The notes under the pieces: generated by a model
Databases searched by the model: none
Seen by the model: only the letters and a program-made list of their open reading frames with translations
What the model was told of the DNA's origin: nothing
In this document: one piece after another, positions 1-64,000 of the stretch
Layout of the letters: each line of letters starts with the position of its first letter
Position numbering within the stretch: the stretch's first letter is position 1
Program-made: the position numbers and the translations under genes
Source of the DNA: Candidatus Vogelbacteria bacterium RIFOXYD1_FULL_46_19
Lineage (GTDB): Bacteria > Patescibacteriota > Minisyncoccia > Phycocordibacterales > XYD1-FULL-46-19
Direction: 5' to 3'
Assembly (NCBI GenBank): GCA_001824825.1
Contig: MHTK01000002.1
Coordinates: 70,020 to 134,019 of the forward strand
Length of the DNA: 64,000 nt

Positions 1-5
1 GGTCA

Positions 6-395
6 TCATTTTGTTGATTGTTTAGGTTGATGGGGTTTTACTCTGGGAACTAATTTTGCCAATTTTTCCTCGGCTTTAACTGTCATCGAAGTGACCACCA
101 CCATCGCTGTCCAACCCGGTAAATTATTTAAATAGGGTATAAATTCCAGGACCGGCATCCCAAAAAAAGAAATCGTGCGCCATTTGTTACCTAAAAATTT
201 TACTCCTTTCATTGTAAACCATAACCAAAAGGTAAGCCAAGCAAAAGGCCACACAATATAGCCCGCTACCACGCCCCCGATCCCCCCAAGTGGTAAAGTC
301 ACAAAAGTAAAAAAAGCCGGAATGCCATCAAAAAACAAAGCGGTAGCTATCATAAAAAAATTATCTATAAAGTTTAGTTTCGGCTGATCAGACAT
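6..395 (-). CDS. Small membrane protein downstream of VirB4-like gene
   Basis: 129 aa, several hydrophobic segments; start overlaps the stop of the VirB4-like gene. Confidence 0.75.
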   Translation of the reverse strand: MSDQPKLNFIDNFFMIATALFFDGIPAFFTFVTLPLGGIGGVVAGYIVWPFAWLTFWLWFTMKGVKFLGNKWRTISFFGMPVLEFIPYLNNLPGWTAMVVVTSMTVKAEEKLAKLVPRVKPHQPKQSTK

Positions 396-2208
396 TACCG
401 GGCGAGGATTGCATTTTTAACTCATCTTTGGCTTTTTTGATAGAGAGTAGTTGGGATGGGTCGGAAGTAATAATCTGGTCTTCGGTATAAGAGGCAATAA
501 TTTTAATCGCCACCCGCTTCAGGCCGGCAAAAAAGATTCCTTCACCCACATTAGACTCCAACAGTAAGAATTTTTCTTCATCAGTTAGATTGAAAGTTTG
601 TTGGATTAGGTCGATTGAAGCTGGCGACTGTTTGAGGAGGAGTTGGAGGGAGGAGTTGGTGATAATTGGTGTTCCATAAGGGCTACGGAGGAAGTCCCCT
701 ACGTCTTGGGTGATAGTGGCGACACCCAAGTAGTATTTACGACCTCGCTTGACCAAGGAGAAGAGAAAAGAGGCAGTGTCCTCGGCCTTCATCATCCACC
801 AAGCCTCATCCACCACCATGAGGCGCTTTTTTAAATTACGGCGAATAGTGTTCCAAATGTGGTGCATCACAATGTACATAGCGACCGGCTTCAAATCGTC
901 TTCCATGTCTCGAACGGAAAAGACCACAAATTGTTTATTGATATCCACGTTGGTTGGCTTATTCAAAAAGCCCGACCAGGTGCCCTGGGTGTATTTAGCC
1001 AGACGCTGGGCCAGGGACTCCCCGCCTTCCATCCCCGCCAAAACTAATTCCAGGTCAGACAAAAGTGGGACCGGTTTGTTGGTAAAGTCGGTGCTGGGGG
1101 TAATATCTTTGAGGGCGTAAGTCTCGGAAATGGCATTGTCTATAATCGAGTCCTCTTCCGGGGTTAAGCCCCCAAGCATAATACGCATCAAGCCGACTAG
1201 GTTGATAATATTAGACCGCAAGACGTCGGCCGGAGCCTCGTCTTCTCGCGGAAAAGGTAGATCAAACGGGTTGATATGATGCTCTGATGACAAAGAAATA
1301 TTGAAATAGCGTCCGCCCACAGCTTCGGCTAAAAATTCATACTCTCGCTCCGGGTCGATGACAATAACGTCGATACCGTACATTAAGCTACGTAAGAGCT
1401 CTAACTTGGTGGCATAAGATTTGCCGGAACCAGACTTGGCAAAAGTGACCGAGTTGTAGTTTTCAAGGGAAAAGCGATCAAAGAGAACGAGGGACGAGTT
1501 GTGGCGGTTGACGCCGTAGAGGATCCCCTGATTGGAGGTGAGGTCGAAAGATACAAAAGGGAAAAGGCTAGATAAGGGCGAGGAGTTGAGTTTGGTGTGG
1601 ATAGATAAAACATCATCACCAAGAGGGGCTACACTCTGGAACCCTTCTTGTTGTTGAAAGAGGGCCGGTTTAATGTAAACCAGCTTGGCGTCTAAAATAG
1701 ACTTGATTTCGGACTCAGTCAGGTCCAACTCTTCTTTGTCAGCCCCGTAAATGGTGATATAGACGCCAATATCAAAAATTCTTTCCTGGGCTTGCTGAAG
1801 CTGGTCGCGCAGAGTTTCAATATCGGAGTAGGCTGTATCCAAAATAGGATCCCGGACAAAACCTCGTTCTTCCTTAATACTAATCTGACTTTCTACCTCG
1901 GCTAATTTTTTTTGTAAATCACGCAAGGCGGTCCCAGTATCGATAGGGTGGATAAAAATTGACACATCGAACACCTTATCTAGGTTGATGATCGGTGAAA
2001 ACCATTCTTCGGTTAAAAAACGTGGATAAGAGATAATAAAGAAGGTGCGGGCCATCTTGCTACCCAAGCTCACTTGATTGGGGGTGATACGTAGAGCCGA
2101 CGGCGCAATAATGTCACGGAGCTCCAGTACCCCCATATCGTAGATATCTTGGGGCATCACCGGGTTGATGTTTGGAGTATTTTTTTCTTTTTTATTAAGT
2201 GGCCACAT
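388..2208 (-). CDS. VirB4-family type IV secretion ATPase
   Basis: Walker A-like AKSGSGKS, IDPEREY, Walker B VVDEAW, KRGRKY..ITQ motifs; follows a PrgI-like gene. Confidence 0.9.
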   Translation of the reverse strand: MWPLNKKEKNTPNINPVMPQDIYDMGVLELRDIIAPSALRITPNQVSLGSKMARTFFIISYPRFLTEEWFSPIINLDKVFDVSIFIHPIDTGTALRDLQKKLAEVESQISIKEERGFVRDPILDTAYSDIETLRDQLQQAQERIFDIGVYITIYGADKEELDLTESEIKSILDAKLVYIKPALFQQQEGFQSVAPLGDDVLSIHTKLNSSPLSSLFPFVSFDLTSNQGILYGVNRHNSSLVLFDRFSLENYNSVTFAKSGSGKSYATKLELLRSLMYGIDVIVIDPEREYEFLAEAVGGRYFNISLSSEHHINPFDLPFPREDEAPADVLRSNIINLVGLMRIMLGGLTPEEDSIIDNAISETYALKDITPSTDFTNKPVPLLSDLELVLAGMEGGESLAQRLAKYTQGTWSGFLNKPTNVDINKQFVVFSVRDMEDDLKPVAMYIVMHHIWNTIRRNLKKRLMVVDEAWWMMKAEDTASFLFSLVKRGRKYYLGVATITQDVGDFLRSPYGTPIITNSSLQLLLKQSPASIDLIQQTFNLTDEEKFLLLESNVGEGIFFAGLKRVAIKIIASYTEDQIITSDPSQLLSIKKAKDELKMQSSPGNV

Positions 2209-2211
2209 AAA

Positions 2212-2856
2212 TTAGGTTTTTACTGTTGGTACTCCTCGTTCGCCTGGGTTGAATATTTTAAAGTATAACTCAATCAATTCTTCTGTATTTAAACGAGCGG
2301 TTTTTACCCCTACTCGCCCCAGGCCGTCGGCTACCACTCCCAAGCGCTGTTCCAGTTGAACTTTATTATTTTGGAAATCTTCTTTGGTGGCGATTTTGGT
2401 GGTTTGTTGTTTGGATTTAGATAAGAAAGGTAGTTTAGACATTATAGTATCAGTGGTTTGAATAACTGATGGCTGATACGGGACGACAATAAAAAAGGTT
2501 TTTGTCATCACATTAGTAGCCTCGGTGAAAGTCTTGATAAAGTTCATATACTCGCGGGACTGAATTTTAATCAGTTCATTAACATGCTCCTTGGTGACCG
2601 CTTCTAAACTTGCTAAATAGGGCTGAATATCAAGCTTTTTTGACTGCAGATGAATTTGAATGGAAAAATCAAGCGAGTTTAAAAAATTTTGATACTGCAT
2701 AATAACCGCTTCTCGTTCGTCGGTGGACTTGAGAGCAAAGTTGATCGATGAGCCGATTAGTACTCCGCGATAGCTACCATCTTTTAAAATGACAATCCCG
2801 TCGCGAATTTCACGTAGGGCGACAAAATCTTGCGTTGGCTTTGCTTTAATGGCCAT
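2212..2856 (-). CDS. T4SS-associated protein (VirB4/TraC N-terminal-like)
   Basis: IRDGIVILKDG..SINFALKS..FLNSLDF..QI motif; lies between the prgI-like and virB4-like genes. Confidence 0.75.
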   Translation of the reverse strand: MAIKAKPTQDFVALREIRDGIVILKDGSYRGVLIGSSINFALKSTDEREAVIMQYQNFLNSLDFSIQIHLQSKKLDIQPYLASLEAVTKEHVNELIKIQSREYMNFIKTFTEATNVMTKTFFIVVPYQPSVIQTTDTIMSKLPFLSKSKQQTTKIATKEDFQNNKVQLEQRLGVVADGLGRVGVKTARLNTEELIELYFKIFNPGERGVPTVKT

Positions 2857-2858
2857 AG

Positions 2859-3257
2859 CTAATTGATATGTTCTTTAACATCTAAACTCCAAGACAACTG
2901 GTCTAACCGGCTCTCTGATATTTTTGGTAAGTCGATAGCGGCTTGGGCAACGACGGGTTTGGAGCGGGGTTGAGCGGTGGAACCTTTTTGCCAGATGTAT
3001 AGTTTGCTACCGAGGTAATATTTGAGCATTGACTGAATCACGTAAATTAACGAGCGGTTATTGAGTTTGTAGAAAGCGAGACCCAAGCCGCCGGCGATAG
3101 CTATGGCCATCGGCACCAAGGCGATATAAAGCGGTAACAAGACATAAAGTAAAAAGGCTACCGCCAGTCCCCCGACCACGAAAATAAACTGCGGAAATGA
3201 CAAGGGGCCAAAAATTTTATTTTCGACTTCGATAAATTGTGGCACTTGGAAGTTCAT
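2859..3257 (-). CDS. PrgI-family membrane protein
   Basis: FQVPQFIEVENKIFGPLSFPQF N-terminus followed by two TM helices. Confidence 0.85.
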   Translation of the reverse strand: MNFQVPQFIEVENKIFGPLSFPQFIFVVGGLAVAFLLYVLLPLYIALVPMAIAIAGGLGLAFYKLNNRSLIYVIQSMLKYYLGSKLYIWQKGSTAQPRSKPVVAQAAIDLPKISESRLDQLSWSLDVKEHIN

Positions 3258-3488
3258 TCTATATATTTTGCTCGGTTGGAGTCATTTAGTCTGACGGTTT
3301 AAAACTTTAGGTATTAAATTAAGGACTTAAGTCTCCCTATTATTTCCATCTTTTATTTTTACCCTACTGGTTCACTAATTATACTACAGATCGTTCTTTA
3401 GTGGTGAATAGGTTGTTGAAAATAGTTAGGTTTTAGAAAATAAGGGTGAGGAAAAAGGCTGCCATCATCCCTGCCGTATGATTACTCT

Positions 3489-3953
3489 TTACTCTACCGA
3501 TTCGCGATAGGGGTCGGCGTCAGCCAAGCGTGACGGAGCCGGAGGTAGGTTTACATCATCCGACTCCCCGGTTTCAAAAATAGATTGCATTTTTTGGTTA
3601 AAAATGTTTTGGCCGGGCTTGGCAACAGGTGTTTCTAGGGGAGGATTTTTTAAGTAATCGCGAACTTGAGCAAATATTTTAAGGTCAATTTCGTGGGCAA
3701 TATCATTGGCTTTGGTTTGATCAAGGTTTAAGGTGCGAGCCAAGCGGGCGGCAAACAAGTGAGGCCGGGTAAAGCCAAAGAGGACTAAACCGGTTTCATC
3801 GGCCACTTTCCCAATCTCGTCAATATGGAGCTGGTGCTGGTCGCCAATCGCTTTAATAATTTTTGCGGTATCAACCGACAAGACAGCGTCTTGGACGATA
3901 GCTGGTAGACTTTTGAAACGTTCTTGAATTTGTTCGTGGGTGTAATCGGACAT
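3489..3953 (-). CDS. Hypothetical protein with C-terminal DPYRE motif
   Basis: 154-aa ORF 8 nt after the upstream gene; ends ADPYRESVE. Confidence 0.75.
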   Translation of the reverse strand: MSDYTHEQIQERFKSLPAIVQDAVLSVDTAKIIKAIGDQHQLHIDEIGKVADETGLVLFGFTRPHLFAARLARTLNLDQTKANDIAHEIDLKIFAQVRDYLKNPPLETPVAKPGQNIFNQKMQSIFETGESDDVNLPPAPSRLADADPYRESVE

Positions 3954-3961
3954 TAATTATA

Positions 3962-6562
3962 TTAGTTATAGGTTGTTTTTGGACCAAATCTATCAGGTTT
4001 TTGATAGTCACCCGCTCCAGCCGGGGTTACCACTTCTGGGGTTTTAGGGGCAGCTGGCTTAGGTGTAGCTCGGGTGGCTAGATACTCTTTTGTCTCACTA
4101 TTTCCGTGCGAGTCAATTGCTTTTTCAAGTTGACGCCAGTTATTAGCGCTCATGTTTCCACTTTTCTCTATTTGCTCCAAGTCTTTTGGAGTCACTTCTT
4201 TAACTATTTTTTCATTAGCGAGGATTTCGGGCTTGATAGCCGCTCGGTTCTTGTAGGTTAGTTTACCCATTTCCTCAATGATGGTCGTGGCGGTCTGGTC
4301 GTCTAGTGACTGTAAGTCGGTGGCGTGGTTGTTGATGGCTTCTATAGCAGTGGCCGTGTCGTCTTTAGCCGCTTGCTCCATTAAATCTTTTTGAGCCTTT
4401 TTGATTTTATGGTCTTTGTCGCCAGCTTGGCCTTTACGTAGGGCGCTTATAGCTTGTTTTAGACTCTCGTTTGGTCCCTTGTTAGCTTCGGTTTCAAATA
4501 TGGCTTTATCGGTGTCGGAGAGGGCTTCGTAAGCCAGTTTCTGGTAGTCTGCACTTAAGGCGGCAAAGTTCTTTAATTGTTCTTCATTGTTGGCCTCTTT
4601 TGTTACCGGCTTGCCATCTTTATCTTTTACTACGTTACCCTCGGCATCCTTAACTACCGTCTGTCTCAGTTCTTCCCGCAAGCGCTTGCCGAACTCCTCA
4701 TCAGCTTTTTCTCTCCTTTCTGGATCTTTAATTCCATTGCGCAGGGCTTTCATGTTTTCAGCTAGGGCTGGATTATCTTTAACGTTTTTGATTTCCAGAT
4801 CAGCTTTTTCTCGGTCACTTAGCTTCTCGTAATTCTTCTTGCGGTCTTCTTCATTTAGGTTACTCAAATATTCCGCTTTAAGTTTAGGATTACGCAATTG
4901 CCCTGCTATTTCTTCTTGGCGCTTTTGTCGTCTGTCTACGGTTTGAGTGTAGCCCCGGTCGGTACCGAAGCCATATCCAGCCACACCCGCCATTGCTTTA
5001 TTGGCTGCCCAGCCTATCTTTGGAGTTTTAGCTGTTAATTTTTTCATTCCATCTGAATTCTGAGCCTTCTTAGCAAGTATACCAATAGTGTTGCGTCCAG
5101 CTACACCAACAGCTCCTACAGTAGCGCCCCGTGCTGCCCACTTGGACAAACCAATTGCTTTGTTTGAAAAAGAGCTTCCTAGTTGACAGCCAACTTTCTG
5201 GGCAATTAACATTGAACCTAGCATTAAGCCGTTTAAGGTTAAAAAGGTAAAAATTTGTCCGGTCGGACCACTGGTGGTAATAGAATTAGAAGCTGCAGTA
5301 TTTAAATTTTTCATTATACCCAGTGTCACATACAAAAAAAACATAAATAGTGGGGCAAATAGCAGGTCACAGCGTAATCTGGTTGACCATAGGTTAAAAA
5401 CTTCTTTCAAGGGCGTGAAAGTATAGCCCAAAAAAGCTAAAGGTGAGGTCATGATTAAAAATAGGAGCGATACTCCTCGAATTAAAAACAAAAGAGAGGC
5501 TGCTAGAAGGGTAAATATGGTTATGGTTTGTAATATTAAAATCCCAATGTTTTTTACAAGTACCCCAGCAGTTAGCTTGAAATAGCCACTATTGTAGTCA
5601 TTGGGAGATTTAATTCCTTCAAAAAATGATAATTGATCTCTGAATGGTTGAGCGATACTTGGATCTTTATTGGGGTCATCTCCAATTTGTTGGTAAAAAG
5701 TCATGGCCACAATATTGGAGGCATCAATGGCAACTTTGGTTATAAAACCACTGAAATTAACCAGTAAGGCTATGACTATCACATTGACCAAGGTTTTTTT
5801 GGTGTTGACATTTGGTAGTTGTAAGATGGTTCCAATGGCAAGGTAAAGTAATATAAAAATAAAGAAAATGTTAGACAAGTCTCTGGCAACCGTCCATCCA
5901 ATATCAATTACCGACAAGTCTGTTACGTAATCCCTGAAGTCGGTGATAGTGGTTTTAACTATGTAAGCAAAAAGGGTATCAGCTAAACTAATTACCCAAG
6001 TGTAAAGCCACAGTAAAATACTAGATATGCCGTCTAAAATCCCTGCAAGACAGCCGTCCCAATTTGGATTAGTGCTGATAAGGTTGCAGTTGTAAACTTG
6101 CTGATCTCGTATGTTTTGAACTCTTTCACTGTAGGTGTTACTACTGGTTGTGCTGTCTTGAAGACGTTCCTCTCTAAGAGCAATTTGTTCTCTTAGTCTT
6201 TCAGCTTCCTGGGTGTTGTTATTATCTTCCGCAATTTGGGCGAGCGCATTATCTCTCTGAATAGTTAATCTTTGGATTTCTCTTCCTATTTCACCTATAG
6301 CCAAAATGTTGTCTTCTGCATCTCTATCCCCATCAATTCCAAGCCAATTTGTAAAAAAATCACTCCACCTTGTGGTTCCCCAGTCAGCCTGGCTTGCTGC
6401 TAATTCATCATATTGATTTTGTAGATTTGCTATATCTTCCTCAATTATTCTTACGAATTCCTCTTGGGATATTGGAGTTTGGGCATTTATTAATAGGGGT
6501 GATAGTAAAGTACATATCACTAAAGTAGAAATAATAATTTTTTTTAAGAATGAGATTCTCAT
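3962..6562 (-). CDS. VirB6/TrbL-like polytopic membrane protein with charged C-terminal tail
   Basis: Signal peptide; GW..ARDLSNIFFIFILL..ALLVNFS..IDASN multi-TM core; T4SS context. Confidence 0.7.
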   Translation of the reverse strand: MRISFLKKIIISTLVICTLLSPLLINAQTPISQEEFVRIIEEDIANLQNQYDELAASQADWGTTRWSDFFTNWLGIDGDRDAEDNILAIGEIGREIQRLTIQRDNALAQIAEDNNNTQEAERLREQIALREERLQDSTTSSNTYSERVQNIRDQQVYNCNLISTNPNWDGCLAGILDGISSILLWLYTWVISLADTLFAYIVKTTITDFRDYVTDLSVIDIGWTVARDLSNIFFIFILLYLAIGTILQLPNVNTKKTLVNVIVIALLVNFSGFITKVAIDASNIVAMTFYQQIGDDPNKDPSIAQPFRDQLSFFEGIKSPNDYNSGYFKLTAGVLVKNIGILILQTITIFTLLAASLLFLIRGVSLLFLIMTSPLAFLGYTFTPLKEVFNLWSTRLRCDLLFAPLFMFFLYVTLGIMKNLNTAASNSITTSGPTGQIFTFLTLNGLMLGSMLIAQKVGCQLGSSFSNKAIGLSKWAARGATVGAVGVAGRNTIGILAKKAQNSDGMKKLTAKTPKIGWAANKAMAGVAGYGFGTDRGYTQTVDRRQKRQEEIAGQLRNPKLKAEYLSNLNEEDRKKNYEKLSDREKADLEIKNVKDNPALAENMKALRNGIKDPERREKADEEFGKRLREELRQTVVKDAEGNVVKDKDGKPVTKEANNEEQLKNFAALSADYQKLAYEALSDTDKAIFETEANKGPNESLKQAISALRKGQAGDKDHKIKKAQKDLMEQAAKDDTATAIEAINNHATDLQSLDDQTATTIIEEMGKLTYKNRAAIKPEILANEKIVKEVTPKDLEQIEKSGNMSANNWRQLEKAIDSHGNSETKEYLATRATPKPAAPKTPEVVTPAGAGDYQKPDRFGPKTTYN

Positions 6563-9500
6563 CTTGCTAGGGTGATTGATTTAGTGATGTTCCCACCAGG
6601 GCTGGTGCATTCTAGCGAATAGTTGGGAGACAGGCTCGCGTCTATTGCTAAGCCATTTAAAGCAAAATAATAAGAACTAAAAACTGGATAAGCCGGATTG
6701 GTTGACGAGTTTCTGGCTAAGTTTATTTTTTCTAGTAATTTTTGACCTAGTTGGGATTGGGTTAGATTTTCAGTTACGGTAAATTCAACTAAATTAGTGG
6801 ACCCTACGTAAGGCCAAAAGGATACGGTGTATTTATCTCCAATTTGGATATCAGCCGGTAGCGGTAGTTTGTTAAGAGTAGATGTTTTAGAAGAGTTAAC
6901 CGAAGTGGCTATTTCTATGGAGTTATCAACATTGTTTCGAGTACGAATGAAACGCGGTTTGAAATTTAGGGGCAAAGATATGGTTCTTTCACTCTCACTA
7001 GGTACAACTGACCCTTTGGCATAGATTAAAGTGGGAGCGTCTGTACTATTTCCAGAAAACCAGTTGTTGGTCGCTCGACAGTTTGTGGCGCCAGGTATAG
7101 ACCAAGCTAGTTGGGCGGTGTTTGGTTGCCCGGCATTAACTTGAGAAAGTGGCAAAAGACTGTAATCAAAACTAGGTTCGGTGACAGGATTGTCGCTTTC
7201 TCCACTTCCTCCACCACCAAATAAGCTACCCAAGAGGTTTAAGATTTGGCCAATATCAAAGGAACCGGGGCCGGAACCCCCACCACCTTGGTCTGATGGG
7301 GTGTGCGTCCTAACTTCCTCTAAAGTTGGCCCACCACCAGGTGAAACATCGCCCGGCTCAGCTTCTTTATACAAATCTAAGCGGTAATTAAGGATGTCGG
7401 CAGCAGTTTCTTTGACTTGAATAGCCGGGGTAATAGTCTTCCACCGGCGACAAGCTTGACCGTCTTCGGTAAACTCTTCACACTCGCGGACTGGTAGATA
7501 GCCTTGGGCGGCTACTATTTGATTAATAGCGTCATTTTCTGCATCTGCTTGTCGTTGGACCAAGATTCGTTGATTGATTTTATAAGATGTTTCGGGACTG
7601 TTTGGAATAAAAGGATTTCTAATATTTTGATATAGTTTGGTCCACTCTTCACTGTCTGTTACTTCGCCCGTCACAAATCGTTGATAGTCTTCCAAAGAAA
7701 CTGTTGAAGTATCTGGTTTGATTGGGAGTTCTTTTAAAATTAAACTCTTGGAGACAACTTTGAATGAATCTTCAGATTTATCTAGATCATCCAAAAACAC
7801 ATTGGTTGCTTCAGGAATTACCAACTCATCCAAATGTGTCCTCAGGTTTTCCACATAAAGCGGCGCGTCTGGGCCTTGGCCGGTCGAGTCGTAACCTTTT
7901 TTGGTGTAGTCGATAAGCTCGGTTCGGTATTGTTCGGACTCTTCGTTGGCTTGTCGCCTTAGATCGACATCTTCGATAAATTCTTTTTGTTCGAAGGCGG
8001 TTTGGATGCGTTGAATCGATTTTAAGTAAGTACACATTTCGACGGTCAACTCTTCGATTTTTTTGGTGGTCTTGTCAATTTCACCGGCATAATTGTCGAT
8101 ACTGACGGTGGTCCTCATTAGTTTACCCTCTACCTCTTGAACGGGTACGTACACTCCTAAGCCCGGGATCGGTAAGTTTAGACCGCCTAATATTGGAACG
8201 TTGCCGAGTAAACCCCCAGCTACATTACCCACCGCTCCTTGCACCACGTTTCCTACTGCTCCGGTGATGCCAGTAGCCCCCAGTACATTGCTGGCAAACC
8301 CATCTAGGGCGCCACTAAAGCTATCGGTAATACCTCCCAAGACGCCACCAAAGGCGTCGGTGATCGGGCTGGTGATGTTGCCGATTAGGTTGCTGGTCAT
8401 ATCGGTAATTGGCGACAGGACCGAATCGGTAATACTGTCTAACATTCCGGTGACTGGGCTCATGATGCCGTCCATTAAACCACTTAGCTGATCAGTGATG
8501 GGAGAAATCAGGCCGTCGGTGATACCACTTAAGGCATCATCAAATACACCGGTGAATTGGCCAATAGTGTCGCCAATCACATCATCAAACACGCCAGTTA
8601 GTTCACCAAAAGTTTGGTCGATCACTGAGTCAAATTCGCCTAGTACTCCGTCTAAGACTCCGTCTAACATAGAGTCAAATTCGCCCGTTAAATCGTCTAA
8701 AATACCGCTGAGTTGTTGATCAATAACACCGGTAAATTGGCCCATCGTTTGATTAATAACATCATCTAAACTGCCGAGGGACTGGTCTAAAATTGAATCT
8801 AAGTTACCGGTGACCGAGTCTAAGACACCGTTTGTGATTTGATCGATAGATGCGTTAAGTCCGTCTAGAGCGGTGCCGGTGAATTCGTTTAACATTTCAT
8901 CGGTCAGGCGGTCGATCATGTCACTCGTTACCCCCGCTTCCCCGCTAAGTTCGTCGATTAGACCATCTTGAATCAGGGCACCTAATTCGGCCTCCATAAT
9001 TTGGGGTAGTTGTTCGGCTAGGGCTCCCGGTAACTGAGTGGTGAGGATTTCTTGCATCGCCGCCGGCAGGCCACTTCGGACGCTGTTTTGTAGAGCGTCG
9101 GGTAGTCCCGCTTCAATACTGCCCGTCATCGCTTGGCCAAAGTTGTCTTGAATCGAGCTGGTCATCAAGTCGGACATTATTTGTGACAAATCTTCTCGGA
9201 GGAGGGGTTCGATCCCTCCGTTGGTGGCGGCGTTGATGGCCTCGGGTAAGCGGTCTTGTAAGTCGGCTCGGACTAGATTGCCAAGTTCTTCGGGTAAATG
9301 TTCACGGACTTGGGTGTTTAGTTCAGCCGGTAGGCGGGTGGCAATTTCCTCTTGCAACTCAGCTGGCAAATTATCTTGCAGGACGTCGGAGGTGGCTTGG
9401 TTTAGAGCTTGGTTCATGGCTTGCCCGGCGGGGCTAGCGGCTCCCATTCCCCCTATACCACTTTCTTCCAGACATTTCTTTAAGTCTTCTTTTTGTTGTT

Positions 9501-9768
9501 GCTCTAATTTTTGTGCCTCCTCTTTAGATGCTTCCACATTAGCCTCGGCCCTTGGGTCATTTCCCCCACTATTGTTTATTTCTCGAGTAGAACTGAAGTT
9601 AAACCCACCCATACTGTGAGTAGAGGTGACACCGTTGGGGGTAGTAAATCCACCCTGAGCTTTTAAGCGAGGTAAGCCGATCATAAAAACAAAGATCACT
9701 AGGATTAATCCGATGGCGGCCAAAGTGATAGTTGTTTTAAGAGAAAAACGGTTCATAAATCTAATCAA
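6559..9768 (-). CDS. Large secreted/anchored protein with long acidic amphipathic repeats
   Basis: 1069-aa ORF, N-terminal hydrophobic segment, 11/12/15/19-residue repeats. Confidence 0.85.
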   Translation of the reverse strand: MIRFMNRFSLKTTITLAAIGLILVIFVFMIGLPRLKAQGGFTTPNGVTSTHSMGGFNFSSTREINNSGGNDPRAEANVEASKEEAQKLEQQQKEDLKKCLEESGIGGMGAASPAGQAMNQALNQATSDVLQDNLPAELQEEIATRLPAELNTQVREHLPEELGNLVRADLQDRLPEAINAATNGGIEPLLREDLSQIMSDLMTSSIQDNFGQAMTGSIEAGLPDALQNSVRSGLPAAMQEILTTQLPGALAEQLPQIMEAELGALIQDGLIDELSGEAGVTSDMIDRLTDEMLNEFTGTALDGLNASIDQITNGVLDSVTGNLDSILDQSLGSLDDVINQTMGQFTGVIDQQLSGILDDLTGEFDSMLDGVLDGVLGEFDSVIDQTFGELTGVFDDVIGDTIGQFTGVFDDALSGITDGLISPITDQLSGLMDGIMSPVTGMLDSITDSVLSPITDMTSNLIGNITSPITDAFGGVLGGITDSFSGALDGFASNVLGATGITGAVGNVVQGAVGNVAGGLLGNVPILGGLNLPIPGLGVYVPVQEVEGKLMRTTVSIDNYAGEIDKTTKKIEELTVEMCTYLKSIQRIQTAFEQKEFIEDVDLRRQANEESEQYRTELIDYTKKGYDSTGQGPDAPLYVENLRTHLDELVIPEATNVFLDDLDKSEDSFKVVSKSLILKELPIKPDTSTVSLEDYQRFVTGEVTDSEEWTKLYQNIRNPFIPNSPETSYKINQRILVQRQADAENDAINQIVAAQGYLPVRECEEFTEDGQACRRWKTITPAIQVKETAADILNYRLDLYKEAEPGDVSPGGGPTLEEVRTHTPSDQGGGGSGPGSFDIGQILNLLGSLFGGGGSGESDNPVTEPSFDYSLLPLSQVNAGQPNTAQLAWSIPGATNCRATNNWFSGNSTDAPTLIYAKGSVVPSESERTISLPLNFKPRFIRTRNNVDNSIEIATSVNSSKTSTLNKLPLPADIQIGDKYTVSFWPYVGSTNLVEFTVTENLTQSQLGQKLLEKINLARNSSTNPAYPVFSSYYFALNGLAIDASLSPNYSLECTSPGGNITKSITLAR

Positions 9769-10456
9769 GATTGAAATAAAGGTTTAAGCTGGCTTCTTTG
9801 GGAAAAATAAGGTTGTGGTTGGCAAAGTAAACGTTAATATTTTCGGTGGCCCAAAAAAAGCTGGAGGCCCTTTTCAAATATTCTTGACCACTTTCTAAGC
9901 CGAGGGTCGGATTATTAAAAATATTGGCCATATTTTCTAAAAGTGGGATAACTTGACTGAGGCTGTTGACCAAGCGTACATGAACTAGCTGGGCATCTTT
10001 AGGAACTGACAGTTTGAGAAGTTCTGTTAGGGCTAATTTGTGCATATTGATCGTTTTTTGAATGGGGGCGAGTTGACTCTGGTTTTGATTGTTGAGCGCG
10101 GCCACCATTACCTCCGCTTCGTTAGGGCGGACAGTTTCGTAAGGCTTGAGAATTCTAAAAATATCGGTGGCGTATTGCCTGATGGTGGCCTCACTCACCT
10201 CCTCGTTTATCTTTAAGTTGCCAACTTGGTAGCGAGTGTAGCTCTTGTCGGAAGCGGTAGCTGTGAGACCTTTTTGGTTTAAGCGAGACGCGACGATGTT
10301 TTCCAGGTCTCGTTCTTTATCGAGCAGGGACTGGTAGTAGGTCAGGTCAGCCTCTTCTTTTTCCGACTCTTGTTGCAAGCCGAGCCAACGTAAAACGCCC
10401 AAAACAGCAACTAGGACTAAAACAATCAGTAAGATTACTGCCAGCTTTTTCTTCAT
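9761..10456 (-). CDS. Membrane-anchored hypothetical protein
   Basis: 231 aa, N-terminal TM; first gene of the operon. Confidence 0.8.
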   Translation of the reverse strand: MKKKLAVILLIVLVLVAVLGVLRWLGLQQESEKEEADLTYYQSLLDKERDLENIVASRLNQKGLTATASDKSYTRYQVGNLKINEEVSEATIRQYATDIFRILKPYETVRPNEAEVMVAALNNQNQSQLAPIQKTINMHKLALTELLKLSVPKDAQLVHVRLVNSLSQVIPLLENMANIFNNPTLGLESGQEYLKRASSFFWATENINVYFANHNLIFPKEASLNLYFNLD

Positions 10457-10569
10457 AAATTAATACGCTTATTATACCTTTTTTTATTTAAAATAATGTT
10501 GTTTTTTGCGGTATAAAGGTGGATAACGGTTGACCTAGTGCTGGTACGTGAAATGCTATACTAATGGTG

Positions 10570-11430
10570 ATGAAATTTTATTTGACCACTTTTTTTATAG
10601 CTGCCTTTTTACTGTTGGCATTATTACCAGTACCGCTAGAAGCTGCCCTAAACCGAAATTTATCTTTGGGGTCAAGTGGGTCCGACGTGTGGGAGCTGCA
10701 AAAGTTGCTTAATCGGGATCTGGCGACCATTATTGCCGGGAGTGGCCCGGGGTCCAGTGGTCTGGAAACCGTTTTTTTTGGCCCCCTAACCCAGTTGGCG
10801 GTGAGTCGCTTCCAAGAAAAATATGCCCCCGAAGTCTTGCACCCCCTTGGTTTAAGCCGTGGTACTGGCTATGTGGGGCAATTAACTCGCCAAAAACTAA
10901 ATAGCTTATTAGGGGCGGGAGCTGGGGCTACTTTAGCGATACCCTCAGCGTCGATGCCAGTTTATATCCCTCCCTTACCCCCTCCCATCCCCACGAGTGA
11001 GCTTGGGAGTGATGAAAAAAGTCCGACAAAACCAAGTAGTACGACCAAAAAATCAACAACGGCTAGTGAAATCGACCTATTAAACCAAACCGCTCAGTCT
11101 TTAGCTGGACTGACGGCGCCGGAGCGCTCAAAATTTATGTCTGTAGTGTCTATTTCACCCACTAGTGGTGGTCCAGGGACCACGGTAACCATTAAAGGTC
11201 ATGGTTTTTCCGAGAATAGTAATAAAGTTTATTTAGGTTATGATATCAAAGATAAGGTGCGCTCTACTAAGGACGGCACGGAAATTAAAGTTAAGATTGA
11301 AAACCCCTTTACCGATGGTGATTATAAAACTAGGGCGTCGGGTCAAGGGAGTCTAGAGATTCCCTTGGGTATTATGGTGGAAAATAATACCGGAATAAGT
11401 AATCACTTTATTTTTACCTTAAAATTTTAG
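10570..11430 (+). CDS. Peptidoglycan-binding domain plus IPT/TIG-like domain protein
   Basis: LSLGSSGSDVWELQKLLN..FGPLTQLAVSRFQ..TGYVGQLTR (PG-binding); ISPTSGGPGTTVTIKGHGF (TIG). ATG 10570 chosen because it lies 7 nt after TGcTATACT. Confidence 0.85.
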   Translation: MKFYLTTFFIAAFLLLALLPVPLEAALNRNLSLGSSGSDVWELQKLLNRDLATIIAGSGPGSSGLETVFFGPLTQLAVSRFQEKYAPEVLHPLGLSRGTGYVGQLTRQKLNSLLGAGAGATLAIPSASMPVYIPPLPPPIPTSELGSDEKSPTKPSSTTKKSTTASEIDLLNQTAQSLAGLTAPERSKFMSVVSISPTSGGPGTTVTIKGHGFSENSNKVYLGYDIKDKVRSTKDGTEIKVKIENPFTDGDYKTRASGQGSLEIPLGIMVENNTGISNHFIFTLKF

Positions 11431-11439
11431 ATCTTTACT

Positions 11440-11805
11440 ATGTGGCGAAACTTTTTTATTAACAAAATTATTATCATTCCGCTAGTACTGGTTATTTTTG
11501 CCCTGTCGATTCCGTTTAAAGCCGAAGCTGGCCCAGGCTTACCCTTTGGGGGTCAAATTCTCTCAGTTATTCCCTGCTTGTGTAGTGCCAATCTTTTGAT
11601 AACCATGAGGCCTATTGGCCCCTTGTCGCCCCCTCAGGTTATATTTGGGCCCTCCAGTATATTATTTCCTTTCTATCAATTGTGGCGCCCCGGGGCTTAT
11701 CTTCTAGGTAACTATGGTCCACCGGTGCCCTGTGTGGTGTTTGCAATAATTTGTGTCCCCATTTCTGTGGCCCCACTTATATTGATGACCGGAACCTCGA
11801 TGTAG
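11440..11805 (+). CDS. Small secreted Cys-containing protein
   Basis: Signal peptide ending AEA; PFGG..PCLCS..LLGNY..C..C..GTS. Confidence 0.7.
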   Translation: MWRNFFINKIIIIPLVLVIFALSIPFKAEAGPGLPFGGQILSVIPCLCSANLLITMRPIGPLSPPQVIFGPSSILFPFYQLWRPGAYLLGNYGPPVPCVVFAIICVPISVAPLILMTGTSM

Positions 11806-11808
11806 TTT

Positions 11809-12570
11809 TTAGAGTAAATTTTGCCAATCGGTGAGAGTCAGGTCTTCGGCACGACTTTTTTCCGGTAGATCCCAACTGGTAAGGACTCCTTCGGCTAGGT
11901 TTAAGTTCGAGCGGAGCAATTTTCGTTTTTGGGCAAAGCCTTTTTTGATTAGGTCAAAGAAGGCTTTTTCAGTGAAGTCGCCAAAATAATTTTTATTAAT
12001 ATCACTGATGGCGAGAATAGCCGAGTCGACATTGGGTACGGGCCTGAAGGCCCCCCGGGGGACTTTGGCAATTAGTTTAGGTACACCATAAGCTTTAACC
12101 GACAGCGATAAAATACTTTCTTTGTGGTTTAAAGCGACAATTCTGTCCGCCACTTCTTTTTGCACCAAAATAACTGCCTGGGTGGGCTGGTGTTCGGCCT
12201 CTAAAAACTGACGGATAATTTCCCCGGTGATGTAGTAAGGGATATTGGCGACCAGTTTGTAGGGCGCTAAGGCCTGTAATAGGTTGGGCGGTAAATCTAA
12301 AGCGTCACATTCTAGTAGGGTTAGTTGGCCTTTTTCAATCTCCACTTTAAATTTTTCGGCCAAGGGCTCCATTAGGCGCCGGTCTTTTTCGATAGCGGTA
12401 ACTTTGGCGTCAGCGGCGAGTAAGCGCTCGGTTAAAGCTCCGCGCCCGGGGCCGATTTCCAGTACTTGCTCCCCTGGCTTTAGGCTGGCGGCGTCAATTA
12501 TTTTTTGCAGGGCCGACTGCGATACCAGCCAGTTTTGACCCAAAGATTTCTTAGCAAAAATATGATCCAT
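11809..12570 (-). CDS. rsmA: 16S rRNA adenine dimethyltransferase
   Basis: KKSLGQNWL, VLEIGPGRGALT, VANIPYYIT, F.PVPNVDS. Confidence 0.97.
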   Translation of the reverse strand: MDHIFAKKSLGQNWLVSQSALQKIIDAASLKPGEQVLEIGPGRGALTERLLAADAKVTAIEKDRRLMEPLAEKFKVEIEKGQLTLLECDALDLPPNLLQALAPYKLVANIPYYITGEIIRQFLEAEHQPTQAVILVQKEVADRIVALNHKESILSLSVKAYGVPKLIAKVPRGAFRPVPNVDSAILAISDINKNYFGDFTEKAFFDLIKKGFAQKRKLLRSNLNLAEGVLTSWDLPEKSRAEDLTLTDWQNLL

Positions 12571-12662
12571 GTGAACCCTATCATACCTCTTCGTTAATTT
12601 AAGTAAAACTAAATCCGGCTGGCGGGTTTTAAAGGATAGTCACTCGTTTGAGTAAAAAAATA

Positions 12663-12689
12663 GGCCCCGCACTGTTTGGGTGCGGGGCC
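12663..12689 (-). terminator. Intrinsic terminator of small orphan gene
   Basis: GGCCCCGCAC/GTGCGGGGCC stem followed by a U-tract on the minus strand. Confidence 0.8.
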
Positions 12690-12704
12690 GTGAGGCTGAC
12701 TGGT

Positions 12705-12905
12705 TCAGGAAAAGGTTTCCCGAACTACCCCATCCACAATTTCTTTGGCGAGCTGGAGTAGCTCGCCCACCGGAACCCCTATCTCCTTTGATAGAGATTC
12801 GATTTCCTCGCGGGAGGCCGCACTAAGACGGATTCCTTCTTTCCGAACTAAAAAATTCAAAATTTGAAGGGCAATCTGACCCTTCCGCTCATCACTCAGA
12901 GGCAT
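12705..12905 (-). CDS. Small orphan protein (self-contained cassette)
   Basis: AAGGAGG 5 nt before ATG 12905; own promoter and terminator. Confidence 0.8.
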   Translation of the reverse strand: MPLSDERKGQIALQILNFLVRKEGIRLSAASREEIESLSKEIGVPVGELLQLAKEIVDGVVRETFS

Positions 12906-12926
12906 AAACACCTCCTTTCTACGAGA

Positions 12927-12955
12927 ATTATAGACTAAAACTAATAATTTGTCAA
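12927..12955 (-). promoter_or_regulatory. Consensus sigma70 promoter
   Basis: TTGACA-17 nt-TATAAT on the minus strand. Confidence 0.85.
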
Positions 12956-13031
12956 TAGATAGCGGTTAGGCTGGTTAAGATGATTTTCCAAGGTTTAACC
13001 TTGGAGTGGGGAGGGTGTGATGTAATGGGGA

Positions 13032-14957
13032 TTAGAAATCCAGTAGGTATTCGTAAGTAGGGGCGGCCGGGTCGACATCGCTATCTAAAAGCTCGTCCGG
13101 AATATCCATTAAAAATTCCGACGGCGTATTAACTTGCTGGGAGCCAAAAATGGTACGTAGTTGGGCGTAGGATAAAAACAATTTGGTCCGGGCGCGGGTA
13201 ACAGCCACGTAAAACAAGCGCCGCTCTTCCTCCTCATCGCGATCTTTTTCGCCAAAGCCCTGATGCGGAAACAAACCTTGTTCTAGTCCGGCCACAAAAA
13301 CTACATCAAATTCTAAACCTTTGGCGGCGTGAACGGTCATTAGTTTTACGCCATTTTGCTTTTCGTTCAAAGTGTCTTGATCTGACACTAGGGCGGCCTC
13401 TGTTAAGAGGGCCAACACCGCTTCCGCCCCCTCCAAATGGGCATACTTTTGTGACAAGGTGACCAACTCTTTAATGTTTTCCAGTCGTTCCAAGCCCTCC
13501 TCCCCTTCACCTAAGAGTTCCTTTTCCAGTCCGCTTTCCGCTAAAATAAATTTAACGGTGGCCGCCATCGTTTCCGTTTCAATTTTAGTGCGAATGCGTT
13601 CTAACAGTCGGCGAAAAGCCTCAATCTTTTCTTTAGTGGCACGCGGTAAATCACCCTCAGCTCCAGCGGCCATTTTGGTGAGGGTGGCTTTGCCGATACC
13701 ACGTTTAGGCACATTGATGATGCGTTTTAAACTGTCAAAATCAGTGTCATTAAGAGCCGCTTGCATATAGGCCAAGATGTCCTTAATTTCTTTACGTTCA
13801 AAAAAGCGTACCCCTAAGACTTGGTAAGAGACCCCGGCTTTGAGGAAAGCTTCTTCTAGGGCTCGCGACTGAAAGTTGGCCCGGTACAGGACGGCCATTT
13901 CTTCCGCTTTTTGCCCATTTTGGACCAGCTGTTTGGCCCGATCAGCAATGGCTCTAGATTCCGTACCCTCATCTAAAAAGCTATCCAGTCTAATTTTGTC
14001 TCCGGCCCCATTCTGCGTAAAAAGTTTTTTGTCTCGGCGGTTAACATTTTTTTCAATCACCGCATTGGCGGCGGTTAAGATGTTCTGCGTCGAGCGGTAG
14101 TTTTGTTCGAGGAGTACCACTTTGGCTTTGGGGTGATCTTCTTCAAAACGCAGCAGGTTGGTATAGTCGGCTCCTCGCCAGCTGTAGATCGATTGGTCCA
14201 CATCTCCTACTACACAAATATTGTCGGCCGGGCCACATAAAAGGCGGGTCATTTCGTATTGGACCTGATTGGTATCTTGGTACTCATCAATATGTAAATA
14301 GCGGAAGCGGTCTTGGTACATAGCCCTAATCTGATCATGCTCGCTTAAAAGTAAAACAGTTAAAAGCAATAGATCGTCAAAATCCATACTGTTTTCGGCT
14401 CGTAAAATTCGAGCGTAATTTTCCCAGACCTCCCCTACTACCTCTTGCCAGTAACCGGAGACGTTTAAGCGATAGCTTTGGCCGGACTGCCCTTTACTTT
14501 TGGCAGCCGAAATCGAGCTTAAGATTTTTTTAGGTTCAAACTGTTTTCGGTCAATGCCGGCTTTATCCATCGCTTGCTTGATCTTAGATAAGCTACCCTC
14601 GCGGTCTAAAATGGTAAAAAACCGGGTAAAGCCCAGAGTGTGGGCGTGCTGTCTTAAAATATGAACCGCTAAAGAGTGGAAGGTGCTGGTAAAAGGTTGG
14701 GCTTCACCGGCGTAGGCTGAGCGAGGTTCGGTGTTAAGTAGCTTCTGTAGGCGTTCCGACATTTCTTTAGCGGCTTTGTTGGTAAAAGTTACCGCTAAAA
14801 TGTTCCCAGGAGTCACGCCGGATTTTATTAAGTGTAAAATGCGGTGCGTCACCGTTTTGGTTTTGCCGGCTCCGGCGCCAGCCACAATTAAGAGCGGGCC
14901 GTCTTGGTGCAAAACTGCTTCTTTTTGCGCGTCATTTAGTTCATTTAAATATTCCAC
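13032..14957 (-). CDS. pcrA: UvrD/PcrA superfamily I DNA helicase
   Basis: AGAGAGKT, IDEYQDTN, VVGDVDQSIY, LEQNYRS, HAAKGLEF, EERRLFYVA. Confidence 0.95.
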   Translation of the reverse strand: MEYLNELNDAQKEAVLHQDGPLLIVAGAGAGKTKTVTHRILHLIKSGVTPGNILAVTFTNKAAKEMSERLQKLLNTEPRSAYAGEAQPFTSTFHSLAVHILRQHAHTLGFTRFFTILDREGSLSKIKQAMDKAGIDRKQFEPKKILSSISAAKSKGQSGQSYRLNVSGYWQEVVGEVWENYARILRAENSMDFDDLLLLTVLLLSEHDQIRAMYQDRFRYLHIDEYQDTNQVQYEMTRLLCGPADNICVVGDVDQSIYSWRGADYTNLLRFEEDHPKAKVVLLEQNYRSTQNILTAANAVIEKNVNRRDKKLFTQNGAGDKIRLDSFLDEGTESRAIADRAKQLVQNGQKAEEMAVLYRANFQSRALEEAFLKAGVSYQVLGVRFFERKEIKDILAYMQAALNDTDFDSLKRIINVPKRGIGKATLTKMAAGAEGDLPRATKEKIEAFRRLLERIRTKIETETMAATVKFILAESGLEKELLGEGEEGLERLENIKELVTLSQKYAHLEGAEAVLALLTEAALVSDQDTLNEKQNGVKLMTVHAAKGLEFDVVFVAGLEQGLFPHQGFGEKDRDEEEERRLFYVAVTRARTKLFLSYAQLRTIFGSQQVNTPSEFLMDIPDELLDSDVDPAAPTYEYLLDF

Positions 14958-15019
14958 CCGCCTACTATAGCATAATTTCTTTCGCAGATGACGGTGATTA
15001 AGCTATAATAAATAGTAAT

Positions 15020-15424
15020 ATGTTAGAACAAAAATTATCATCAAATATTGAAGCTGAAATTGCCGACTTGTCGCGCCAAATTGAAGCCAAAAGACGGTTG
15101 TTGGAAACCGAAAGTGGTATGGTGGAGGATAAACAAGTGGTCGCAGCCGTGGTTAAAGTGCCAGCTGAGGACACCTCTGTTCCTATCCTACGGCCCGTTA
15201 GTGGTAATCAGAGCAATCAAGACGGATCGCTTTCGTACTTAGACAGCTTGGATGATCAAACTAAAGAAAGAGTTTTGGAGTTGGTTGATAAAGTTTTTGA
15301 GCGGGGTTTGGGCCGAACCATTAGTGAAGCTAAAAAGCTGGAGGCCCTCGACCTAGACGCTTTTCACGATACGCTGACCGATCGAGTTTACAACGAGTTA
15401 AAAAAGCGCGGATTGGTGAAGTAA
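15020..15424 (+). CDS. Hypothetical protein upstream of VirD4-like gene
   Basis: 134-aa ORF with TATAAT just upstream; LDAFHDTL motif. Confidence 0.8.
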   Translation: MLEQKLSSNIEAEIADLSRQIEAKRRLLETESGMVEDKQVVAAVVKVPAEDTSVPILRPVSGNQSNQDGSLSYLDSLDDQTKERVLELVDKVFERGLGRTISEAKKLEALDLDAFHDTLTDRVYNELKKRGLVK

Positions 15425-15483
15425 CCCAAGACGATAAAAGGTAAGGCTGATTATTCTTTAAAACAAGTTCCCCCGGGGTTTAT

Positions 15484-17841
15484 ATGGACTTTATAATATA
15501 TAGTTTGCTGGGTTTAGGACTCTTGCTGGCCCTCGGGGGCCTATGGTGGTATCAGCGCCGAGGTAATTTTGGCAGTTTAAACTTAAAAGTGCTACTGGTT
15601 AAGATTCCCGAGCGAGAAAGTAAGGACCCGAAAGAATTTTTACATGACATTGCTTTAAGTGAGCAACTTTTTAGCTCACTGTCGGCTATCAAGGAGCCGA
15701 TTGTATTTGAAACCGCTGTTCATAATACCGGCGGAGAAATTTATTTTTATCTAGCTGTTCCGGCTGATCGGGTCGAGTTTGTGTCGCGACAGATCCAAGG
15801 TCTATTCCCGGCGGCCGAGGTGGATTCGGCTTTGGATTACACTATTTTTGCTACCGAACACGGAATCAGGGCCGGTTACTTGGCTCTGGAGGAGTCACCG
15901 GTGGTGCCAATTCGCACTTACTTGGAAAGCGAAGTTGATTCTTTTGCTCCCATTGTGAGCACTTTGTCGCGGTTGCGGGAAGAAGGCGACGGGGCCGCCA
16001 TCCAAATTGTATTGCGGCCGACCAGCTCCAAATTTAAGCAAAAAGTTCAGTCTATTTTAAGCCGGTTAAAAAAAGGTGAATCACTTAATGAAGTACTGAA
16101 AAGTTATAAGGCTTGGGCACCTTTGGTGGATTTGGCTAAAGATTTGTCGGGGAGTAATAAAAGCCCCGATTCTCTGCCTTCGGAACCCAAGTCGATGGAT
16201 GATGAATTGGTAGCTTCACTGGAAACCAAGATCAAAAAGCCTTTGTTTGATGTGAATGTTCGCCTGATTACCGCGGCGGATACGCCCAACGAGGCCAGTG
16301 ATCTTTTGTTATCAATTAGTGGTTCTTTCAGCCAGTTTTCGGCACCTCGACGCAATAGTTTTAAAATTGTCTCCCCTCGTAAAATTACGCGTTTGGTTTA
16401 CGAATATATTTTTAGAGAATTCAATGAGGATCAGGTAATGGTTTTGAATACCGAAGAAATTGCTAGTATTTTTCACTTGCCTACCACCTCGACCGATGTC
16501 CCTCGTATTAAATGGTTGAAAAGTCGTGAAGCGCCACCACCGGAAAATTTACCCACCGCTGGGGCGGTGATTGGTCAGAGTGTGTTCCGAGGTGACATCA
16601 AACCAGTTCGCTTATCTGATCAGGATCGGCGTCGTCATTTCTACGTGATCGGGCAAACTGGTACTGGTAAATCGTTCTTTATGTTGAACCAGGTGGTCCA
16701 GGATATGCAAAACGGTAAAGGCTTATGCGTGATTGATCCCCACGGCGACTTGGTGGATAAAATTTTAGAGCGGGTGCCGGCCAGTCGCTTGGAAGATGTG
16801 ATTGTCTTTAACCCGGGTGATGTGGCGAGACCCTTGGGCCTTAATATGTTGGAGTTTAACCCAGCTCGACCCGAGGAAAAGACTTTTATCGTTAATGAGA
16901 TTCAGTCCATTTTTAACCGCCTCTTCTCGGAGGAAACCATGGGGCCAATGTTTGAGCAGTATATGCGTAATGCCCTGCTCTTACTGATGGAAGATGCTAA
17001 GCATGAACCAGCCACGCTCATGGAAGTGCCGCGAATTTTTACTGATCCGGATTTTCGGTCGCGTAAGCTGGCCCGTATTACCAACCCCACCGTCATCGAC
17101 TTTTGGGAAAAAGAGGCCGCTAAAACCAGCGGCGAGCAAGGTTTGGCCAATATTACCCCGTACATAACGTCTAAGTTTGGCAACTTTATTGCCAATGATT
17201 ATATGCGGCCGATTATTGGTCAACCAAAATCCGCCTTTAATTTTCGGGAGGTAATGGATGACGGTAAAATTCTTTTGGTTAATTTGGCTAAAGGTAAAAT
17301 TGGGGATATTAATGCTGGACTCTTGGGGATGGTGGTGACCGGGCGACTACTCCTTTCGGCTTTGTCTCGCCAGGATATGGCGGAAGACGATCGCCGGGAC
17401 TTTTATTTATACATCGACGAGTTTCAGAATTTCACCACCGACTCGATCTCGGTTATTTTATCGGAAGCCCGCAAGTACAAACTGAATCTGATTTTGGCTC
17501 ACCAATTTATTGCCCAGCTATCGGATGATATTCGGGAGTCGGTGTTTGGTAATGTGGGCTCCTTGGCGGCCTTCCGGGTAGGTATGACCGACGCGGAAGT
17601 GCTGGTCAAACATTTCCACCCCACCTTTAGTGAAAGTGATTTAATTAATATTGAAAATCAAGAGGCTTTTGTCCGGCTCTTAATTAATGGCGAGCCGGCT
17701 CGACCTTTTAATATTAAAACGGAACAAGTAGTTGGCGGTTCCGATGAACTGCGAGAACAACTGAAAGAACTATCGCGACTTACTTATGGTCGGGATATTG
17801 ATGAAGTAGAGCGGGAGATTTTGGCACGACTAAGGCACTAA
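15484..17841 (+). CDS. VirD4/TraD-like coupling ATPase
   Basis: N-terminal TM; DRRRHFYVIGQTGTGKS, VIDPHGDL, YIDEFQNF, SEARKY..AHQ. Confidence 0.88.
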   Translation: MDFIIYSLLGLGLLLALGGLWWYQRRGNFGSLNLKVLLVKIPERESKDPKEFLHDIALSEQLFSSLSAIKEPIVFETAVHNTGGEIYFYLAVPADRVEFVSRQIQGLFPAAEVDSALDYTIFATEHGIRAGYLALEESPVVPIRTYLESEVDSFAPIVSTLSRLREEGDGAAIQIVLRPTSSKFKQKVQSILSRLKKGESLNEVLKSYKAWAPLVDLAKDLSGSNKSPDSLPSEPKSMDDELVASLETKIKKPLFDVNVRLITAADTPNEASDLLLSISGSFSQFSAPRRNSFKIVSPRKITRLVYEYIFREFNEDQVMVLNTEEIASIFHLPTTSTDVPRIKWLKSREAPPPENLPTAGAVIGQSVFRGDIKPVRLSDQDRRRHFYVIGQTGTGKSFFMLNQVVQDMQNGKGLCVIDPHGDLVDKILERVPASRLEDVIVFNPGDVARPLGLNMLEFNPARPEEKTFIVNEIQSIFNRLFSEETMGPMFEQYMRNALLLLMEDAKHEPATLMEVPRIFTDPDFRSRKLARITNPTVIDFWEKEAAKTSGEQGLANITPYITSKFGNFIANDYMRPIIGQPKSAFNFREVMDDGKILLVNLAKGKIGDINAGLLGMVVTGRLLLSALSRQDMAEDDRRDFYLYIDEFQNFTTDSISVILSEARKYKLNLILAHQFIAQLSDDIRESVFGNVGSLAAFRVGMTDAEVLVKHFHPTFSESDLINIENQEAFVRLLINGEPARPFNIKTEQVVGGSDELREQLKELSRLTYGRDIDEVEREILARLRH

Positions 17842-18107
17842 GTCCAGCCAAAAAGCTAGAACAAAATCTATTTTTAGGTTATCCACAGGGGCGACGAATT
17901 GGGTTGCCTTTTCTTACTACTGGTGTAAAATTGTTGTGTACCGTTAGTTGGGCTTCCGAGATGACTGTTGGCAAAAATCCTTATTTTTAGCCATTCCTGA
18001 GCGAGAGCTAGCCATTACTATATAAAACAAGGCTTATTTTAGGTAACTTACAAGAGTCTAAGGTTGGCCCCCGCCAGCCAGACAAAACTAGGTTTCGCGA
18101 TCAAACT

Positions 18108-19157
18108 TTGTCCCCAAGGCTTATTTTAGGTTTTTTGGCCGTTATCCTCATTTTTACCACTTACCACACTGCTCATGCTGGGGTGTTTTCAGCTTTAGGT
18201 AGTAAGTTGAGTGGCGAAACTCCTTTTTATGTTCTAAATCAGGCCGTGGGGGCCAACTCTCAGAAGCTAGCTCTACTGGAACCGGAAGCAACTTTGGCCA
18301 GTAGTGCTCGTGGTGGCTTGGATCCGCAAATCGAAGATGGAGTGGCCCTGGCCCCGGTGGAAGGTTTCGAGGGATCGGCTCAAGCTACAGCTATTATTCC
18401 CCCCAACGACCAAATTAGTGTTTATGTAGTCAAAGAGGGAGACAGTTTGTCACAGGTGGCTGAAATGTTTGGGGTGTCCGTCAATACTATTATGTGGGCC
18501 AACAATATTAAGAAGTCCACTAGTATTAGTGAGGGTGATGTGCTGGTGATTTTACCTATTACTGGTGTTCGACATATCGTGAAGGCTGGAGAAACGATTG
18601 CTAAGATCGCTAAACTCTACAGTGCTGATACGACAGAAGTGGCTAATTATAATGCTTTAGCGGAAGGAACGACGCTTAAAGCCGGGGATGAAATAATAGT
18701 TCCACACGGCGTCATCCCGGCGCCGAAGGCTCCAACTAAGAAAGCACTGGTTAAATCCAAGGATGGCTCCTCTCCTTCGACCGCGTCTAAGTACGCTAAC
18801 TTACCCGATTCTTCTGGTTACTTTATCCAGCCTTTGGTGGGGGGACGCAAAACCCAAGGTATTCACGGTAATAATGCCGTTGACTTGGCGGCGAGCTTAG
18901 GAACGGAGCTACGAGCGGCGGCGGCTGGTAAAGTTATTATTGCGCGAACTGGTGGCTGGAACGGAGGTTATGGCAACTACGTGGTCATTAGTCATGATAA
19001 TGGTTCTCAAACTTTGTACGCTCATATGTTAGATGTGGTGGTGTCTCCCGGCCAAGCAGTAGCCCAAGGACAGAGTATTGGTCACCTTGGGTCTTCTGGT
19101 AATTCGACCGGACCTCATGTTCACTTCGAAATTCGGGGGGTCCGCAATCCCTTCTAG
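18108..19157 (+). CDS. LysM-domain M23 peptidase
   Basis: Two LysM repeats; HGNNAVD, TLYAH, STGPHVHFE. Confidence 0.93.
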   Translation: MSPRLILGFLAVILIFTTYHTAHAGVFSALGSKLSGETPFYVLNQAVGANSQKLALLEPEATLASSARGGLDPQIEDGVALAPVEGFEGSAQATAIIPPNDQISVYVVKEGDSLSQVAEMFGVSVNTIMWANNIKKSTSISEGDVLVILPITGVRHIVKAGETIAKIAKLYSADTTEVANYNALAEGTTLKAGDEIIVPHGVIPAPKAPTKKALVKSKDGSSPSTASKYANLPDSSGYFIQPLVGGRKTQGIHGNNAVDLAASLGTELRAAAAGKVIIARTGGWNGGYGNYVVISHDNGSQTLYAHMLDVVVSPGQAVAQGQSIGHLGSSGNSTGPHVHFEIRGVRNPF

Positions 19158-19285
19158 GCTGGCCGTGGGCCACTAAATTTTTGGATCTAGATAAAATATC
19201 CCATTGGTCGATTCATAAAAACCTCACACAAGTGGGGTTTTTATGATAAAGTAGAGTCACTACTCACTTTTTAAAGATTATTTTA

Positions 19286-20017
19286 ATGTTTAAATTTAAA
19301 TCGCTATTTAAAAACCAACCATCGGCTGTTCATTTAAATGTTCCGGCTAAAGACTTGCCCCTAGAAACTTTGACGGCCGAAGACGTGGATCAAGCCATCA
19401 AGCGCCGGATTGGCAGTATTCAGCGAGAGTTTACTCATGGTTTTAATTTCATTAAGGCTCACGGTAAATCTGTTACTTTTTTTGGTTCGGCCAGACTGTC
19501 GGCCACCGACCCCTATTATGCTAAGGCTAGAGAGTTAGGGCGGAAGTTGGCGCAAGCTGGCTATGCTGTTATTACTGGTGGTGGGCCTGGGATTATGGAG
19601 GCCGGGAATCGTGGGGCGTTTGAAGCGGGGGGAGATTCCTTGGGGTTAACTATTAAGCTACCGATGGAGCAAAGTACCAACCCTTATGTAACAGCTCACG
19701 CCGATTTCTATTACTTTTTTACCCGCAAGGTTTGTATGAGTTTTTCAGCCGAGGCCTACGTTTATTTTCCTGGCGGGTTTGGAACTTTAGATGAATTTTT
19801 TGAAATATTAACTTTGGTTCAGACAAAAAAAATTGAACGAGTACCAATAATTTTAGTTGGCACCGATTTTTGGCGACCACTCGTTACTTGGATTGATACT
19901 GAGCTTCGAAATCGTTTTAAGACTATCGATCAAGAAGATACTAATTTATATCACTTGCTTGATGATGAGCAAATGATAGTTGATCTTATAGAGGAGGTGC
20001 CGGTTAAAATTGGTTAG
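19286..20017 (+). CDS. LOG-family nucleotide phosphoribohydrolase
   Basis: TFFGSAR, ITGGGPGIMEA, PGGFGTLDE. Confidence 0.93.
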   Translation: MFKFKSLFKNQPSAVHLNVPAKDLPLETLTAEDVDQAIKRRIGSIQREFTHGFNFIKAHGKSVTFFGSARLSATDPYYAKARELGRKLAQAGYAVITGGGPGIMEAGNRGAFEAGGDSLGLTIKLPMEQSTNPYVTAHADFYYFFTRKVCMSFSAEAYVYFPGGFGTLDEFFEILTLVQTKKIERVPIILVGTDFWRPLVTWIDTELRNRFKTIDQEDTNLYHLLDDEQMIVDLIEEVPVKIG

Positions 20018-20025
20018 ACTGTTGG

Positions 20026-21762
20026 CTAGACACTGATTTGTTCGCGCCAAAGGGCGGAGTACAAGCCCCCGGCGATGACGAGTTCGTGATGACGTCCGGA
20101 CTCAATGATTTTACCCTTTTCAAAAACGTAGATTCGATTAGCGTGGGCAATGGTCGAGAGTCGGTGGGCAATGAGAATTGTGATCAACTTTGGTTGAGCT
20201 TGCTCTATATTTCTGATGGTATCAGTAATGGCTTTTTCAGTAATGGAGTCTAAACTAGAAGTTGCCTCGTCAAAAACAATTAAGTCTGGTTGGCGCAAGA
20301 GGGCGCGGGCGATGGCCAGACGCTGGCGCTCCCCGCCTGATAGTTTGATGCCACCCTCACCTATTTTGGTGTCTAGTTTATCACCGCGGGCTAAGATTGT
20401 TTCAGCTTGGGCTAGTTTAAGGGCCTGCATACAGTCTTCATCGTCGGCTTCGGGTTTAACGAAGAGGAGGTTGTCTCGAATGGTCCCAGCAAATAGTTGA
20501 GTTTCCTGAGCCACTAGTCCGATTCGTTGACGTAGTTTTTCAATATCCAGTTGGGGGGTGGGTATACTGTTGAAAGTAATTTGTCCCGCCGTCGGCAGAT
20601 AAAGGCCGGTTAAGAGTTTCACCATCGTGCTTTTACCTGACCCCGATGGCCCAACCAGGGCGATAGTTTCTCCGGCCGATACCTGTAGGCTGACGTTTTG
20701 GAGAACATCTTGGCCAGTAGAGCTGTAAGCCAAACTTACATTGTCATAATTAATGGTGTTTATTTGGTGTAAAGGGGTAGCTTGGTCTGGTTTGGGGGTA
20801 GGCGGTAGAGATAACAAATTATCAAGTTGAGCCAAGCTGGCCCGGGCCTCCTGATAACTTGAAGCTACCGTTCCTAATTGGGAGAGGGGCATAAAGATGG
20901 CAAACGAGTAAAAAAGTAAACTAAAAAATTCTCCCAAAGTAATACTGCCACGGAAGATGAGCCAAAGCATTAGGAGCATTAAACCGGAGCGGAGAGCGTT
21001 AATTAAAGTTCCTTGGATAAAGTCTAGCGACCGCACCAGTTTCACTTTTTTTAGTTCAAGCTCTAAAATGGCATCATTGGTGCTATTAAGGCGCTTAATT
21101 TCCTGATTTTCTAGGCCGAGACTTTTAACTAGTTCCACATTACGTAGAGTTTCGGTGGTGGCTCCGGATAGCATGGCAGTTTCCTGAACAATTCTTTGCT
21201 GAGCCTCTTTGATTTTGCGGCTTAAAATAAAAGTGGCCATACCCAAGCTGGGCACAATCAGAAAGTAAACTAAACCGATTAAGGGATGAACATAAGTCGC
21301 GTAAATTAAAACGAAAATCATTCCAACTAAAGACAGAAATAAAATATTGATGGCATTGGTGATCAGTAACTGAGAGTCGGCCCTAGCTTTTTGTAGTTTG
21401 TTTAATAGCTCACCTGATCTTTCGTCTTCAAAGACAGCATAAGGCAAAGAGAAGGCATGGGCTACGCTTTTGGCATACAAGCGGTTGCCGGAGCGCTGGG
21501 TGATAACATTGACATAATAATCTTGAAAGGCCTTGGCGACACGGGAGATAAAAGCTACCGCGACTACACCTAAGAGTAGTAAGCCCACTCCCCTGATGAA
21601 ATCGGCTGGGGCTAATTCACCCGGTCTGGTGGCGTAGTTGTCCACTATTAAGCGAAAAAGTTGAGGGTCCAAAAGGGAAAAAACCTGATTGATAGTAGCC
21701 AGGATTAAGGCTCCAATCAACAAAGGTTTATGATTAATTAGTTCTGCCCACAAAAGTTTCAT
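20026..21762 (-). CDS. ABC exporter, fused permease-ATPase
   Basis: N-terminal TM domain; GPSGSGKS, LSGGERQR, DEATSSLD, IAHRLST. Confidence 0.95.
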   Translation of the reverse strand: MKLLWAELINHKPLLIGALILATINQVFSLLDPQLFRLIVDNYATRPGELAPADFIRGVGLLLLGVVAVAFISRVAKAFQDYYVNVITQRSGNRLYAKSVAHAFSLPYAVFEDERSGELLNKLQKARADSQLLITNAINILFLSLVGMIFVLIYATYVHPLIGLVYFLIVPSLGMATFILSRKIKEAQQRIVQETAMLSGATTETLRNVELVKSLGLENQEIKRLNSTNDAILELELKKVKLVRSLDFIQGTLINALRSGLMLLMLWLIFRGSITLGEFFSLLFYSFAIFMPLSQLGTVASSYQEARASLAQLDNLLSLPPTPKPDQATPLHQINTINYDNVSLAYSSTGQDVLQNVSLQVSAGETIALVGPSGSGKSTMVKLLTGLYLPTAGQITFNSIPTPQLDIEKLRQRIGLVAQETQLFAGTIRDNLLFVKPEADDEDCMQALKLAQAETILARGDKLDTKIGEGGIKLSGGERQRLAIARALLRQPDLIVFDEATSSLDSITEKAITDTIRNIEQAQPKLITILIAHRLSTIAHANRIYVFEKGKIIESGRHHELVIAGGLYSALWREQISV

Positions 21763-21892
21763 AATTTGAAAGTAAAGTTAATCCAATTACTAGTTAGACA
21801 ATACTAACATAAAGACCTCGAGCCGGGCGAGAGCGATGGTTATGATTTGTAGTTTAGTAGTAAAAAATTAATTAAAAGAGTGAAATTACAGA

Positions 21893-23431
21893 TTAGTTTT
21901 GAATTTTCGGGCGATATGATAGCGCTTCCAAGAGATGTGGTTCTTTAATGTTCTTCTCTTGATCTAAGTCGGCAATGGTCCGGGCCAGCTTGATGACCCG
22001 ATGATAAGCTCTGGCCGATAAGCCCAAGCGGCCCGCTGACCGATTTAGTAGATTTTCTAAGTCAGCTGACAGTGGGGCTAAAGCTTTGATATGACGATTA
22101 GACATTTCGGCATTAGTGGTGAGACCGCTGTCTTTAAGACGGGCCGCTTGAAGCTGGCGGGCGGCCATTACTTGATGTTGAAGGGTTGTGGAACTTTCTG
22201 TTTCGTTACTTCTTAACAAATCCTCGTGCTTTACTTCTGCCACGTGCAACCAAACATCGATGCGGTCGATAATCGGGCCGGATAATTTTCGCTCATAACG
22301 GTTTAGCGCTTGAGGGCCACAAACACACTCGCGTTGTCGGGAACCGCGCCAGCCACAAGGGCAAGGATTCATAGCGGCCACTAAAATAAACCTAGCCGGA
22401 AACTCCAAGCTGTGTTTGGCCCGGGCCACGGTAATTTTACGATCCTCCAAGGGTTGCCGGAGGGACTCAATCACCCGCTTATCAAATTCGGCAAACTCAT
22501 CGAGAAATAAAACACCGTGATGGGCCAAGGTGATTTCTCCGGGTTTAGGCGTGGCACCTCCACCGACTAAAGCCACATAACTGCTGGTGTGATGAGGGGC
22601 ACGAAAGGGTGGGGTGGTCACCAAGCCGCGACTGGTCCCAGCTGCTGAGTGAATACCGGTTGTCTCTAGTATTTCCGCTAAAGATAATGGAGGTAAAATG
22701 CCAGTAAAAGCTCGAGCCAACATGGTTTTGCCGGTGCCCGGTGGCCCAAACATCGCCACATTGTGGCCACCGGCGGCCGCAATCACGAGACCTCGCTTAG
22801 CGGCGGTCTGACTTTTAACTTCGGAAAAATCTATTTCGGCTTTGGGGGCAACGGTTTTAAGTCTGGTCGGTCTGGTGGGTTTAAGGTCAAAATTAAGTTC
22901 AGTGTTTTGGTCGGGTTTGGACGATAAGTGGGCGGTAACCTCTTTTAAGGTGGAACAAGGTCTGACAATAATACCACTAATCAAGGCTGCTTCTCGGGCA
23001 TTGGCGGCCGGTACAAATATTTCACTAAAGCCGGCAGCTTGCGCTTTCTGGGTTAAAAACAAGATTCCCCGTACCGGTCGAATCTGTCCGTCTAGAGCCA
23101 GTTCCCCAATAAATATTTTGTCCTCGGAATTAAAATCTATTTCTTTGGTGGCTTTCAAATAAGCGAGGGCCATGCCTAGGTCAAAGTGGGTGCCACTTTT
23201 TTTCAAGTCAGCTGGCGACAAAGAAATAATGACCTTGCGGTTTCCGCGGGCGGGCGCTTTAAAGCCGGAGTTTTTAATGGCGGCGTTCAAGCGGTCTTTA
23301 GCCTCTTCTACGGCTTTATCCGGCAGGCCGACTAGAGAAAACGAGTGTAGGCCTTTGCCGATATCCACTTCAATACCAATAACATCGGCCACGAGGCCGA
23401 TGAGTTGAACTGAATTAGTTGTCGCAAACAT
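21893..23431 (-). CDS. comM: ComM/YifB Mg-chelatase-like ATPase
   Basis: VGLPDKAVEE, GPPGTGKTMLAR, PFRAPHHT, LAHHGVLFLDE, MNPCPCG. Confidence 0.92.
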   Translation of the reverse strand: MFATTNSVQLIGLVADVIGIEVDIGKGLHSFSLVGLPDKAVEEAKDRLNAAIKNSGFKAPARGNRKVIISLSPADLKKSGTHFDLGMALAYLKATKEIDFNSEDKIFIGELALDGQIRPVRGILFLTQKAQAAGFSEIFVPAANAREAALISGIIVRPCSTLKEVTAHLSSKPDQNTELNFDLKPTRPTRLKTVAPKAEIDFSEVKSQTAAKRGLVIAAAGGHNVAMFGPPGTGKTMLARAFTGILPPLSLAEILETTGIHSAAGTSRGLVTTPPFRAPHHTSSYVALVGGGATPKPGEITLAHHGVLFLDEFAEFDKRVIESLRQPLEDRKITVARAKHSLEFPARFILVAAMNPCPCGWRGSRQRECVCGPQALNRYERKLSGPIIDRIDVWLHVAEVKHEDLLRSNETESSTTLQHQVMAARQLQAARLKDSGLTTNAEMSNRHIKALAPLSADLENLLNRSAGRLGLSARAYHRVIKLARTIADLDQEKNIKEPHLLEALSYRPKIQN

Positions 23432-23440
23432 AGAGAGGGT

Positions 23441-23803
23441 TTAGGCTCCGACGTGAGCCAGACAAGTGGTGGCGGCCGGGTTGGCCTCGAGGCGGGCCGG
23501 TTCGATCTCACCGCCACAGACCTCACATAGGCCGAACTGATCTTGGGCGAGGCGGTCCAGAGCTTTTTCTACTTCAGCCAAACTGCCCCCCAGGGCTGCT
23601 TCCTGACTTTGGCGTTCCTCCATATCTTCTAGTCGGTCGGCTACCTCGTCTCTGGTTTCAACAGGTTGGTCTTTTTCGGAAGCCATCGTACTCCACTCTT
23701 CTGGCTCGACATGAGTCTCATTAGTGGCGATACTTTTTAAGTCTGCCTCTAGTCGCTCTTTTTCGGCTAATAATTTTTGTTGATAGTGGTTTAAGTCAGT
23801 CAT
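23441..23803 (-). CDS. DksA/TraR-family zinc-finger protein
   Basis: Coiled coil plus CEVCGGEIEPARLEANPAATTCLAH; ATG 23803 preferred over TTG 23809. Confidence 0.88.
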   Translation of the reverse strand: MTDLNHYQQKLLAEKERLEADLKSIATNETHVEPEEWSTMASEKDQPVETRDEVADRLEDMEERQSQEAALGGSLAEVEKALDRLAQDQFGLCEVCGGEIEPARLEANPAATTCLAHVGA

Positions 23804-23842
23804 GGTCAATTAATGGTAGCACTATGTTTAAGGCTAATCAAG

Positions 23843-25138
23843 CTACTGGGTAGCCGTGGCTTTACCTCTTTCATAGGCACTTTGGACCTTAAAAAAGGCC
23901 TCCGGGCTTTCCGTAAACACTAAGGTTTTACGGTCTAAAAAGGCGTATAAGGCGATTACTTCCCCAGCGCTGTTTTTAATCACTCGAGTATCAAGGTTGT
24001 TGATTATTTGGTCCTCAAAAGGTTGGAAACGGATAGCGAAAGTATTTTCTGGTGGGGCCAACTTGCCAAACAGGGCGTGAGTGATCAGGCTGCCTTCGCG
24101 CAGCAAAATATCAAAGGTGTGTTCAAAACTGCGGGTCGTGAAAATAAAAATATGGGATTGATTTTGGCCCGGGGCATCATAAACAGCTGTCATAAATTTC
24201 GGTTCTAAAAAGTGAACAAAGTCAGCTGGTAGTCCGAGATTGGCCTGGGCCAGGAAATCTATGACCGGTAGCACCTCGGTTATTTTTCGGCCATCTTCGG
24301 TTGAGGTGGTGGTAGTAAAATAAATATCAATGAGAGATTCGCGGCTAGGGACCCCACGCCAGGCGGTCGCGAGGGCTGACATTATTTCATCTGGGGTTAG
24401 GCCGTCGATAGCAATAACCCGTTGGTCCTCGGCAAACACTAGCGGTACGACCATTTCAGCCTTAACACCGGCCAGACGCTTGGAGTAGACATGATAGGCC
24501 CCATAGGCGACAACCAAGCTACCAGCTAAAAAAGCTAGACCCAACAACCAAACCGCCAGAGATAAGCGAGTTTTTTTACGGGTTGCCGCCGTAGCCCGAG
24601 ACGACTTACTCAATTCTTGTTCTTTAGCCTGCAGGGCAAGCTTGGCTTCACTGGTGCCGGTAGCTCCTAAGTTAGAAAAAATATCAGTTGAAAAAGTACG
24701 CCCTTTGGCCAGTTCAGGGGGCGCGGAAGCTATCGCTGTCATTTCTTTTTTAGCCTCATTGATTTGTTCGCGGTATTTATCCCACTGGCCTGGTGGTGGG
24801 GCGGTAATGGGAATTTCCGGGTGGCCCTTTTGGGCGGCTAAAATTTCCCGCTTTTTTTTAACTATCTCAATTTGTTGCTGACGCAGAAGTTCTTCTCGTT
24901 CTTTTTTCTGGACTAGTTCCCTTTCTCGCCGCCGCTCGGCCCCCTCCATAGCGTGACGGGCTTCACTCCTTTTTTCGTTAAGTTCACCCCCGGCGTTAGT
25001 GGGTCCGCTAGCGTCCCCTACCTCGGTAGAATCAACTGAAAAAAACTGATCAGGTTCAGTTTTTTTTGGTTTCGCCCGACCGGCACTCATGGCTTGCCTG
25101 GCGGCTTGTCTTTTTTGTTCTAAATCGGCGTCGGACAT
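23843..25138 (-). CDS. Single-pass membrane hypothetical protein
   Basis: 431 aa; charged N-terminus, one TM, C-terminal globular domain. Confidence 0.8.
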   Translation of the reverse strand: MSDADLEQKRQAARQAMSAGRAKPKKTEPDQFFSVDSTEVGDASGPTNAGGELNEKRSEARHAMEGAERRRERELVQKKEREELLRQQQIEIVKKKREILAAQKGHPEIPITAPPPGQWDKYREQINEAKKEMTAIASAPPELAKGRTFSTDIFSNLGATGTSEAKLALQAKEQELSKSSRATAATRKKTRLSLAVWLLGLAFLAGSLVVAYGAYHVYSKRLAGVKAEMVVPLVFAEDQRVIAIDGLTPDEIMSALATAWRGVPSRESLIDIYFTTTTSTEDGRKITEVLPVIDFLAQANLGLPADFVHFLEPKFMTAVYDAPGQNQSHIFIFTTRSFEHTFDILLREGSLITHALFGKLAPPENTFAIRFQPFEDQIINNLDTRVIKNSAGEVIALYAFLDRKTLVFTESPEAFFKVQSAYERGKATATQ

Positions 25139-25176
25139 AATTTAAATTACTTGACCGTGGGTCGCCTAACTTCGTT

Positions 25177-26436
25177 CTACTTTAACCAAGGAAAAGTTTT
25201 TTTGGCTTCCTTGATTTGTTCTGGCGAGAGTGAACTGCCTTGGCCAGCCACATCTTCTTTAAAAGTGCGAAGTTTAGGTAAGTCGCTGGTTTCGTTTGGC
25301 AAGAAAGGTGGTACGTCTATTTCGTCTTGATTGGTTTTAGAATTTACCCCAGAGATATTTCCCTCAATCTTGACGGCGGAAGCCTCCGGGTCGGGAGTGT
25401 TGCCCGCTTTATTTTCAGTGCCAGTGTTGGGGATACTTATTGTTTCAGCTTTTGGATTGGGATTTGGTTCGGAAGGAGTCGTTGTCTGAGTTGGGGTGGC
25501 CGCGGCTTTAGCTTTTTGTATAGCCTCCTGGCGTTTCATTTCTAGGTCGGCACGTATTTTTTGTTCGAGCGCATTTTTTTGGGCTTGGGCTAAAGCTTGT
25601 TTTTGAACTTCGGCCTGACGCTGTTTTTCGGCGGTAGCCTGCTCGGCCGCCTTCGCTTCATCCTCAGCTTTTTTACGAGCTAAGAGTTCGGCCCGTGCCC
25701 GTTCCCGTTTGTCGGCTTCCAACGCTTCAGCTTCTTGGCGCCGTTTTTGTTCCGCTTCTATTTGTTTAGTTTGTTCGTCTGCCTGTTGACGTTCTTCTTC
25801 CAGTCGTACTTTTTCTTTAGCGGCTTGAACTTCATACTCTAAATTTTCAATTTGTTTATTAATGACATCTTCTTCATCCAAAAGTTTCTGATAGGCATCG
25901 GTATTTTTTTTGAGGTCAGCTTCAATGACCAGAACTTTATTTTCTAGTTCCCATTTACGTTTTTCTAAATCTTTTCTTTTATCTTGAACAGCCCAACGTT
26001 TTTTTTCAAATTGCTGTCGTTCGGTTACATCGCTGGTGGTGTGTTCCTCACCTTCTAAAACGTCTTCTTCTAATTCGATTTTTTCTTCTTCCTGTTTGAT
26101 TGGTGTCAATAGAGTTTCGAGTTCACTTTGTTTGCCGCTCAACACCACCCAGTTGATCTCCAATTTTTCTTTTTGCTTGCCGATGAAACTGAGTTGTTTT
26201 TCCAGTTTTGAATTCTCATCCCTAACTTTTTTTTCAGTTTCTTCTTCCTCACGTTTAACCGTTCGCTCCGGGCCTTCCATGGCGAGTCGGGCGGCTTCTA
26301 GTTTGTCTTTAAAATTTTCCGGTTCGATCGGGTTAGCTGCCGGCTCGTTCGTCGTCGGTGTAGTTGGTTCTGTTGTAACTGGATCGTTCATACTTTGTTC
26401 CCCGTCATTTTTTGGTAAAGTGTTTTCGTCTGACAT
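25177..26436 (-). CDS. Coiled-coil hypothetical protein
   Basis: 419 aa, E/K/Q/A-rich; TATAAT 7 nt before ATG. Confidence 0.8.
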   Translation of the reverse strand: MSDENTLPKNDGEQSMNDPVTTEPTTPTTNEPAANPIEPENFKDKLEAARLAMEGPERTVKREEEETEKKVRDENSKLEKQLSFIGKQKEKLEINWVVLSGKQSELETLLTPIKQEEEKIELEEDVLEGEEHTTSDVTERQQFEKKRWAVQDKRKDLEKRKWELENKVLVIEADLKKNTDAYQKLLDEEDVINKQIENLEYEVQAAKEKVRLEEERQQADEQTKQIEAEQKRRQEAEALEADKRERARAELLARKKAEDEAKAAEQATAEKQRQAEVQKQALAQAQKNALEQKIRADLEMKRQEAIQKAKAAATPTQTTTPSEPNPNPKAETISIPNTGTENKAGNTPDPEASAVKIEGNISGVNSKTNQDEIDVPPFLPNETSDLPKLRTFKEDVAGQGSSLSPEQIKEAKKTFPWLK

Positions 26437-26535
26437 TGTTTACATTATAAAGATAACGCCGCTCTTATACTAGCGGCGTTATCAATTCTTTTGTGAATTA
26501 CTAGTGAAACAGCTCATCTGTTAAAATTGTGCTTT

Positions 26536-28653
26536 TTAAGCAGTAGTTGATGATGGCTTGATAAAGTCTGGATCTGCTTTTTTAATCGAGAGATTGATGC
26601 GGTTTTGATTATCGATTTCTTTGATGACGACTGGCACTGCTTGCCCGACAGCTAAGTGGTCGCCCACTTTGTCGACGCGGAAGGTGGCAATTTCGGAAAC
26701 ATGCACCAGACCTTCAGTGTCGGGACCAATTTTTACAAAGGCCCCAAAGTCCATTAAGCGTGTAACTGTACCGGTGAAACGTTCACCAGCTTGGTATTCG
26801 TGCGTTAAATCGCTGATGATTTTTTTAGCTTGTTCAGGTCCGTCGCCACGACCGGTAATGAAGACCGTGCCGTCTTCCTCAATATTTATTTCAGCCCCCG
26901 TCTCGTCGCTGATTTTATGAATCATTTTGCCGCCGGGGCCAATTACTAAACCAATTTTCGATACCGGAATAGTAAGGGTGGTAATGCGCGGGGCTGATTC
27001 TTTTAGGGCGGTGCGAGGGGTGGCAATAGCCGCGGTGATTTTGTCTAAAATATGCAGGCGCGCGGCTTTCGCTCCGGCGAGGGCTTCCACTAAAATAGGT
27101 ATCGGTATACCGTCGACTTTAATATCGAGTTGAATTCCGGTGACCCCTTCGGAGGTACCGGCCACTTTAAAGTCCATATCACCATGATGGTCTTCTGGTC
27201 CTTGAATGTCGGTTAACACTTTGTAATTTTTCTCGGTGTCAAAAAACAAACCCATGGCAATCCCGGCGACCGGCCGCGTGATGGGTACCCCACCATCCAT
27301 CAAAGCTAGAGTGGAAGCACAAACTGAACCCATGGACGTGGAACCGTTCGACGCGAGGGCCTCGGATACTAAGCGAATGGTGTAAGGAAAAGTTTCACGG
27401 TTGGGCAACACGGCGACGAGTGATTTTTCGGCGAGTGCCCCGTGGCCAATGGCCCGGCGATTCATCCCACCCAAGCGCCCGGTTTCGCCCACGGAAAATG
27501 GTGGGAAGTTGTAGTGGTGCATGAAGTATTTTTTACCTTGCGTTTCAATGTCTTCAATCAGTTGTGAATCTTGTGGACCGGATAAAGTTAAAACCGACAA
27601 GATGTGGGTGCCGCCACGATAAAAAATTCCGGTGCCGTGGACCACTTCGGTTAGCCCGCCGGCTTGCGCAAAAATCGGCCGCACTTCATCTAAGACGCGA
27701 CCGTCAGCGCGCCGACTGTTAGACAAAGCTTCGGTGTGCAAGACTTCATTAATTTTTTCATCCAAGAATCTAAGACCCTCTCCAACTTGGTCGGGGGCTT
27801 CAGTTTTTAAAATTTCTTTCCAGGTGGCAGCTAGTTCCCCCATTAAACCTTTACCTGGTGTACCGGAAAAAACATGATCGATTAATTTAGGAGCGATATA
27901 CTGGTCAAACAATTTACTAACGATGGCGCTAGTTTCCGGCCAGGTGACCGGGACTTTAGTTTTGCCGACGGCGGCAATAATTTCCGTTTGCCATGATTGT
28001 AGTTTTTCAATTTCTGTTACCGCCTGCTCGAAAGCGCGCGCTAAAATATCTTCTGTCACTTCGCGCGCTTCGGCTTCGATCATGTTAATATTTTTATTTT
28101 TTCCGCAGACCAGTAAGTCGAGTGCCAAGTCACCATTTTCGGTGTTGGCGGGATTGACGGTGAAGTTGGCAAGCTCGCCCGACTTTAGGCCGAGACGGAC
28201 CGCGGACACCGGACCGTTCCACGGAATGTCGGAAGTAGCGAGTGCTAGTGACGCTCCTAAAATGGCCGGCACCGACGGATCGTTTTTGTCATCAATCGAT
28301 AACACGGTGGCAATGACTTGTATCTCTTGGCGCAAGCGGTCGTCGAACAACGGGCGGATAGTGCGGTCGATCATCCGACCAGTGAGCACTGCTTCTTCAC
28401 TTGGTCGGCCTTCTCTTTTTATAAAACGACTGCCTAAAATTTTACCGACGGCGTAAAACTTTTCTTCGTAGTCGACAGTTAGGGGGAAGTAGTCGATATC
28501 GTCGCGACTCTTCACGCCCATCACGGCTGTCACTAAAACGACAGTGTCCCCCAACCGCACCATCACCGAGCCGTTGGCTTGGTCGGCCAAGTCGGAAAAA
28601 GTAGCGGTGAGTTTACTACCTCCCAACTCCGTGGCAAATTCTTTGGTTTGCAT
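26536..28653 (-). CDS. pnp: Polyribonucleotide nucleotidyltransferase
   Basis: FPLTVDYEEK, KREGRPS, SNGSTSMGSVC, EDHHGDMDFKVAG, KH and S1 domains; ATG at 28653. Confidence 0.97.
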   Translation of the reverse strand: MQTKEFATELGGSKLTATFSDLADQANGSVMVRLGDTVVLVTAVMGVKSRDDIDYFPLTVDYEEKFYAVGKILGSRFIKREGRPSEEAVLTGRMIDRTIRPLFDDRLRQEIQVIATVLSIDDKNDPSVPAILGASLALATSDIPWNGPVSAVRLGLKSGELANFTVNPANTENGDLALDLLVCGKNKNINMIEAEAREVTEDILARAFEQAVTEIEKLQSWQTEIIAAVGKTKVPVTWPETSAIVSKLFDQYIAPKLIDHVFSGTPGKGLMGELAATWKEILKTEAPDQVGEGLRFLDEKINEVLHTEALSNSRRADGRVLDEVRPIFAQAGGLTEVVHGTGIFYRGGTHILSVLTLSGPQDSQLIEDIETQGKKYFMHHYNFPPFSVGETGRLGGMNRRAIGHGALAEKSLVAVLPNRETFPYTIRLVSEALASNGSTSMGSVCASTLALMDGGVPITRPVAGIAMGLFFDTEKNYKVLTDIQGPEDHHGDMDFKVAGTSEGVTGIQLDIKVDGIPIPILVEALAGAKAARLHILDKITAAIATPRTALKESAPRITTLTIPVSKIGLVIGPGGKMIHKISDETGAEINIEEDGTVFITGRGDGPEQAKKIISDLTHEYQAGERFTGTVTRLMDFGAFVKIGPDTEGLVHVSEIATFRVDKVGDHLAVGQAVPVVIKEIDNQNRINLSIKKADPDFIKPSSTTA

Positions 28654-28751
28654 ATTTAAAATTGGCGCTCGCGGACAGATCGCCAAGTCGAACGGTTGCC
28701 CGTTAGAGTCTGGTTATCTGACCACCAGCAGATTAGGAATAATTGACCATA

Positions 28752-28780
28752 AATTACCACACCTCCCCCAAAAGAAAAAG
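28752..28780 (+). repeat. 29-bp direct repeat, left copy (island boundary)
   Basis: AATTACCACACCTCCCCCAAAAGAAAAAG, identical to 32793-32821. Confidence 0.95.
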
Positions 28781-28859
28781 CCACATGAAGGACAAAGAAC
28801 TTTTTGGTTCAAGTGCCTAACACCCGGCGGCGGTCTTTGGCATGTGGGGTATGGTTTAG

Positions 28860-30395
28860 TTAAAGATCTTGATTATTTCCGTAGTTAACATTAACTAAGC
28901 CGGGTGAGATTTTCCCATTTATAATATCTAGGACTTTTTCAGTCACCGCTTTAGGTGGGGTGGATAGTTTTTTCAGTTCTTGGCCGTAGGTATTGATGTA
29001 AGCATCTCCGAGGGTAGAAGGGCTGATCAACGGGGTGTTGAGGTAGTAAGCTTCAAATATGTCTTGGTAGTGTCTGTTTATCTCGCTTACTAGTGAAAGC
29101 AGGGCTGAGTTGCTAACACTGTAGTTTATTAAGTGTTTGTGTTTGGCGGTTGGTTTGCCGGCTAGCCAAATTAATTTAATTTTGTGGGTCGGGCGGTTTT
29201 TAAGTAGAGCATTTAGTAATAATAAACTGCCACTAAGTTTGGTCGATATTAAATCTTTAATACCGTTTACGGTTAAATTTTCCAGATCTCCTTTACCGTT
29301 GCCGGGGTCCGCTGAAAAGATTATTACATGGGTATCCGAGGTCTCTTTTAAAAGTGTTTTTACTGAACTTGCGGAATTAATATTACACACTCTTTCATGC
29401 CAAAGTTTTTTACTGACTATTTTGGCTGATCTACTATAAAGCCATACGTCCCACCCTGCATTTTTTAGCTGGTTACCAATAGTTCTCCCTAAAGAATATT
29501 TTTTGGTTCCAGCTACTAATACTTTTGGGGTGTATCCTTTATGGGCGGTTATAAATGCCCAACCAATTTTTTTGCTTTTAACTGCACTTACTATACTTAA
29601 GTACCGGTTTTTTAGATCCCGCTCTGCTCGGCTTGGGTTGGCTACAATTTCATCCATTTGGTGAGCAAGTTTTTTGTAGGTATTTACCATATCTTCATTT
29701 TTTTGTTCAATTTTTATGTTTGAAAAAGATAGTCGTTTTAAGATTCTTTTGTAGGTAGCTGAAGATAACCCGTTGTCCCAATTAACCAGTTCTTTTATAA
29801 GTTGGGCTTCATTATTGTTTAAACTTTTGGTGGTCTCGTTTGATAAAAAGTCGGCTATAACCATAACTCCACCCGGGGCCATTAGTTCATACAAATTAGA
29901 AAATAGTTTTGATTTATTGGGTATCAAAAAAATTGCGTCTTGGCTAATAATGTGAGTAATAGTATTTTTTTGTTTAGCGAGTTTTTTGTCTATGTTGGAG
30001 GCTCTACTTCTGATAAAGCTTATATCTAGAATTCCAGCTGTTAAATTTGACGGTTTACTGTTAATTAATTTTATTTTTTTGTTGGCTTCTTTAATCATCT
30101 CATCACTAATATCTACTCCAATACCTTTGCAGTGATATTTTAAACAAATATCAATTAATGTTTGACCAGTGCCACAACCAATATCTAAAACGACAGAGCG
30201 CGAGTCTAGTGTTCTGGATGTGTTAACTTTGTTTATTAAGTGTTCTGTTGCGTTTAAGAATGACTTACTTAATGAATCATTTTTCGACGAAAACAAACCA
30301 ACGTGCAGGGTGTGATGTTTGGGATCCCACGTTTTGTCGTAATGTTTTTTTAGGGAGTTAAATTTTTTTCTAGTTTTTTCCTCGGTGGTTATCAT
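28860..30395 (-). CDS. SAM-dependent methyltransferase fused to an SDR-like Rossmann domain
   Basis: VLDIGCGTG, GVDIS, MAPGG in the N-half; VLVAGT..SLGR and YSVSNSAL in the C-half. Confidence 0.8.
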   Translation of the reverse strand: MITTEEKTRKKFNSLKKHYDKTWDPKHHTLHVGLFSSKNDSLSKSFLNATEHLINKVNTSRTLDSRSVVLDIGCGTGQTLIDICLKYHCKGIGVDISDEMIKEANKKIKLINSKPSNLTAGILDISFIRSRASNIDKKLAKQKNTITHIISQDAIFLIPNKSKLFSNLYELMAPGGVMVIADFLSNETTKSLNNNEAQLIKELVNWDNGLSSATYKRILKRLSFSNIKIEQKNEDMVNTYKKLAHQMDEIVANPSRAERDLKNRYLSIVSAVKSKKIGWAFITAHKGYTPKVLVAGTKKYSLGRTIGNQLKNAGWDVWLYSRSAKIVSKKLWHERVCNINSASSVKTLLKETSDTHVIIFSADPGNGKGDLENLTVNGIKDLISTKLSGSLLLLNALLKNRPTHKIKLIWLAGKPTAKHKHLINYSVSNSALLSLVSEINRHYQDIFEAYYLNTPLISPSTLGDAYINTYGQELKKLSTPPKAVTEKVLDIINGKISPGLVNVNYGNNQDL

Positions 30396-30407
30396 AATAG
30401 TCTAAAA

Positions 30408-31877
30408 TTAGATGTTATTTTTAAGTAGGTAGTCGACCATATTTCCTAATAATTTATAGGTTTTTACTCTAATTGATTCTTGGGTTTTCCACCCCGCTCT
30501 GTAAGTTAAGATGTGATTACTTAATTCGTGGCTAATTTTCCAATCAGTTTTATCTCTTATTGGTAAACCAAGTATATCTTTTCGTGGTAAACCTGGATAA
30601 ACGTCTAGAAAGGCTAATATATTGTTATTTATCATTTGGCTGGTCAGGGCTTGTTGATCAATAGCGTTTCCGTCTGCTGTATTTATAACAATTACTCCAG
30701 GTTTCATTTTTAGAATAAGTTTCTCGTTTAATGTGTTTTCAGCGTGGTGTGCCGGAAGATTGATTGAAATAATGTCCGCAATCTCAGACATTTTTTCAAG
30801 GGTTGAATACTTTATGCCAAGAGTCTTCTCCAGGTCGACTTTTCTTGTTTTAGAATAATAAATGACCTTAAAACCCATTCCGGTGGCTATTTTCGCCACT
30901 AAAAATCCAATTCTTCCCAACCCTACTATTCCGAACGTTTTACCGTTGAATGAATAAGTACTGGAAACAAGATTGCTAACATCTACGAGTTTATCTCCAA
31001 AGAGTATTTGAGATTTATTAAGATCAAATAAGTTAATATTTTTTGCCTCATAAAATATTATTTCGTTATCGGTTAAAAACTTAAAGTAACTCGCCAGTGT
31101 AGATTCGGTAAGTTGATATTGCTCGCAAATAACTCCAAGGGCCGTTAATCTTTCTATGGTAACGTTTAAGCCTTGCATATTAAGGAATCCAACTTTCCTA
31201 TTTTGGAGGAGTTTTTCTGGAATTAGGTCTTCCATATTTCTTTCGCTGAAGTCGAATTTTACTTGTCCTATTTTGTGAAAATGATGGACAAATTTACCGC
31301 GCCTAGTATTTTTTTCGTTACTTGAAAGTTTTCGGAAAAATCCAAATAAGTGATTAATAATAGTGTGCGATACCTCTTCTTGGTTTTTGGTCGAAGTGAA
31401 AGTGGTGGGGAAGTTTCTGGTGATTAATGAGAACAAACCAGCAAATACCACTTCTGAAACTGACTCCGTACCGTAGTCCGGGATATTAGTCACTTCTATA
31501 CCTAGTTTTTTAGCTAAAAGGGTGTTGATTCGATGCTCCTTTTCGTGGGTCCAAAAGATAACTAGTTTTAATTGGGGGTTCAATTTTAATATTTCATCCG
31601 GTATGTTGGTCCAACAACTAATAATAACGTCTGCACCCTCGACCCTACTCATTAGTAATTGAAGAGGAATGTTGTCGGTGGCAATTTCGGTGTAACACTT
31701 TTTACCTGTAAATACCCCCGGGTTATTCTCGTAGTCTTTTTCTAGACTTGCTGGGAGACTGGAGGGGTATTCTATTACCTCACGCGAAATACTGTTCAGA
31801 AGTTTTCGATGCTCGGGATAAAAGATTACCGTGTCTAGAATTACCACTTTATTAAATTTTTTGGCTAGGTTGATCAT
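30408..31877 (-). CDS. Divergent D-2-hydroxyacid dehydrogenase-fold protein with internal insertion
   Basis: GIEVTNIPDYGTESVSE, GKTFGIVGLGRIG, MKPGVIVINTA, AFLDVY. Confidence 0.85.
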   Translation of the reverse strand: MINLAKKFNKVVILDTVIFYPEHRKLLNSISREVIEYPSSLPASLEKDYENNPGVFTGKKCYTEIATDNIPLQLLMSRVEGADVIISCWTNIPDEILKLNPQLKLVIFWTHEKEHRINTLLAKKLGIEVTNIPDYGTESVSEVVFAGLFSLITRNFPTTFTSTKNQEEVSHTIINHLFGFFRKLSSNEKNTRRGKFVHHFHKIGQVKFDFSERNMEDLIPEKLLQNRKVGFLNMQGLNVTIERLTALGVICEQYQLTESTLASYFKFLTDNEIIFYEAKNINLFDLNKSQILFGDKLVDVSNLVSSTYSFNGKTFGIVGLGRIGFLVAKIATGMGFKVIYYSKTRKVDLEKTLGIKYSTLEKMSEIADIISINLPAHHAENTLNEKLILKMKPGVIVINTADGNAIDQQALTSQMINNNILAFLDVYPGLPRKDILGLPIRDKTDWKISHELSNHILTYRAGWKTQESIRVKTYKLLGNMVDYLLKNNI

Positions 31878-32007
31878 AGGATATATATAACATAAACATA
31901 CACTATAGTCAAGTAAATAGTCTTAAGATTGTTGTAAATTATAAAAGATGTATAATATTTATATACACTTTTGATTAAAATAAGCTAGATATATCTATAT
32001 TTTTCGT

Positions 32008-32790
32008 ATGAATGATAAAAATTCCTTTTCTCCAGATTTTTACACTTCGTTAAGTGAATTAGGGTTATCTCAGTTGGAAATTAACTTGTATACAATATCT
32101 CTACAGCTTGGCCCAAGCCCCATTTCTCTACTTGCAAAGTATATGGGTATCTCTCGACCGAATGTTTATAAGGTTATAGAGGGGTTACGAGACAAAGGTC
32201 TTGCTTCATTTTACGGTCAGGAAAAGTATGCTAGAAAATTTATGGTTGAATCACCTTCAATTGTTCTTGAAAAGTTGAGAAAAAAAGGAGAGTTGTTGAA
32301 GGGCTTGGACGGTAGTTTAACGGCTTCCCTGCCTGATTTGTTGGCCTTTTATCAGCAAGGAGGTAAAGACACTAAGATAAAAGTAATTAAAAATCAGGAC
32401 CAGTTTTTAAAAATTTTCCATCAGTCTTTGGAAGAGACCCGAGTTGGTGGAATGATGGAATTTTTTGGTTCGGCTAGTGATTTTATTAGTTTTGTCGGTT
32501 GGCAAACCGAACGGGAATGGATTAAAGGTCGTTTAAAGAAGAAAATATCTATCCGGACTTTAGTTTCTCCCGATAAAGATGCGGCCACCTTAAGAGTGGG
32601 GCAGGAGAAGGAGTTAAGAGAAGTGAGACTTTATAACGGAGAAGCCAACTTCCCTACTTCCTTTTTGATTTACGGTAATAAGCTGGTAATTTGGCAACCC
32701 AAAGCTCCACTAGCGGTATCTATTGAGGATGAGTATATGGCAGTTATGTTTAAGAGTATATTTTATACTTTGTGGGAAAAGTCGAAGTAG
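32008..32790 (+). CDS. TrmB-family transcriptional regulator
   Basis: LSELGLSQLEINLY..GISRPNVYKVIEGLRDKGL wHTH; IYGNKL..IEDEYMA..F..LW C-terminus. Confidence 0.88.
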   Translation: MNDKNSFSPDFYTSLSELGLSQLEINLYTISLQLGPSPISLLAKYMGISRPNVYKVIEGLRDKGLASFYGQEKYARKFMVESPSIVLEKLRKKGELLKGLDGSLTASLPDLLAFYQQGGKDTKIKVIKNQDQFLKIFHQSLEETRVGGMMEFFGSASDFISFVGWQTEREWIKGRLKKKISIRTLVSPDKDAATLRVGQEKELREVRLYNGEANFPTSFLIYGNKLVIWQPKAPLAVSIEDEYMAVMFKSIFYTLWEKSK

Positions 32791-32792
32791 AT

Positions 32793-32821
32793 AATTACCA
32801 CACCTCCCCCAAAAGAAAAAG
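32793..32821 (+). repeat. 29-bp direct repeat, right copy
   Basis: Identical to 28752-28780; begins 2 nt after the TrmB stop. Confidence 0.95.
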
Positions 32822-32871
32822 GTTCTTCTTGAGTTTGATTAAATAATCAATAGCACTTAATATTAAGAAAT

Positions 32872-33246
32872 ATGAAACCTAAATTTGAAAAAGGTTTTCC
32901 TTTATCTAATAAAAGTGAAACATTGCCTGAGTCGGACATTGCTCGCTATTGGAAGAGAATGGGTTTTTCTTTTAGCTCACCCAAGCCAGGTAGTCCGGCG
33001 GAGGCGAGATTGAGGGAGGCTTGTGAAAGTTATAGTCGTTTTATTGTGAACCCAAGTTTAAGAGGGGCTACTGGAAGTGAGGGCCGTCGCCGCCAGCTTC
33101 ACAATGAAATTTCCATAATGACTGTCGGTGAACCAAGAAGTGGGATGGAAAGTGAGAAGGCAGAAAAAATAGCGGATTTTGCCTGCTTGGTGGCCACCGG
33201 CTTAACCGCCGCTGAGCTTCTTAAAGATGAGATGAGTCGTAATTAA
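32872..33246 (+). CDS. Hypothetical protein
   Basis: 124-aa ORF filling the gap, ATG start. Confidence 0.7.
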   Translation: MKPKFEKGFPLSNKSETLPESDIARYWKRMGFSFSSPKPGSPAEARLREACESYSRFIVNPSLRGATGSEGRRRQLHNEISIMTVGEPRSGMESEKAEKIADFACLVATGLTAAELLKDEMSRN

Positions 33247-33284
33247 AGAAAAAATTAAGGCCAGCACTGGAGAGTGCTGGCCAA

Positions 33285-33500
33285 CTAGAGCAGGCTGGTG
33301 GTAATACAGTGAAACTTTTTACCCAGAGCTAGTGCTTCGTGGTGGTAAACATCGTCACCCCCGCGAATTTGATTTTTGCAAACTAATTGCCCTCCGGCTT
33401 TGATTAAGTCTTGAATCTCTTGTCTGCTAGCAGTATAGACTGGGCGATTTTCTTCCCAACCCTCGGTGATTTTTTTCACCAATACTTCGAGTTTTTCCAC
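33285..33500 (-). CDS. Small orphan protein (self-contained cassette)
   Basis: TTGACA-17-TATTCT promoter, AAGGAGG before GTG, GGCCAGCACT stem terminator. Confidence 0.75.
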   Translation of the reverse strand: MEKLEVLVKKITEGWEENRPVYTASRQEIQDLIKAGGQLVCKNQIRGGDDVYHHEALALGKKFHCITTSLL

Positions 33501-33579
33501 GGAGCCTCCTTTTTACTATTAGCCAAATTCAAGAATAGCACGTTACTAAACTATTGTCAAATATTAGCAGAGTGAGCTT

Positions 33580-34137
33580 TTAGATAGCTTTGAGGGCTTT
33601 CTTTCCCGCGCGGCGGCCGTTACCATTGCGACCATAAATGAGGAATTTTTTTGGCTCCTTATCGAGATCGATAAAATCGTCCACTGACTCCTTCAAGCGC
33701 GAGGAAGAACTGCGACCAAAAGACACAGCTTCCACCTGGCAACCCATATTGGTTTGGAGGTATTCGACCAGGGGTACAAAGTCGCCATCGCCAGAGGCGA
33801 TGATCACTGCGTCTAACTTAGGCGCCATAGAAATGGCGTCGACCGCGAGACCTACGTCCCAGTCGGCTTTTTTGGCACCACCTAGAAATATTTGCAAATC
33901 TTTAGTTTTAACCTCAATCCCGATTTTATGCAAAGCCTCAAAAAAAGGCTGTTCTTCCCCGCTTTCCGTGGTCACGACGTAGGCGCGGGCTCTAATTAGG
34001 TTGCGATCCCCGACGGCTGCTTCCAAAATGGCGCCAAAGTTAACTCGAGCGTTGTATAGATTTTTGGCGGAGTGATAAAGATTTTGGGTATCAATAAATA
34101 CCCCAACTCGTTGGTTTTTATGCTTAATTACGGGCAT
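33580..34137 (-). CDS. NYN domain (LabA/DUF88) protein
   Basis: VFIDTQNLY, KADWDVGLAVD, ASGDGDFVPLV. Confidence 0.92.
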   Translation of the reverse strand: MPVIKHKNQRVGVFIDTQNLYHSAKNLYNARVNFGAILEAAVGDRNLIRARAYVVTTESGEEQPFFEALHKIGIEVKTKDLQIFLGGAKKADWDVGLAVDAISMAPKLDAVIIASGDGDFVPLVEYLQTNMGCQVEAVSFGRSSSSRLKESVDDFIDLDKEPKKFLIYGRNGNGRRAGKKALKAI

Positions 34138-34238
34138 ATAACTTATATAAAATTAAAGAAACTAGTATTAAATAAAATTCTACCTCAGTTCTCGCACTTC
34201 TAACTTAAGAAAAAGTTGATCAGGGGAAGAAAAAAGGC

Positions 34239-34490
34239 CTAGGCGGCCTCTTTCTTGCTCTCTGCCTTCTTGGCTTTGGTGTCCAAATATTTTTGATGGG
34301 CTCGGCGTTTGGCTACCAATTTAAGCAAACCACGGCGAGAGTGATGATCTTTGTTATGGGTCTTTAGATGGTCCGACAGTTCGGTGATGCGTTCATTTAA
34401 CAGGGCAATTTGCACTTCCGAAGAGCCAGTATCGGTCTCGTGTTTGGCCGTCTTTTTGATCACACTAACTTTTTTCTTAGTCGTAAGCAT
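34239..34490 (-). CDS. rpsO: 30S ribosomal protein S15
   Basis: [27 protein letters not shown]; ATG at 34490. Confidence 0.97.
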
Positions 34491-34496
34491 AGGGCT

Positions 34497-34525
34497 ATAG
34501 TAGCATAAAAGAGTTATTTTTGCAA
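34497..34525 (-). promoter_or_regulatory. rpsO promoter giving a probable leaderless mRNA
   Basis: TTGCAA-17-TACTAT with extended TG, 6 nt before ATG. Confidence 0.7.
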
Positions 34526-34551
34526 GTAAACCGTACATAATTAGCTTAGGT

Positions 34552-34668
34552 AAAATAAAGGCCGATCCAGTTTGGGTATAGGGGAGGCTGGAGCGGCCTT
34601 ACTCATTGCTGTGCTGTGTAGACCTTTTTTGTCCGGTGTTAGGTGACTGGAAGGTATACGCTTTGAGT
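34552..34668 (-). ncRNA. Candidate small RNA (~115 nt)
   Basis: TTGACA-17-TAAAAT at 34675-34703; terminator stem 34558-34600 plus U-tract; no credible ORF. Confidence 0.5.
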
Positions 34669-34906
34669 ATTCCTATTTTACCTTTATTGGTTAGGCTTGT
34701 CAATCCCCCTCATATGGAATGATTCCGCTGACTGGTACCCCCAGGTTTCTCTGCGCTCAAAAGAGCAAAGCCATTCCATGTTTTTTTTGGGGGGGGTGTA
34801 CACCCCCCTGTAAATGTGCTCTAGGAGGGTCCTTAGAGTGGTAGTTTGTCTTGAAGTTGTAATATTGTGCGACTCTTTCTATACTGAATCAACAAAACTA
34901 CTAAAT

Positions 34907-35818
34907 ATGAAACTCATTGAACAACAGAAGCAAGAATTTCTCGACTACTTAGAGATTGAAAAGGGGCGGAGCTTGAAGACTCGCAGTAGTTATGATCGCT
35001 ATTTAAGCCTTTTTTTTAAGCAAACGAAAATCTCGTCCCCGACTGATATTGATGAGAATCTACTTAGAGAGTTTCGTTTGTGGTTGAATCGCCAGCCCGG
35101 TACGACCGGCACCTTGAAAAAAAATACCCAAAATTATTATTTAATTGCTCTTAGAACTTTTTTGAAGTACTTGGCGAGGCGGGGTGTTCCTTCCCTCTCG
35201 CCAGAGCGGATTGAACTGGCTAAAACGCCTGGTCGGGAGATTGATCTCTTAAATGAGGTGGAACTCGGCCGGCTACTTACTATGCCGGCCGACCAAGACG
35301 AAAAAAGTTTGAGAGATAAGGCTATTTTGGAGCTATTGTTTTCGACCGGCCTTCGGGTGTCCGAGTTAACCGGCTTAAACCGTGATTCCATTGACTTGTC
35401 TCGCGACGAGTTTAGTGTGCGAGGGAAGGGTGAAAAAGTGCGGCTGGTATTTTTGTCGCTCGACGCCAAAGAAGCTATTAAGACTTATTTAAAAAAACGA
35501 GTTGATATTGAAGAGGCTCTATTTGTGAGTTTAAAAAATAAAGTCGGTGATGCTCCGACTCGCCTCACTTCTCGTAGTGTGGAAAGAATAGTGAAGTTTT
35601 ACGCTACGAAGGCGGGTATTGGCAGTAAGGTTACCCCGCACACCATTAGGCATAGTTTTGCGACTGACCTCTTACAAAATGGGGCTGATATCCGCTCGGT
35701 GCAAGCTATGTTGGGCCACTCGAGCGTGGCCACTACCCAAATATATACTCACGTGACCGACAAGCACTTACGAGAGATTCATCAGAAATTTCACAATCGT
35801 AAAAATACTGGCTCTTAA
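34907..35818 (+). CDS. XerC/XerD-family tyrosine recombinase
   Basis: STGLRVSEL, VRGKGEKVR, TPHTIRHSFAT, LGHSSVATTQIY; ATG at 34907. Confidence 0.93.
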   Translation: MKLIEQQKQEFLDYLEIEKGRSLKTRSSYDRYLSLFFKQTKISSPTDIDENLLREFRLWLNRQPGTTGTLKKNTQNYYLIALRTFLKYLARRGVPSLSPERIELAKTPGREIDLLNEVELGRLLTMPADQDEKSLRDKAILELLFSTGLRVSELTGLNRDSIDLSRDEFSVRGKGEKVRLVFLSLDAKEAIKTYLKKRVDIEEALFVSLKNKVGDAPTRLTSRSVERIVKFYATKAGIGSKVTPHTIRHSFATDLLQNGADIRSVQAMLGHSSVATTQIYTHVTDKHLREIHQKFHNRKNTGS

Positions 35819-35888
35819 TTTTTGAAAAAGTGGATAACTTTTAGGGAGGAAAAAGGTTTGGTGGTTGTGTCCGATAAGGGCCTAGCAC

Positions 35889-35897
35889 TTATCCACA
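35889..35897 (+). promoter_or_regulatory. DnaA box
   Basis: Perfect TTATCCACA; near-match AGTGGATAA at 35829-35837. Confidence 0.55.
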
Positions 35898-36139
35898 ACC
35901 AATTCCTTGTCCTATACTCTGTCTGATAGTAAGATAAGCCTAGGTCTGATTTGGTCTTATCGAAATGTCCTATAGGTCGGTTTCCCCTTGATATTTTTTC
36001 TCCTCATTCAAGGCGAGCTCCTCATTTTTTCACTTGGATCTCTATGGATCCCAACCTGTTTGACACTTTCAACCCCGCCATAACCAGTGCGGGGTTTAGT
36101 TTTTTTGTTTTCCGCTTTTTCCTATTTTTACTACACCCC

Positions 36140-37612
36140 CTACTTGACACCGTGACGCTGACGAATTTTTTTTAGCTCCTTATTCTCGGTCTCACTCTTT
36201 TTTTCTTTACCTTGGGCGGCTAGTTTGGCTAATTCTTTATCCCCCAATTCATTAAGATCTTTAGCTCGGTTTAATAAGTATTCCTTGGTATTTTGGGTGG
36301 GCTCGTCGAGTACCTCTTCCAATAGAGCATGCAAAATTTGCCCGATTTGGGGACCAGGTTTCACGTGCAACTCGTTCATTAAGTCATTCCCGTCAATTTT
36401 TAGCATAGTGACCGAGGTGGGGCTACGCAAGGCCTCTTCAATCATCGATTCGTATTTTCTCAAGCGATAAGGGTGTTCCTTGGGCCGGCCCATACCGATT
36501 CGGTCGCTGGTGCGTAGCTTCATCAAGTCCCAGACATTGTTCTCCCCCACTTTGGCTATAATTCGGCGGACGGCTGACAAGGTAATTTGATCAACATCCA
36601 CAAAAAACATATGGTTTCTAACCAGTTTTTCCACCACCTCGGCAGTTTTAGACGGGTATTTTAGGTCGGCCATAATTTTCTGTACCAGTCGCGCTCCCAC
36701 TACCTCATGACCGTAAAAGGTCCAGTCATTTTTCTCTTTAATCCAGCGCCTGGTGGCTGGTTTACCAATGTCATGAAACAGAGCCGCTAGACGTAGGTGA
36801 AGGGGGAAGTCTCTCTCAGCGGCGTGTTGCAAAGCTCGGAGCGAGTGTTCCCAGACATCAAAGATATGATCCCCGTTTTGCTCAGTGCCGATTGCTGGTA
36901 CTAAGTCGGGTAAAACGTGCGGTAAAAGTTCAAGCTTGGAGATAAGCTGTAGACCCATCATTGGTCTTTTAGACATAATAATCTTGTTAAATTCTTCACG
37001 CAGTCTTTCTTTAGAAATCCGTCCGAGTAAGCCCGCCTCTGCCTCGATGGCTTGCTCAGTCACCGGGTCAATACTAAAGCCTAGCTCGGTAGCCAAGCGG
37101 ACAGCCCTAAGCAGGCGCAAGGCATCTTCGCGGAAGCGCTCGGTGGGTGAGCCGACGGTTTTGATGATCTTGTCCTTTATATCAGCTACTCCCCCAAACA
37201 GATCAATAAGTTGTCCTTTATCAAGATTATAGGCTAGGGCATTAATGGTGAAGTCGCGACGAGCTAAATCATCTTCTATCGATTCGGCAAAGTGGACTTG
37301 ATCTGGGTGGCGGTGGTCAGTGTACTCAGATTCAGTGCGGTATGGAGTAACCTCGACATTTTTTAAAGTTGGGTCATCGGTGTCCTCATTCACGATTGTG
37401 ACTGTGCCGAAGCGGTTTTCGTAAAAAGTCTTAGTAAATAAGGCCTCAATCTCAGAGGGAGTGGCTTTGGTAGTAATATCCCAGTCTTTAGGTTCGCGGT
37501 TCATTAGGCTGTCACGAACACAGCCTCCCACAATAAAAGCCTCAAAACCAGCATTTTCCAGGGTTTTGGTTATACGTGAAACTTCTTTTGGGACTGGTAA
37601 CGATATTTTCAT
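36140..37612 (-). CDS. cca: CCA tRNA nucleotidyltransferase with HD domain
   Basis: VGGCVRDSL..KDWDITT, RRDFTINA, FREDALRLLRAVR, LFHDIGK; ATG 37612 (the longer ORF runs through a tRNA). Confidence 0.9.
   Translation of the reverse strand: MKISLPVPKEVSRITKTLENAGFEAFIVGGCVRDSLMNREPKDWDITTKATPSEIEALFTKTFYENRFGTVTIVNEDTDDPTLKNVEVTPYRTESEYTDHRHPDQVHFAESIEDDLARRDFTINALAYNLDKGQLIDLFGGVADIKDKIIKTVGSPTERFREDALRLLRAVRLATELGFSIDPVTEQAIEAEAGLLGRISKERLREEFNKIIMSKRPMMGLQLISKLELLPHVLPDLVPAIGTEQNGDHIFDVWEHSLRALQHAAERDFPLHLRLAALFHDIGKPATRRWIKEKNDWTFYGHEVVGARLVQKIMADLKYPSKTAEVVEKLVRNHMFFVDVDQITLSAVRRIIAKVGENNVWDLMKLRTSDRIGMGRPKEHPYRLRKYESMIEEALRSPTSVTMLKIDGNDLMNELHVKPGPQIGQILHALLEEVLDEPTQNTKEYLLNRAKDLNELGDKELAKLAAQGKEKKSETENKELKKIRQRHGVK
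36357..36372. promoter_or_regulatory. parS-like site within cca
   Basis: GGTTTCACGTGCAACT versus consensus TGTTTCACGTGAAACA. Confidence 0.6.
37568..37583. promoter_or_regulatory. parS-like site within cca
   Basis: GGTTATACGTGAAACT. Confidence 0.5.
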
Positions 37613-37636
37613 AAAGAAACTAGTACTCCACTTGTG

Positions 37637-37708
37637 TGCTCTCGGAGGGACTCGAACCCCCAACGACGGTTCCGAAGACCGTTGTGATATCCATTTCACC
37701 ACGAGAGC
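37637..37708 (-). tRNA. tRNA-Arg (UCG)
   Basis: GCTCTCG/CGAGAGC acceptor stem; ACGGT-CTTCGGA-ACCGT anticodon arm; GGTTCGAGTCC T-arm; no encoded CCA. Confidence 0.95.
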
Positions 37709-37800
37709 CTAATGGCCATAGAATAGCGTGGAATTGAAAAAAAAGCGAATTTTTTAGGTTGTTTACTCTCGAGGAATAGTAAGTATTATATGTGCGGGTA

Positions 37801-37952
37801 GGGAGAATCGGTCAGGAATATCTTGCCCTCCGTCGAGGACAAGATTTCACGACCCTGGCTCACCTGTTTTTCTTGCTAGAAAAACATAGTTCCGCCTTTC
37901 GATTCTCCACGCAAGTAAAGCAGTTTACTTGCTCATTCCGTCACTAAAACCA
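37801..37952 (-). repeat. 152-bp structured module downstream of tRNA-Gly(GCC), copy A
   Basis: Exact reverse complement of 43392-43543, checked base by base. Confidence 0.95.
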
Positions 37953-37989
37953 CAAAAAACCAGGTTAAAACCTGGTTTTTTGTGGTTAG

Positions 37990-38060
37990 TGCGGGTAGGG
38001 AGAATCGAACTCCCGACTCGTCCTTGGCAAGGACGTGTTCTACCACTAAACCATACCCGC
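37990..38060 (-). tRNA. tRNA-Gly (GCC)
   Basis: GCGGGTA/TACCCGC acceptor stem; CGTCC-TTGCCAA-GGACG; GTTCGATTC T-loop. Confidence 0.95.
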
Positions 38061-38205
38061 TACTTTTTACTTCCCTAGTATAGCTAATTTATGGCGATAG
38101 TAAAGAAGTTTAAGCAAAATATGTTAACCTGTAAGTGTAAGGAAGCTTTAGCCCAGCAGTCTAATAATTATAAGGAAGGTATAAAATATATAATTCTTTT
38201 TATTT

Positions 38206-38742
38206 ATGAATAAATCCGTTGGTATAGTGGTAGCAGTGATTGTTTTACTCATATTGTTGGGTCTATGGGCGGCATTTAAAGAAAATGAGGAGCAAATCAT
38301 CCCAATAGACGACGATGACTCACCGGCTACCCAAGAGATAAGTCTGTTTTTTCTCAATGAAGACCGTTTTGCTGTGGGAACAGAGCCTTATGAGGATGGA
38401 GTCACTCGCTCTATTCCCGCCTCTAGCGAGGCTAAACAGGCGGTAATTAGCGCCCTTTACGCTGGACCAACAGCGGATGAAACCGACCAATCACTACGTA
38501 TGGTTTATAGCGAGTCGACGGGCGCCAGGGTAGACTTTGACGAAGCCACAGGCACTGCCTCGGTTTATTTAGAGAGTGGCTGTAATAGTGCTGGGGCGAC
38601 TTATACGGTGGCTAATTTAATAATCAGGAATCTAGAGCAGTTTTCAGACGTAAATCGGGTTATTATCTATGATCCGGAGGGTGAAACCTTAGGCTCTGAG
38701 ACAGATATTGGTAATTTGGTCCCCGCTTGTTTACAACCGTAG
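38206..38742 (+). CDS. Membrane-anchored GerMN-like domain protein
   Basis: N-terminal TM; AVISALYAGPT..E, IIRNLEQFSDVNRVII. Confidence 0.7.
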   Translation: MNKSVGIVVAVIVLLILLGLWAAFKENEEQIIPIDDDDSPATQEISLFFLNEDRFAVGTEPYEDGVTRSIPASSEAKQAVISALYAGPTADETDQSLRMVYSESTGARVDFDEATGTASVYLESGCNSAGATYTVANLIIRNLEQFSDVNRVIIYDPEGETLGSETDIGNLVPACLQP

Positions 38743-38830
38743 TTGGGCTGGCTTTTAGACTCAAGTGTCCCCTAGCTACCCCAACCGTGGCTTATAAATA
38801 TCGCTTAGTTGAGCGATATTTTGTTAAAAA

Positions 38831-38860
38831 AGTGGATAACCTTGGGGACAATGTGTATAA
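38831..38860 (-). promoter_or_regulatory. Three tandem DnaA-box-like 9-mers
   Basis: AGTGGATAA (38831), TGGGGACAA (38843), TGTGTATAA (38852), same orientation, in an AT-rich intergenic gap. Confidence 0.5.
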
Positions 38861-38986
38861 CGGACAGTCTTTTTAAAGTAGAGTTTGTCTTTTTACAATG
38901 AGAGAATATTGAAATTATGTTGATAGATAAGGCTTTTACTGGAAAATAAAGGAAAATGGTTAATTCTCAAGAGAAAATCCTAATTT

Positions 38987-39029
38987 GGTTACATATGTAA
39001 CACTTTCTATAAAAGTTATACATGAAACT
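38987..39029. promoter_or_regulatory. Two parS-like sites
   Basis: GGTTACATATGTAACA (38987-39002) and AGTTATACATGAAACT (39014-39029). Confidence 0.5.
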
Positions 39030-39059
39030 TTAACTTAAGGATGTGCTAAACTTTAGTTA

Positions 39060-39455
39060 ATGACGGCGAAAGCTCGATTGGGAGCCCTGGGGGAACAGGT
39101 AGCGGCTAAATATCTAAAGCAAGCCGGCTTTAAAGTGGTGGCACAAAATTACCGGAAACCCTGGGGAGAAATTGACCTAGTGGCTACTAAAGGAGGAAAT
39201 CTTCACTTTGTGGAAGTGAAAACAGTCACTAAAGCCGAGAATGTTTTACATGAAACAGGGGAGCAGGGTGATGATTATGAGCCGGCCGACAATATTCACC
39301 CCTGGAAGTTGAAGCGCCTGGCTCGGGCGATGGAAAGCTTTATGCTTGATCAGAACATTCCCGAAGAGGTGGACTATCAGTTGGATGCCATTTTGGTCTA
39401 CTTAAGCCCTAAGGAGCAGGTGCTTAAAATAGAGTATTTACCGGATATTTTTTAG
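39060..39455 (+). CDS. YraN-family (UPF0102) endonuclease-like protein
   Basis: LGALGEQVAAKYL, NYRKPWGEIDLVA, FVEVKT. Confidence 0.92.
   Translation: MTAKARLGALGEQVAAKYLKQAGFKVVAQNYRKPWGEIDLVATKGGNLHFVEVKTVTKAENVLHETGEQGDDYEPADNIHPWKLKRLARAMESFMLDQNIPEEVDYQLDAILVYLSPKEQVLKIEYLPDIF
39242..39257. promoter_or_regulatory. parS-like site within the YraN gene
   Basis: TGTTTTACATGAAACA, 2 mismatches to consensus. Confidence 0.6.
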
Positions 39456-39519
39456 TAAATTGGTCATAAAAGTGTTGGTTTTTTAAGAAGTTTCGTGTTA
39501 CGATGGGGGAGTTAAAAAA

Positions 39520-39707
39520 TGGGACGTGGTGTAACGGCTAACATTTTTGGTTTGCCTGTCCGCCAAAGCCAGAGCCGGGACGTGGTGTAACGGCTAACAT
39601 TCTCGGTTTGGGACCGAGCGATTCCGGGTTCGAATCCCGGCGTCCCGAAAGGGGGCGATGGCAGGTGGGGGACCGAGCGATTCCGAGTTCGAATCTCGGC
39701 GTCCCGA
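39520..39707 (+). other. Interrupted outer tRNA-Pro (5' half 39520-~39552, 3' half ~39668-39707) enclosing a palindromic element and a full tRNA-Pro
   Basis: Both halves are near-copies of the inner tRNA; the break is in the anticodon loop. Confidence 0.85.
39576..39648 (+). tRNA. tRNA-Pro (UGG), nested inner copy
   Basis: CGGGACG/CGTCCCG acceptor stem; CTCGG-TTTGGGA-CCGAG; CCGGG-TTCGAAT-CCCGG. Confidence 0.93.
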
Positions 39708-39711
39708 CAAA

Positions 39712-39755
39712 AAAACCACCAAAGACTCCGCTTAAGCGGGGTCTTTGGTGGTTTT
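39712..39755 (+). terminator. Terminator after tRNA-Pro locus
   Basis: AAAACCACCAAAGACTCCGC-TTAA-GCGGGGTCTTTGGTGGTTTT. Confidence 0.85.
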
Positions 39756-39925
39756 ATAAAACTAGTTCGATCAAATCCAACGAAGCTAAATACACTTTTC
39801 GTGTTCATAAAATAAGTACCCGCATTATTTATTGATTGACAAACTGGCTTTTATTGAGCAGGCTAATCAATAGTATTGTTGTGTTCTAGTGTTATTGTAA
39901 TATAGTCAACGAAGGAGGATTTCTG

Positions 39926-40342
39926 ATGAAACGTGAATTTAGCCTCTTGTTGCTAGTGGTGGTGGTTACGTTGGTGGTCGGCTGTCCCACGACAGTGCCG
40001 GGGGAGCGAGAATACTGGATCACGATCGAAAACCACACTGACATGGAGCTGACAGAGTTGTATATTAGCCCCTGCGGTGAAAGTTACTGGGGCGACAACT
40101 GGCTAGTAGGATCCATCGATCCCTGGACGTCCCACTACGAGGTTCTATTTGCCAACCAGTGTTGGGATATCCGGATTGTGTCGGAGTATGGAAACACAAT
40201 GACGACTCAGTTGTTTTTAGACTCCGACTACCTGATTCCTGTCTACCAAAGCAAGTCGGGTCAGTTGCTCGGAGAGAGCGAGGAAGCCTACTGGGAAGAT
40301 GGTGATTTTCTCTTAAAAGAATATCCACCACCCACCGAGTAA
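39926..40342 (+). CDS. Orphan lipoprotein-like secreted protein
   Basis: AAGGAGG SD; VVG-C lipobox-like; ITIENHT..ELYISP..WGDNWL..CWDIRIV. Confidence 0.8.
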   Translation: MKREFSLLLLVVVVTLVVGCPTTVPGEREYWITIENHTDMELTELYISPCGESYWGDNWLVGSIDPWTSHYEVLFANQCWDIRIVSEYGNTMTTQLFLDSDYLIPVYQSKSGQLLGESEEAYWEDGDFLLKEYPPPTE

Positions 40343-40531
40343 CCAGTGCTCGAATCGTTTGCCGTCCCTATCAACAGTAGGGGCGGCACTTCATTTCCGG
40401 AGTTTTTTGATTTCATAGTCAACTTAATATCTCGAGTAAAATTTTTAACTTTTTATCTTGACAGGTTTTTATTAATAATGGACAATGCCCAGCAGATTTA
40501 GTAGTGGTTACACAACTGGGAGGAGACTATA

Positions 40532-41284
40532 ATGCCAAAGCCCAAGTGGAGCGACTTCTGTTTTTTGTTCGTGTTTGGGGCGTCAATGGCTAGCTTGTGT
40601 TTGGTGGAGGCTTACTTAGACGGGTCAGCTTTAAAGCTCGATGTGATTCTCGGCGTCGTTATCGGAGTGCTTGTTACGGTGGTCTACACCGGATTCCGTT
40701 GGTTTGATTGGGACAGGCGAAACGAGGCCATGGTCGAGATCTTACGTTATCATCCGAATGATATCGAAGTCTTTCTCGGGCGGTGGGGTGTGCGGGTGAC
40801 GGCGCAAACCTTCGTCTGTGATATGGCGTTGTTTCGTCAGCATTCGGCCAAATATCTCGGCGCGGTGTTAGCTAAGCTCCTGGAGTATAAGCTTGACCGT
40901 AATGGCTGTCGGCCCGACTACCGCTATAGTGGTCAGTCAGCCTACACCGACTTGGTGCGGATGGCGGTGGTAGCTTACGATCAAGCTAGTCTGCCTAAAG
41001 GCTTTGTCACAGGTTTGAAAAATTACTCGGCTTGCGCGGAATATGAGTTGAGACGAGCGGTAGCGGCGGTGGATTACTATGACCGCCTCACAAGTTGGAC
41101 GACAGAATTGCACGAAATGGAGGAGCGGTTTGCGGGTGAACGCGAGGAGGCAGTGCAAGCTTCTTTAACACCGGTTGCCACTGTTCGGTTGTGGAACTGG
41201 ACCTGGTGCAAGTTGAGCCGGTTGCGACCCACGATTTGGGCGCCCACTTGGACCGCCCCGGCGGTCAAAGAGGCAAAACTCTAA
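40532..41284 (+). CDS. Orphan protein with two N-terminal TM helices
   Basis: GGGAGG SD, TTGACA upstream, terminator downstream. Confidence 0.75.
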   Translation: MPKPKWSDFCFLFVFGASMASLCLVEAYLDGSALKLDVILGVVIGVLVTVVYTGFRWFDWDRRNEAMVEILRYHPNDIEVFLGRWGVRVTAQTFVCDMALFRQHSAKYLGAVLAKLLEYKLDRNGCRPDYRYSGQSAYTDLVRMAVVAYDQASLPKGFVTGLKNYSACAEYELRRAVAAVDYYDRLTSWTTELHEMEERFAGEREEAVQASLTPVATVRLWNWTWCKLSRLRPTIWAPTWTAPAVKEAKL

Positions 41285-41411
41285 ACAGATATCCGGTGCC
41301 TCCTTTGAAATTTCTCAAGGGAAGCACCGGTTTTTTGATGCGGGTAATAATATTGACAAAACGCTTAAATTTGTTATAATATAAGAAGATTAAAAAAGGG
41401 GAGGAATGAAT

Positions 41412-41699
41412 ATGACTTGGGAGCGCGTTTTTAATTTTTTGGCGGCGGCAGTGACTTTTGTCTGGCGCGAGCTCTTGGGTCCCGTTGTCACCGGCTTGGT
41501 TCGGGGCGCTGGCGAGGGCTTACGAGCGGTGGCCCGGCGACTCGTCCCGCCAGTGGCCGTGGTCGGCCTCTTGGTCCTCTGGTACCGGACCAACCCGGAG
41601 AGTCTGGCCGACTCAATCGGTCTCGTGGTTTTCTTGGGCCTCTTGGCCTGGGTTGGTCGCGAGTGGTTCCGGGCGGCCTTCTCCGGGCGAAGGCGATGA
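41412..41699 (+). CDS. Small orphan membrane protein
   Basis: TTGACA-16-TATAAT, GGAGG 7 nt before ATG 41412 (41406 also possible), GAGCCGA stem terminator. Confidence 0.75.
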   Translation: MTWERVFNFLAAAVTFVWRELLGPVVTGLVRGAGEGLRAVARRLVPPVAVVGLLVLWYRTNPESLADSIGLVVFLGLLAWVGREWFRAAFSGRRR

Positions 41700-41924
41700 G
41701 GGTGTTTCGAGCCGAGGGAAATCTCCTTCGGCTCTTATTTTATACACTTTTATATACAGACAAGTTCTAGCTGATTGACTTTTTTACTGTTTCTGTTATA
41801 CTAGACAGCGTGCGTGTAAATATCTCAAAAAGTTTTCTCTCCAGGTGTATACAAACGCGAGGGAGCAGAGATCAGTATGAGGGGTCGTTACTTCGCATAT
41901 GTTAATAAGTTAAATTGTATACAC

Positions 41925-42191
41925 ATGGCTAAGAAGTTATACGTTGGTGGTTTGCCTTACTCTACCACTGACAGTGAACTCCAGGAGGCTTTTGCTCAGG
42001 CCGGTGCAGTTTCTTCGGCAACCATCATCATGGACCGAATGACTGGCCGTTCCAAGGGCTTTGGTTTCGTTGAGTTTGAAAACGATGGCGACGCTGACAA
42101 AGCGATCGACATGTGGAATGGCAAAGACTTTGGTGGACGGAATCTAACCGTCAACGAAGCTCGCCCGCTCGAAGAGCGACCTCGCCGCTAA
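41925..42191 (+). CDS. RRM (RNP-1) RNA-binding protein
   Basis: KKLYVGGL (RNP2), RSKGFGFVEF (RNP1), LTVNEARP; ATG 41925. Confidence 0.95.
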   Translation: MAKKLYVGGLPYSTTDSELQEAFAQAGAVSSATIIMDRMTGRSKGFGFVEFENDGDADKAIDMWNGKDFGGRNLTVNEARPLEERPRR

Positions 42192-42346
42192 CCGTAAGGT
42201 TACGACTGGTTTCTACCAAAAAAACCGCCCCAAGGGCGGTTTTTTGTTTTAGGTTGATTTAGATGTTTTTATAAAAATATTAAAGCCGAAGTTACAGTGG
42301 TGTGTGCAACTTCGGCTTTACGAACAGAAACCTCCCCCGCGATATG

Positions 42347-42655
42347 TCATTTTTCCGACCTTCCATGGTGTTGGTGTATCTCCCACGTGTGCGTGATGGC
42401 CGCCTTGGCCCCGCTCCAAATCATGGTGGCCACGATAATTTGAGGCGGATTTTTAGGATTAGTTGGAACAAGTATCCGAAGTTCCTCACTTTGCAGTTTG
42501 GGATACACATCGGAGTTAAATCTGAGAGTGATGCTGGCGCCGTCTGGATTGTGGGAAATCTCAGAGACAACACCTCTATGTCTCGGGGCCACAGTTCCTC
42601 TGGCCGCGTTTATTATTTTGTCATCTAGCGACAAGTTGCGCACTTCAAGCAACAC
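42347..42655 (-). CDS. Orphan protein (self-contained cassette)
   Basis: TTGACA-16-TAAAAT, AAAGGAGGTG before GTG 42655, AAAGCCGAAGTT stem downstream. Confidence 0.65.
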   Translation of the reverse strand: MLLEVRNLSLDDKIINAARGTVAPRHRGVVSEISHNPDGASITLRFNSDVYPKLQSEELRILVPTNPKNPPQIIVATMIWSGAKAAITHTWEIHQHHGRSEK

Positions 42656-42806
42656 TAGGATCACCTCCTTTCTGGTGCGGTGGAAATGGGTTTAGTTTCG
42701 ATCACAAAGAACAGATACCCTCATTTTAATAGGGTCGGAATTTATGTCAATGTCAACAATTCCCGTAAGGATGGCTCTCTTCTTTTGGTCGTGATAAAAT
42801 TTATCA

Positions 42807-43220
42807 ATGCCAATTATATTTTTGCTGGTAATTTTAGTGGTCGCGGTGGTGGGTGGGGTGACCAGTGGGTATATAAAGTATCACCGCCGACACGGAAAAA
42901 AATTAGAATGCGCTATTACTACCGATTGTGAGCAGTTATTTTCCAGTTCTTACGAGGCTTGGCGGGGGATAGATAATGAAAAGCTTGGTTTATGGTTTTT
43001 TGGCTTAGTGATTGCTTTTGCGGTCCTTGGGGCGGTGGTAGGGGTTTATTGGTGGCTTAAGGTAGGTTTGCTCTTGGTGACCATGGCTGGAGCCGGGTAT
43101 GGAATTTATTTAATCCACGCCCAAATTAGAGTGATTAAGCACTGGTGCACTTGGTGTTTGGTGCCGACCGTTTCGGCGGTAATCATTCTCTTGGCGGTGT
43201 TGGGGTTACTGGCAGCTTAA
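42807..43220 (+). CDS. Vitamin K epoxide reductase (VKOR)-family protein
   Basis: C-x5-C..S.Y..GI.N..LG, TM helices, WCTWCL redox motif. Confidence 0.88.
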   Translation: MPIIFLLVILVVAVVGGVTSGYIKYHRRHGKKLECAITTDCEQLFSSSYEAWRGIDNEKLGLWFFGLVIAFAVLGAVVGVYWWLKVGLLLVTMAGAGYGIYLIHAQIRVIKHWCTWCLVPTVSAVIILLAVLGLLAA

Positions 43221-43282
43221 ATTTTCAGATTGAAACGGCCGAGCAATTTTGCTAGTATGCCTGGTGTTACTCTGTAACATAT

Positions 43283-43353
43283 GCGGGATTAGTTAAATGG
43301 TATAATATCAGTTTTCCAAACTGAGGTTGGGAGTTCGATTCTCCCATCCCGCA
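43283..43353 (+). tRNA. tRNA-Gly (UCC)
   Basis: GCGGGAT/ATCCCGC acceptor stem; TCAGT-TTTCCAA-ACTGA; GTTCGATTC. Confidence 0.95.
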
Positions 43354-43391
43354 CAAACCACAAAAGACCGGATTTTAACCTGGTCTTTTTT

Positions 43392-43543
43392 TGGTTTTAG
43401 TGACGGAATGAGCAAGTAAACTGCTTTACTTGCGTGGAGAATCGAAAGGCGGAACTATGTTTTTCTAGCAAGAAAAACAGGTGAGCCAGGGTCGTGAAAT
43501 CTTGTCCTCGACGGAGGGCAAGATATTCCTGACCGATTCTCCC
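43392..43543 (+). repeat. 152-bp structured module downstream of tRNA-Gly(UCC), copy B
   Basis: Identical, inverted, to 37801-37952. Confidence 0.95.
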
Positions 43544-43584
43544 ATCCCGCACAAAAATTTACCCACCAGACGTGATCTGGTGGG

Positions 43585-44088
43585 TTAGTCGGCAAAACTG
43601 GAAACGATGTCGTAGTGGCAATCAAGGACTATGCCTTGATTGGACCCAGGTTGATACTTGCACCACCCACGTATTTTTTGGTCAGACAAGATGAGTGGTA
43701 GAAAGGTGTAGTCGCCAGCCATCATCTCCACTTGGCGGGGGTTGGCGATCAAGTCAGAAATGTTAAACCACTGACCTTTGACCATTTCCTCACTGTCCTG
43801 GGGCTCACCCTGGTACTTGGTGGTGGTGAAAATATGGACCAAGAACTCTGAATCCGGCCCGTTGTGGAAGGTGATTTCCGCCACTTTAATCAGGTCGGAG
43901 GCTACGAGCTTGACCTCGGTTTCTTCCCGGGTTTCGCGCACGGCCGTTTCTGGTGGGGTTTCGCCCACTTCACATTTACCACCCGGCCCGGTGTACTTAC
44001 CGATACCGATTTTTCCGGTTTTACGGCCCATAAATACTTGGCCATTCCTGTTGGATATAAAAACCAGTGCGCCCACTTTTTTACTCAT
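43585..44088 (-). CDS. NUDIX hydrolase (MutT/MTH1-like)
   Basis: GGKCEVGETPPETAVRETREET Nudix box; GEPQDSEEM. Confidence 0.92.
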   Translation of the reverse strand: MSKKVGALVFISNRNGQVFMGRKTGKIGIGKYTGPGGKCEVGETPPETAVRETREETEVKLVASDLIKVAEITFHNGPDSEFLVHIFTTTKYQGEPQDSEEMVKGQWFNISDLIANPRQVEMMAGDYTFLPLILSDQKIRGWCKYQPGSNQGIVLDCHYDIVSSFAD

Positions 44089-44205
44089 AGTATTTCTCCG
44101 GTTAGGGTTTCTGACTCAACTCTACCATCATTATTATTTAGCACAAGTCTACTCTTTTGAAAAAGTTTGCTACAATCGGAGGCGTAATAACTAACTTAAT
44201 TTACC

Positions 44206-45039
44206 ATGCTGACATACTGTTATGCTAAGGGAAAAATTGTCCGTTTAAGCCAAGCGACTGTTCCGGCCAATGATCTGGCGATTTTGCGCGGTTACGCCGT
44301 GTTTGATTTTACCCGCATTTATAACGGCCGGCCGTTTCACCTTAAAGATCATTGGGCTCGTTTCAATCGCTCGGCTCGGGAGCTGGATCTTAAGGTACCG
44401 GTTAAGCTAACAGAAGTTGAACAGGCAATTAGTGATCTCTTAAAAAAGAACAAGGTTAAAGATGCTTCCGTCCGCCTGGTGTTGACCGGTGGGGCTAGTG
44501 TGGACTCTATAGCTAAAGGCCCGGCCGAATTTTTTATCTTAATGGATTATCATTATAACTTACCCCCGGCAGTTTTTACGGAGGGAGCTCGGTTGATAAC
44601 CTATGAGTTACAACGGGTACTACCGACGGCTAAAAATACCAATTATGCAGCGGCGGTAAAACTACAGAAGGATCTAAAAAAGGCTAAAGCGGTCGAGGTG
44701 CTCTATGTTAACAATGGTGCCATTTTAGAGTGTTCGACCAGTAATTTTTTTATCGTTAAAAACAAAGTGATAATAACGCCGAAAGATAAAATTTTGACCG
44801 GGGTGACTCGTCAGATCGTGCTTAGACTGGCACGGAAAAAATATAAAATAGAGGAGCGGTCGCTTAAGTTTGTCGAGCTTAAAACCGCCGACGAGGCTTT
44901 CTTAACCGCGAGCAATAAATACGTGACCCCGGTAGTGAAAGTGGATGAGATGGTGATCGGATCTGGTCGGGTTGGCGAGGTGACTAAAGAGTTACTCGCG
45001 ACCTATCACGAAGAAATAAAGAAAGAGTGTTATAGCTAA
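44206..45039 (+). CDS. Class IV PLP-dependent aminotransferase
   Basis: LRGYAVFD, HWARF, AKNTNY, ECSTSNFF, ILTGVTR, DEAFLTAS. Confidence 0.93.
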   Translation: MLTYCYAKGKIVRLSQATVPANDLAILRGYAVFDFTRIYNGRPFHLKDHWARFNRSARELDLKVPVKLTEVEQAISDLLKKNKVKDASVRLVLTGGASVDSIAKGPAEFFILMDYHYNLPPAVFTEGARLITYELQRVLPTAKNTNYAAAVKLQKDLKKAKAVEVLYVNNGAILECSTSNFFIVKNKVIITPKDKILTGVTRQIVLRLARKKYKIEERSLKFVELKTADEAFLTASNKYVTPVVKVDEMVIGSGRVGEVTKELLATYHEEIKKECYS

Positions 45040-45106
45040 AGTATTCGGGACACAAAAAAACCGCTTCTGAGCGGTTTTTTTGTGTAGTGAGAAACGACTT
45101 AGCTGT

Positions 45107-45379
45107 TTACTTGACAGCGTCCTTAAGAGCCTTAGCGGCTCGAAACTTGGGCACACGCATAGCCGGTACTTGAACGGTTTCGCCGGTGCGCGGATTGCGG
45201 GCTGTTCGGGCGGCGCGATCCTTGGTGGAGAAAATACCCAGTCCGGCGATTGATACTTCCTCGCCTTTCTTTAAGGTGTTGACGATGGAGTCAACTACCA
45301 CATCGACTGCTTTCTCAGCGCCGGCCTTGGTTCCGCCGATGGCGACGTGCACTTCCTCGATGATTGCTTGTTTGTTCAT
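45107..45379 (-). CDS. hup: DNA-binding protein HU
   Basis: GLGIF..RAARTARNPRTGE..VPKFRAAKALKDAV. Confidence 0.97.
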   Translation of the reverse strand: MNKQAIIEEVHVAIGGTKAGAEKAVDVVVDSIVNTLKKGEEVSIAGLGIFSTKDRAARTARNPRTGETVQVPAMRVPKFRAAKALKDAVK

Positions 45380-45575
45380 ACCATAGATGGTTAATTTGCT
45401 AATGGCACGACCTTAATACCTTGATTAATAGTATATATTTTAGGGCTAGATGGTGCAATAGCTAGGTATTTTGGTGATCCGGGGTTTTTATGATTAAACA
45501 ATAAGCACCCAGACCGGTTTATCTTACCGATACGGGTGCTGATTAGTAAAAAGTGAAGTTAAAATCGATTCAAAA

Positions 45576-47105
45576 CTAGCGAGCGTACTCTACCACACGG
45601 GAATCACGGATGACCGTGACCTTAATTTCTCCTGGATACTTAAGTTCGCGCTCGATGCGCAAGGTAATGTCATGAGCTAATTTTTTAGCTTCCAAGTCAC
45701 CGAGTTCTTCTGGTCGGACAAAGACTCGAATTTCCCGGCCAGCTTGAATAGCATAGGTTTTTTCAATACCACCAAAGGAATTGGCAATATCCTCTAAATC
45801 TTTTAGGCGTTTAAGATAATTTTCCAAACTGTCGCGTCTAGCGCCTGGCCGCCCGCCCGAGATAGCATCGGCGGTTTGGACGATAATGGATTCAATCGTT
45901 TCGTATGGGTACTCCTCGTGGTGCGATTGCATGGCTTTGATAATCGCTTGGTCCGCCCCAAATTTTTCCAGAATGCGCCGGCCAATTTCTACGTGAGTAC
46001 CGGAAACTTCATGATCCACCGCTTTACCGATATCGTGCAGGAGAGCTCCGGCCTTAGCGACTTGGACGTCAGCTCCCAGTTCTTCGGCGAGCATGCCGGC
46101 AAAGTGGGCCATTTCGATCGAGTGATGCAAAACATTTTGGCCGTAGCTGGTGCGGAAGTGTAGGCGACCTAAGATGAGCAGGATGCGCGGATCCAAATTT
46201 AATACCCCCACTTCATAAGCGGCCTGTTCACCTCGCTCTTTAATGATTTTAGAAATTTCTTCTTTGGCTTTAGCTACAAATTCTTCAATTTTAGCCGGTT
46301 GAATGCGGCCGTCTAAAATCAAGTTTTCCATGGCCGCTTTAGCAATTTGGCGACGGATCGGGTCAAAGGACGAGAGGACAATGGAGCCGGGGGTGTCGTC
46401 GATAATCACTTCCACTCCGGTTTCTTTTTCGAAAGTTCGAATATTGCGACCCTCTTTACCGATAATTTTGCCTTTAACATCGTCGGATGGAATATCGACA
46501 TTGGTCGACATAATGTCAGGAACGCTAGAGTTGGCTAACCTTTGAATGGTGGTAGCTAATATATCGCGCGATTTTTGTTCCAACTTGTCTTCAGCATTCA
46601 TCTCCAATTTATGCATCCGAATGAGCAAATCTTCCTCGTAGTCTTTTTCAACTCGGCTAATCATTTCTTGGTAGGCCTCTTCCTTGGTTAAGCCAGCAAT
46701 GCGAGTTAGCTCTTTCTCTTGTTCATCTTGTTTGGCTTCTGTTTCCTCTTCGGCACGTTTAATGTTTTCGGCTTTGGTGCGTAAGTTTTCGGCTTCTTGG
46801 TCAATATCCGATTGCCGTTTGTCTAAAAGCTCGTCTTTTTTGATCAAGCGATCCTCTAATTTTTTGAGCCCGGCCTCTTTACTTTTTTCTTGTTCCTTGG
46901 CCTCCAATAAGATGTGGGCCGATTCTTTTTCCGCATCTTGCACAATTTGCTGAGCTTTATCCTTGGCCTCCAGCAAAGTTTGCTTGATGGTTAGTTCAAT
47001 TGAACCTTTTTGTCCCAAGGTAACCAGCCAGCGCAGAAAGTAGCCAATGACTACGCCACCGAGACTGGTGGTCCCGGCAATAATTATTACAGTTACTAAG
47101 TTCAT
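45576..47105 (-). CDS. rny: Ribonuclease Y
   Basis: TM plus coiled coil, KH (KGKIIGKEGRNIR), RTSYGQNVL, HDIGKA, RPGARR; ATG 47105. Confidence 0.97.
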   Translation of the reverse strand: MNLVTVIIIAGTTSLGGVVIGYFLRWLVTLGQKGSIELTIKQTLLEAKDKAQQIVQDAEKESAHILLEAKEQEKSKEAGLKKLEDRLIKKDELLDKRQSDIDQEAENLRTKAENIKRAEEETEAKQDEQEKELTRIAGLTKEEAYQEMISRVEKDYEEDLLIRMHKLEMNAEDKLEQKSRDILATTIQRLANSSVPDIMSTNVDIPSDDVKGKIIGKEGRNIRTFEKETGVEVIIDDTPGSIVLSSFDPIRRQIAKAAMENLILDGRIQPAKIEEFVAKAKEEISKIIKERGEQAAYEVGVLNLDPRILLILGRLHFRTSYGQNVLHHSIEMAHFAGMLAEELGADVQVAKAGALLHDIGKAVDHEVSGTHVEIGRRILEKFGADQAIIKAMQSHHEEYPYETIESIIVQTADAISGGRPGARRDSLENYLKRLKDLEDIANSFGGIEKTYAIQAGREIRVFVRPEELGDLEAKKLAHDITLRIERELKYPGEIKVTVIRDSRVVEYAR

Positions 47106-47113
47106 AAGCGCGT

Positions 47114-47271
47114 GGCCTCGTCCGCTTGGCAAGGCTAGCTAAACAGTTTGGCGGTAAGCTACATCCCAAAATTAGCTGGTCGGGGGTCCGGCCAGGTCAT
47201 TAACAATGGGTTTAGAAATAGCAAATGGTCCAGAGTTCGGTCGGTCATAGCAGTCGCAAGCAGAGTAAGCC
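47114..47271 (-). ncRNA. Candidate 6S RNA upstream of rny
   Basis: Rod-like fold by eye (closing stem, central bubble, apical hairpin); TCGACA-17-TATGAT promoter upstream. Confidence 0.5.
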
Positions 47272-47335
47272 TTTTACAATTAATAATAAGGTAACCGAAT
47301 CATATCAGGACTTTTCCACTTTGTCGAATCAGTTT

Positions 47336-47373
47336 AAAACCCCCGCCAGAGCCTAGGCTCTGGCGGGGGTTTT
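47336..47373. terminator. Perfect 38-bp palindrome, probable clpP terminator
   Basis: AAAACCCCCGCCAGAGCCT|AGGCTCTGGCGGGGGTTTT. Confidence 0.8.
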
Positions 47374-47386
47374 GATGGAACGGTCT

Positions 47387-47974
47387 CTACTTTTTAGTTT
47401 TAGGCTTAATCACGTTATCAATCAGGCCGTACTTTTTGGCTTCCTCGGCTGACATATAGAAGTCGCGATCAGAATCTTTTTCCACTTGTTGCAGGGGCTG
47501 GCCGGTAAACTTGGCCAACATGCGGTTTAATTGATCTTTGGTTTTTAAGATGTGGCGGGCGGTAATTTCTAAATCAGAGGCTTGACCCTCGGCACCGCCT
47601 AAAGGTTGGTGAATCATTACTTCCGAGTTGGGTAGGGCCAGACGCTTGCCTTTGGTACCAGCGGCGAGCACCAAGGCTCCGCCGGAGGCGGCAATACCGA
47701 CAACAATCGTAGAAACATCCGGTGCTACATGCTCCATGGTGTCGATAATAGCTAGGGTGGAGGTGACGGATCCGCCAGGGGAATTAACATACAACTTAAT
47801 ATCTTTTTTGGGATCTTCTGATTCTAGGAACAATAGCTGAGCAATAACAGTATTGGCCACATTGTCATTAATGGGGCCACCTAAAAAAACGATTCGCTCT
47901 CGCAAGAGGCGCGAGTAAATGTCGTAAGCTCTTTCACCAAATTGAGATTTTTCGATGACGGTTGGGATAAGCAT
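47387..47974 (-). CDS. clpP: ATP-dependent Clp protease proteolytic subunit
   Basis: [36 protein letters not shown]. Confidence 0.97.
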
Positions 47975-48004
47975 AGGTTTATGATGATTATGAAAAATTA
48001 TAAG

Positions 48005-49066
48005 TTATTTAGTCACTGTCGACAATTGGTCACCTGGTTGATCCGGGTCGATAAAGTTCATTACCAAGTTATTTGTTAAAACGTTTTCGACATACGCCCG
48101 GAGACGATCAGGGGAAGTTTGGCCGGCAGTTTCTGGTAGGCGCACCATTAGCTGGTCCATTTCTTTGGCTACTTGTTCAGGCGCCGGCTTTAGTTCATAT
48201 TTCTCGGCCAAGTGGCTCGCGACCAAGCCAAACATGACGCGTTTCTTGGCCTCGTTTTCCCAATCTGACTTTAGATCCGCTTCGGTTTTCTTAAGGTGAC
48301 TTAAGTAGTCGGTGAAAGTGAGACCCATGTGCTCGATTTGTCCGCGCATTTCCGCCAACATTTTTTCCTGTTCTTTTTTAACCAAAACTGGTGGCAGGGG
48401 GACAGCGGCTTGTTCACCCAAGGTTTGAATGATTAGGAGGCGACGCTTGTCTCTAGCTTCGGAAATTTTCTCGGCTAACATATTAGTTTTAAGCTGGCTT
48501 TTAAAATCGTCAACGGACTTGAAATCACCAAGAGTTTTGACAAAGTCATCAGACAGCTCCGGTAAGTCAGGCTTGAGCTCGTCGGCCGAGGCTGGCTTTA
48601 CTCGGCTGCGACGGATATTATCAATCGTTTGGTTTAATTCTTCCTCAGTCACCTCAGTGGGTAGTGGCTGGTCTTTAGCCACTTGCTCGGCTAGAGGTTT
48701 GTGATCGGGCAGATTAAATTCCGGCCGGACGGCGACTTTTAAGGTAAAACCCAAAGGATTGTCTTTAGCGAGTTTGGTGAGGGCAACTTCGGGTGGACCG
48801 ATCGGTTCTAGCTGGTGATTTTTAATGAGTTCCGGGTACAAATCGCTAATAGCTCTTTCGGCCATTTCCGTTAAAATGGCCGGTTCCCCAAGGCGTTCCA
48901 GAGCGATTTTGTCCGGAGTATGGCCGGGACGGAAACCAGCCACGTTCAACTGACTTTTAAAGTCGGCTAACACAGTTGGCCAGTGAGCCATAAAATCAGC
49001 GGTGGCAATTTCCCCGCTTAGTTCCACTTCGGAAGTGTCCAATTTTTTTAACTCAACTTTACCCAT
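48005..49066 (-). CDS. tig: Trigger factor, short form apparently lacking the PPIase domain
   Basis: GFRPGH ribosome-binding motif, LPELSDDFVK; 353 aa; upstream of clpP. Confidence 0.9.
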   Translation of the reverse strand: MGKVELKKLDTSEVELSGEIATADFMAHWPTVLADFKSQLNVAGFRPGHTPDKIALERLGEPAILTEMAERAISDLYPELIKNHQLEPIGPPEVALTKLAKDNPLGFTLKVAVRPEFNLPDHKPLAEQVAKDQPLPTEVTEEELNQTIDNIRRSRVKPASADELKPDLPELSDDFVKTLGDFKSVDDFKSQLKTNMLAEKISEARDKRRLLIIQTLGEQAAVPLPPVLVKKEQEKMLAEMRGQIEHMGLTFTDYLSHLKKTEADLKSDWENEAKKRVMFGLVASHLAEKYELKPAPEQVAKEMDQLMVRLPETAGQTSPDRLRAYVENVLTNNLVMNFIDPDQPGDQLSTVTK

Positions 49067-49153
49067 ATGAAGAGGTTAGTTTAGCTTAATTATAATTTTT
49101 TGCAATCAGCCTAAATTAACCGGTGGATGACCCGAGATAGGTAAAATAACTAG

Positions 49154-49507
49154 TTACTCCAAGTTTGTCTCGAGTAAGTCTAGTTCACCTTCCAGAGAGG
49201 AAAAGTTGGCGGCTTCCAGATCTTCTTCAATATCATCTAAGTTGGTTGAGGTGCCGGTAGTCATCCAGGTTGGTTCAGTAACCATCGTGGCGGCTGATTC
49301 TGAATTATCAGCTTCAAGTGGAAGAGGGACGGTGATATCTGTGTTTTCGTTTTGCCAGCTCCGGCTCTTTTGATACTGCTGGTAAAAAACGGCGATGGCT
49401 CCTAGGACTAGTACTATTATTATTATTACAGTTCCAATGAGAGGGCCGGTGGAACCACCAGCAGGGGTTGGATTAGTGAGGGTATCTTCCGGGTTATTAT
49501 AATCCAT
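49154..49507 (-). CDS. Single-pass acidic membrane protein
   Basis: GPLIGTVIIIIVLVLGA TM; TST..DDIEEDL C-terminus. Confidence 0.75.
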   Translation of the reverse strand: MDYNNPEDTLTNPTPAGGSTGPLIGTVIIIIVLVLGAIAVFYQQYQKSRSWQNENTDITVPLPLEADNSESAATMVTEPTWMTTGTSTNLDDIEEDLEAANFSSLEGELDLLETNLE

Positions 49508-49512
49508 AACCT

Positions 49513-50100
49513 TTACTCGTTACTTAGAGTTTTGGCGGTCTCAATCGCCTCGGCCAAGAGGTCGCGGACTTGGCCTAATTTAACCACCGCTTCTTCGATC
49601 ATCATTTTAATGTCACGAATAGTTTGACCGGGATCAGTGGAGGTGAAAACGGCAGTGGTGCTGGCTCTAGCAACAGCGATAGTAGTACTGGCTTGATCCA
49701 GGAGTAGACCAGCTTCGTTGGCTTGATTTTGAACTTTGGTAGTATCTTTACCATTAGTCGAGAGTTCGGCTAAGCTCGAATCTAAGCGATTTAAAATACC
49801 GCTTAAGTATTCTGAGTAACGTTCGGTATTGGTGAGGACTCGGTCGTACGAAGCTAAAATGGTTTTCTGACGGAGACTCAAGATTCTTTCTTCTAAACTT
49901 TTAATTTTGTCTTGAATCGAATCAGAAGAAGCAGAATCGACAACGGTCGATCCAGTGGTTTGTTGTTTTAGAAACGATTCACGGTGAGCTCGAGCTCGGT
50001 CTTGGATGGTGGCATAGTCGGTACTTTGGGCTAAAGTGGTGGCTGGAAGTATCAAACTCAAAGATCCTAGTGTTAAGCTGATAACGGCTAAAAATTTCAT
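49513..50100 (-). CDS. Secreted helical hypothetical protein
   Basis: Signal peptide ending TLA; helical-bundle-like sequence. Confidence 0.75.
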   Translation of the reverse strand: MKFLAVISLTLGSLSLILPATTLAQSTDYATIQDRARAHRESFLKQQTTGSTVVDSASSDSIQDKIKSLEERILSLRQKTILASYDRVLTNTERYSEYLSGILNRLDSSLAELSTNGKDTTKVQNQANEAGLLLDQASTTIAVARASTTAVFTSTDPGQTIRDIKMMIEEAVVKLGQVRDLLAEAIETAKTLSNE

Positions 50101-50235
50101 GTTTTTGATTATTTAAGGACTAAAGTCGGCTTAAACCCGCCAAAAAAGCGAGGTTGCCAATAGGATCACTATAGCATTTTAAATAGGCAAATTCCACCAC
50201 TTTATCCAGCCTCAGGCTAGAGCTTAAAGTGAGGC

Positions 50236-50769
50236 TTACTCAGCTTTGACTTGGAACTTATCGTGGTAGAGCACAAAAGATCGTTCGATATCCCGCTTAG
50301 CTTCACTGGCATTGCGCCAGTCGGCCACTATTACTTCCTTTTTTTGCAGATCTTTGTAGACTTTGAAGAAGTGTTTAATTTCTTCTAGAGTGTGGGTGTC
50401 GAGATCGGTAATATCTTTAACGTAATTGTAACGGGGGTCTTTGATGGGTACTGATAGAACTTTAGCGTCGGAGTCGCCATCATCAGTCATTTCCATCACA
50501 CCGATGGGTCGGGCTTTGACGAGGCAGCCCGGCACAAAAGGTTCGTGCGACATCACGAGGACATCCAAGGGATCACCATCAGGCCATAAGGTTTGAGGGA
50601 CGAAACCGTAGTTGGTCGGGTAGTGCATTGGCGAGTACAGGACGCGGTCGACGTGAATCAGGCCGGTGTCTTTATCCAGTTCATATTTAATGCGAGATAG
50701 CTTAGGAATTTCGATGATTACGTTTAACTCGTCTGGGGTACCGGCGGGAACATCATGCCAAAGGTTCAT
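50236..50769 (-). CDS. ppa: Family I inorganic pyrophosphatase
   Basis: IEIP..KYE..DRVL..YP.NYGF, DGDPLDV, HFFKVYKDL; ATG 50769. Confidence 0.96.
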   Translation of the reverse strand: MNLWHDVPAGTPDELNVIIEIPKLSRIKYELDKDTGLIHVDRVLYSPMHYPTNYGFVPQTLWPDGDPLDVLVMSHEPFVPGCLVKARPIGVMEMTDDGDSDAKVLSVPIKDPRYNYVKDITDLDTHTLEEIKHFFKVYKDLQKKEVIVADWRNASEAKRDIERSFVLYHDKFQVKAE

Positions 50770-50806
50770 AAATAATATAAGAGTTAAGTTTAATAAAGGT
50801 TGGTGT

Positions 50807-51985
50807 TTAACTGGTTTCGGTTTCAGGTGGGGCATCAGCTATCTCTGACTCAGCACTGGCTTCTGGTTCTAGTTTGACTGCTAAGTCTTCCGGAATCTCG
50901 GGGGTGGTAATATTTATTTTCCAGCCGGTAAGCTTGGCGGCTAAGCGGACGTTTTGACCGCCTTTGCCGACCGCGAGAGAAAATTGATCAGCACTCACAT
51001 CCACAGTCGCTTGATGCTCGTCTTCATTTAGGGTCACATCATTAACTTTGGCCGGTGATAGGGAGTTGGTAATAAACATAGACATATTATCCGACCACTC
51101 GATAATATCGATTTTTTCTCCGCCCAGTTCGGCGATCACGGTGTTCACCCGAGAACCGCGCTGGCCCACCATCGAGCCAACCGGATCAATACTATTATCA
51201 TGAGAGGTGACGGCAATTTTGGTGCGAGAGCCGGCTTCACGGGCGACCGCTTTTATTTCCACGGCGCCACTGCCGATTTCCGGTGCTTCCATGGCAAACA
51301 ATTGCTCGACAAATTTAGGGTGCGAGCGGGAGAGTTTCAGAGCAATCCCCCGTGGGGTGTCTTCTACCAAGTAAAGATAAGCCCGAATACGCTCGCCTTG
51401 ACGGTAAAATTCCCCGGGGATTTGTTCCTCGTAGGGGAGGATAGCGGTGGTGCGGCCCAGGTCCACAAACACATTACCACGTTCGATTTTTTGTACTTTA
51501 CCACTGGCAATCTCGCCTTCCTTTTCGGCGTATTCATCCAAAATAGAAACCTTTTCGGCTTCACGGATGCGCTGGATAATCACTTGCTTGGCCGTTTGGG
51601 CGGCGATGCGGCCGTAGTCGTCTTTGGTTTCCAAGGGGAAAATCAGTTCTTCACTCACTTGGATATCTTTTTTAATTTTTTTGGCATCATCAATCAAAAT
51701 GTGATGTTCCTCATTAAAGAGAGGACGTTCGTCTGCATCGTCACGAGGCTCCTCTTCATCGAAGCGAACGGTGGTGCCGTCGACGGCAATTTTAACCTGG
51801 TTAAATTCAATGGCGCCGGTGTTTAGATCAAAGTTGGCCCGCACAATTTGCCCTTTCTTACCATAGTCTTTTTTATAAGCGGCCACTAAAGCATCGTTAA
51901 TAGCTTCGGTGATTTTTTCCCGGGGAATGTGACGCTCTTCTTCCAGTTCGCTCAGGGCCGCGTTTAAAGCTTTTAAGTCAATCAT
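50807..51985 (-). CDS. nusA: Transcription factor NusA
   Basis: GRIAAQTAKQ, AREAGSRTKIAV, AVGKGGQNVRLAAKLTGW. Confidence 0.97.
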   Translation of the reverse strand: MIDLKALNAALSELEEERHIPREKITEAINDALVAAYKKDYGKKGQIVRANFDLNTGAIEFNQVKIAVDGTTVRFDEEEPRDDADERPLFNEEHHILIDDAKKIKKDIQVSEELIFPLETKDDYGRIAAQTAKQVIIQRIREAEKVSILDEYAEKEGEIASGKVQKIERGNVFVDLGRTTAILPYEEQIPGEFYRQGERIRAYLYLVEDTPRGIALKLSRSHPKFVEQLFAMEAPEIGSGAVEIKAVAREAGSRTKIAVTSHDNSIDPVGSMVGQRGSRVNTVIAELGGEKIDIIEWSDNMSMFITNSLSPAKVNDVTLNEDEHQATVDVSADQFSLAVGKGGQNVRLAAKLTGWKINITTPEIPEDLAVKLEPEASAESEIADAPPETETS

Positions 51986-52149
51986 AAGGATTAAGTATTT
52001 AGTGTATTGTATTTTGTATGGAGACTATGAAGTCAAGATACAAAATCACTGATAATTTTAATAAAAAACCCGCTCTTCCTGGTCAGAATAGCGGACTAAC
52101 ATTCGTATATTAATGATACCAAACCATGAGTAGGGTGTCAATTTATTTT

Positions 52150-52248
52150 TAGAAAAACCTAATTTTAGGGTACGGATTTTTTGAAGCTTAAAAAATCCTG
52201 AAACGTTCGGTTCGACAACCTCACGACCCCCTAAAATAGGTTTTTCTA
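52150..52248. repeat. 99-bp element with ~20-bp imperfect terminal inverted repeats (MITE/REP-like)
   Basis: TAGAAAAACCT-A-ATTTTAGGG ... CCCTAAAAT-AGGTTTTTCTA with an internal GGATTTTTT/AAAAAATCC hairpin. Confidence 0.65.
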
Positions 52249-52260
52249 TGATTTTAGTAT

Positions 52261-52295
52261 CAATCCCCCACGAGGCTTAGCCTCGTGGGGGATTG
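52261..52295. repeat. Perfect 17-bp inverted repeat
   Basis: CAATCCCCCACGAGGCT-T-AGCCTCGTGGGGGATTG. Confidence 0.85.
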
Positions 52296-52423
52296 TGGTT
52301 CTAGATAAGGATATTTTTGATAGGTAAAAATCTTGACGAAAATTAGATAAAAGTGTATAATTAAATAAGATAAGGTGGTGGCTTTGCATAAGGCAAGGTC
52401 AAAAAAAAGAAGGAGAAGTTGTC

Positions 52424-53023
52424 ATGGCTAACGTCGTTGGCGACGAAGTGTTGGGCAAGATTGCTCGGCAGCAGCATGATTGGTTTCGACGGGTGAAAGA
52501 AGGATCATTGGATCCTGCCGAGGTTTTGCTGGTCCATCAGATTATCCAAGACTTTGGGGACGGTAAAATACCGAACTTACTGGGACTAAGGAGAGGAACT
52601 CATGAACTTCGGCCAGTCAAATATGTTATCGACTGCGACGCCGACCCCTTCCTGCCTGACGGCTGGAAAGTGGAAGATCACCAGCAGGGCGGTATCCTTA
52701 AATGGACGGAGTCGCTCATCGCTCTCTATCTCGACCAGAGACAGCAGAGCGGCCGGTGCATCGGTCACGACCTGCGCCGGGCGCTCAGGAATCAGAAGGT
52801 TCTGAACGCCAACGTGTTAGACTTCCTCTTACAGCACCCCGAGCTCATCCCTGAAGAGTGGAAGGGCAAAGAAGTTTTCTTCTGGGGCACCATCTACCTC
52901 ATTTCTGACGACAATCTCTGCGTCCGTTCTTTGTCCTGGCACGGCGATGAGTGGCGCTGGAGCCACTTCTGGCCCGACTTCATCTGGCCCAACAACTACC
53001 TTGCCGCGGTGCGCGCAAGTTAG
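52424..53023 (+). CDS. Trp-rich C-terminus protein, candidate DGR target
   Basis: TTGACG-17-TATAAT, AAGGAG SD; C-terminal W-periodic tract rich in NNC codons. Confidence 0.75.
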   Translation: MANVVGDEVLGKIARQQHDWFRRVKEGSLDPAEVLLVHQIIQDFGDGKIPNLLGLRRGTHELRPVKYVIDCDADPFLPDGWKVEDHQQGGILKWTESLIALYLDQRQQSGRCIGHDLRRALRNQKVLNANVLDFLLQHPELIPEEWKGKEVFFWGTIYLISDDNLCVRSLSWHGDEWRWSHFWPDFIWPNNYLAAVRAS

Positions 53024-53198
53024 CCCTTTGGGATTGGTTTCTGTGTTCTAAACTTAACTTAGGTACCCTGACCTTAGTTCTTGAGCCCCGTGCTTTTCTG
53101 TGTAAACACAGATTAGCGGCGGGGCTCTTTTTGTTTGGTTAAGATACCAACAGTTGGGGGGCGGTAAAAAATTGATCTGATGGTATAATTTTAAAAAC

Positions 53199-54842
53199 AT
53201 GAGTTCTTCTATCTTGCTTAATTTTTTAGTGACCAGTCGTTTGTTGTCACCAGCGGAAGCCGACAGTGTGGCCGCGGAAGCGGAGGAGCACGGCTTGTCG
53301 GCTTCGGAGCTACTCCTGGCTCGGGGACTTTTTACCGGTGATGAGTTGCGCCGCTTGGAAGCGCGGCTCTCGGGGGTACCTTTTATTTCCGCTTGGGATG
53401 AGCCGGTACCGTTTGAAGTGTTGGCCCGGATTCCGGAGCCGGTGGCCCGCAATCACAATGTGATTGCGGTGCGGGAAAATGACGGTGCCTTGGAAGTAAT
53501 TGGGCTAGATATGAGTGCTTTTCCGGCGGTAGAAAAGTTGGTAGGTGAACACAAGTTGCGACTCTTACCACGCTTGGGGAGCGAGCCGGTGGTACGCAAG
53601 CTTTTGAAGACTTATCAGAAAGATTTGTTTGACCGCTACGGCCAGACCCTACGACACTTGACGGAGACTGGGCCGGAGGATGGTTTGACCGAGCAGCACT
53701 TAAACAATGTTTTGGAAGTTTTATTTAACCAAGCCGCCACCGCCAGAGCCAGACGCATTCATTTTGATATTACCCCACAGGAAACTTTGGTCCGTTATCG
53801 GATCGGTTCGCGACTGTATAATGCCCTCGCTTTAAACAGTAGTGCCGGCGAACTTTTAACGACTTTGAAAGCAGAATCGGTGCCGGCGACTGCTGCTTAC
53901 TCTTTGGCCGGGTTACACACGGCAGATTTGGGTACTAAAATGATTTTCACGGCTAAAAATCAAATGACTGATTTGTCCCTGCCGGCGCTCGGTTTATGGG
54001 GGCAAGGTCTGGATGATTTGGAGGCGGCCCTAGAGCGGCGCGGTATAATTTTTATTGGTTCGGAAGCCCTTAGCAGTCGGAAAAATTTGTTTTACGCTAT
54101 CGCTGCTACTTTATCCAAAGCTGGCCGGGCGGTGGCGATGGTGGAAGCTGACAGGGAGCGTTACCTACCTCATGTTCATCAAGTGATAACAACCAATCTC
54201 TCGACTACGGCCACGACTGACTTGATGCGCCAAGTTTTAAAACAAGATGTGGATGTTTTAATAATTGACCGGTTGCTCGCGGTAGAGACAGCCGCTTTGG
54301 CTACTGCCGCGGCGGCGCGCGGAGTGACGGTGGTGGTTGGACTGGAAGCCAAAACCACGGTGGATGTTATCACGACGGCTCGCATCTTGGTGGGTGATGA
54401 TTATATTTTAGCGATTAATGCCTCACTGTTTGGCTTGGTGGAGCCGGTACGAGCCCTGGGTTCCGATAGCCGGCCGGCCAATTTAAGTGAGGACGAGCTG
54501 AAAGATTTGAAAGGTTTTGTAAATTTACCGAACATAGCTCAAGCCCTAGCCGATGGAGCTCCGCTAGTGGGGGCGGTTGCGAGCCTTGCCAACTCAAATT
54601 GGCGTACGAGGAGCCAAGGAGCCTCTGAGCCACTTTTAAATAAAAAAAGGTTGCTGACGGAAATTTTACCGGTGACGGCGGTGATGGAGCATCAGCTTAA
54701 AGATGGTAAAACCACCGCTGAAATTTATAAGGAAGCGCGCCAGACAGGGGTTTTATCCCTCGGGGAAGACGCGCTGACCCAAGCGGCTCAAGGGTTGGTG
54801 GATTTAAATGAGGCGATAGCGGTGGTGAGACGAGCGGTGTAA
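53199..54842 (+). CDS. Degenerate PilB/GspE-family protein
   Basis: GspE-N-like domain (IPEPVARNHNVIA), IHFD..VRYRIG, LKQDVDVLII, C-terminal G..SL.ED..G; Walker A eroded. Confidence 0.8.
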   Translation: MSSSILLNFLVTSRLLSPAEADSVAAEAEEHGLSASELLLARGLFTGDELRRLEARLSGVPFISAWDEPVPFEVLARIPEPVARNHNVIAVRENDGALEVIGLDMSAFPAVEKLVGEHKLRLLPRLGSEPVVRKLLKTYQKDLFDRYGQTLRHLTETGPEDGLTEQHLNNVLEVLFNQAATARARRIHFDITPQETLVRYRIGSRLYNALALNSSAGELLTTLKAESVPATAAYSLAGLHTADLGTKMIFTAKNQMTDLSLPALGLWGQGLDDLEAALERRGIIFIGSEALSSRKNLFYAIAATLSKAGRAVAMVEADRERYLPHVHQVITTNLSTTATTDLMRQVLKQDVDVLIIDRLLAVETAALATAAAARGVTVVVGLEAKTTVDVITTARILVGDDYILAINASLFGLVEPVRALGSDSRPANLSEDELKDLKGFVNLPNIAQALADGAPLVGAVASLANSNWRTRSQGASEPLLNKKRLLTEILPVTAVMEHQLKDGKTTAEIYKEARQTGVLSLGEDALTQAAQGLVDLNEAIAVVRRAV

Positions 54843-54865
54843 AGCCTTATGCTATAATGACGGGT

Positions 54866-55657
54866 ATGAAAGATAAACTGATTGTTTTTAACTGGAAAAT
54901 GAACCCGGCGGAAGCTAAGGAGGCTCGCTGGTTGGGGGCCAAGGTTAAAACTATCAGTAGCCGACTAAAAAAGGTGCAGACGGTGATGGTGCCACCGGCG
55001 GTTTTTTTACCTCTCCTCACATCGACCAAGCCGAGCCGGCGGTGGTCCCTCTCGGCTCAAGATATCTCGCTCGAAAAAGAGACGGGGGCTTTTACTGGTG
55101 AAATTTCGGCGACCCAGGTGGCTTCGGTGGGAGCCAAGTATGTAATAGTCGGCCACTCGGAACGTCGAGGGAGGGGAGACACTGACGATGTGGTGCGCGG
55201 GAAGCTCATGGCCGGCCTCATGGCCGGCCTTAGTGTTATTCTATGTGTGGGCGAAAAAGCCAGGGACGCGCACGGTGCTTATTTAGATTTTTTGCGAGCT
55301 CAACTGATTTCCGCAACCAAAGCTTGTCGCCGGGCTGATTTTAAAAATCTAATCATTGCCTATGAGCCGGTCTGGGCGGTGGGTGACCAAGCAGCCGGGG
55401 CGGATACACCGGATAATTTTTTCCATAACGCTCTGTTTATCCGGAAGGTCATTAGTGGGCTGGCCGGACAAGAGACAGCCCTTTCTATCCCGATTTTATA
55501 CGGTGGGTCGGTTAATTCAGCTAATGCGGTCGAGTTTTTAGCCGCTGGTCGGGCCGATGGTTTACTGATCGGACGAGCCTCGCTCGTGCCGGAGGAGGTG
55601 AAGGCGATATTGCTCTTGGCCGATCAGGTGAAGGTAAAAGTAAAAGTTAAAAAATAA
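54866..55657 (+). CDS. tpiA: Triosephosphate isomerase
   Basis: NWKMN, GAFTGEIS, VGHSERR, AYEPVWAVG, LYGGSV; ATG 54866 is 7 nt after TATAAT. Confidence 0.96.
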   Translation: MKDKLIVFNWKMNPAEAKEARWLGAKVKTISSRLKKVQTVMVPPAVFLPLLTSTKPSRRWSLSAQDISLEKETGAFTGEISATQVASVGAKYVIVGHSERRGRGDTDDVVRGKLMAGLMAGLSVILCVGEKARDAHGAYLDFLRAQLISATKACRRADFKNLIIAYEPVWAVGDQAAGADTPDNFFHNALFIRKVISGLAGQETALSIPILYGGSVNSANAVEFLAAGRADGLLIGRASLVPEEVKAILLLADQVKVKVKVKK

Positions 55658-55660
55658 GTT

Positions 55661-56779
55661 ATGGCCAAAATTCCTTTTAAAAGTATTAAAGAATTAAAAC
55701 CGGTCGCTTTGAAAGGTAAGTATGTCTTGGTGCGGACCGATTTTAACGTGCCGGTCGACCAAGGTCGGGTGACCAACAATTTTCGCCTTAAGCAAGCTTT
55801 ACCAACTTTGGAGTATCTAAGGCGAGCCGGGGCCCGGGTATTGGTGATTAGTCACACGACCGGACCAACCCTAAAGCCTATGGCTTTGGAATTGGAGACT
55901 TTTATTAAAGCTGGTTTTTCCCAGCTTATTTTTGATGATGGTCGTTTCCAAGCGATGCCTGATGGCTCGGTGATGGTGTTGGAAAATTTGCGCGGCCAAG
56001 TGGAAGAAGAAAAAAACAGCGAGTCTTTAGCCAAACGGCTGGCCTCTTTGGCTGATGTTTATGTCAACGACGCCTTTTCGGCCTCTCATCGCCGGCACGC
56101 CTCTATTGTAAGCTTGCCTAAACACTTACCGAGCTACGCCGGTTTAAATTTTGGGCGTGAGTATACAGAGTTATCTAAAATTTTTAAAGCGCCAAAACCA
56201 TTTACGATAATTTTAGGGGGAGCTAAATTTTCCACTAAGTTGCCCTTGGTAGAGTCGCTCCTGCCTAAGGCCGACCACATTTTTGTCGGTGGGGCCCTGG
56301 CTCACACTTTTTTTCGTAAGCTAGGTTATGAAATCGGCAAATCGCTAGTAGAAGAAGATATGAGAGGTCTGACAGAGTTGCTAAAAAATAAAAAAATAAT
56401 TTTACCGACCGATGTAGTGGTAAAAACCGCTGAGGGTTCAGAAGTTAAACAACTAGAAAGCATCCGCCGGCAAGATATAATCGTAGACGTTGGACCGGCC
56501 ACTTTGAAACAATTAAGTAAACTTGTGCGTGAGTCCAAATTTATTTTATGGAATGGGCCGTTGGGAAATTTTGAAAAGGGTTTTGCCGGGGGTACCGAGA
56601 AACTGGCGCGTATCGTGGCGCGGGCCGATGCTTATTCCGTGGTGGGCGGTGGGGATACGGTGGCAGCTATTGAAAATTTAAAGTTGGCGGAAAAATTTAA
56701 CCACCTATCAACGGCCGGCGGAGCGATGATGGAATTTTTGGCCACCGGTACTTTACCGGGGATTGAAGCCTTAAAATAA
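55661..56779 (+). CDS. pgk: Phosphoglycerate kinase
   Basis: RTDFNVP, LENLR, VNDAF, WNGPLG, GGGDT, STAGGA. Confidence 0.97.
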   Translation: MAKIPFKSIKELKPVALKGKYVLVRTDFNVPVDQGRVTNNFRLKQALPTLEYLRRAGARVLVISHTTGPTLKPMALELETFIKAGFSQLIFDDGRFQAMPDGSVMVLENLRGQVEEEKNSESLAKRLASLADVYVNDAFSASHRRHASIVSLPKHLPSYAGLNFGREYTELSKIFKAPKPFTIILGGAKFSTKLPLVESLLPKADHIFVGGALAHTFFRKLGYEIGKSLVEEDMRGLTELLKNKKIILPTDVVVKTAEGSEVKQLESIRRQDIIVDVGPATLKQLSKLVRESKFILWNGPLGNFEKGFAGGTEKLARIVARADAYSVVGGGDTVAAIENLKLAEKFNHLSTAGGAMMEFLATGTLPGIEALK

Positions 56780-56853
56780 TAAATTTGACATCCATCTCTA
56801 GTAGCGTATTCTCTGTTTCAGATATCTAGGAACTTTGACTAAAGGAGTGATAG

Positions 56854-58428
56854 ATGAAAAGAGTGGTGACACAAAGGGTGTCGGCTGAGCAACTCTATAA
56901 TTCGGATGATACTTTGCGTCTTCGTGACGTAGTGTATTTTCCTGGGAGTTGGGGTAAGCCGATTGAAGATGAAGATTTAGTTCAGGTGCTTAAGCTACTG
57001 TGGTTTCAGGAGCGAGCCGGTCGAGAGAGTTTGCGGTGGTTCGGTGAGCACCCCGGTTTTGTGATGGACACTCTCCAATCTTTTTATGAGGTGGATATTG
57101 GTTGCTATTGTGGACTCGAGCCTGCTTGGATTCACGATCTACCGAGAAGTCTCAGAAGACATCTTCGGGTACTGGGAGATATAGCCGCCCAGCGGGCCCC
57201 TCAAGACGTCTTCCAACTAATCCCGCAGCTACCGTTTACCGGCTTTGGACTGTCGGTGGAAGAAGGAGGGATGGTTGAGGCGGTGTATCGACACTGGCCT
57301 TTGCCAAGACTCGCTCGGGTGCGTCAGTTAGGGATGTTATCTCTTCCAGTTGTTGGACCAGAGCGACCCCACTTTTATGGTATCGGCTTTCAGCATACGC
57401 GTTATGTGCATAGTCTGATTGCGTATGCTTTTGCCACTTTGTGGGCGACCACTTGTGGCTTGACGGAGGACGAAAGTACAGTGATTAGACTAGCGGCTTT
57501 AACTCATGATCTCTTGACGCCGGCTGGTAGCGACACTACTAAACAGGTGGATCCGGTTCGTTTTGATGAAGACGCCAACTACTTCCGTTTGTTCGAACAC
57601 CCCGGTTGGCCCGCTTTAGCGGACAAATTCCAGGTTAACCAGTCGTTACTTTTAGAGACGATTGCCGGCCAAGGCCCTTTGGGCAAGCTTCTAGATTTGG
57701 CCGACAAGCTGTCCTACACCTTGGTGGACGCTGATAGTTTGCGTCGCCAACTACCGCGTGGCGTAATAGACTCGCCCGAGCTTGACTTGTTCCACCGGTT
57801 ACTGGAGAGCTATCCCTTTATTTTAAGCTGGTGGGATAGGGTGATGATGATGGAAGGACAAATGGTGGTAGCGTCGCCTCGGCGACTGGCGAATTTTCTC
57901 TTGTTGAGGGCGCTTATGTTCAAGATTCTTTACTTGAATCCGGCGGCCCGTTTGGTAGAGGAGGTTTACGGTTTAGCTCTTCGTTTTCTCTATGAACGAG
58001 GCGAGGTGACCACTTGCGACTTGCTCGATGGTGGGGACGAGGTAGTTAAAACCAAAGTGTTGGCGCTATTAGGGGAAAGCGACCTCCTTTCTGGTGATGA
58101 TGATATGTGGCGGCCTCGTCTCCAAATGTTTGAAACAGAAAAGGAGGCAGTAGACTACGAACAAACTATTCATCCACCGTGGATCGCTATTCGGACGGTC
58201 CGGCGCCCCATTAAATCGGCCCTGGATTCTTTCCCTGTTCTCTATTGCGGGCGGGTGGAATCACTACGCTTAGTCAGACCGGCAGAGGCGACCGAGATTG
58301 AGCGACTAATTGCTATTGATCGGCCATATTGCGTTTACTCTTGGTCTATTGAAGAAATTCGTCGCAACGGATCAAGAGAATTTGCTGGTTGGCTTGAAGG
58401 TGGAGGTGGAAGTATCGTTTCTCATTAG
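56854..58428 (+). CDS. Divergent HD-superfamily phosphohydrolase (dNTPase-like layout)
   Basis: RL..VRQLG, QHTRYVHSL, AALTHD, ADKLSY...D; own promoter, SD and terminator. Confidence 0.75.
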   Translation: MKRVVTQRVSAEQLYNSDDTLRLRDVVYFPGSWGKPIEDEDLVQVLKLLWFQERAGRESLRWFGEHPGFVMDTLQSFYEVDIGCYCGLEPAWIHDLPRSLRRHLRVLGDIAAQRAPQDVFQLIPQLPFTGFGLSVEEGGMVEAVYRHWPLPRLARVRQLGMLSLPVVGPERPHFYGIGFQHTRYVHSLIAYAFATLWATTCGLTEDESTVIRLAALTHDLLTPAGSDTTKQVDPVRFDEDANYFRLFEHPGWPALADKFQVNQSLLLETIAGQGPLGKLLDLADKLSYTLVDADSLRRQLPRGVIDSPELDLFHRLLESYPFILSWWDRVMMMEGQMVVASPRRLANFLLLRALMFKILYLNPAARLVEEVYGLALRFLYERGEVTTCDLLDGGDEVVKTKVLALLGESDLLSGDDDMWRPRLQMFETEKEAVDYEQTIHPPWIAIRTVRRPIKSALDSFPVLYCGRVESLRLVRPAEATEIERLIAIDRPYCVYSWSIEEIRRNGSREFAGWLEGGGGSIVSH

Positions 58429-58514
58429 TTGTACTCTGTGGCAACAAATCAGGGCCACGAGCGTCTTTGCGTTCGTGGCCCCTTTTATATTTTATACTAT
58501 GTATTTAAAGTCTC

Positions 58515-58919
58515 TTACTCTTTTTGCTCAGAAGTTAGAGTGTCTTTAATAAGTTGAGCATTGGTGGTGAAATCTTTTTTGTCCCCTCGAGCTTTAGAGC
58601 TGGGATAGACCCAGATGTGGGCGTGGGGCACTTCGTCACCCACAATTTTAGATAAAATCCACTCGGTATTAAAGGCTTGTCTTTGGGCTAAGGCTACTTT
58701 ATGAGCGACGGCAAAATATTTTTCGATGGTGGGCCCCTCCTTCGCCAAGGCTTCGGCGGGCAGGTCCCAAACCCAGCGGTAATGTTTTTTGGGTATCACT
58801 TGGACGTGGCCAACGGACTGTGGGTTGATATCGAGGAAGGCTAAAAAATTTTCATCCTCGTACACAGTATAAGACGGAATCTCACCAGCGACTATTTTAC
58901 AAAAAAGGCAATCGTTCAT
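58515..58919 (-). CDS. HIT-family hydrolase with a ~10-aa palindrome-encoded insertion
   Basis: CLFCKI, FLDINP..GH..VIPKKH, VPHAHIW. Confidence 0.93.
   Translation of the reverse strand: MNDCLFCKIVAGEIPSYTVYEDENFLAFLDINPQSVGHVQVIPKKHYRWVWDLPAEALAKEGPTIEKYFAVAHKVALAQRQAFNTEWILSKIVGDEVPHAHIWVYPSSKARGDKKDFTTNAQLIKDTLTSEQKE
58735..58764 (-). repeat. 30-bp intragenic palindromic element
   Basis: CCTGCCCGCCGAAGCCTTGGCGAAGGAGGG, read as LPAEALAKEG. Confidence 0.75.
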
Positions 58920-59003
58920 TAGTTTACTATAGCAAAATTAATTAATAGTCGTCCAAGTTAACCATTTTAGGTGAGGTCTGTAACTTGAGTTATAATAGCC
59001 AAG

Positions 59004-60740
59004 ATGCAAAAACGCTGGCTATTAAAACAAACGACCAGCCATTCGGACCTGGCGGGCTTGACTGAACTTTCAGCCACGATTTTAGCTAATCGCGGAGTTA
59101 CCTCAGGGCTTGAGGTTGCGGCTACCATTAGTCCCGACTATGCCGAGCACTTGCATGACCCTTTTTTAATGAAGGATATGGCGGGTGGAGTAAAACGCAT
59201 TCTCCAAGCGATAAAAAAGCAGGAAAAAATATTAATTTTTGGTGATTATGACGCCGACGGAGTACCAGCCTCCGCGGTTCTCGCTTGTTTTTTCAAACAA
59301 ATCGGTTACGAGCATTTTGATGTTTATATACCCGATCGCCACAATGAACAGTACGGCTTGTCGGTCGCCTCGATAGAAAAGTTTGCTGGGGAAGGGGTGA
59401 AGCTCATTATCACTGTCGATTGTGGGGTTTCCAATATCAAGGAGATTAAACGAGCCGGGGAGTTGGATCTCGAGGTGGTGGTGACCGATCATCACTTGCC
59501 ACCAGCCGAGTTGCCCCCGGCGGTGGCGGTGATTAATCCGAAGCGCTTGGATGATACCTATCCTTACAAATTTTTAGCGGGTACCGGGGTGGCTTTTAAG
59601 CTGGTGCAAGCTCTGATGGCTAAAGGTAAATTTACTGCGATTAAACCGGGTTGGGAAAAATGGCTCCTGGATCTGGTGGCGATTGCGACCGTGGCTGATA
59701 TGGTGCCGATGACGGGCGAAAACAAAGTGTTAACGCGCTTTGGACTGTTGGTACTTAAAAAAACCAGACGGGTTGGTCTGCTTGCCCTATTTAAAGCTTT
59801 GAAGTTGAAGCAACAATTTCTAGTGGAAGAAGATATTGGTTTTATGATCGGACCAAGGCTAAACTCGGCCGGTCGGATGTCGCATGCTTCGCAAGCTTAT
59901 TTTTTGTTAATGACGGATAATGACACGGAGGCCAGAACTATTACCACTCACTTGGAAGAAAAAAACCAAGAGCGGCGTAGTCAAGTGACTGACATTTTGG
60001 CGGAAGCGGATTTAAAGTATCAAGCGGCTGAAATTCCAGCGGTCGTGGTCTTAGGGCGGACGGAGTGGGGACTGGGAGTTTTGGGTCTCGCGGCGGCGCG
60101 GATTTCGGAAAAGTATAAGCGGACCACTTTTATTTGGGCCAAAAACGGCAATGGCGAAATCAAGGGTTCTTGTCGTTCGGGCGGTGAAGTAAATGTGGTG
60201 GATTTAATGGCGGCGGCCGGCGGGCGAGAATTCTTTTCCGACTTTGGGGGGCATGCTTTTGCGGGCGGATTTTCTTTGCCAGAGTCGCGCTTGGAACAGT
60301 TGGAGGAGACTCTCCTTAAGGCTTATGAAGATTTGCCTAAAACCGAAGTTATTGAGGAAGAGGAGGCCGATGCCAAGATTGGTCTTGATGATATTACTTG
60401 GGCTACTTTCAGCGAGGTAGAAAAGCTGGCACCGTATGGTTTGGAATTTCCGAAACCGGTGTTTTGGTTAGAGGGGGTGGAAATTGTGGCCGCTAAAAGT
60501 TTTGGTAAAACCGGTGGTCACGTGGAGCTGGTGTTTAAAAATTCTAAAGGGGAGTCGATACCAGCCATCGCCTTTTTTTCATGCGAGGGAGAACTGGCCT
60601 ATGACCAAGGCCACATTTGGCTCGGAGTAAATTTAGCCCCTGGTCGGCGAGTAGACGTACTTGCTAATATTGAGAAATCAACTTTTAAATACAAGCCGGA
60701 ACTCCGCTTGCGTATAGTTGACTTAAAGCAAAGTATTTGA
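59004..60740 (+). CDS. recJ: Single-stranded DNA exonuclease RecJ
   Basis: GDYDADG, ITVDCG, TDHH, ATVADMVP, PRLNSAGR, FGGHAFAGG. Confidence 0.96.
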   Translation: MQKRWLLKQTTSHSDLAGLTELSATILANRGVTSGLEVAATISPDYAEHLHDPFLMKDMAGGVKRILQAIKKQEKILIFGDYDADGVPASAVLACFFKQIGYEHFDVYIPDRHNEQYGLSVASIEKFAGEGVKLIITVDCGVSNIKEIKRAGELDLEVVVTDHHLPPAELPPAVAVINPKRLDDTYPYKFLAGTGVAFKLVQALMAKGKFTAIKPGWEKWLLDLVAIATVADMVPMTGENKVLTRFGLLVLKKTRRVGLLALFKALKLKQQFLVEEDIGFMIGPRLNSAGRMSHASQAYFLLMTDNDTEARTITTHLEEKNQERRSQVTDILAEADLKYQAAEIPAVVVLGRTEWGLGVLGLAAARISEKYKRTTFIWAKNGNGEIKGSCRSGGEVNVVDLMAAAGGREFFSDFGGHAFAGGFSLPESRLEQLEETLLKAYEDLPKTEVIEEEEADAKIGLDDITWATFSEVEKLAPYGLEFPKPVFWLEGVEIVAAKSFGKTGGHVELVFKNSKGESIPAIAFFSCEGELAYDQGHIWLGVNLAPGRRVDVLANIEKSTFKYKPELRLRIVDLKQSI

Positions 60741-60792
60741 TATAATATAAAGAGATAAGTCTTAGTCAAAAACCCACCAAAGGAGGTGTGCG

Positions 60793-61422
60793 ATGAGTTT
60801 CTTTAAGGTTTTGCTGATAGTGGCCTGGGTCAGTCTTGTAACAGTGGCCGGAGGTGAAGACGAAACCCCAACCGGGGTGTTGTCGGGAGTGGTAATTGAG
60901 GGTCAAGTGGAGATTAGGGAAAATCCCCACGCCGTTCCGACCGAAGAGTTTGTGGAGGCCTGCCGGAAGGAGATGCCCGTTGGGTCTCGGTTTTGGCAGG
61001 GTAAAACTTACCTGCGCTACTCGGGTCGCCAGATCGACTTTGAAATTGATCATCCACCCTTTGAGGGGTTACCCGCTGGTAAAGCGGACCGACGGCCGGT
61101 GGTGAAGCTGGTCGAAGCTATGGATTTGCCGACCCCGGCCAACTTTCGGCGGCCAGCTGACTGGTTTGGCTGGCAAACGGCAGCCGGCGAGGTGATCTTA
61201 AAGTTCGGTGGGTGCCTCGAAACCTTCGAGCTGAACCTTTTGCGGGTAGTGAGGGAGGAGGGCGAGGACTGGCAGTCAGAGTCGGTATACACAATGGGTT
61301 TCAATCGAGATCAGTTGATGGGTACCACGATCCGGGTGGGGAAGCTTCCACACCAAGAGGATTTAACTCCTTTAATGGCCAAGTTGGAGGAGCTCGGTGT
61401 TGTCGAGCCGCTGGCCCAGTAA
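60793..61422 (+). CDS. Orphan secreted protein (self-contained cassette)
   Basis: TTGACT-17-TATAAT, AAGGAGGT SD, signal peptide, terminator. Confidence 0.78.
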   Translation: MSFFKVLLIVAWVSLVTVAGGEDETPTGVLSGVVIEGQVEIRENPHAVPTEEFVEACRKEMPVGSRFWQGKTYLRYSGRQIDFEIDHPPFEGLPAGKADRRPVVKLVEAMDLPTPANFRRPADWFGWQTAAGEVILKFGGCLETFELNLLRVVREEGEDWQSESVYTMGFNRDQLMGTTIRVGKLPHQEDLTPLMAKLEELGVVEPLAQ

Positions 61423-61532
61423 ATAAATAAGATAAAGTTTTTTCCACCGGTGAGCCATAGCTTTGGCCCGCCGGTTATTTTTATCCCCATTTTTAGTTGA
61501 GTTAAATAATCTACGGTATATTATAAACTTAA

Positions 61533-63020
61533 ATGAAGCTAAAACTTATTGTAATCATAGTTGTAAGTCTGATGACACTGGGGTTTGGAGTTGGTTCGAC
61601 CTTAGCTCAGACCGTACCGCCTATTTGTAACCGTAATTTTCCCAATGAGTTAACGAAAAATTTGTTTGAAAATCCAGTGGGGTGTGCTTGTAGTAACAGT
61701 GCAACAAATCCATCTTTTTATCCTGGTTATAATCATCGAATTTTTACTTATTATGAATGGCCAGCGGGAACAGTCTGGGGGCCTTCTATGTATTGTCGAT
61801 ACCCCGGGGACCCGTTTAATCCACCTAGTACTGCCGTGGGCAAGGTTGAATATTGTGCGGATTTAGACGAGGGCCGATTTTGGTGGAGGAGTTCTTTGCA
61901 ACAGTATTATACTGGGCACTTACAAGGGAGGTACGCTTCCTTGCTTGATTTTGCTGCCATTAAACAAAGAAACGGCCCAAATGTCCCCGAAAATCAACGT
62001 CAAGAATTTTTATTTTGTGAAGGGAACGATTGGCATGAGTGTAGCACTAATCAAAACTGTGCCTATCAGCCCAAAGGGTATGGTCATAGTGAAGCTACTA
62101 GTAAATGTTTGGTAAATAAATACTCTCCGCCCGGCCGAAAAACTTGCCACTTTTTAAAAGATATTAAATTAGACGGTATTACTGTTTCTTCCCCTAAAGC
62201 CAGGGTTATATTTTTAGTGGACGCCACAGGCCGGCGGGACACTTTTGATGCAGCCGCGGTGGCTAAAACATTGGCGACAGCCGTGGCTAATACTGAACCA
62301 TTTAAGACTGTGCAACAAGAAAAGGGCTCAATTCAATTTTTATATATTGCGGGGGACATTGGCTCACAAATACCACCTCGGGAATTTGTTAAAAGTCATG
62401 ATGAAAGATGGACAATCAGTGATGGAGCACGGGACGATATTGAAAAATATATGAAGAAAATTGCTGGACAGGTAACTAATCAAAAGACTGTAATGGTTTT
62501 TATCGATGCTTCAATGAATAAACCTAGTCAGAACCCGGATGATATCATTGCTTTTGGGGGCGTACAGTTTGTTTATATGCCTTACTCGGCAAATTCTTTT
62601 GACAATAAAACGACAATAGTTCATGAGTTGGGCCATTCGCTATTTGATTTAAGTGACGAATATTCTTATCTAGAGGGTGGATTAGATCGATCTCATTATA
62701 GTTTAGGTCTAAATGTTATATCACAAATTTCTGTGTATGGCGTTAGGGGGTTTATATGTCATAAATTTGATGATTACAGTCTTAAATGGCCTAATTGCTA
62801 CGGTATAGGCTCTAATCAAGAAACCCATGAAGGCTTGACTGTGTGGAAATCGACCCAAAACAGTGTAATGAACGATCCGTGGGAGGAGGATAGATATAAT
62901 GTTATTAGTTGTGCCAGCATTCTGCGAGAACTGGGTTATGAAAGTGATTTAAATAAGGCAGTTAGAAAGTGTCAAACACCGCCTATATCCTTAGGAATAA
63001 TTCAAAATGAAAATCAATAA
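61533..63020 (+). CDS. Secreted Cys-rich zinc metallopeptidase (M64-like motif)
   Basis: Signal peptide; HELGHSLFDLSDEY; downstream NSVM Met-turn-like motif. Confidence 0.75.
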   Translation: MKLKLIVIIVVSLMTLGFGVGSTLAQTVPPICNRNFPNELTKNLFENPVGCACSNSATNPSFYPGYNHRIFTYYEWPAGTVWGPSMYCRYPGDPFNPPSTAVGKVEYCADLDEGRFWWRSSLQQYYTGHLQGRYASLLDFAAIKQRNGPNVPENQRQEFLFCEGNDWHECSTNQNCAYQPKGYGHSEATSKCLVNKYSPPGRKTCHFLKDIKLDGITVSSPKARVIFLVDATGRRDTFDAAAVAKTLATAVANTEPFKTVQQEKGSIQFLYIAGDIGSQIPPREFVKSHDERWTISDGARDDIEKYMKKIAGQVTNQKTVMVFIDASMNKPSQNPDDIIAFGGVQFVYMPYSANSFDNKTTIVHELGHSLFDLSDEYSYLEGGLDRSHYSLGLNVISQISVYGVRGFICHKFDDYSLKWPNCYGIGSNQETHEGLTVWKSTQNSVMNDPWEEDRYNVISCASILRELGYESDLNKAVRKCQTPPISLGIIQNENQ

Positions 63021-64000
63021 ATCGATTTTAAAATATTTGGGTCTCACTTTAATACTCGTAGTGGGGGTATTGTCTTTGGGGTGGCACGGGGATGAGTACT
63101 TAAGTTTTACCGTTTACGCCGGTAACTCGCTGGCGCGGACGGCCAAAAGTTTGCTGGCCCAAGTGTCCTCTAGTGTTTCTTCGCCTATTGTTTCCAGTGT
63201 AGATTTAATGGGATCGGGAGTGGTGGGCAACAGCTGGCAAGTGGGGACCACCAACACTGTAACTTGGTCTTACGGCAATTTTAGTCCCACAGTAAAAACC
63301 GTATCCTTAAGCTTGTGTAACCCGATTACCTCAGGATCGTTTGAGTATTGCATTTTGATGAGTCATGGGCCTGATCAGCCGCAAAATAAAGTTGTATCAG
63401 GCGATGGTCAGATAGCGGGCACCGCCACCTCTCTCCAACCTCTCGGCCAAGCGGTAGTATCAAAACATATCAATCCTTACTACCACCTCTCAGTGGAAGA
63501 AAAGAAAGCTAAAGGGGCGCTCCTGGCCGCAGCCTTTAGTGGATATCGTACTAGAATTAAAGTTTGTCCGACTGATGATTTAGGCCAAACACCGGGTGGG
63601 GCGAGATGTGCTTACAGCCAAATCTATTACGTTAGTGACCCAGCTAATCCGCCACCATCTAGTGAACCATCAGTGACCACTTTCCCGCCAACGGTGTTCA
63701 CGGTTAATATTAGCGGTAGTGGTATGGTTTCTAATACTCGCTGGCAAGTGGGCACCTCTAATACCTTAAGTTGGACTTATAAAGATTTTAGTAGCACTGC
63801 TAAAACTGTATCTCTAAGCCTATGTAATCCAGCCCTCTCCGGGACTAATGAATACTGTATTTTGATGAGCCGGGGACCCAATCAACCACAAAATAAAGTT
63901 GTATCAGGCGATGGTCAGGTAGCGGGCACCGCCACCTCCCTCCAGCCCCTCGGCCAAGCAGTGGTATCAAATTACATCAACCCTTACTATTATCTGTCGA
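63007..64000 (+). CDS. Large secreted repeat protein, 3'-truncated by window edge
   Basis: ATG 63007 overlaps the upstream gene; hand-translated portions are open; MKINKSILKYLGLTLILVVG; 507-bp tandem domain repeat. Absent from the ORF track. Confidence 0.8.
   Translation, partial: MKINKSILKYLGLTLILVVGVLSLGWHGDEYLSFTVYAGNSLARTAKSLLAQVSSSVSSPIVSSVDLMGSGVVGNSWQVGTTNTVTWSYGNFSPTVKTVSLSLCNPITSGSFEYCILMSHGPDQPQNKVVSGDGQIAGTATSLQPLGQAVVSKHINPYYHLSVEEKKAKGALLAAAFSGYRTRIKVCPTDDLGQTPGGARCAYSQIYYVSDPANPPPSSEPSVTTFPPTVFTVNISGSGMVSNTRWQVGTSNTLSWTYKDFSSTAKTVSLSLCNPALSGTNEYCILMSRGPNQPQNKVVSGDGQVAGTATSLQPLGQAVVSNYINPYYYLS

Follow-up and report, generated by a model that had tools for sequence, protein, structure and literature searches.

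The two tRNA-Gly genes in the window (the whole stretch of 64,000 nucleotides that was analysed) are each followed by a tiny, tightly folded insert. It belongs to a large, protein-less family whose members follow the majority of the tRNA genes that these ultra-small bacteria have. To judge from its sequences, the family appears made for folding as single-stranded DNA. The initial annotation described a module shared by the two Gly genes; the repeats it observed are real, but it overlooked an inverted copy of the tRNA end within each insert and the genome-wide family. The module is not restricted to Gly, since 25 of the 38 tRNA genes in this genome carry such an inverted copy. When the genome and its relatives were searched for the module and the flanking tRNAs were tabulated, the core type of the Gly inserts (type C) turned up in 49 of the 61 related genomes, and the tRNAs ahead of it serve 18 amino acids. 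A tRNA was called at most 330 nt upstream at 60 of 80 type-C loci. The modules are strictly linked to tRNA or tmRNA genes, and some are separated from the upstream tRNA by kilobases that contain genes. Several core types exist in the family, and tmRNA also carries units.

Both Gly loci have the order tRNA, terminator, module and second tRNA end, with repeat periods of 197 at Gly(GCC) and 198 at Gly(UCC), as described initially. On the forward strand, tRNA-Gly(UCC) (43283..43354, called by ARAGORN and without encoded CCA) ends in the first repeat copy of 19 bp (43336-43354). It is followed by a terminator-like hairpin, HP1 (43355..43399), and by an imperfect inverted copy of the acceptor 3' strand, of AT type (43400..43410). 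A second hairpin, HP2 (43411..43433), splits this inverted acceptor part from the inverted T-stem part, which copies the T-stem's 3' strand together with the T-loop (43436..43446, tRNA positions 54-64). The conserved type-C core (43447..43534) forms a three-way junction with stems P2 (43448-43487) and P3 (43490-43534), and the direct copy of the UCC tRNA end, again of AT type and 19 bp long, starts at the T-loop (43534..43552). The hairpin past it (43561..43585), terminator-like on the reverse strand, is possibly the original trailer. The other locus lies on the reverse strand: tRNA-Gly(GCC) (37989..38060, ARAGORN, last 19 bp 37989-38007), HP1 (37945..37988), the inverted acceptor copy with HP2 and the inverted T-arm copy (37898..37944), a core identical to that of the UCC unit (37810..37897), and a 19-bp direct copy of TA type (37792..37810). 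The two direct copies are thus isoacceptor-specific, in agreement with the first description. No ORF of 60 aa lies inside either unit, and an Rfam 15 search of 37000-44500 returned only the four tRNAs above gathering threshold. The initial view of the units as structured non-coding mini-elements without an enzyme of their own is supported.

A misassembly of the Gly repeats is ruled out by read-derived contigs, and an artefact is hardly conceivable. Run X1 possibly derives from the source sample. There the sequence common to both units has collapsed into one contig, whose depth of 20.6 compares with about 11-12 for the flanking sequence; each of the four junctions was recovered, although this run alone cannot phase a collapsed repeat. 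In run X7, from another study, a single 336-nt contig covers the entire GCC unit with five differences, one of them listed within the module. For the UCC unit no single piece spanning the whole was seen among the 32 of 642 pieces displayed. In one X7 contig 249 letters stay unaligned before the match starts at 43582, and the GCC contig has single depth; the UCC trailer may be different in that strain. Identical anatomy also recurs in many genomes, which further argues for two genuine copies.

The longest exact match between the Gly units is 152 nt (37952-37801 on the reverse strand, 43392-43543 on the forward strand), confirming the complete identity reported for the module. The units differ twice at TA/AT and by five substitutions and one indel in HP1, and nowhere else. 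The inverted copy of the GCC unit is of the UCC (AT) type and mismatches its own TA acceptor. Because their terminators differ, the two units were separate first and were homogenised later over 152 bp. The earlier suggestion of homogenisation by conversion is supported by these different terminators next to an identical tract and by a recurrence in genome G014, where the Gly units share an exact run of 87 nt that begins at the T-stem and takes in HP1 and the inverted copy. L214 has homologous Gly units, with both arms adapted. The identity is best read as conversion between already homologous units, probably in the direction from UCC to GCC; taken alone, the exact identity of two Gly copies is ordinary conversion.

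The history of the wider family is patchy. At orthologous Gly loci the unit is present or absent, and it is missing at many. Units also stack, with different cores and terminators. In genome G021 the proximal unit matches the current tRNA and the distal remnant does not; the newest unit apparently adjoins the tRNA. Cores may be shared between different targets: in G041 they are 95% identical behind Gln and Val, each with its own arms. This pair alone was used from a comparison of cores within and between genomes, which was small and included duplicate loci.

Since each unit includes an inverted copy of the tRNA end, it closes into a branched rod. As circular DNA, 150 of 198 nt (-45.7 kcal/mol) and 154 of 197 nt (-53.5 kcal/mol) are paired in the two Gly units, compared with about -15 for rough shuffles. 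The fold z-score of the Gly unit is -8.6 as RNA (sense strand) and -8.7 as DNA, and none of 200 shuffles folds equally well. Covariation in the family is strong. In P2, one free pair keeps Watson-Crick form in 74 of 77 cores and takes four types; 92.5% of cells are paired, which none of 500 shuffles matches; and position 59 covaries in the inverted arms (67/77 against a shuffle mean of 31).

Several features point to DNA, with the reservation that related cores are not independent in the loop and pairing counts. GNA triloops, which are confined to one strand, make up 37 of 104 triloops family-wide, compared with 4 of the reverse type and with 14 of 229 for shuffled sequences; for GCGNAGC the counts are 63 against 2. 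Mini-hairpins of this sequence are described as very stable as DNA, and a related RNA hairpin as far less so (PMC13037366). GNRA makes up only 2 of 102 tetraloops. G-T pairs are rare in the variable core stems (4 of 861) compared with HP1 (21 of 600) and with the stems of tRNAs (37 of 708); a terminator control from hairpins after ORFs (n=28) was too small to serve. The DNA signal belongs to the family level, because the Gly module itself has tetraloops and no GNA triloops.

These features bear on the view that the units encode a functional trailer RNA, like RtT or RrA/B/F of E. coli, putatively spread by conversion. HP1 would then be read through, and the inverted and direct copies would form a mimic of the tRNA top half that is processed in a tRNA-like manner. 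Such an RNA agrees with the fold of the sense strand, with a core whose G-T positions are strand-specific and which has a G/A internal loop, and with the location of HP2 in the place of the D and anticodon arms, and the rRNA-linked repeats of E. coli are described as transcribed, processed and bound to Hfq and CsrA (PMC8144298). We nevertheless consider it unlikely. GNRA and UUCG loops are almost missing, G-T is depleted in the variable stems, and many orthologous loci do without the unit. The mismatches in the stem between inverted and direct copy (12 G-T, 13 A-C) follow a neutral-decay pattern, and wherever tRNA and direct copy disagree, the inverted copy agrees with the tRNA (10/10 sites), not with its supposed partner.

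The arms match tRNA positions 54-73. At positions 60-64 the inverted copy agrees with the tRNA at 27 of 28 sites, although detection favours this outcome; exceptions in which it matches the direct copy are two sites among Val(GAC) and Gln units. The direct copy is perfect (17/17) in 28 of 69 type-C units, and in 25 of these 28 the end of the duplication falls no more than 4 nt from position 73. It was initially regarded as paradoxical that a fixed att end would mismatch one acceptor stem. As argued, this paradox is not supported: a crossover in the T-loop would make the displaced chromosomal end the downstream copy, which is then isoacceptor-specific without any copying. The related proposal that the element copies the 3' end of its target holds in so far as target tailoring is real, but the tailoring is located in the overlooked inverted copy, and the direct copy needs none.

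The inverted arm could also be a product of replication accidents without a dedicated enzyme, in which inverted triplications arise when replication folds back and switches template at the palindromes of the terminator and T-loop, and favoured cores spread through ectopic conversion. The arm prolongs the HP1 stem and complements the 3' strand; among 10 T-stem sites that are not Watson-Crick, the arm shows the 3' strand's complement at 6 and a copy of the 5' strand at 2. In G014 the Gly(UCC) gene has a half unit, an arm with neither core nor direct copy in the stretch viewed, and no enzyme co-occurs with the modules. Yet a conserved foreign core with compensatory pairs occupies the loop at the second junction, the T-loop junctions are fixed across 18 tRNA types, and stacked units differ in cores and terminators, which makes an origin by such accidents distinctly unlikely.

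The enzyme was looked for in the host. The only PF00589 match of this genome is a syntenic XerC/D-like tyrosine recombinase gene (34814..35818, forward strand), a candidate for acting in trans. A Xer-like gene is found in 60 of 61 genomes, and its co-occurrence with the modules is therefore uninformative. Module counts, which covered type-C cores in genomes that as kin are not independent, show no association with reverse transcriptase (RT) or with Y1 transposase (Spearman -0.06 each); among the 22 module-rich genomes 14 have no RT, 9 no PF01797 (Y1) and 8 neither. The serine recombinase family PF07508 has no match in this genome. A larger version carrying an integrase, HUH transposase or RT, as had been envisaged, was not found in genome, viral, phage and plasmid searches. 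Viral scans with six core or HP2 patterns gave no match, while the control pattern, the tRNA-Gly end, hit 11 loci, none with an exact-motif inverted or direct copy or a convincing match to covariance model R1. Phage and plasmid collections contained no module match, a metagenome scan for the exact Gly P3 hairpin, outside which records near this genome may fall, gave none either, and no excised circle was seen among assembled contigs.

Two further origins can be judged from these searches. Ordinary integrase islands, with a double-stranded attP and a fixed core, could each have been deleted down to their ends. To our knowledge, an inverted target copy is not a feature of ordinary att sites. A duplication reaching from T-loop to tRNA end has been described for att sites (10.1101/2020.11.02.365908), and the modules kilobases from their tRNA, with intervening genes, would fit such remnants. 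The uniform size and intact structure of the units, the near-identical Gln and Val cores of G041 with different arms, and the lack of an integrase beside any module, with exactly one PF00589 match in 50 of 61 genomes and none in one, make it very unlikely. Retro-insertion, in which an RNA reverse transcribed at the target leaves a duplication of 17-19 bp, would explain why the duplication ends sharply at the tRNA 3' end, and this genome has an RT gene. It is extremely unlikely given the RT-less module-rich genomes, the DNA-type loops and the absence of a CCA excess after direct copies (33/126, against 42/170 in module-less tRNA genes).

The anatomy, fold, covariation, distribution, patchiness and stacking are observed; the mechanism that we propose from them is about evenly balanced between right and wrong. 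It regards the insert as a non-autonomous, gene-less unit that enters the T-loop via a folded single strand. A cut at the T-loop would let the unit (tRNA end 57-73, HP1, inverted end with HP2, core) close on itself as a paired branched rod, with a stem that resembles the target gene's double-stranded T-arm. One strand would be swapped at the T-loop by a recombinase supplied in trans, most likely of the tyrosine type as for folded CTX phage attP or integron attC, and replication would finish the insertion. The unit's copy would restore the tRNA, and the old chromosomal end, displaced downstream, would become the direct copy, which would account for isoacceptor specificity. In the second and weakest step, each tRNA would have arms that stay in place and are tailored to it; fold-back copying around HP1 would create these arms or maintain their match, and the cores would move between loci. 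In the third, with homologous units at both Gly loci, UCC to GCC conversion would give the 152-bp identity, the tract stopping where homology ends. Retargeting between tRNA families is not accounted for by a simple integrating circle. The E. coli counterparts are described as transcribed and processed (PMC8144298), which speaks against a DNA element.

A literature search found no description of the family, and older subscription work (Rudd 1999, Williams 2002) could bear on its novelty. Being large, diverse and patchy and sharing the layout of the E. coli tRNA-linked repeats (TLRs), it offers covariation as well as alleles both filled and empty; it speaks for folded DNA over RNA, and so makes the origin of TLRs testable. 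A doubtful, wider possibility is that inserts and TLRs together are unrecognised minimal single-stranded DNA elements, with an attachment site built from a copy of the target end and a single core, recognised by a protein, that a host enzyme inserts and for which every tRNA or tmRNA gene could become the target. Should the core prove retargetable, tRNA genes would have a new route of site-specific insertion, and the small islands that gather behind tRNAs in these reduced genomes would have a source in it.

Among the nearest known counterparts are the E. coli TLRs, structured non-coding units behind tRNA genes that end in an 18-19 bp copy of the 3' end of the upstream gene; they have been known since 1978 and are described as without known function (PMC8144298). 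RtT/rttR (RF00391), the lysT-lysQ repeats and RrA/B/F have the same layout as the inserts, with a position directly behind a tRNA or rRNA gene, and the end copy is matched by the 19 bp at both Gly loci and the perfect copies of type-C units. In K-12 DNA the tyrT and lys repeats also include an inverted piece of the tRNA end, and the direct copy begins in the T-loop; at lysQ the order is tRNA, terminator, inverted T-loop, core and direct copy. GNA triloops number 16 of 35 in E. coli TLRs versus one of the reverse type, counted over copies that are not independent. Homology to the TLRs was not detected, either in sequence or by covariance model: RF00391 had no match in this genome at E<=1, while its control was found in E. 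coli, and model R1 found nothing at the tyrT locus of E. coli and only a 10-bit fragment at the lys locus. The inserts differ from TLRs in sitting on most tRNA genes and tmRNA, in their several core types, in a longer inverted arm that holds HP2, and in a presence that varies widely among genomes.

REP/BIME with RAYT (HUH) and MITEs are small palindromic non-autonomous DNAs with single-strand hairpins and tandem amplification. Unlike REP/BIME-RAYT, the inserts are strictly linked to tRNA or tmRNA, have long target-derived arms and show no association with Y1 transposase. Integron attC is a folded single-strand att site whose enzyme acts in trans. In CTX phage attP(+) (IMEX), the recombination site arises by folding of two inverted arms that resemble the target and lie about 90-150 nt from each other, one strand is exchanged, replication resolves the product and the enzyme is supplied in trans (PMC4246890). 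The two inverted target-like arms of the inserts likewise fold into a duplex site. In contrast to CTX attP and attC, the target is the tRNA T-loop and not dif or attI, the arms are tailored to dozens of targets, and there is no attached phage, cassette gene or integron integrase. With integrative elements that target tRNA or tmRNA genes they share the duplication from T-loop to gene end, the restored tRNA and, apparently, the place of the newest unit beside the tRNA, but they are about 200 bp long, lack an integrase and contain an inverted target copy. Where tRNA-targeting islands have a fixed att core, the inserts have one core type behind the tRNAs of 18 amino acids, with tailored arms.

Direct comparison showed that the 152 nt behind tRNA-Gly(GCC) (37952-37801, minus strand) and behind tRNA-Gly(UCC) (43392-43543, plus strand) are exactly identical. 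The 19-bp tRNA end recurs at a period of 197 at the GCC locus (TA type) and 198 at the UCC locus (AT type), so that the identity, periods and isoacceptor-specific ends reported in the initial annotation are confirmed. In an end-to-end alignment the units differ only by TA/AT (twice) and by five substitutions and one indel in the terminator hairpin HP1. Misassembly, which the annotation had considered, was examined by comparing contigs from four runs with the region. In run X1, possibly the source sample, the shared sequence is collapsed into a single contig of roughly twofold depth, with each of the four junctions present; run X7, from a separate study, has a contig that runs across the GCC unit. 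The identical Gly units are a real feature. They are inverted around a 5.4-kb segment (37953-43391) that could flip by homologous recombination; the joint expected from a flip was not listed among the contigs of the runs.

Downstream of HP1 the order is the reverse complement of the acceptor 3′ strand, a second hairpin (HP2), the reverse complement of the T-stem 3′ strand and T-loop, the core, and a direct copy of the tRNA end. The core of the Gly units consists of two hairpins and the direct copy starts within the T-loop. The initial description of the module was right about its identity but overlooked this inverted tRNA-end copy. Opened at the T-loop and joined end to end, each Gly unit is predicted to form a branched rod when folded as DNA, and some three quarters of its bases are then paired; the comparison used rough shuffles.

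Identical modules flanked by ends suited to different isoacceptors had seemed paradoxical, since an element bringing one fixed tRNA end would mismatch one acceptor stem. Simple copying of one whole unit between the Gly loci is ruled out because HP1 differs although the adjoining 152 bp are identical. Both loci have an inverted acceptor part of AT type, while units adapted to GCC at other loci (L027, L214) are of TA type, which, read by eye, points to a transfer from UCC to GCC. The identical tract stops at the TA/AT difference in the direct copy, the point at which homology ceases, and tract transfer with such an end dissolves the paradox. Sharing is similar in the Gly pairs of genome G014 (an 87-nt exact run) and of L214 (76% over 200 nt, with both arms adapted). 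The remaining real puzzle is genome G041, where 95% identical cores at Gln and Val bear different arms.

The organism's own genome (708 kb, 8 contigs) has the inverted copy at 25 of 38 scored tRNA genes, one gene with Ns being left out, and 15 of these also have a direct copy matching in at least 11 of 13 bases. Its tmRNA likewise carries units, nearly all core matches adjoin tRNA or tmRNA genes, and about four core types can be sorted by eye. Modules remote from tRNA genes occur at G000 C6:177132, C4:26105, C4:54786 and C8:32744 (L176, L177); the first has Asn-type arms, and the 3.7 kb that separate it from tRNA-Asn upstream contain small ORFs. Longer 3′-half copies without an intervening core follow tRNA-Gln(UUG) and tRNA-Ile(GAU) (G000 C8:21151-21222 and C6:313636-313711). 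Species genomes, mostly labelled Patescibacteria, contain the Gly-type (type C) core pattern at no fewer than 122 loci. Among the 80 retrieved, 60 have a tRNA upstream, and 18 amino acids are represented among the matches listed. The covariance-model search proposed earlier was run with a model built from the window copy and 57 of 71 usable loci (14 redundant or long ones were omitted by eye); it matches 49 of 61 relatives, with at most 15 matches in any one of them, against only 7 of 150 further genomes sampled across the phylum. Orthologous Gly loci hold a unit in some genomes and are empty in many. At tRNA-Gly(UCC) of G014 (L038) a half unit, possibly an intermediate, comprises the tRNA, HP1 and an inverted copy that stops at the complement of the T-loop; neither core nor direct copy is present within the 235 nt inspected.

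Positions set by the search pattern are invariant by construction. At one pair that the pattern leaves free, 74 of 77 cores are Watson-Crick, in four pair types. The whole core structure is 92.5% paired, a figure inflated by related sequences, and none of 500 shuffles was equally high. Three positions of the type-C cores (L052-L131) covary, being A/T/C in 14 and G/C-or-A/G in 61 of 77, which may reflect contact in the tertiary structure or mark a subfamily. Across all core types, with 125 distinct cores, GNA triloops number 37/104 versus 4 of the reverse-complement type (controls: 14/229 in shuffles, 2/71 in genome background), GCGNAGC has 63 occurrences versus 2, and GNRA accounts for 2 of 102 tetraloops. 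G-T pairs make up 4/861 in variable core stems versus 21/600 in HP1 by the same method and 37/708 in tRNA stems. Passages of PMC13037366 attribute extraordinary stability in DNA to GCGNAGC mini-hairpins and much lower stability to a related RNA hairpin, and place motifs of this kind at ssDNA phage origins. The family structure is under selection and looks like DNA. The tetraloops of the Gly module itself count against this reading, and conservation of G-T and G/A features would suit RNA too. We consider an RNA function of the units unlikely.

At sites that distinguish the tRNA from its direct copy, the inverted copy agrees with the tRNA in 10 of 10 cases (69 type-C units) and, at positions 60-64 of a larger set in which detection is biased towards this outcome, in 27 of 28. 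At non-Watson-Crick T-stem sites it is the complement of the 3′ strand in 6 of 10. Of 28 perfect duplications, 25 end no more than 4 nt from position 73, and CCA is equally frequent after direct copies (33/126) and after module-less tRNA genes (42/170). The tracking of the tRNA, the stop near position 73 and the lack of CCA excess fit a unit inserting at the T-loop. Its stem would be formed by tRNA end and inverted copy, and the old chromosomal tRNA end would be displaced. In genome G021 the proximal unit fits the present tRNA-Gly(GCC) and a distal remnant bears another end. A gene-less element inserted at the T-loop via a folded single strand is our best model, held with belief and doubt in equal measure.

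A single tyrosine recombinase (Xer-like, 34814-35818) is encoded in the own genome, together with one Y1-type protein and one RT; PF07508 has no match there. Module count does not correlate with RT or Y1 among the 61 genomes, and 8 of 22 module-rich genomes lack both; the Xer-like gene is nearly universal. A recombinase step would be analogous to CTX phage attP(+), as parts of PMC4246890 present it. Enzyme-free fold-back, which would dispense with this step, seems distinctly improbable. Judging by coordinates, a few kb at most separate the Xer-like gene from the Arg/Gly tRNA cluster, both in this genome and in many relatives. The larger carrier versions suggested earlier were not found in viral, phage or plasmid sets, in which the control worked. 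That the modules are island remnants is very unlikely.

The window holds further features. At tRNA-Pro(UGG) (39576-39648) a 34-nt copy of the 5′ part (94%) lies upstream (39521-39554) and a 44-nt copy of the 3′ part (91%) downstream (39664-39707), followed by a hairpin with 22-bp arms (39712-39755); this duplication is of a different kind from the module units. The CCA-adding enzyme gene (36140-37702) directly follows tRNA-Arg(UCG), and its listed GTG start falls inside the tRNA; the true start is probably an ATG near 37611. A 29-nt exact direct repeat (28752-28780, 32793-32821) has copies 4 kb apart, and a 259-nt repeat of 76% identity occupies 63233-63491 and 63740-63998.

Literature searches found no paper on this CPR family of units. 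The T-loop att pattern itself is already known, according to part of 10.1101/2020.11.02.365908. According to PMC8144298, as far as its available text goes, what defines E. coli tRNA-linked repeats (TLRs) is that they repeat 18-19 bp from the end of the upstream gene, and no function was known for them; the word 'inverted' is absent from its main text. In K-12 DNA, the repeats at tyrT and lys both contain an inverted piece and a direct copy that starts in the T-loop, and GNA triloops are abundant in E. coli TLRs. At K-12 lysQ (L178, 1353-1545) the repeat duplicates tRNA end and terminator, with an exact inverted T-loop/T-stem piece inside. A mobilome preprint (10.1101/2024.07.17.603846, in part) reported raised rttR coverage under stress and interpreted raised RNA-gene coverage as probable RNA/DNA hybrids rather than circles, which lends no support to excision in E. 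coli. Homology between the family units and E. coli TLRs was not detectable. The two work alike, and by position the units described here count as TLRs, but they stand outside the RtT family.

Follow-up and report, generated by a model that had tools for sequence, protein, structure and literature searches.

A tRNA-Pro gene nested within a second tRNA-Pro gene on a probable gene-less palindromic cassette in a Vogelbacteria genome

In the genome of Candidatus Vogelbacteria bacterium RIFOXYD1_FULL_46_19, an intact tRNA-Pro(UGG) gene lies between the two halves of another tRNA-Pro(UGG) gene, flanked on both sides by the arms of a palindromic repeat. This nest is real, recurs in related bacteria and is apparently undescribed in bacteria, and it is read here as tRNA-targeting selfish DNA rather than as a new kind of intron. 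With a probability of roughly 80%, the nest arose by DNA-level insertion of a gene-less cassette and has a working inner gene inside an outer shell that has ceased to decode. The initial annotation, made from the letters alone, had offered two readings: an element that inserts into an essential tRNA gene while carrying its replacement, and a precursor with a tRNA inside an intron. The first of these holds up, on account of arms that match free repeats, the landing of 7 of 7 cassettes in cognate shells, a target rule on the DNA strand and the position of the shell at the resident locus.

Such nests imply that a selfish repeat of 40 bases can occupy an essential single-copy gene by bringing a whole replacement gene with it, and they give streamlined genomes a way to replace tRNA alleles in place. 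Nests also mimic tRNA introns and are at risk of being misannotated as spliced genes with false anticodons, a fate that this locus narrowly escaped. New in this analysis are the identity of the arms, the corrected 35/36 register, the arm-strand rule and the empty-site allele.

Anatomy of the nest and its resident gene

The window, which is the whole stretch of 64,000 nt that was analyzed, belongs to an assembly (the source genome, G000) of 708 kb in 8 contigs that is 99% complete. All parts of the nest lie on the plus strand. It begins with the 5' half of the shell (39520..39554), corresponding to positions 1-35 of the resident tRNA-Pro(UGG), and continues with a left arm of 21 nt (39555..39575) that is the 5' half of the genome's palindromic repeat and begins like its 12 free copies. 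The intact tRNA-Pro(UGG) follows (39576..39648; positions 1-73, CCA not encoded), called by ARAGORN and scoring 61.6 bits against Rfam RF00005. The right arm, also of 21 nt (39649..39669), is the 3' half of the repeat and shares its terminus with the free repeats at C4:6364-6405 and C6:243671-243710, as well as with the arms of other nests. The 3' half of the shell (39670..39707) corresponds to positions 36-73 and is followed by a 20-bp hairpin ending in a T run (39712..39755), which is likely an intrinsic terminator as read from the sequence. In front of the nest, a putative leader with an extended -10-like motif (39496..39519) resembles the leaders of un-nested loci (L164, L166, L167, L168 and L021); a consensus scan of the locus called neither a sigma-70 promoter nor a terminator.

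The insert of 115 nt (39555-39669) thus consists of a complete tRNA-Pro(UGG) between two arms and contains no ORF. The outer halves abut exactly at 35/36, with no target base lost or doubled. When they are rejoined, the outer tRNA differs from the inner one at 5 of 73 positions, namely C1T, C27T and C29T in the 5' half and the T-stem pair G52A/C62T in the 3' half, and all five differences are G:C to A:T. The inner gene is identical at 72 of 73 positions to the un-nested genes of two other genomes (G338 and G333).

As judged from gene order and sequence, the outer halves are shown to be the resident tRNA-Pro(UGG) gene at its old position. The marker of this locus is a YraN/UPF0102 gene (39060..39455, plus strand; Pfam PF02021, E 7.5e-19), a conserved upstream neighbor that is not part of the cassette: it precedes tRNA-Pro(UGG) in many family relatives, and un-nested loci have this nuclease-like gene too. 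The shell begins 64 nt past the yraN stop; among relatives, the five whose YraN proteins are most similar (58-60% identity) have an un-nested tRNA-Pro(UGG) that starts 55, 56, 62, 63 and 100 nt past it, behind a similar leader. An un-nested allele at the same locus in G338 has C at positions 1, 27 and 29, which makes the three T's of the shell the derived state. The pair C1-G72 is present in all 57 intact Pro genes of the fetched loci, and two G-U pairs in the anticodon stem in none of them, whereas the shell in the window has U1 and two such pairs. Four genomes (G021, G336, G337 and G339) have the CCGAG/CTCGG T-stem of the shell in an intact Pro(UGG) gene at this locus, so that it is probably an older allele.

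The initial annotation had pointed to three C>T changes that leave G-U pairs and to a compensatory pair in the T-stem. The five differences are exact, but as evidence of selection on the outer copy they appear weak at best, since the T-stem allele also occurs in intact relatives. Any C>T change in a G-C pair gives G-U, and all five changes are G:C to A:T, so that the pattern is no proof of selection on the shell. In simulations with five random G:C to A:T changes, 6% of the trials produced no mismatch and spared the six invariant bases, a share that reached 14-28% when the strand bias towards C>T was set at 2 to 5; in 11-16%, two of the changes fell on the partners of a single pair.

Other features of the neighborhood were observed as well. 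A tyrosine recombinase gene (34814-35818, plus strand) and a gene of the CCA-adding/poly(A) polymerase family (36140-37702, minus strand) lie 2-5 kb upstream of the nest; the recombinase, the nearest one to the nest, is 3.7 kb away, beyond two other tRNA genes. Downstream of both the tRNA-Gly(GCC) gene (37989-38060, minus strand) and the tRNA-Gly(UCC) gene (43283-43354, plus strand) stand a hairpin and a stretch of over 60 bases that is identical between the two. Most tRNA genes of the source genome have a similar downstream repeat with an inverted copy of their own 3' end. Just 3' of the un-nested tRNA-Pro(UGG) of G338 (L164), a stretch matching the right arm of the window at 15 of 18 positions is followed by a fragment with the CTCGG T-stem allele, and by its sequence this locus is possibly a collapsed nest.

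Palindromic arms, recurrence and cognate cargo

The arms of the cassette match a palindromic repeat that is present in 12 distinct free copies with conserved asymmetric ends in the source genome. Read on one strand, the free repeat begins with CCTGCCCGCC and ends with GGCAGGCGGG, and the right arm ends in this same terminus with one C>T change. Consequently, the G run that had been read as the anticodon GGG belongs to the repeat. The left arm is identical at 18 of 21 positions to a left arm that carries Pro(CGG) (L274) and at 19 of 21 to one that carries Pro(GGG) (L278). L274 lies in a genome of another family (G031) and is also a cassette of 115 nt, with near-identical arms, at 35/36; its shell is 100% identical to its Pro(CGG) cargo. 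In G118, which belongs to another family too, the same left arm carries Pro(GGG) and is inserted at 39/40, in the anticodon stem. The arms shared with the G031 and G118 cassettes place the break in the window at 35/36, so that clean removal rebuilds UGG. The excision at 33/34 proposed initially, with GGG as its product, does not agree with this register.

Free copies of the repeat inside tRNA 5' fragments of the source genome are clean insertions without duplication, and 11 of the 12 free copies are preceded by a purine. A related type of arm, ending in GGGTGAAG, costs the target a few bases at the junction and leaves its anticodon destroyed. The initial annotation had also described the arms as pairing into a stem with the inner tRNA at its apex. 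The arms can indeed pair, but the pairing is weak (-18.0 kcal/mol, equalled by 145 of 1000 shuffles) and the register given has a probability of about 0 in the ensemble of a 191-mer. In the precursor, ViennaRNA gives the inner acceptor stem a probability of about 0 and the nested fold -74.7 to -76.0 kcal/mol, against -81.5 kcal/mol for the minimum free energy fold, and in the preferred fold the right arm captures the 3' acceptor strand of the inner tRNA.

A search for left arm, T-loop and right arm, in which a shell was not required, found 7 cassettes in 401 genomes of the order, including that of the window. All 7 sit in the shell of the isoacceptor that they carry (5 according to ARAGORN, run on the joined outer halves, and 2 by visual inspection). 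Together with 11 earlier loci chosen for a second T-loop, they form a set of 18 cassettes, which are not independent, as 4 with Thr(CGU) and 3 with Arg(UCU) may each represent one lineage. The insertion sites are 35/36 (10 cassettes), 34/35 (1), 39/40 inside the stem (1), 23/24 (4) and 21/22 (2). The arms run one way in 12 cassettes and the other way in 6, with the cargo always in the orientation of the shell. On the arm strand, the preceding base is a purine and the following base is G or T in all 18, and no such purine|G/T rule was found on the tRNA strand of these cassettes. A target rule that holds on the arm strand only, together with varied sites and both orientations, indicates DNA insertion and not intron splicing. 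The anticodon of the rejoined shell equals that of the cargo in 13 of the 18, which are all that ARAGORN called cleanly; the other 5 rejoined shells gave no ARAGORN call or low-score miscalls.

The half-full-half layout, for which the initial annotation had proposed a wider search, recurs at many tRNA genes of related bacteria with tiny genomes. A scan of a genome contig collection gave 104 matches, 8 of them with a tRNA and 4 of these true nests, including 2 duplicates of known ones; records with the same layout carry the titles Patescibacteria group, Ca. Vogelbacteria and Ca. Paceibacterota. Among 8 matches in a metagenome scan, 3 were true nests and 1 of these was a duplicate. A viral scan with the nest pattern gave a single chance match, and in a phage collection the only match was one of 56 nt to an ordinary tRNA-Pro. 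A narrow junction-motif pattern matched only the source genome among 301 genomes of the order and is too narrow to gauge prevalence, while a paired T-loop pattern was found in 12 of 43 genomes of the family and in 126 of 251 of the class, many of these matches being tandem genes or one-sided scars.

By script, 50 two-sided nests were recognized among 284 intact tRNAs, covering 20 anticodons and 12 amino acids, in an enriched sample that gives no frequency. The loci comprise 30 obtained directly with the class scan, 60 of its other listed matches that were picked by eye as arm-like, and the earlier loci; the script returned 51 rows, of which L160 (a 3'-half repeat at the tRNA-Gln of the source genome, no nest) was left out. 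L143 is a double nest, and in G024 (L154, minus strand, about 810-1600) three nests stand in a row, with Pro CGG, Pro GGG and Arg CCG, the last split in the D-loop. The inner and shell alleles of Pro(GGG) in G011 (L153) and G024 (L154) are reciprocal.

The shell, splicing and the assembly

Instead of having stopped working, the outer halves could stay paired after the inner tRNA has been cut out, as a selected two-piece tRNA-like RNA that lacks an anticodon and serves as a decoy, a processing aid or an aminoacyl carrier. This is considered unlikely. Acceptor and T stems are free of mismatches in 35 of the 50 shells, often with alleles unlike those of the cargo, and these perfect stems fit recent inactivation as well as continued selection. 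In the source genome, the change in the outer T-stem affects both partners of a pair and compensates fully, and the outer acceptor stem has a probability of about 1 in the precursor. In a Pro(UGG) nest elsewhere (L039:1482-1658), the shell has a continuous helix of 12-13 bp in place of its anticodon arm, with intact ends and perfect acceptor and T stems. As a group, however, the shells pair less strictly. Of their 600 acceptor and T-stem pairs 21 are mismatched, while the matching inner genes have 4 mismatches in 600 pairs and the intact genes taken together 10 in 3408. The shell rate is about 12 times that of intact genes (Fisher p 3.5e-11 against intact genes and 8e-4 against inner genes, with kin that are not independent), and the counts can err either way, as detection favors tRNA-like shells and double nests are perhaps mispaired. 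Moreover, further repeats have been inserted into several shells (L143, L152, L153 and L172), some shells have lost halves, and C1 is the sole invariant base lost in the shell of the source genome. The nest is also absent at this locus in six of the seven family G genomes and in most family members, which argues that such an RNA is dispensable. A shell that no longer decodes and drifts thus remains the preferred reading.

It is very improbable that the locus holds no mobile cassette at all and that two ordinary integration scars, or a local duplication, flank one tRNA gene by chance. Scars do occur in the source genome. Fragments of the 5' part of tRNA-Lys(CUU) (two), tRNA-Asn and tRNA-Gln(UUG), each split by the same palindromic repeat, lie upstream of intact genes (repeat-interrupted 5' fragments at C4:5776-6088, C6:180901-181160 and C8:21093-21345), a further 5' fragment precedes tRNA-Thr(UGU), and one-sided scars are exemplified by the 3'-half repeat and displaced 3' half behind the tRNA-Gln(UUG) gene on C8. 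In the nest, by contrast, the fragments join at 35/36 without a base missing or repeated and the spacers together make up a single repeat, one half each, and chance flanking is contradicted by near-identical arms with other cargo in other families (G031 and G118).

According to the intron reading, the insert is removed from RNA, so that the outer tRNA is spliced to Pro(GGG) at 33/34 or to a second Pro(UGG) at 35/36 and the inner tRNA is freed from the intron. The supply of proline tRNAs gives some reason to consider it. The inner gene is the sole intact proline tRNA among the 39 tRNA genes of the assembly, and CCC makes up 22% of the proline codons in long ORFs. The initial annotation had raised the question of a separate tRNA-Pro(GGG) gene, and none was found in the assembly. 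Genes for tRNA-Trp, Tyr, Leu(CAA), Val(CAC), Arg(CCG), Pro(GGG) and Pro(CGG) are all missing from this inventory, which is incomplete despite the 99% completeness, and a search of the source genome for hidden genes or halves of these tRNAs found none. Among 20 family genomes that are at least 97% complete, 10 have no GGG match and 6 have UGG only by hand count, some of which may be explained by gaps. Judging from these gene inventories, the need for a separate Pro(GGG) is not apparent.

The insert itself does not look like an intron. A group I intron requires a catalytic core (P3-P7) of roughly 200 nt or more, its 5' exon ends in a U that pairs with a guide G, and the intron ends in G. With 73 of its 115 nt taken up by the tRNA, the insert has about 42 non-tRNA bases and cannot hold such a core. 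It does end in G, but the last base of the 5' exon is G, A or C in all 18 cassettes and G35 at 35/36. The splicing endonuclease EndA (PF01974) and the ligase RtcB (PF01139) gave 0 hits each in the source genome, which is 99% complete and yet has gaps, as tRNA-Trp and tRNA-Tyr are missing. No Rfam intron model matched at E<=1 in the window locus or at the gathering score in 5 related loci. Inspection of arm cofolds revealed no bulge-helix-bulge at the junctions; the would-be central helix consists of G-U pairs only and there is no second bulge. In addition, the cargo anticodon equals the rejoined shell anticodon in 13 of 13 clean ARAGORN calls, GGG is the end of the repeat, and the sites and arm orientations vary. 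The rejoined shell in the window likewise reads UGG, as does the inner gene, so that the locus does not support a precursor yielding two isoacceptors. The recurrence of 35/36 in 10 of 18 cassettes and the tRNA-containing tRNA introns proposed in Lak phages (PMC6784885) would suit splicing, and the intron reading is nevertheless hardly credible. Insertion of a cassette at the DNA level is therefore preferred.

An assembly artefact, which 35- and 38-nt near-identical repeats within 190 bases might have suggested, has next to no probability, as unitigs from two samples cross the nest with 0 differences, the inner and outer copies differ at 5 sites and the same layout is found in many independent assemblies. 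In run X1, possibly from the source sample, a unitig covers the whole nest stretch, and in run X5, from another sample of the same study, a unitig covers 39178-39754; runs X7 and X11 cover the nest only in part. The nested structure described initially is thus confirmed, both by these spanning sequences and by the ARAGORN and RF00005 matches of the inner tRNA. The X1 and X5 runs also contain a short unitig of another organism that joins a tRNA-Pro 3' end straight to a tRNA-Pro 5' end (joint 39648 to 39581; head-to-tail or circular).

Known systems and a possible mechanism

Multiple known systems share properties with the cassette. Group I introns are found in bacterial tRNA anticodon loops, including those reported for 35/36 in Patescibacteria, and archaea have bulge-helix-bulge introns and split tRNAs. 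Like these group I introns, the cassettes are inserted in the anticodon loop, with 35/36 as their commonest site. Unlike group I and bulge-helix-bulge introns, they lack a catalytic core, a U-G at the 5' junction (G35) and a bulge-helix-bulge, no EndA or RtcB was found, and they occur in both orientations and at sites in stems as well. Integrative elements use tRNA genes as attB sites, often in the anticodon loop, restore gene function and leave dead fragments. Such elements carry a 5' or 3' part of the gene, rebuild a hybrid gene with one displaced fragment and encode an integrase, whereas the cassette carries a whole gene, displaces both halves and encodes nothing.

REPINs are doublets of REP sequences whose movement depends on RAYT transposases (Bertels and Rainey 2011, PMC3116915). 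Both REPINs, as described in the accessible part of that text, and the cassette are short, imperfect, non-autonomous palindromes with inverted arms around a spacer, present in several copies per genome and inserting into each other. The cassette repeat further has extragenic palindrome copies, no target-site duplication and a short signal (a purine in 18 of 18 cassettes). In contrast to REP/RAYT systems, it does not flank the Y1 gene of the genome and has only 12 free copies. The spacer of the cassette is a functional gene matched to its target, and the accessible REPIN text (PMC3116915) has 0 occurrences of 'tRNA'. By analogy, the cassette resembles a REPIN-type non-autonomous element crossed with a tRNA-restoring integrative element, while lacking a defining property of each.

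SegB of phage T4 is a free-standing GIY-YIG homing endonuclease of a tRNA cluster (PMC2330249). According to the accessible text, it spreads regions with tRNA genes through a nuclease that recognizes tRNA gene sequence, and in the source genome a GIY-YIG gene lies beside tRNA-Thr(UGU). SegB, as described there, differs in recognizing a T-loop motif and moving its own gene; the cassette has no nuclease gene. In Lak megaphages, a possible tRNA has been predicted inside the intron of a tRNA-Thr(UGU) (Devoto et al. 2019, PMC6784885; bioRxiv 10.1101/356790). As far as the accessible text goes, both this intron and the nest have a tRNA-like sequence within an insertion that splits a tRNA gene, and alleles with and without the insertion. 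The Lak case is one locus in a phage, is called an intron and has an inner tRNA that is termed "possible", with no palindromic arms, cognate cargo or mechanism given in that part of the text; the nest belongs to a bacterium, whose one intact proline tRNA gene is the inner one. On this partial text, the Lak intron is the closest published layout, and the layout of the nest is so not without precedent. No description of nested tRNA genes in bacteria was found in the literature searched, the coverage of which is incomplete, and the main text of a paper on huge phages (PMC7162821) has 0 occurrences of 'intron'.

In the proposed mechanism, a gene-less DNA cassette of 115 bp, composed of the halves of a REP-like palindrome with tRNA-Pro(UGG) in the loop, would enter the resident single-copy gene at 35/36. 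A single transcript would run from the old promoter to the terminator, and RNase P and 3' trimming would free the inner tRNA, which would then read all proline codons. The split outer gene would stop decoding and drift. The cassette would be tolerated in an essential gene because the replacement comes along, and the new inner gene would again be a target, which could give rise to double nests.

A two-base target rule alone would not by chance give 7 of 7 cognate landings, so that the matching of the cargo needs a further mechanism, beyond ordinary REP or integrase biology. The odds are about even that the cassette travels whole and reaches the cognate gene by homology or homing, perhaps aided by small tRNA-linked GIY-YIG nucleases; divergent and reciprocal inner and shell alleles favor such delivery. 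Building in place, through repeat insertion and template-switch repair from an intact copy, is somewhat less likely and is favored by the identical shell in G031 and by short overlaps of the repeat loop with tRNA ends. Capture from a processed tRNA through an RNA step is doubtful. The cargo ends at +1 and 73 in both the source genome and G031 without shared flank, which points to a processed tRNA as the template, although gene conversion would look alike. A more speculative proposal is that of an undescribed gene-less element of Patescibacteria, in which the palindrome copies or captures the attacked tRNA (from +1 to the discriminator) and the cargo finds the cognate gene and rescues the host; through repeated rounds, "Russian-doll" nests would build up and tRNA alleles would be replaced in place. 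If true, this would amount to a target-duplicating or cargo-guided insertion mechanism, possibly with processed tRNA as the template.

Several genes of the source genome could assist in such a process. There are two small free-standing GIY-YIG genes, neither of them in the cassette. One of these, of 79 aa (C6:243816-244230, minus strand), lies between a repeat-interrupted 5' fragment of tRNA-Thr(UGU) and the intact gene, on a segment flanked by direct repeats of about 60 bp that take in the promoter and the tRNA 5' end. A single Y1 transposase gene (PF01797) on C7 is flanked by a different repeat, and no copy of the cassette's palindromic repeat was found on that contig. The GIY-YIG genes and the Y1 transposase are no more than candidate helpers. 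A reverse transcriptase of 333 aa (C6:198460-199071, minus strand), which adjoins a scaffold gap and has no link to the nest locus, presumably has motifs of the DGR type. On the same contig, a lone tRNA- or tmRNA-like 3' piece with a T-arm and an acceptor strand (C6:33643-33696, minus strand) is located behind a TATAAT and is unlike the tmRNA on C5.

Follow-up and report, generated by a model that had tools for sequence, protein, structure and literature searches.

Behind two tRNA-Gly genes of Candidatus Vogelbacteria bacterium RIFOXYD1_FULL_46_19 lies a folded, gene-less module that contains an exact complement of the T-arm of its neighbouring tRNA. What is this antisense arm for? The first-pass annotation of the window (the whole stretch analysed here, 64,000 nucleotides of contig MHTK01000002.1) offered two readings: a guide that chooses its target by base-pairing, or a switch acting on tRNA processing in read-through transcripts. 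We consider it somewhat probable (about 0.55) that the module is a gene-less, non-autonomous element that carries a replacement 3' end for its host gene and selects its site by guide base-pairing in cis. As far as sequences can tell, covariation and the occupation of protein genes make the guide role the leading but unproven reading. The arm does change with the T-arm and with a non-tRNA target; we infer that it selects the target, as opposed to being copied from it or kept for folding.

The modules themselves are real and conserved, and they are undescribed in the sources searched. These were Rfam and a literature mostly outside subscription journals and supplements; such elements may stand unnamed in supplementary lists of IS, REP or TIGR loci. 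On present evidence their status is categorically new, a status that would fall if the enzyme turned out to be a known transposase or recombinase.

The module behind two tRNA-Gly genes

The source genome comprises 708 kb. In window coordinates, with the junction marked by a caret, the two loci contain the following parts:

43283..43354, plus strand: tRNA-Gly(TCC), host gene (ARAGORN, Rfam RF00005)
43333-43337, plus strand: docking site G53-T54-T55-C56^G57 in tRNA-Gly(TCC)
43337..43354, plus strand: proximal tRNA 3' end (positions 57-74), identical to the distal copy at a spacing of 198
43355..43399, plus strand: hairpin resembling a terminator, with T-run; homologous between the two Gly loci
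43400..43410, plus strand: inexact mirror of the 3' strand of the acceptor; both Gly loci have the TCC-type (AT)
43412..43433, plus strand: hairpin H0 with CTGC loop, immediately 5' of the arm (predicted fold)
43436..43446, plus strand: arm (putative guide), complement of tRNA positions 54-64
43447..43487, plus strand: one unpaired A followed by helix P2 (11 of 13 pairs with compensatory changes)
43488..43534, plus strand: helix P3 and element end TGACC (8 of 17 pairs changed on both sides)
43535..43552, plus strand: distal direct copy of tRNA positions 57-74 (sequence identity)
37989..38060, minus strand: tRNA-Gly(GCC), second host gene, T-arm as in TCC (ARAGORN, Rfam RF00005)
37792..37988, minus strand: second module copy, arm at 37898-37908
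37792-37809, minus strand: distal copy of the second module, GCC-type (TA)

As first reported from the letters alone, the arm GGAGAATCGAA (43436-43446) is the exact complement of TTCGATTCTCC in the T-arms of both tRNA-Gly genes (43334-43344 in TCC; 38009-37999, minus strand, in GCC). It covers three nucleotides before and eight after the junction, and an exact 11-mer within 190 nt would arise by chance with a probability of about 5e-5. The three hairpins drawn by the first-pass annotation, with CTGC, AGCA and GACG loops, lie where it had placed them: H0, then P2 (a G-N-C stem, a tandem G.A internal loop and the AGCA-loop hairpin at 43458-43479) and P3 (a GGTC/GACC base and the GACG-loop hairpin at 43499-43524, with one T-G pair). 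Its extent for the module, 43399..43552, falls within a larger unit of 43337-43552 that includes the terminator-like hairpin.

The segment 43396-43560 folds at -70.9 kcal/mol (z = -8.17; none of 200 shuffles was as good), the predicted fold being a junction closed by pairing of the arm with the distal copy. Such a pairing with the displaced 3' end had been anticipated; it does close the predicted junction, but only 8-9 of the 11 arm bases can take part, the distal copy starting at C56/G57 (43534/43535). When the tRNA is included, the predicted arm:tRNA fold reaches -119.2 kcal/mol, versus -113.6 kcal/mol for the arm:distal-copy fold.

The two Gly loci share an identical tract of 152 nt (43392-43543 and 37801-37952, 100%), and each closes with a copy of its own tRNA end, of AT or TA type. 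Their terminator-like hairpins differ by five substitutions and one indel and have homologs at tRNA-Gly(TCC) of two other genera (loci L002 and L003); the acceptor-strand mirror is missing from many homologs. The third tRNA-Gly gene of the genome (CCC) has an identical T-arm and a different core variant, so a shared T-arm alone does not predict this module. By extension from the topA homologs described below, the proximal 3' end of tRNA-Gly(TCC) would be carried by the element, and in the preferred model the distal copy at 43535..43552 would be the displaced original tRNA end.

Covariation and docking sites across genes

The layout recurs behind many tRNA genes and the tmRNA gene of the Vogelbacteria genome, with several core types; other core families there end in GGGGGA, GGAAA or GTTTC. 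A perfect 12-nt complement of the cognate T-arm occurs within 200 nt downstream of 13 of its 40 tRNA/tmRNA genes, as against 3 of 1542 non-cognate pairs; with at least 11 matches, the counts are 22/40 and 51/1542, and the observed cognate mean was reached by none of 100000 permutations.

A pattern built on the core only found at least 120 loci, and 94 of those listed have a tRNA or tmRNA gene on the same strand within 500 nt upstream. Records of module homologs among the matches listed belong to Paceibacteria, other Patescibacteria or merely 'bacterium'. In 79 of the 94 loci the core alone sufficed to anchor the arm, independently of the tRNA; the 15 lacking an anchor were left out. Three docking registers appear among the anchored cores: 39 at C56, 37 at C72, which match the acceptor end only, and three at C74, which match two bases further on. 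The first-pass annotation had asked whether the segment covaries with the neighbouring T-arm, and it proves neither fixed nor lost: in the 39 T-arm cores, 215 of 234 variable positions match the tRNA (permuted 134, sd 5.5, max 157), and reduction to 29 distinct T-arms leaves 164 of 174 (permuted 98). The T-arm class is defined on positions 54-60, so that the unbiased part is 62-64, where 35, 36 and 31 of the 39 loci agree, respectively. The rare T-loops TGC, TCC and GTC (two Met, one His, one Asp) are tracked base for base by the arm.

A covariance model of the core finds nine places in the Vogelbacteria genome, and matches 40 of 101 class genomes and 7 of 141 phylum genomes, six of the seven lying in other classes; both counts include the Vogelbacteria genome, and related genomes are not independent samples. 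The 89 loci fetched, part of roughly 135 places found by the model, hold 100 matches: 83 with an upstream tRNA or tmRNA gene, representing 34 host gene types, while the remaining 17 include edge-cut tmRNAs, two topA, one efp and stranded copies. Occupancy of the same tRNA is patchy and exchangeable across relatives, and modules persist across genera at Gly(TCC). A narrow and very strict 18-nt pattern matches only the Vogelbacteria genome among 301 phylum genomes. Viral contigs gave no match with three patterns; a looser one gave 13, a single one with a tRNA within 4 kb, and the four inspected by eye were chance matches.

Core structure is maintained through compensatory change. A structure alignment took in the window copy and 28 cores chosen from the 94, all 29 having long arms and standard length; in it, 94.9% of cells are paired versus 77.8% after shuffling, and 24 pairs show double changes (0/500 shuffles); these pairing statistics are inflated by relatedness, and nine invariant P3 pairs are fixed by the search pattern and provide no evidence. 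The sense strand folds better in 108 of 117 cases with RNA parameters and in 113 of 117 with DNA parameters, isolated G-T pairs outnumbering A-C pairs by 18 to 6. This bias names the strand, not the polymer (DNA or RNA), and is compatible with a strand-specific single-stranded intermediate. CTNC loops stand ahead of 87 of 140 cores (74 CTGC, 9 CTTC, 4 CTAC).

A common junction rule emerges when the 140 distinct cores are pooled: 117 have an upstream match of 8-9 out of 9 bases (permuted mean 33, max 43). Their docking site reads G-N-N-C^R, with G at -4 and C at -1 in 116 cases each and a purine at +1 in 115, and NN takes nine values. In sequence, the arm complements N-N-C^R plus another 6-9 docking-site bases. 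In all registers it ends two bases beyond the C and is followed by one unpaired base (A in 118/140) and the core. The distal copy begins right after the junction C, at +1,+2 in 104/117. The NN of the element end (AC) differs from that of the targets. A G at position 53 proves nothing, because G53 is universal in tRNAs; at short-arm sites, however, G69 is present in 37/37, versus 19/35 of own-genome tRNAs with C72. Because the arm does not cover the -4 G, this base is a separate requirement.

The same core occupies the 3' end of topA in five genomes of three families (the Vogelbacteria genome and four more):

Contig C8:32,600-32,900 of the own genome: topA copy (L227/L228), topA confirmed by a Pfam check
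L241, L235, L256, L259: other topA loci

The topA sites read G-GA-C or G-CA-C, and the arm switches with the site (GGAC^A versus GCAC^G). These arms match 9-11 of 12 bases and lie 105-123 nt from their complement with no mirror in between. After TGACC comes a second version of the last 20-25 codons (60-80 nt), in frame and with both cysteines in L241, L235 and L259. Distal and proximal versions differ by seven synonymous and three non-synonymous changes in L241 and by three and none in L235, and the displaced topA end is a second allele. The topA homologs also suggest that the element brings a replacement gene end. In the own genome, the distal topA copy is decayed (six synonymous, seven non-synonymous changes) and the arm matches 9/12, two drifted bases being unmatched; from this drift and decay, some copies are old and immobile. 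The layout recurs with a poorer fit at the 3' end of efp (L327, degenerate arm) and at a peptidase gene end (L076, G-CA-A site).

A terminator-like hairpin with a T-run stands ahead of the arm at 23/36 loci with long and 36/41 with short arms, and at many tRNA loci a single long palindrome has the terminator at its centre and the arm as its outer part. Among the six genomes of other classes, isolated arms of ~10 nt without acceptor mirror are frequent, and the tRNA genes there often encode CCA. Judged by their sequences, the topA and other-class cases show the arm to be a part of its own, not the tail of a terminator palindrome. Individual loci differ in what the arm records: at L002 and L129, an A52-C62 mismatch in the T-stem of tRNA-Gly(TCC) is mirrored by the arm and the distal copy is normal; at L030, the tRNA allele has been replaced, and arm and distal copy retain the old one.

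Some modules are stranded kilobases away from their tRNA. At L204 and L062, islands at the tRNA-Ser end displace the module 1-2 kb from the tRNA, and the L204 island encodes a large serine recombinase. At L054 (1339-1700), tRNA-Lys(CTT) is inverted relative to the usual Cys-Leu-Lys-Leu cluster, with short-arm modules on both sides, one of them on the strand opposite the tRNA at its 5' end; an inversion between two acceptor strands, or a misassembly, is possible.

How the module might move, and what else it might be

In the preferred model, an element would consist, from 5' to 3', of a replacement 3' end, a spacer or terminator hairpin, a CTNC-loop hairpin, an arm of ~9-12 nt and a two-helix core ending in TGACC. 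It would leave as a circle of folded single-stranded DNA running from one C^R junction to the other (43337-43534), and the arm would then swap the copy of its own gene end for a matching single-stranded target. An enzyme acting in trans would cut after the C and exchange one strand; HUH-like chemistry is what we would guess first, since three of the bases held by the arm lie 5' of the cut, as with the IS608 guides at their cleavage site (PMC5934647). Replication would fix the insertion, the carried 3' end would restore the gene, and the original end would be pushed downstream. The two Gly copies could have arisen through such a move followed by acceptor correction, or through gene conversion between modules already resident at both loci. 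At Gly(GCC) and at L129, the acceptor mirror is of AT type and both gene ends are of TA type, so that the carried end would need an extra repair step or gene conversion. Extended to the Patescibacteria, the claim would be that they harbour undescribed gene-less mobile elements whose insertion is programmed by their own 9-12-nt guide, with a folded core that recruits a host or helper enzyme, a guide able to pair across G-N-N-C^R whatever the gene, and insertions rendered harmless by the 3' end brought along; this joint claim we put forward tentatively, at somewhat less than even odds.

Covariation alone cannot separate a guide from a copy. A mobile core whose arm is a by-product is the foremost alternative, even if we hold it rather unlikely. 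The arm would then have been copied from the target by fold-back synthesis, or matched to it later by template switching or gene conversion; both gene ends would be a target duplication, and the arm would close the fold without choosing the site. Such an origin would suit the two Gly loci, where proximal and distal ends are both cognate, the terminator-centred palindromes at many tRNA loci, and the T-stem mismatch mirrored at L002/L129. We had also counted 11 hand-picked distal-only differences at T-loop positions 57/59 as a sign that the tRNA end travels with the arm; a blind recount of 47 loci (57:2, 58:2, 59:2, 62:1, 64:1) failed to bear this out, the idea was dropped, and its failure also speaks for a by-product. 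Copying fits poorly, however, with arms isolated ~105 nt from their complement with no intervening mirror (topA, other classes), with a 60-80 nt duplication whose synonymous differences and different tails are unlike a staggered-cut duplication, with an arm end fixed two bases past the C in all registers, and with arms that can keep an old allele after the host gene has changed (L030, own topA). A folded attachment site for a recombinase of a known class, which the host or an island would supply, is improbable: be it tyrosine (as in integron attC or CTX-type systems) or large serine (as in DsiB), the arm would merely be the complementary strand of the folded site. One protein would need to read at least 34 different sites, and recombinases show no association with module presence (18/37 versus 13/24). 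Recombinase islands insert between tRNA and module and displace the module (L204), and so look independent. The element-end NN (AC) differs from the target NN, a mismatch that, to our knowledge, serine recombinases do not allow. The R' and R'' boxes of attC sites (GTTRRRY and RYYYAAC) are absent from both strands of 43337-43552. Exchange by a tyrosine recombinase at the classical 60/61 position was rejected, as short-arm sites show no extra identity at 75-76.

The active form could instead be RNA, a read-through transcript in which the arm serves as internal guide sequence, spanning 3 nt of the 5' exon and 8 nt of the 3' exon, with self-excision, reverse splicing and reverse transcription in trans. 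The module always lies on the host-gene sense strand, with one exception, the sense strand is the better folder with RNA parameters and is rich in G-T relative to A-C pairs, the guide geometry resembles that of the internal guide of introns, and the own genome encodes a reverse transcriptase. Yet the strand bias is equally strong with DNA parameters, the core spans ~90 nt, Rfam gives it not so much as a weak match to a ribozyme or intron, the arm usually lies behind a terminator-like hairpin, and the reverse transcriptase looks by its context like a DGR enzyme; taken together, we find this reading more doubtful again than an attachment site. That gene (333 aa, contig C6:198,300-200,500, L153) is accompanied by a small ORF and a short repeat-like ORF, and the locus looks like a diversity-generating retroelement. 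As for the second reading of the first-pass annotation, a cis-acting RNA switch that refolds the T-arm of a read-through pre-tRNA and controls its processing or decay, the predicted minimum-energy fold has the arm invading the T-arm and beats the alternative by 5.6 kcal/mol, and the persistence of modules across genera at Gly(TCC) would agree with such a role. It is nevertheless very unlikely: nearly half of the anchored cores (37/79) are without any T-arm complement, protein genes serve as targets, presence at orthologous tRNAs is patchy, modules are stranded kilobases from a tRNA, one copy lies on the strand opposite to the tRNA, and a terminator-like hairpin lies ahead of the arm at most loci (23/36 long-arm, 36/41 short-arm). 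Finally, two similar repeats might have been collapsed into one consensus, given a metagenome assembly and a 152-nt tract of 100% identity. This is scarcely credible, and could concern at most the exact identity of the two copies: independent contigs of run X1 enter the common sequence from both terminators, a contig of run X5, from a separate study, spans the GCC-type locus, and the family occurs in dozens of independently assembled genomes.

Known systems, candidate enzymes and nearby loci

By analogy, the module would combine a layout like that of tRNA islands with target reading like that of IS608 or bridge RNAs, a defining feature of each family being absent. With IS200/IS605 (IS608) and REP/TnpA-REP systems it shares a small folded single strand and a cleavage site set by DNA-DNA pairing at the foot of a hairpin. 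IS608 guides pair with the cleavage site, the left guide being AAAG (PMC5934647), and extended pairing has been used to engineer IS608 towards targets of 12-17 nt (PMC5934647, PMC8266576). These left guide letters are found at the equivalent place in the module. The natural pairing of the module is, however, linear, 9-12 nt long and across the cut, a replacement gene end is carried, and there is no linked TnpA: no cognate Y1 gene is flanked by the same hairpins. In the IS200/IS605 tetranucleotide guide, the second guide base cross-pairs with -4 (in part after PMC5934647); in the module, -4 is a constant G, and the arm's pair of variable bases tracks -2 and -3 in linear order.

Like the IS110 bridge RNA, the module joins an unchanging scaffold to a short stretch that varies in step with its target; the bridge RNA was found by a covariation test of the same kind (PMC11208160). 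Guide-target covariation, as in IS110/IS1111 and TIGR-Tas, is indeed observed here, but the domain searches described below gave no gene for a DEDD/Nop recombinase or Tas; two guides on opposite strands are replaced by one contiguous arm on one strand, the rest of the core being target-independent in the alignment, and the gene-less module duplicates or replaces a gene end. IS91 (rolling-circle, Y2) has the target GTTC and a subterminal palindrome beside its end (bioRxiv 10.1101/2025.01.24.634351), and resembles the module in that GTTC equals G53-T54-T55-C56 and that a palindrome lies near the end. The module uses nine NN types with a second base not fixed as T, unlike the fixed GTTC/CTTG target of IS91/ISCR, and a Y2 transposase occurs in 1/61 genomes. 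Theta ribozymes are small structured elements directly behind tRNA genes (PMC10879173); the module has no HDV-like Rfam match, shows branched helices and an antisense arm, and has a direct repeat, not a cleavage site, at the tRNA end. PMC6006769, PMC3146451 and PMC12045711 also informed these comparisons.

Like tRNA and tmRNA islands, the module has a direct repeat of the gene 3' end at its far boundary. It differs from them, and especially from the Dehalococcoides ssrA islands (DsiB), in having no integrase inside or beside it, a length of ~200 nt, an internal complement of the site, and one core at 34 or more gene types and in protein genes. Integron attC is a folded single-stranded recombination site with variable arms and cargo between repeats; in the module there are no R boxes, no IntI-attI platform was found, and the arms are tailored to host genes. 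The Rfam search proposed by the first-pass annotation returned only tRNAs at gathering score and thus no family for the module, apart from four chance-level matches (E 0.54-8.1).

If the arm is a guide, the modules would amount to programmable DNA insertion of a new kind, governed by the minimal rule G-N-N-C^R and built on a scaffold of 100 nt; the enzyme involved would be a candidate tool. A rewritten guide would then send integration elsewhere, which would make the modules natural analogues of IS608 with engineered targeting and of bridge RNAs. A guide would also explain gene-end swaps and cargo behind tRNAs in the small, island-poor Patescibacteria without an integrase for each site. Even on the weakest reading, a widespread and strongly conserved structured element, present in ~40% of sampled class genomes, is missing from Rfam.

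Among candidate enzymes, Y1, Y2, IS110, Nop, Cas1, serine recombinases and GIY-YIG all went without support. Y1 transposases, compared with a crude module call in 61 genomes, occur in 23/37 positive and 16/24 negative genomes, with no association, and none of 30 Y1 loci is flanked by the core, one showing an incidental match beside a tRNA 1.3 kb away. A Y1 (RAYT-like) gene of the own genome (contig C7:5,100-5,800, L151) is flanked by short palindromes unrelated to the modules and present in three copies. The IS91-type Y2 transposase is absent from the own genome; the control genomes gave no match either, and the single strong match behind the 1/61 is the sole gauge of the sensitivity of this search. 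IS110, serine recombinase and Cas1, as well as PF01548 and PF02371, were likewise not found in the own genome, and PF01798 (Nop) in none of 41 genomes, a search that could miss divergent Tas proteins. The 374 ORFs within 1.5 kb of the 120 listed cores include no recombinase motif and no recurring mobile gene, and 30 recombinase loci hold no core except one displaced module.

Contigs of four sequencing runs contain no joint that cleanly skips the module; neither in these contigs nor in a metagenome scan was a circle, an empty site or a strain polymorphism seen, and the scan for strains with another module at Gly(TCC) gave no match, although close genomes may lie outside its coverage. The sequencing runs listed for this sequence include none of RNA, a result that carries no information on expression. 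A strain contig of run X5 aligns only from 43582, after 249 other bases (window 43333-43581), and this strain may carry a different module at Gly(TCC).

Several other arrangements were observed near tRNA genes. In the own genome, a 92-aa GIY-YIG gene lies between two copies of the tRNA-Thr(TGT) promoter and first 18 nt (contig C6:243,816-244,270, L354), and a small palindrome breaks up the upstream copy; tRNA-Lys(CTT) and tRNA-Ala(CGC) have similar duplications of the 5' end ahead of them, and together they look like a separate 5'-end cassette system. Within the window, tRNA-Pro(TGG) is flanked by a copy of its 5' half and a copy of its 3' half (39521-39757), and a XerC/D-like recombinase gene converges on a CCA-adding-enzyme-like gene beside a tRNA cluster (34814-35818 and 36140-37702). 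Small orphan genes form cargo between repeated modules and repeated tRNA-Asn ends on contig C6:172,500-180,974. The genome also has a tRNA-Ile with anticodon TAT (contig C5:40,205-40,278), which is rare in bacteria, and an RNase P RNA scoring only 54 bits against a family cut-off of 100 (contig C4:48,449-48,804). Perfect palindromes of 30-50 nt sit in module hairpin loops, for example behind tRNA-Arg(TCT), Lys(TTT) and Thr(TGT), and form a further repeat family.
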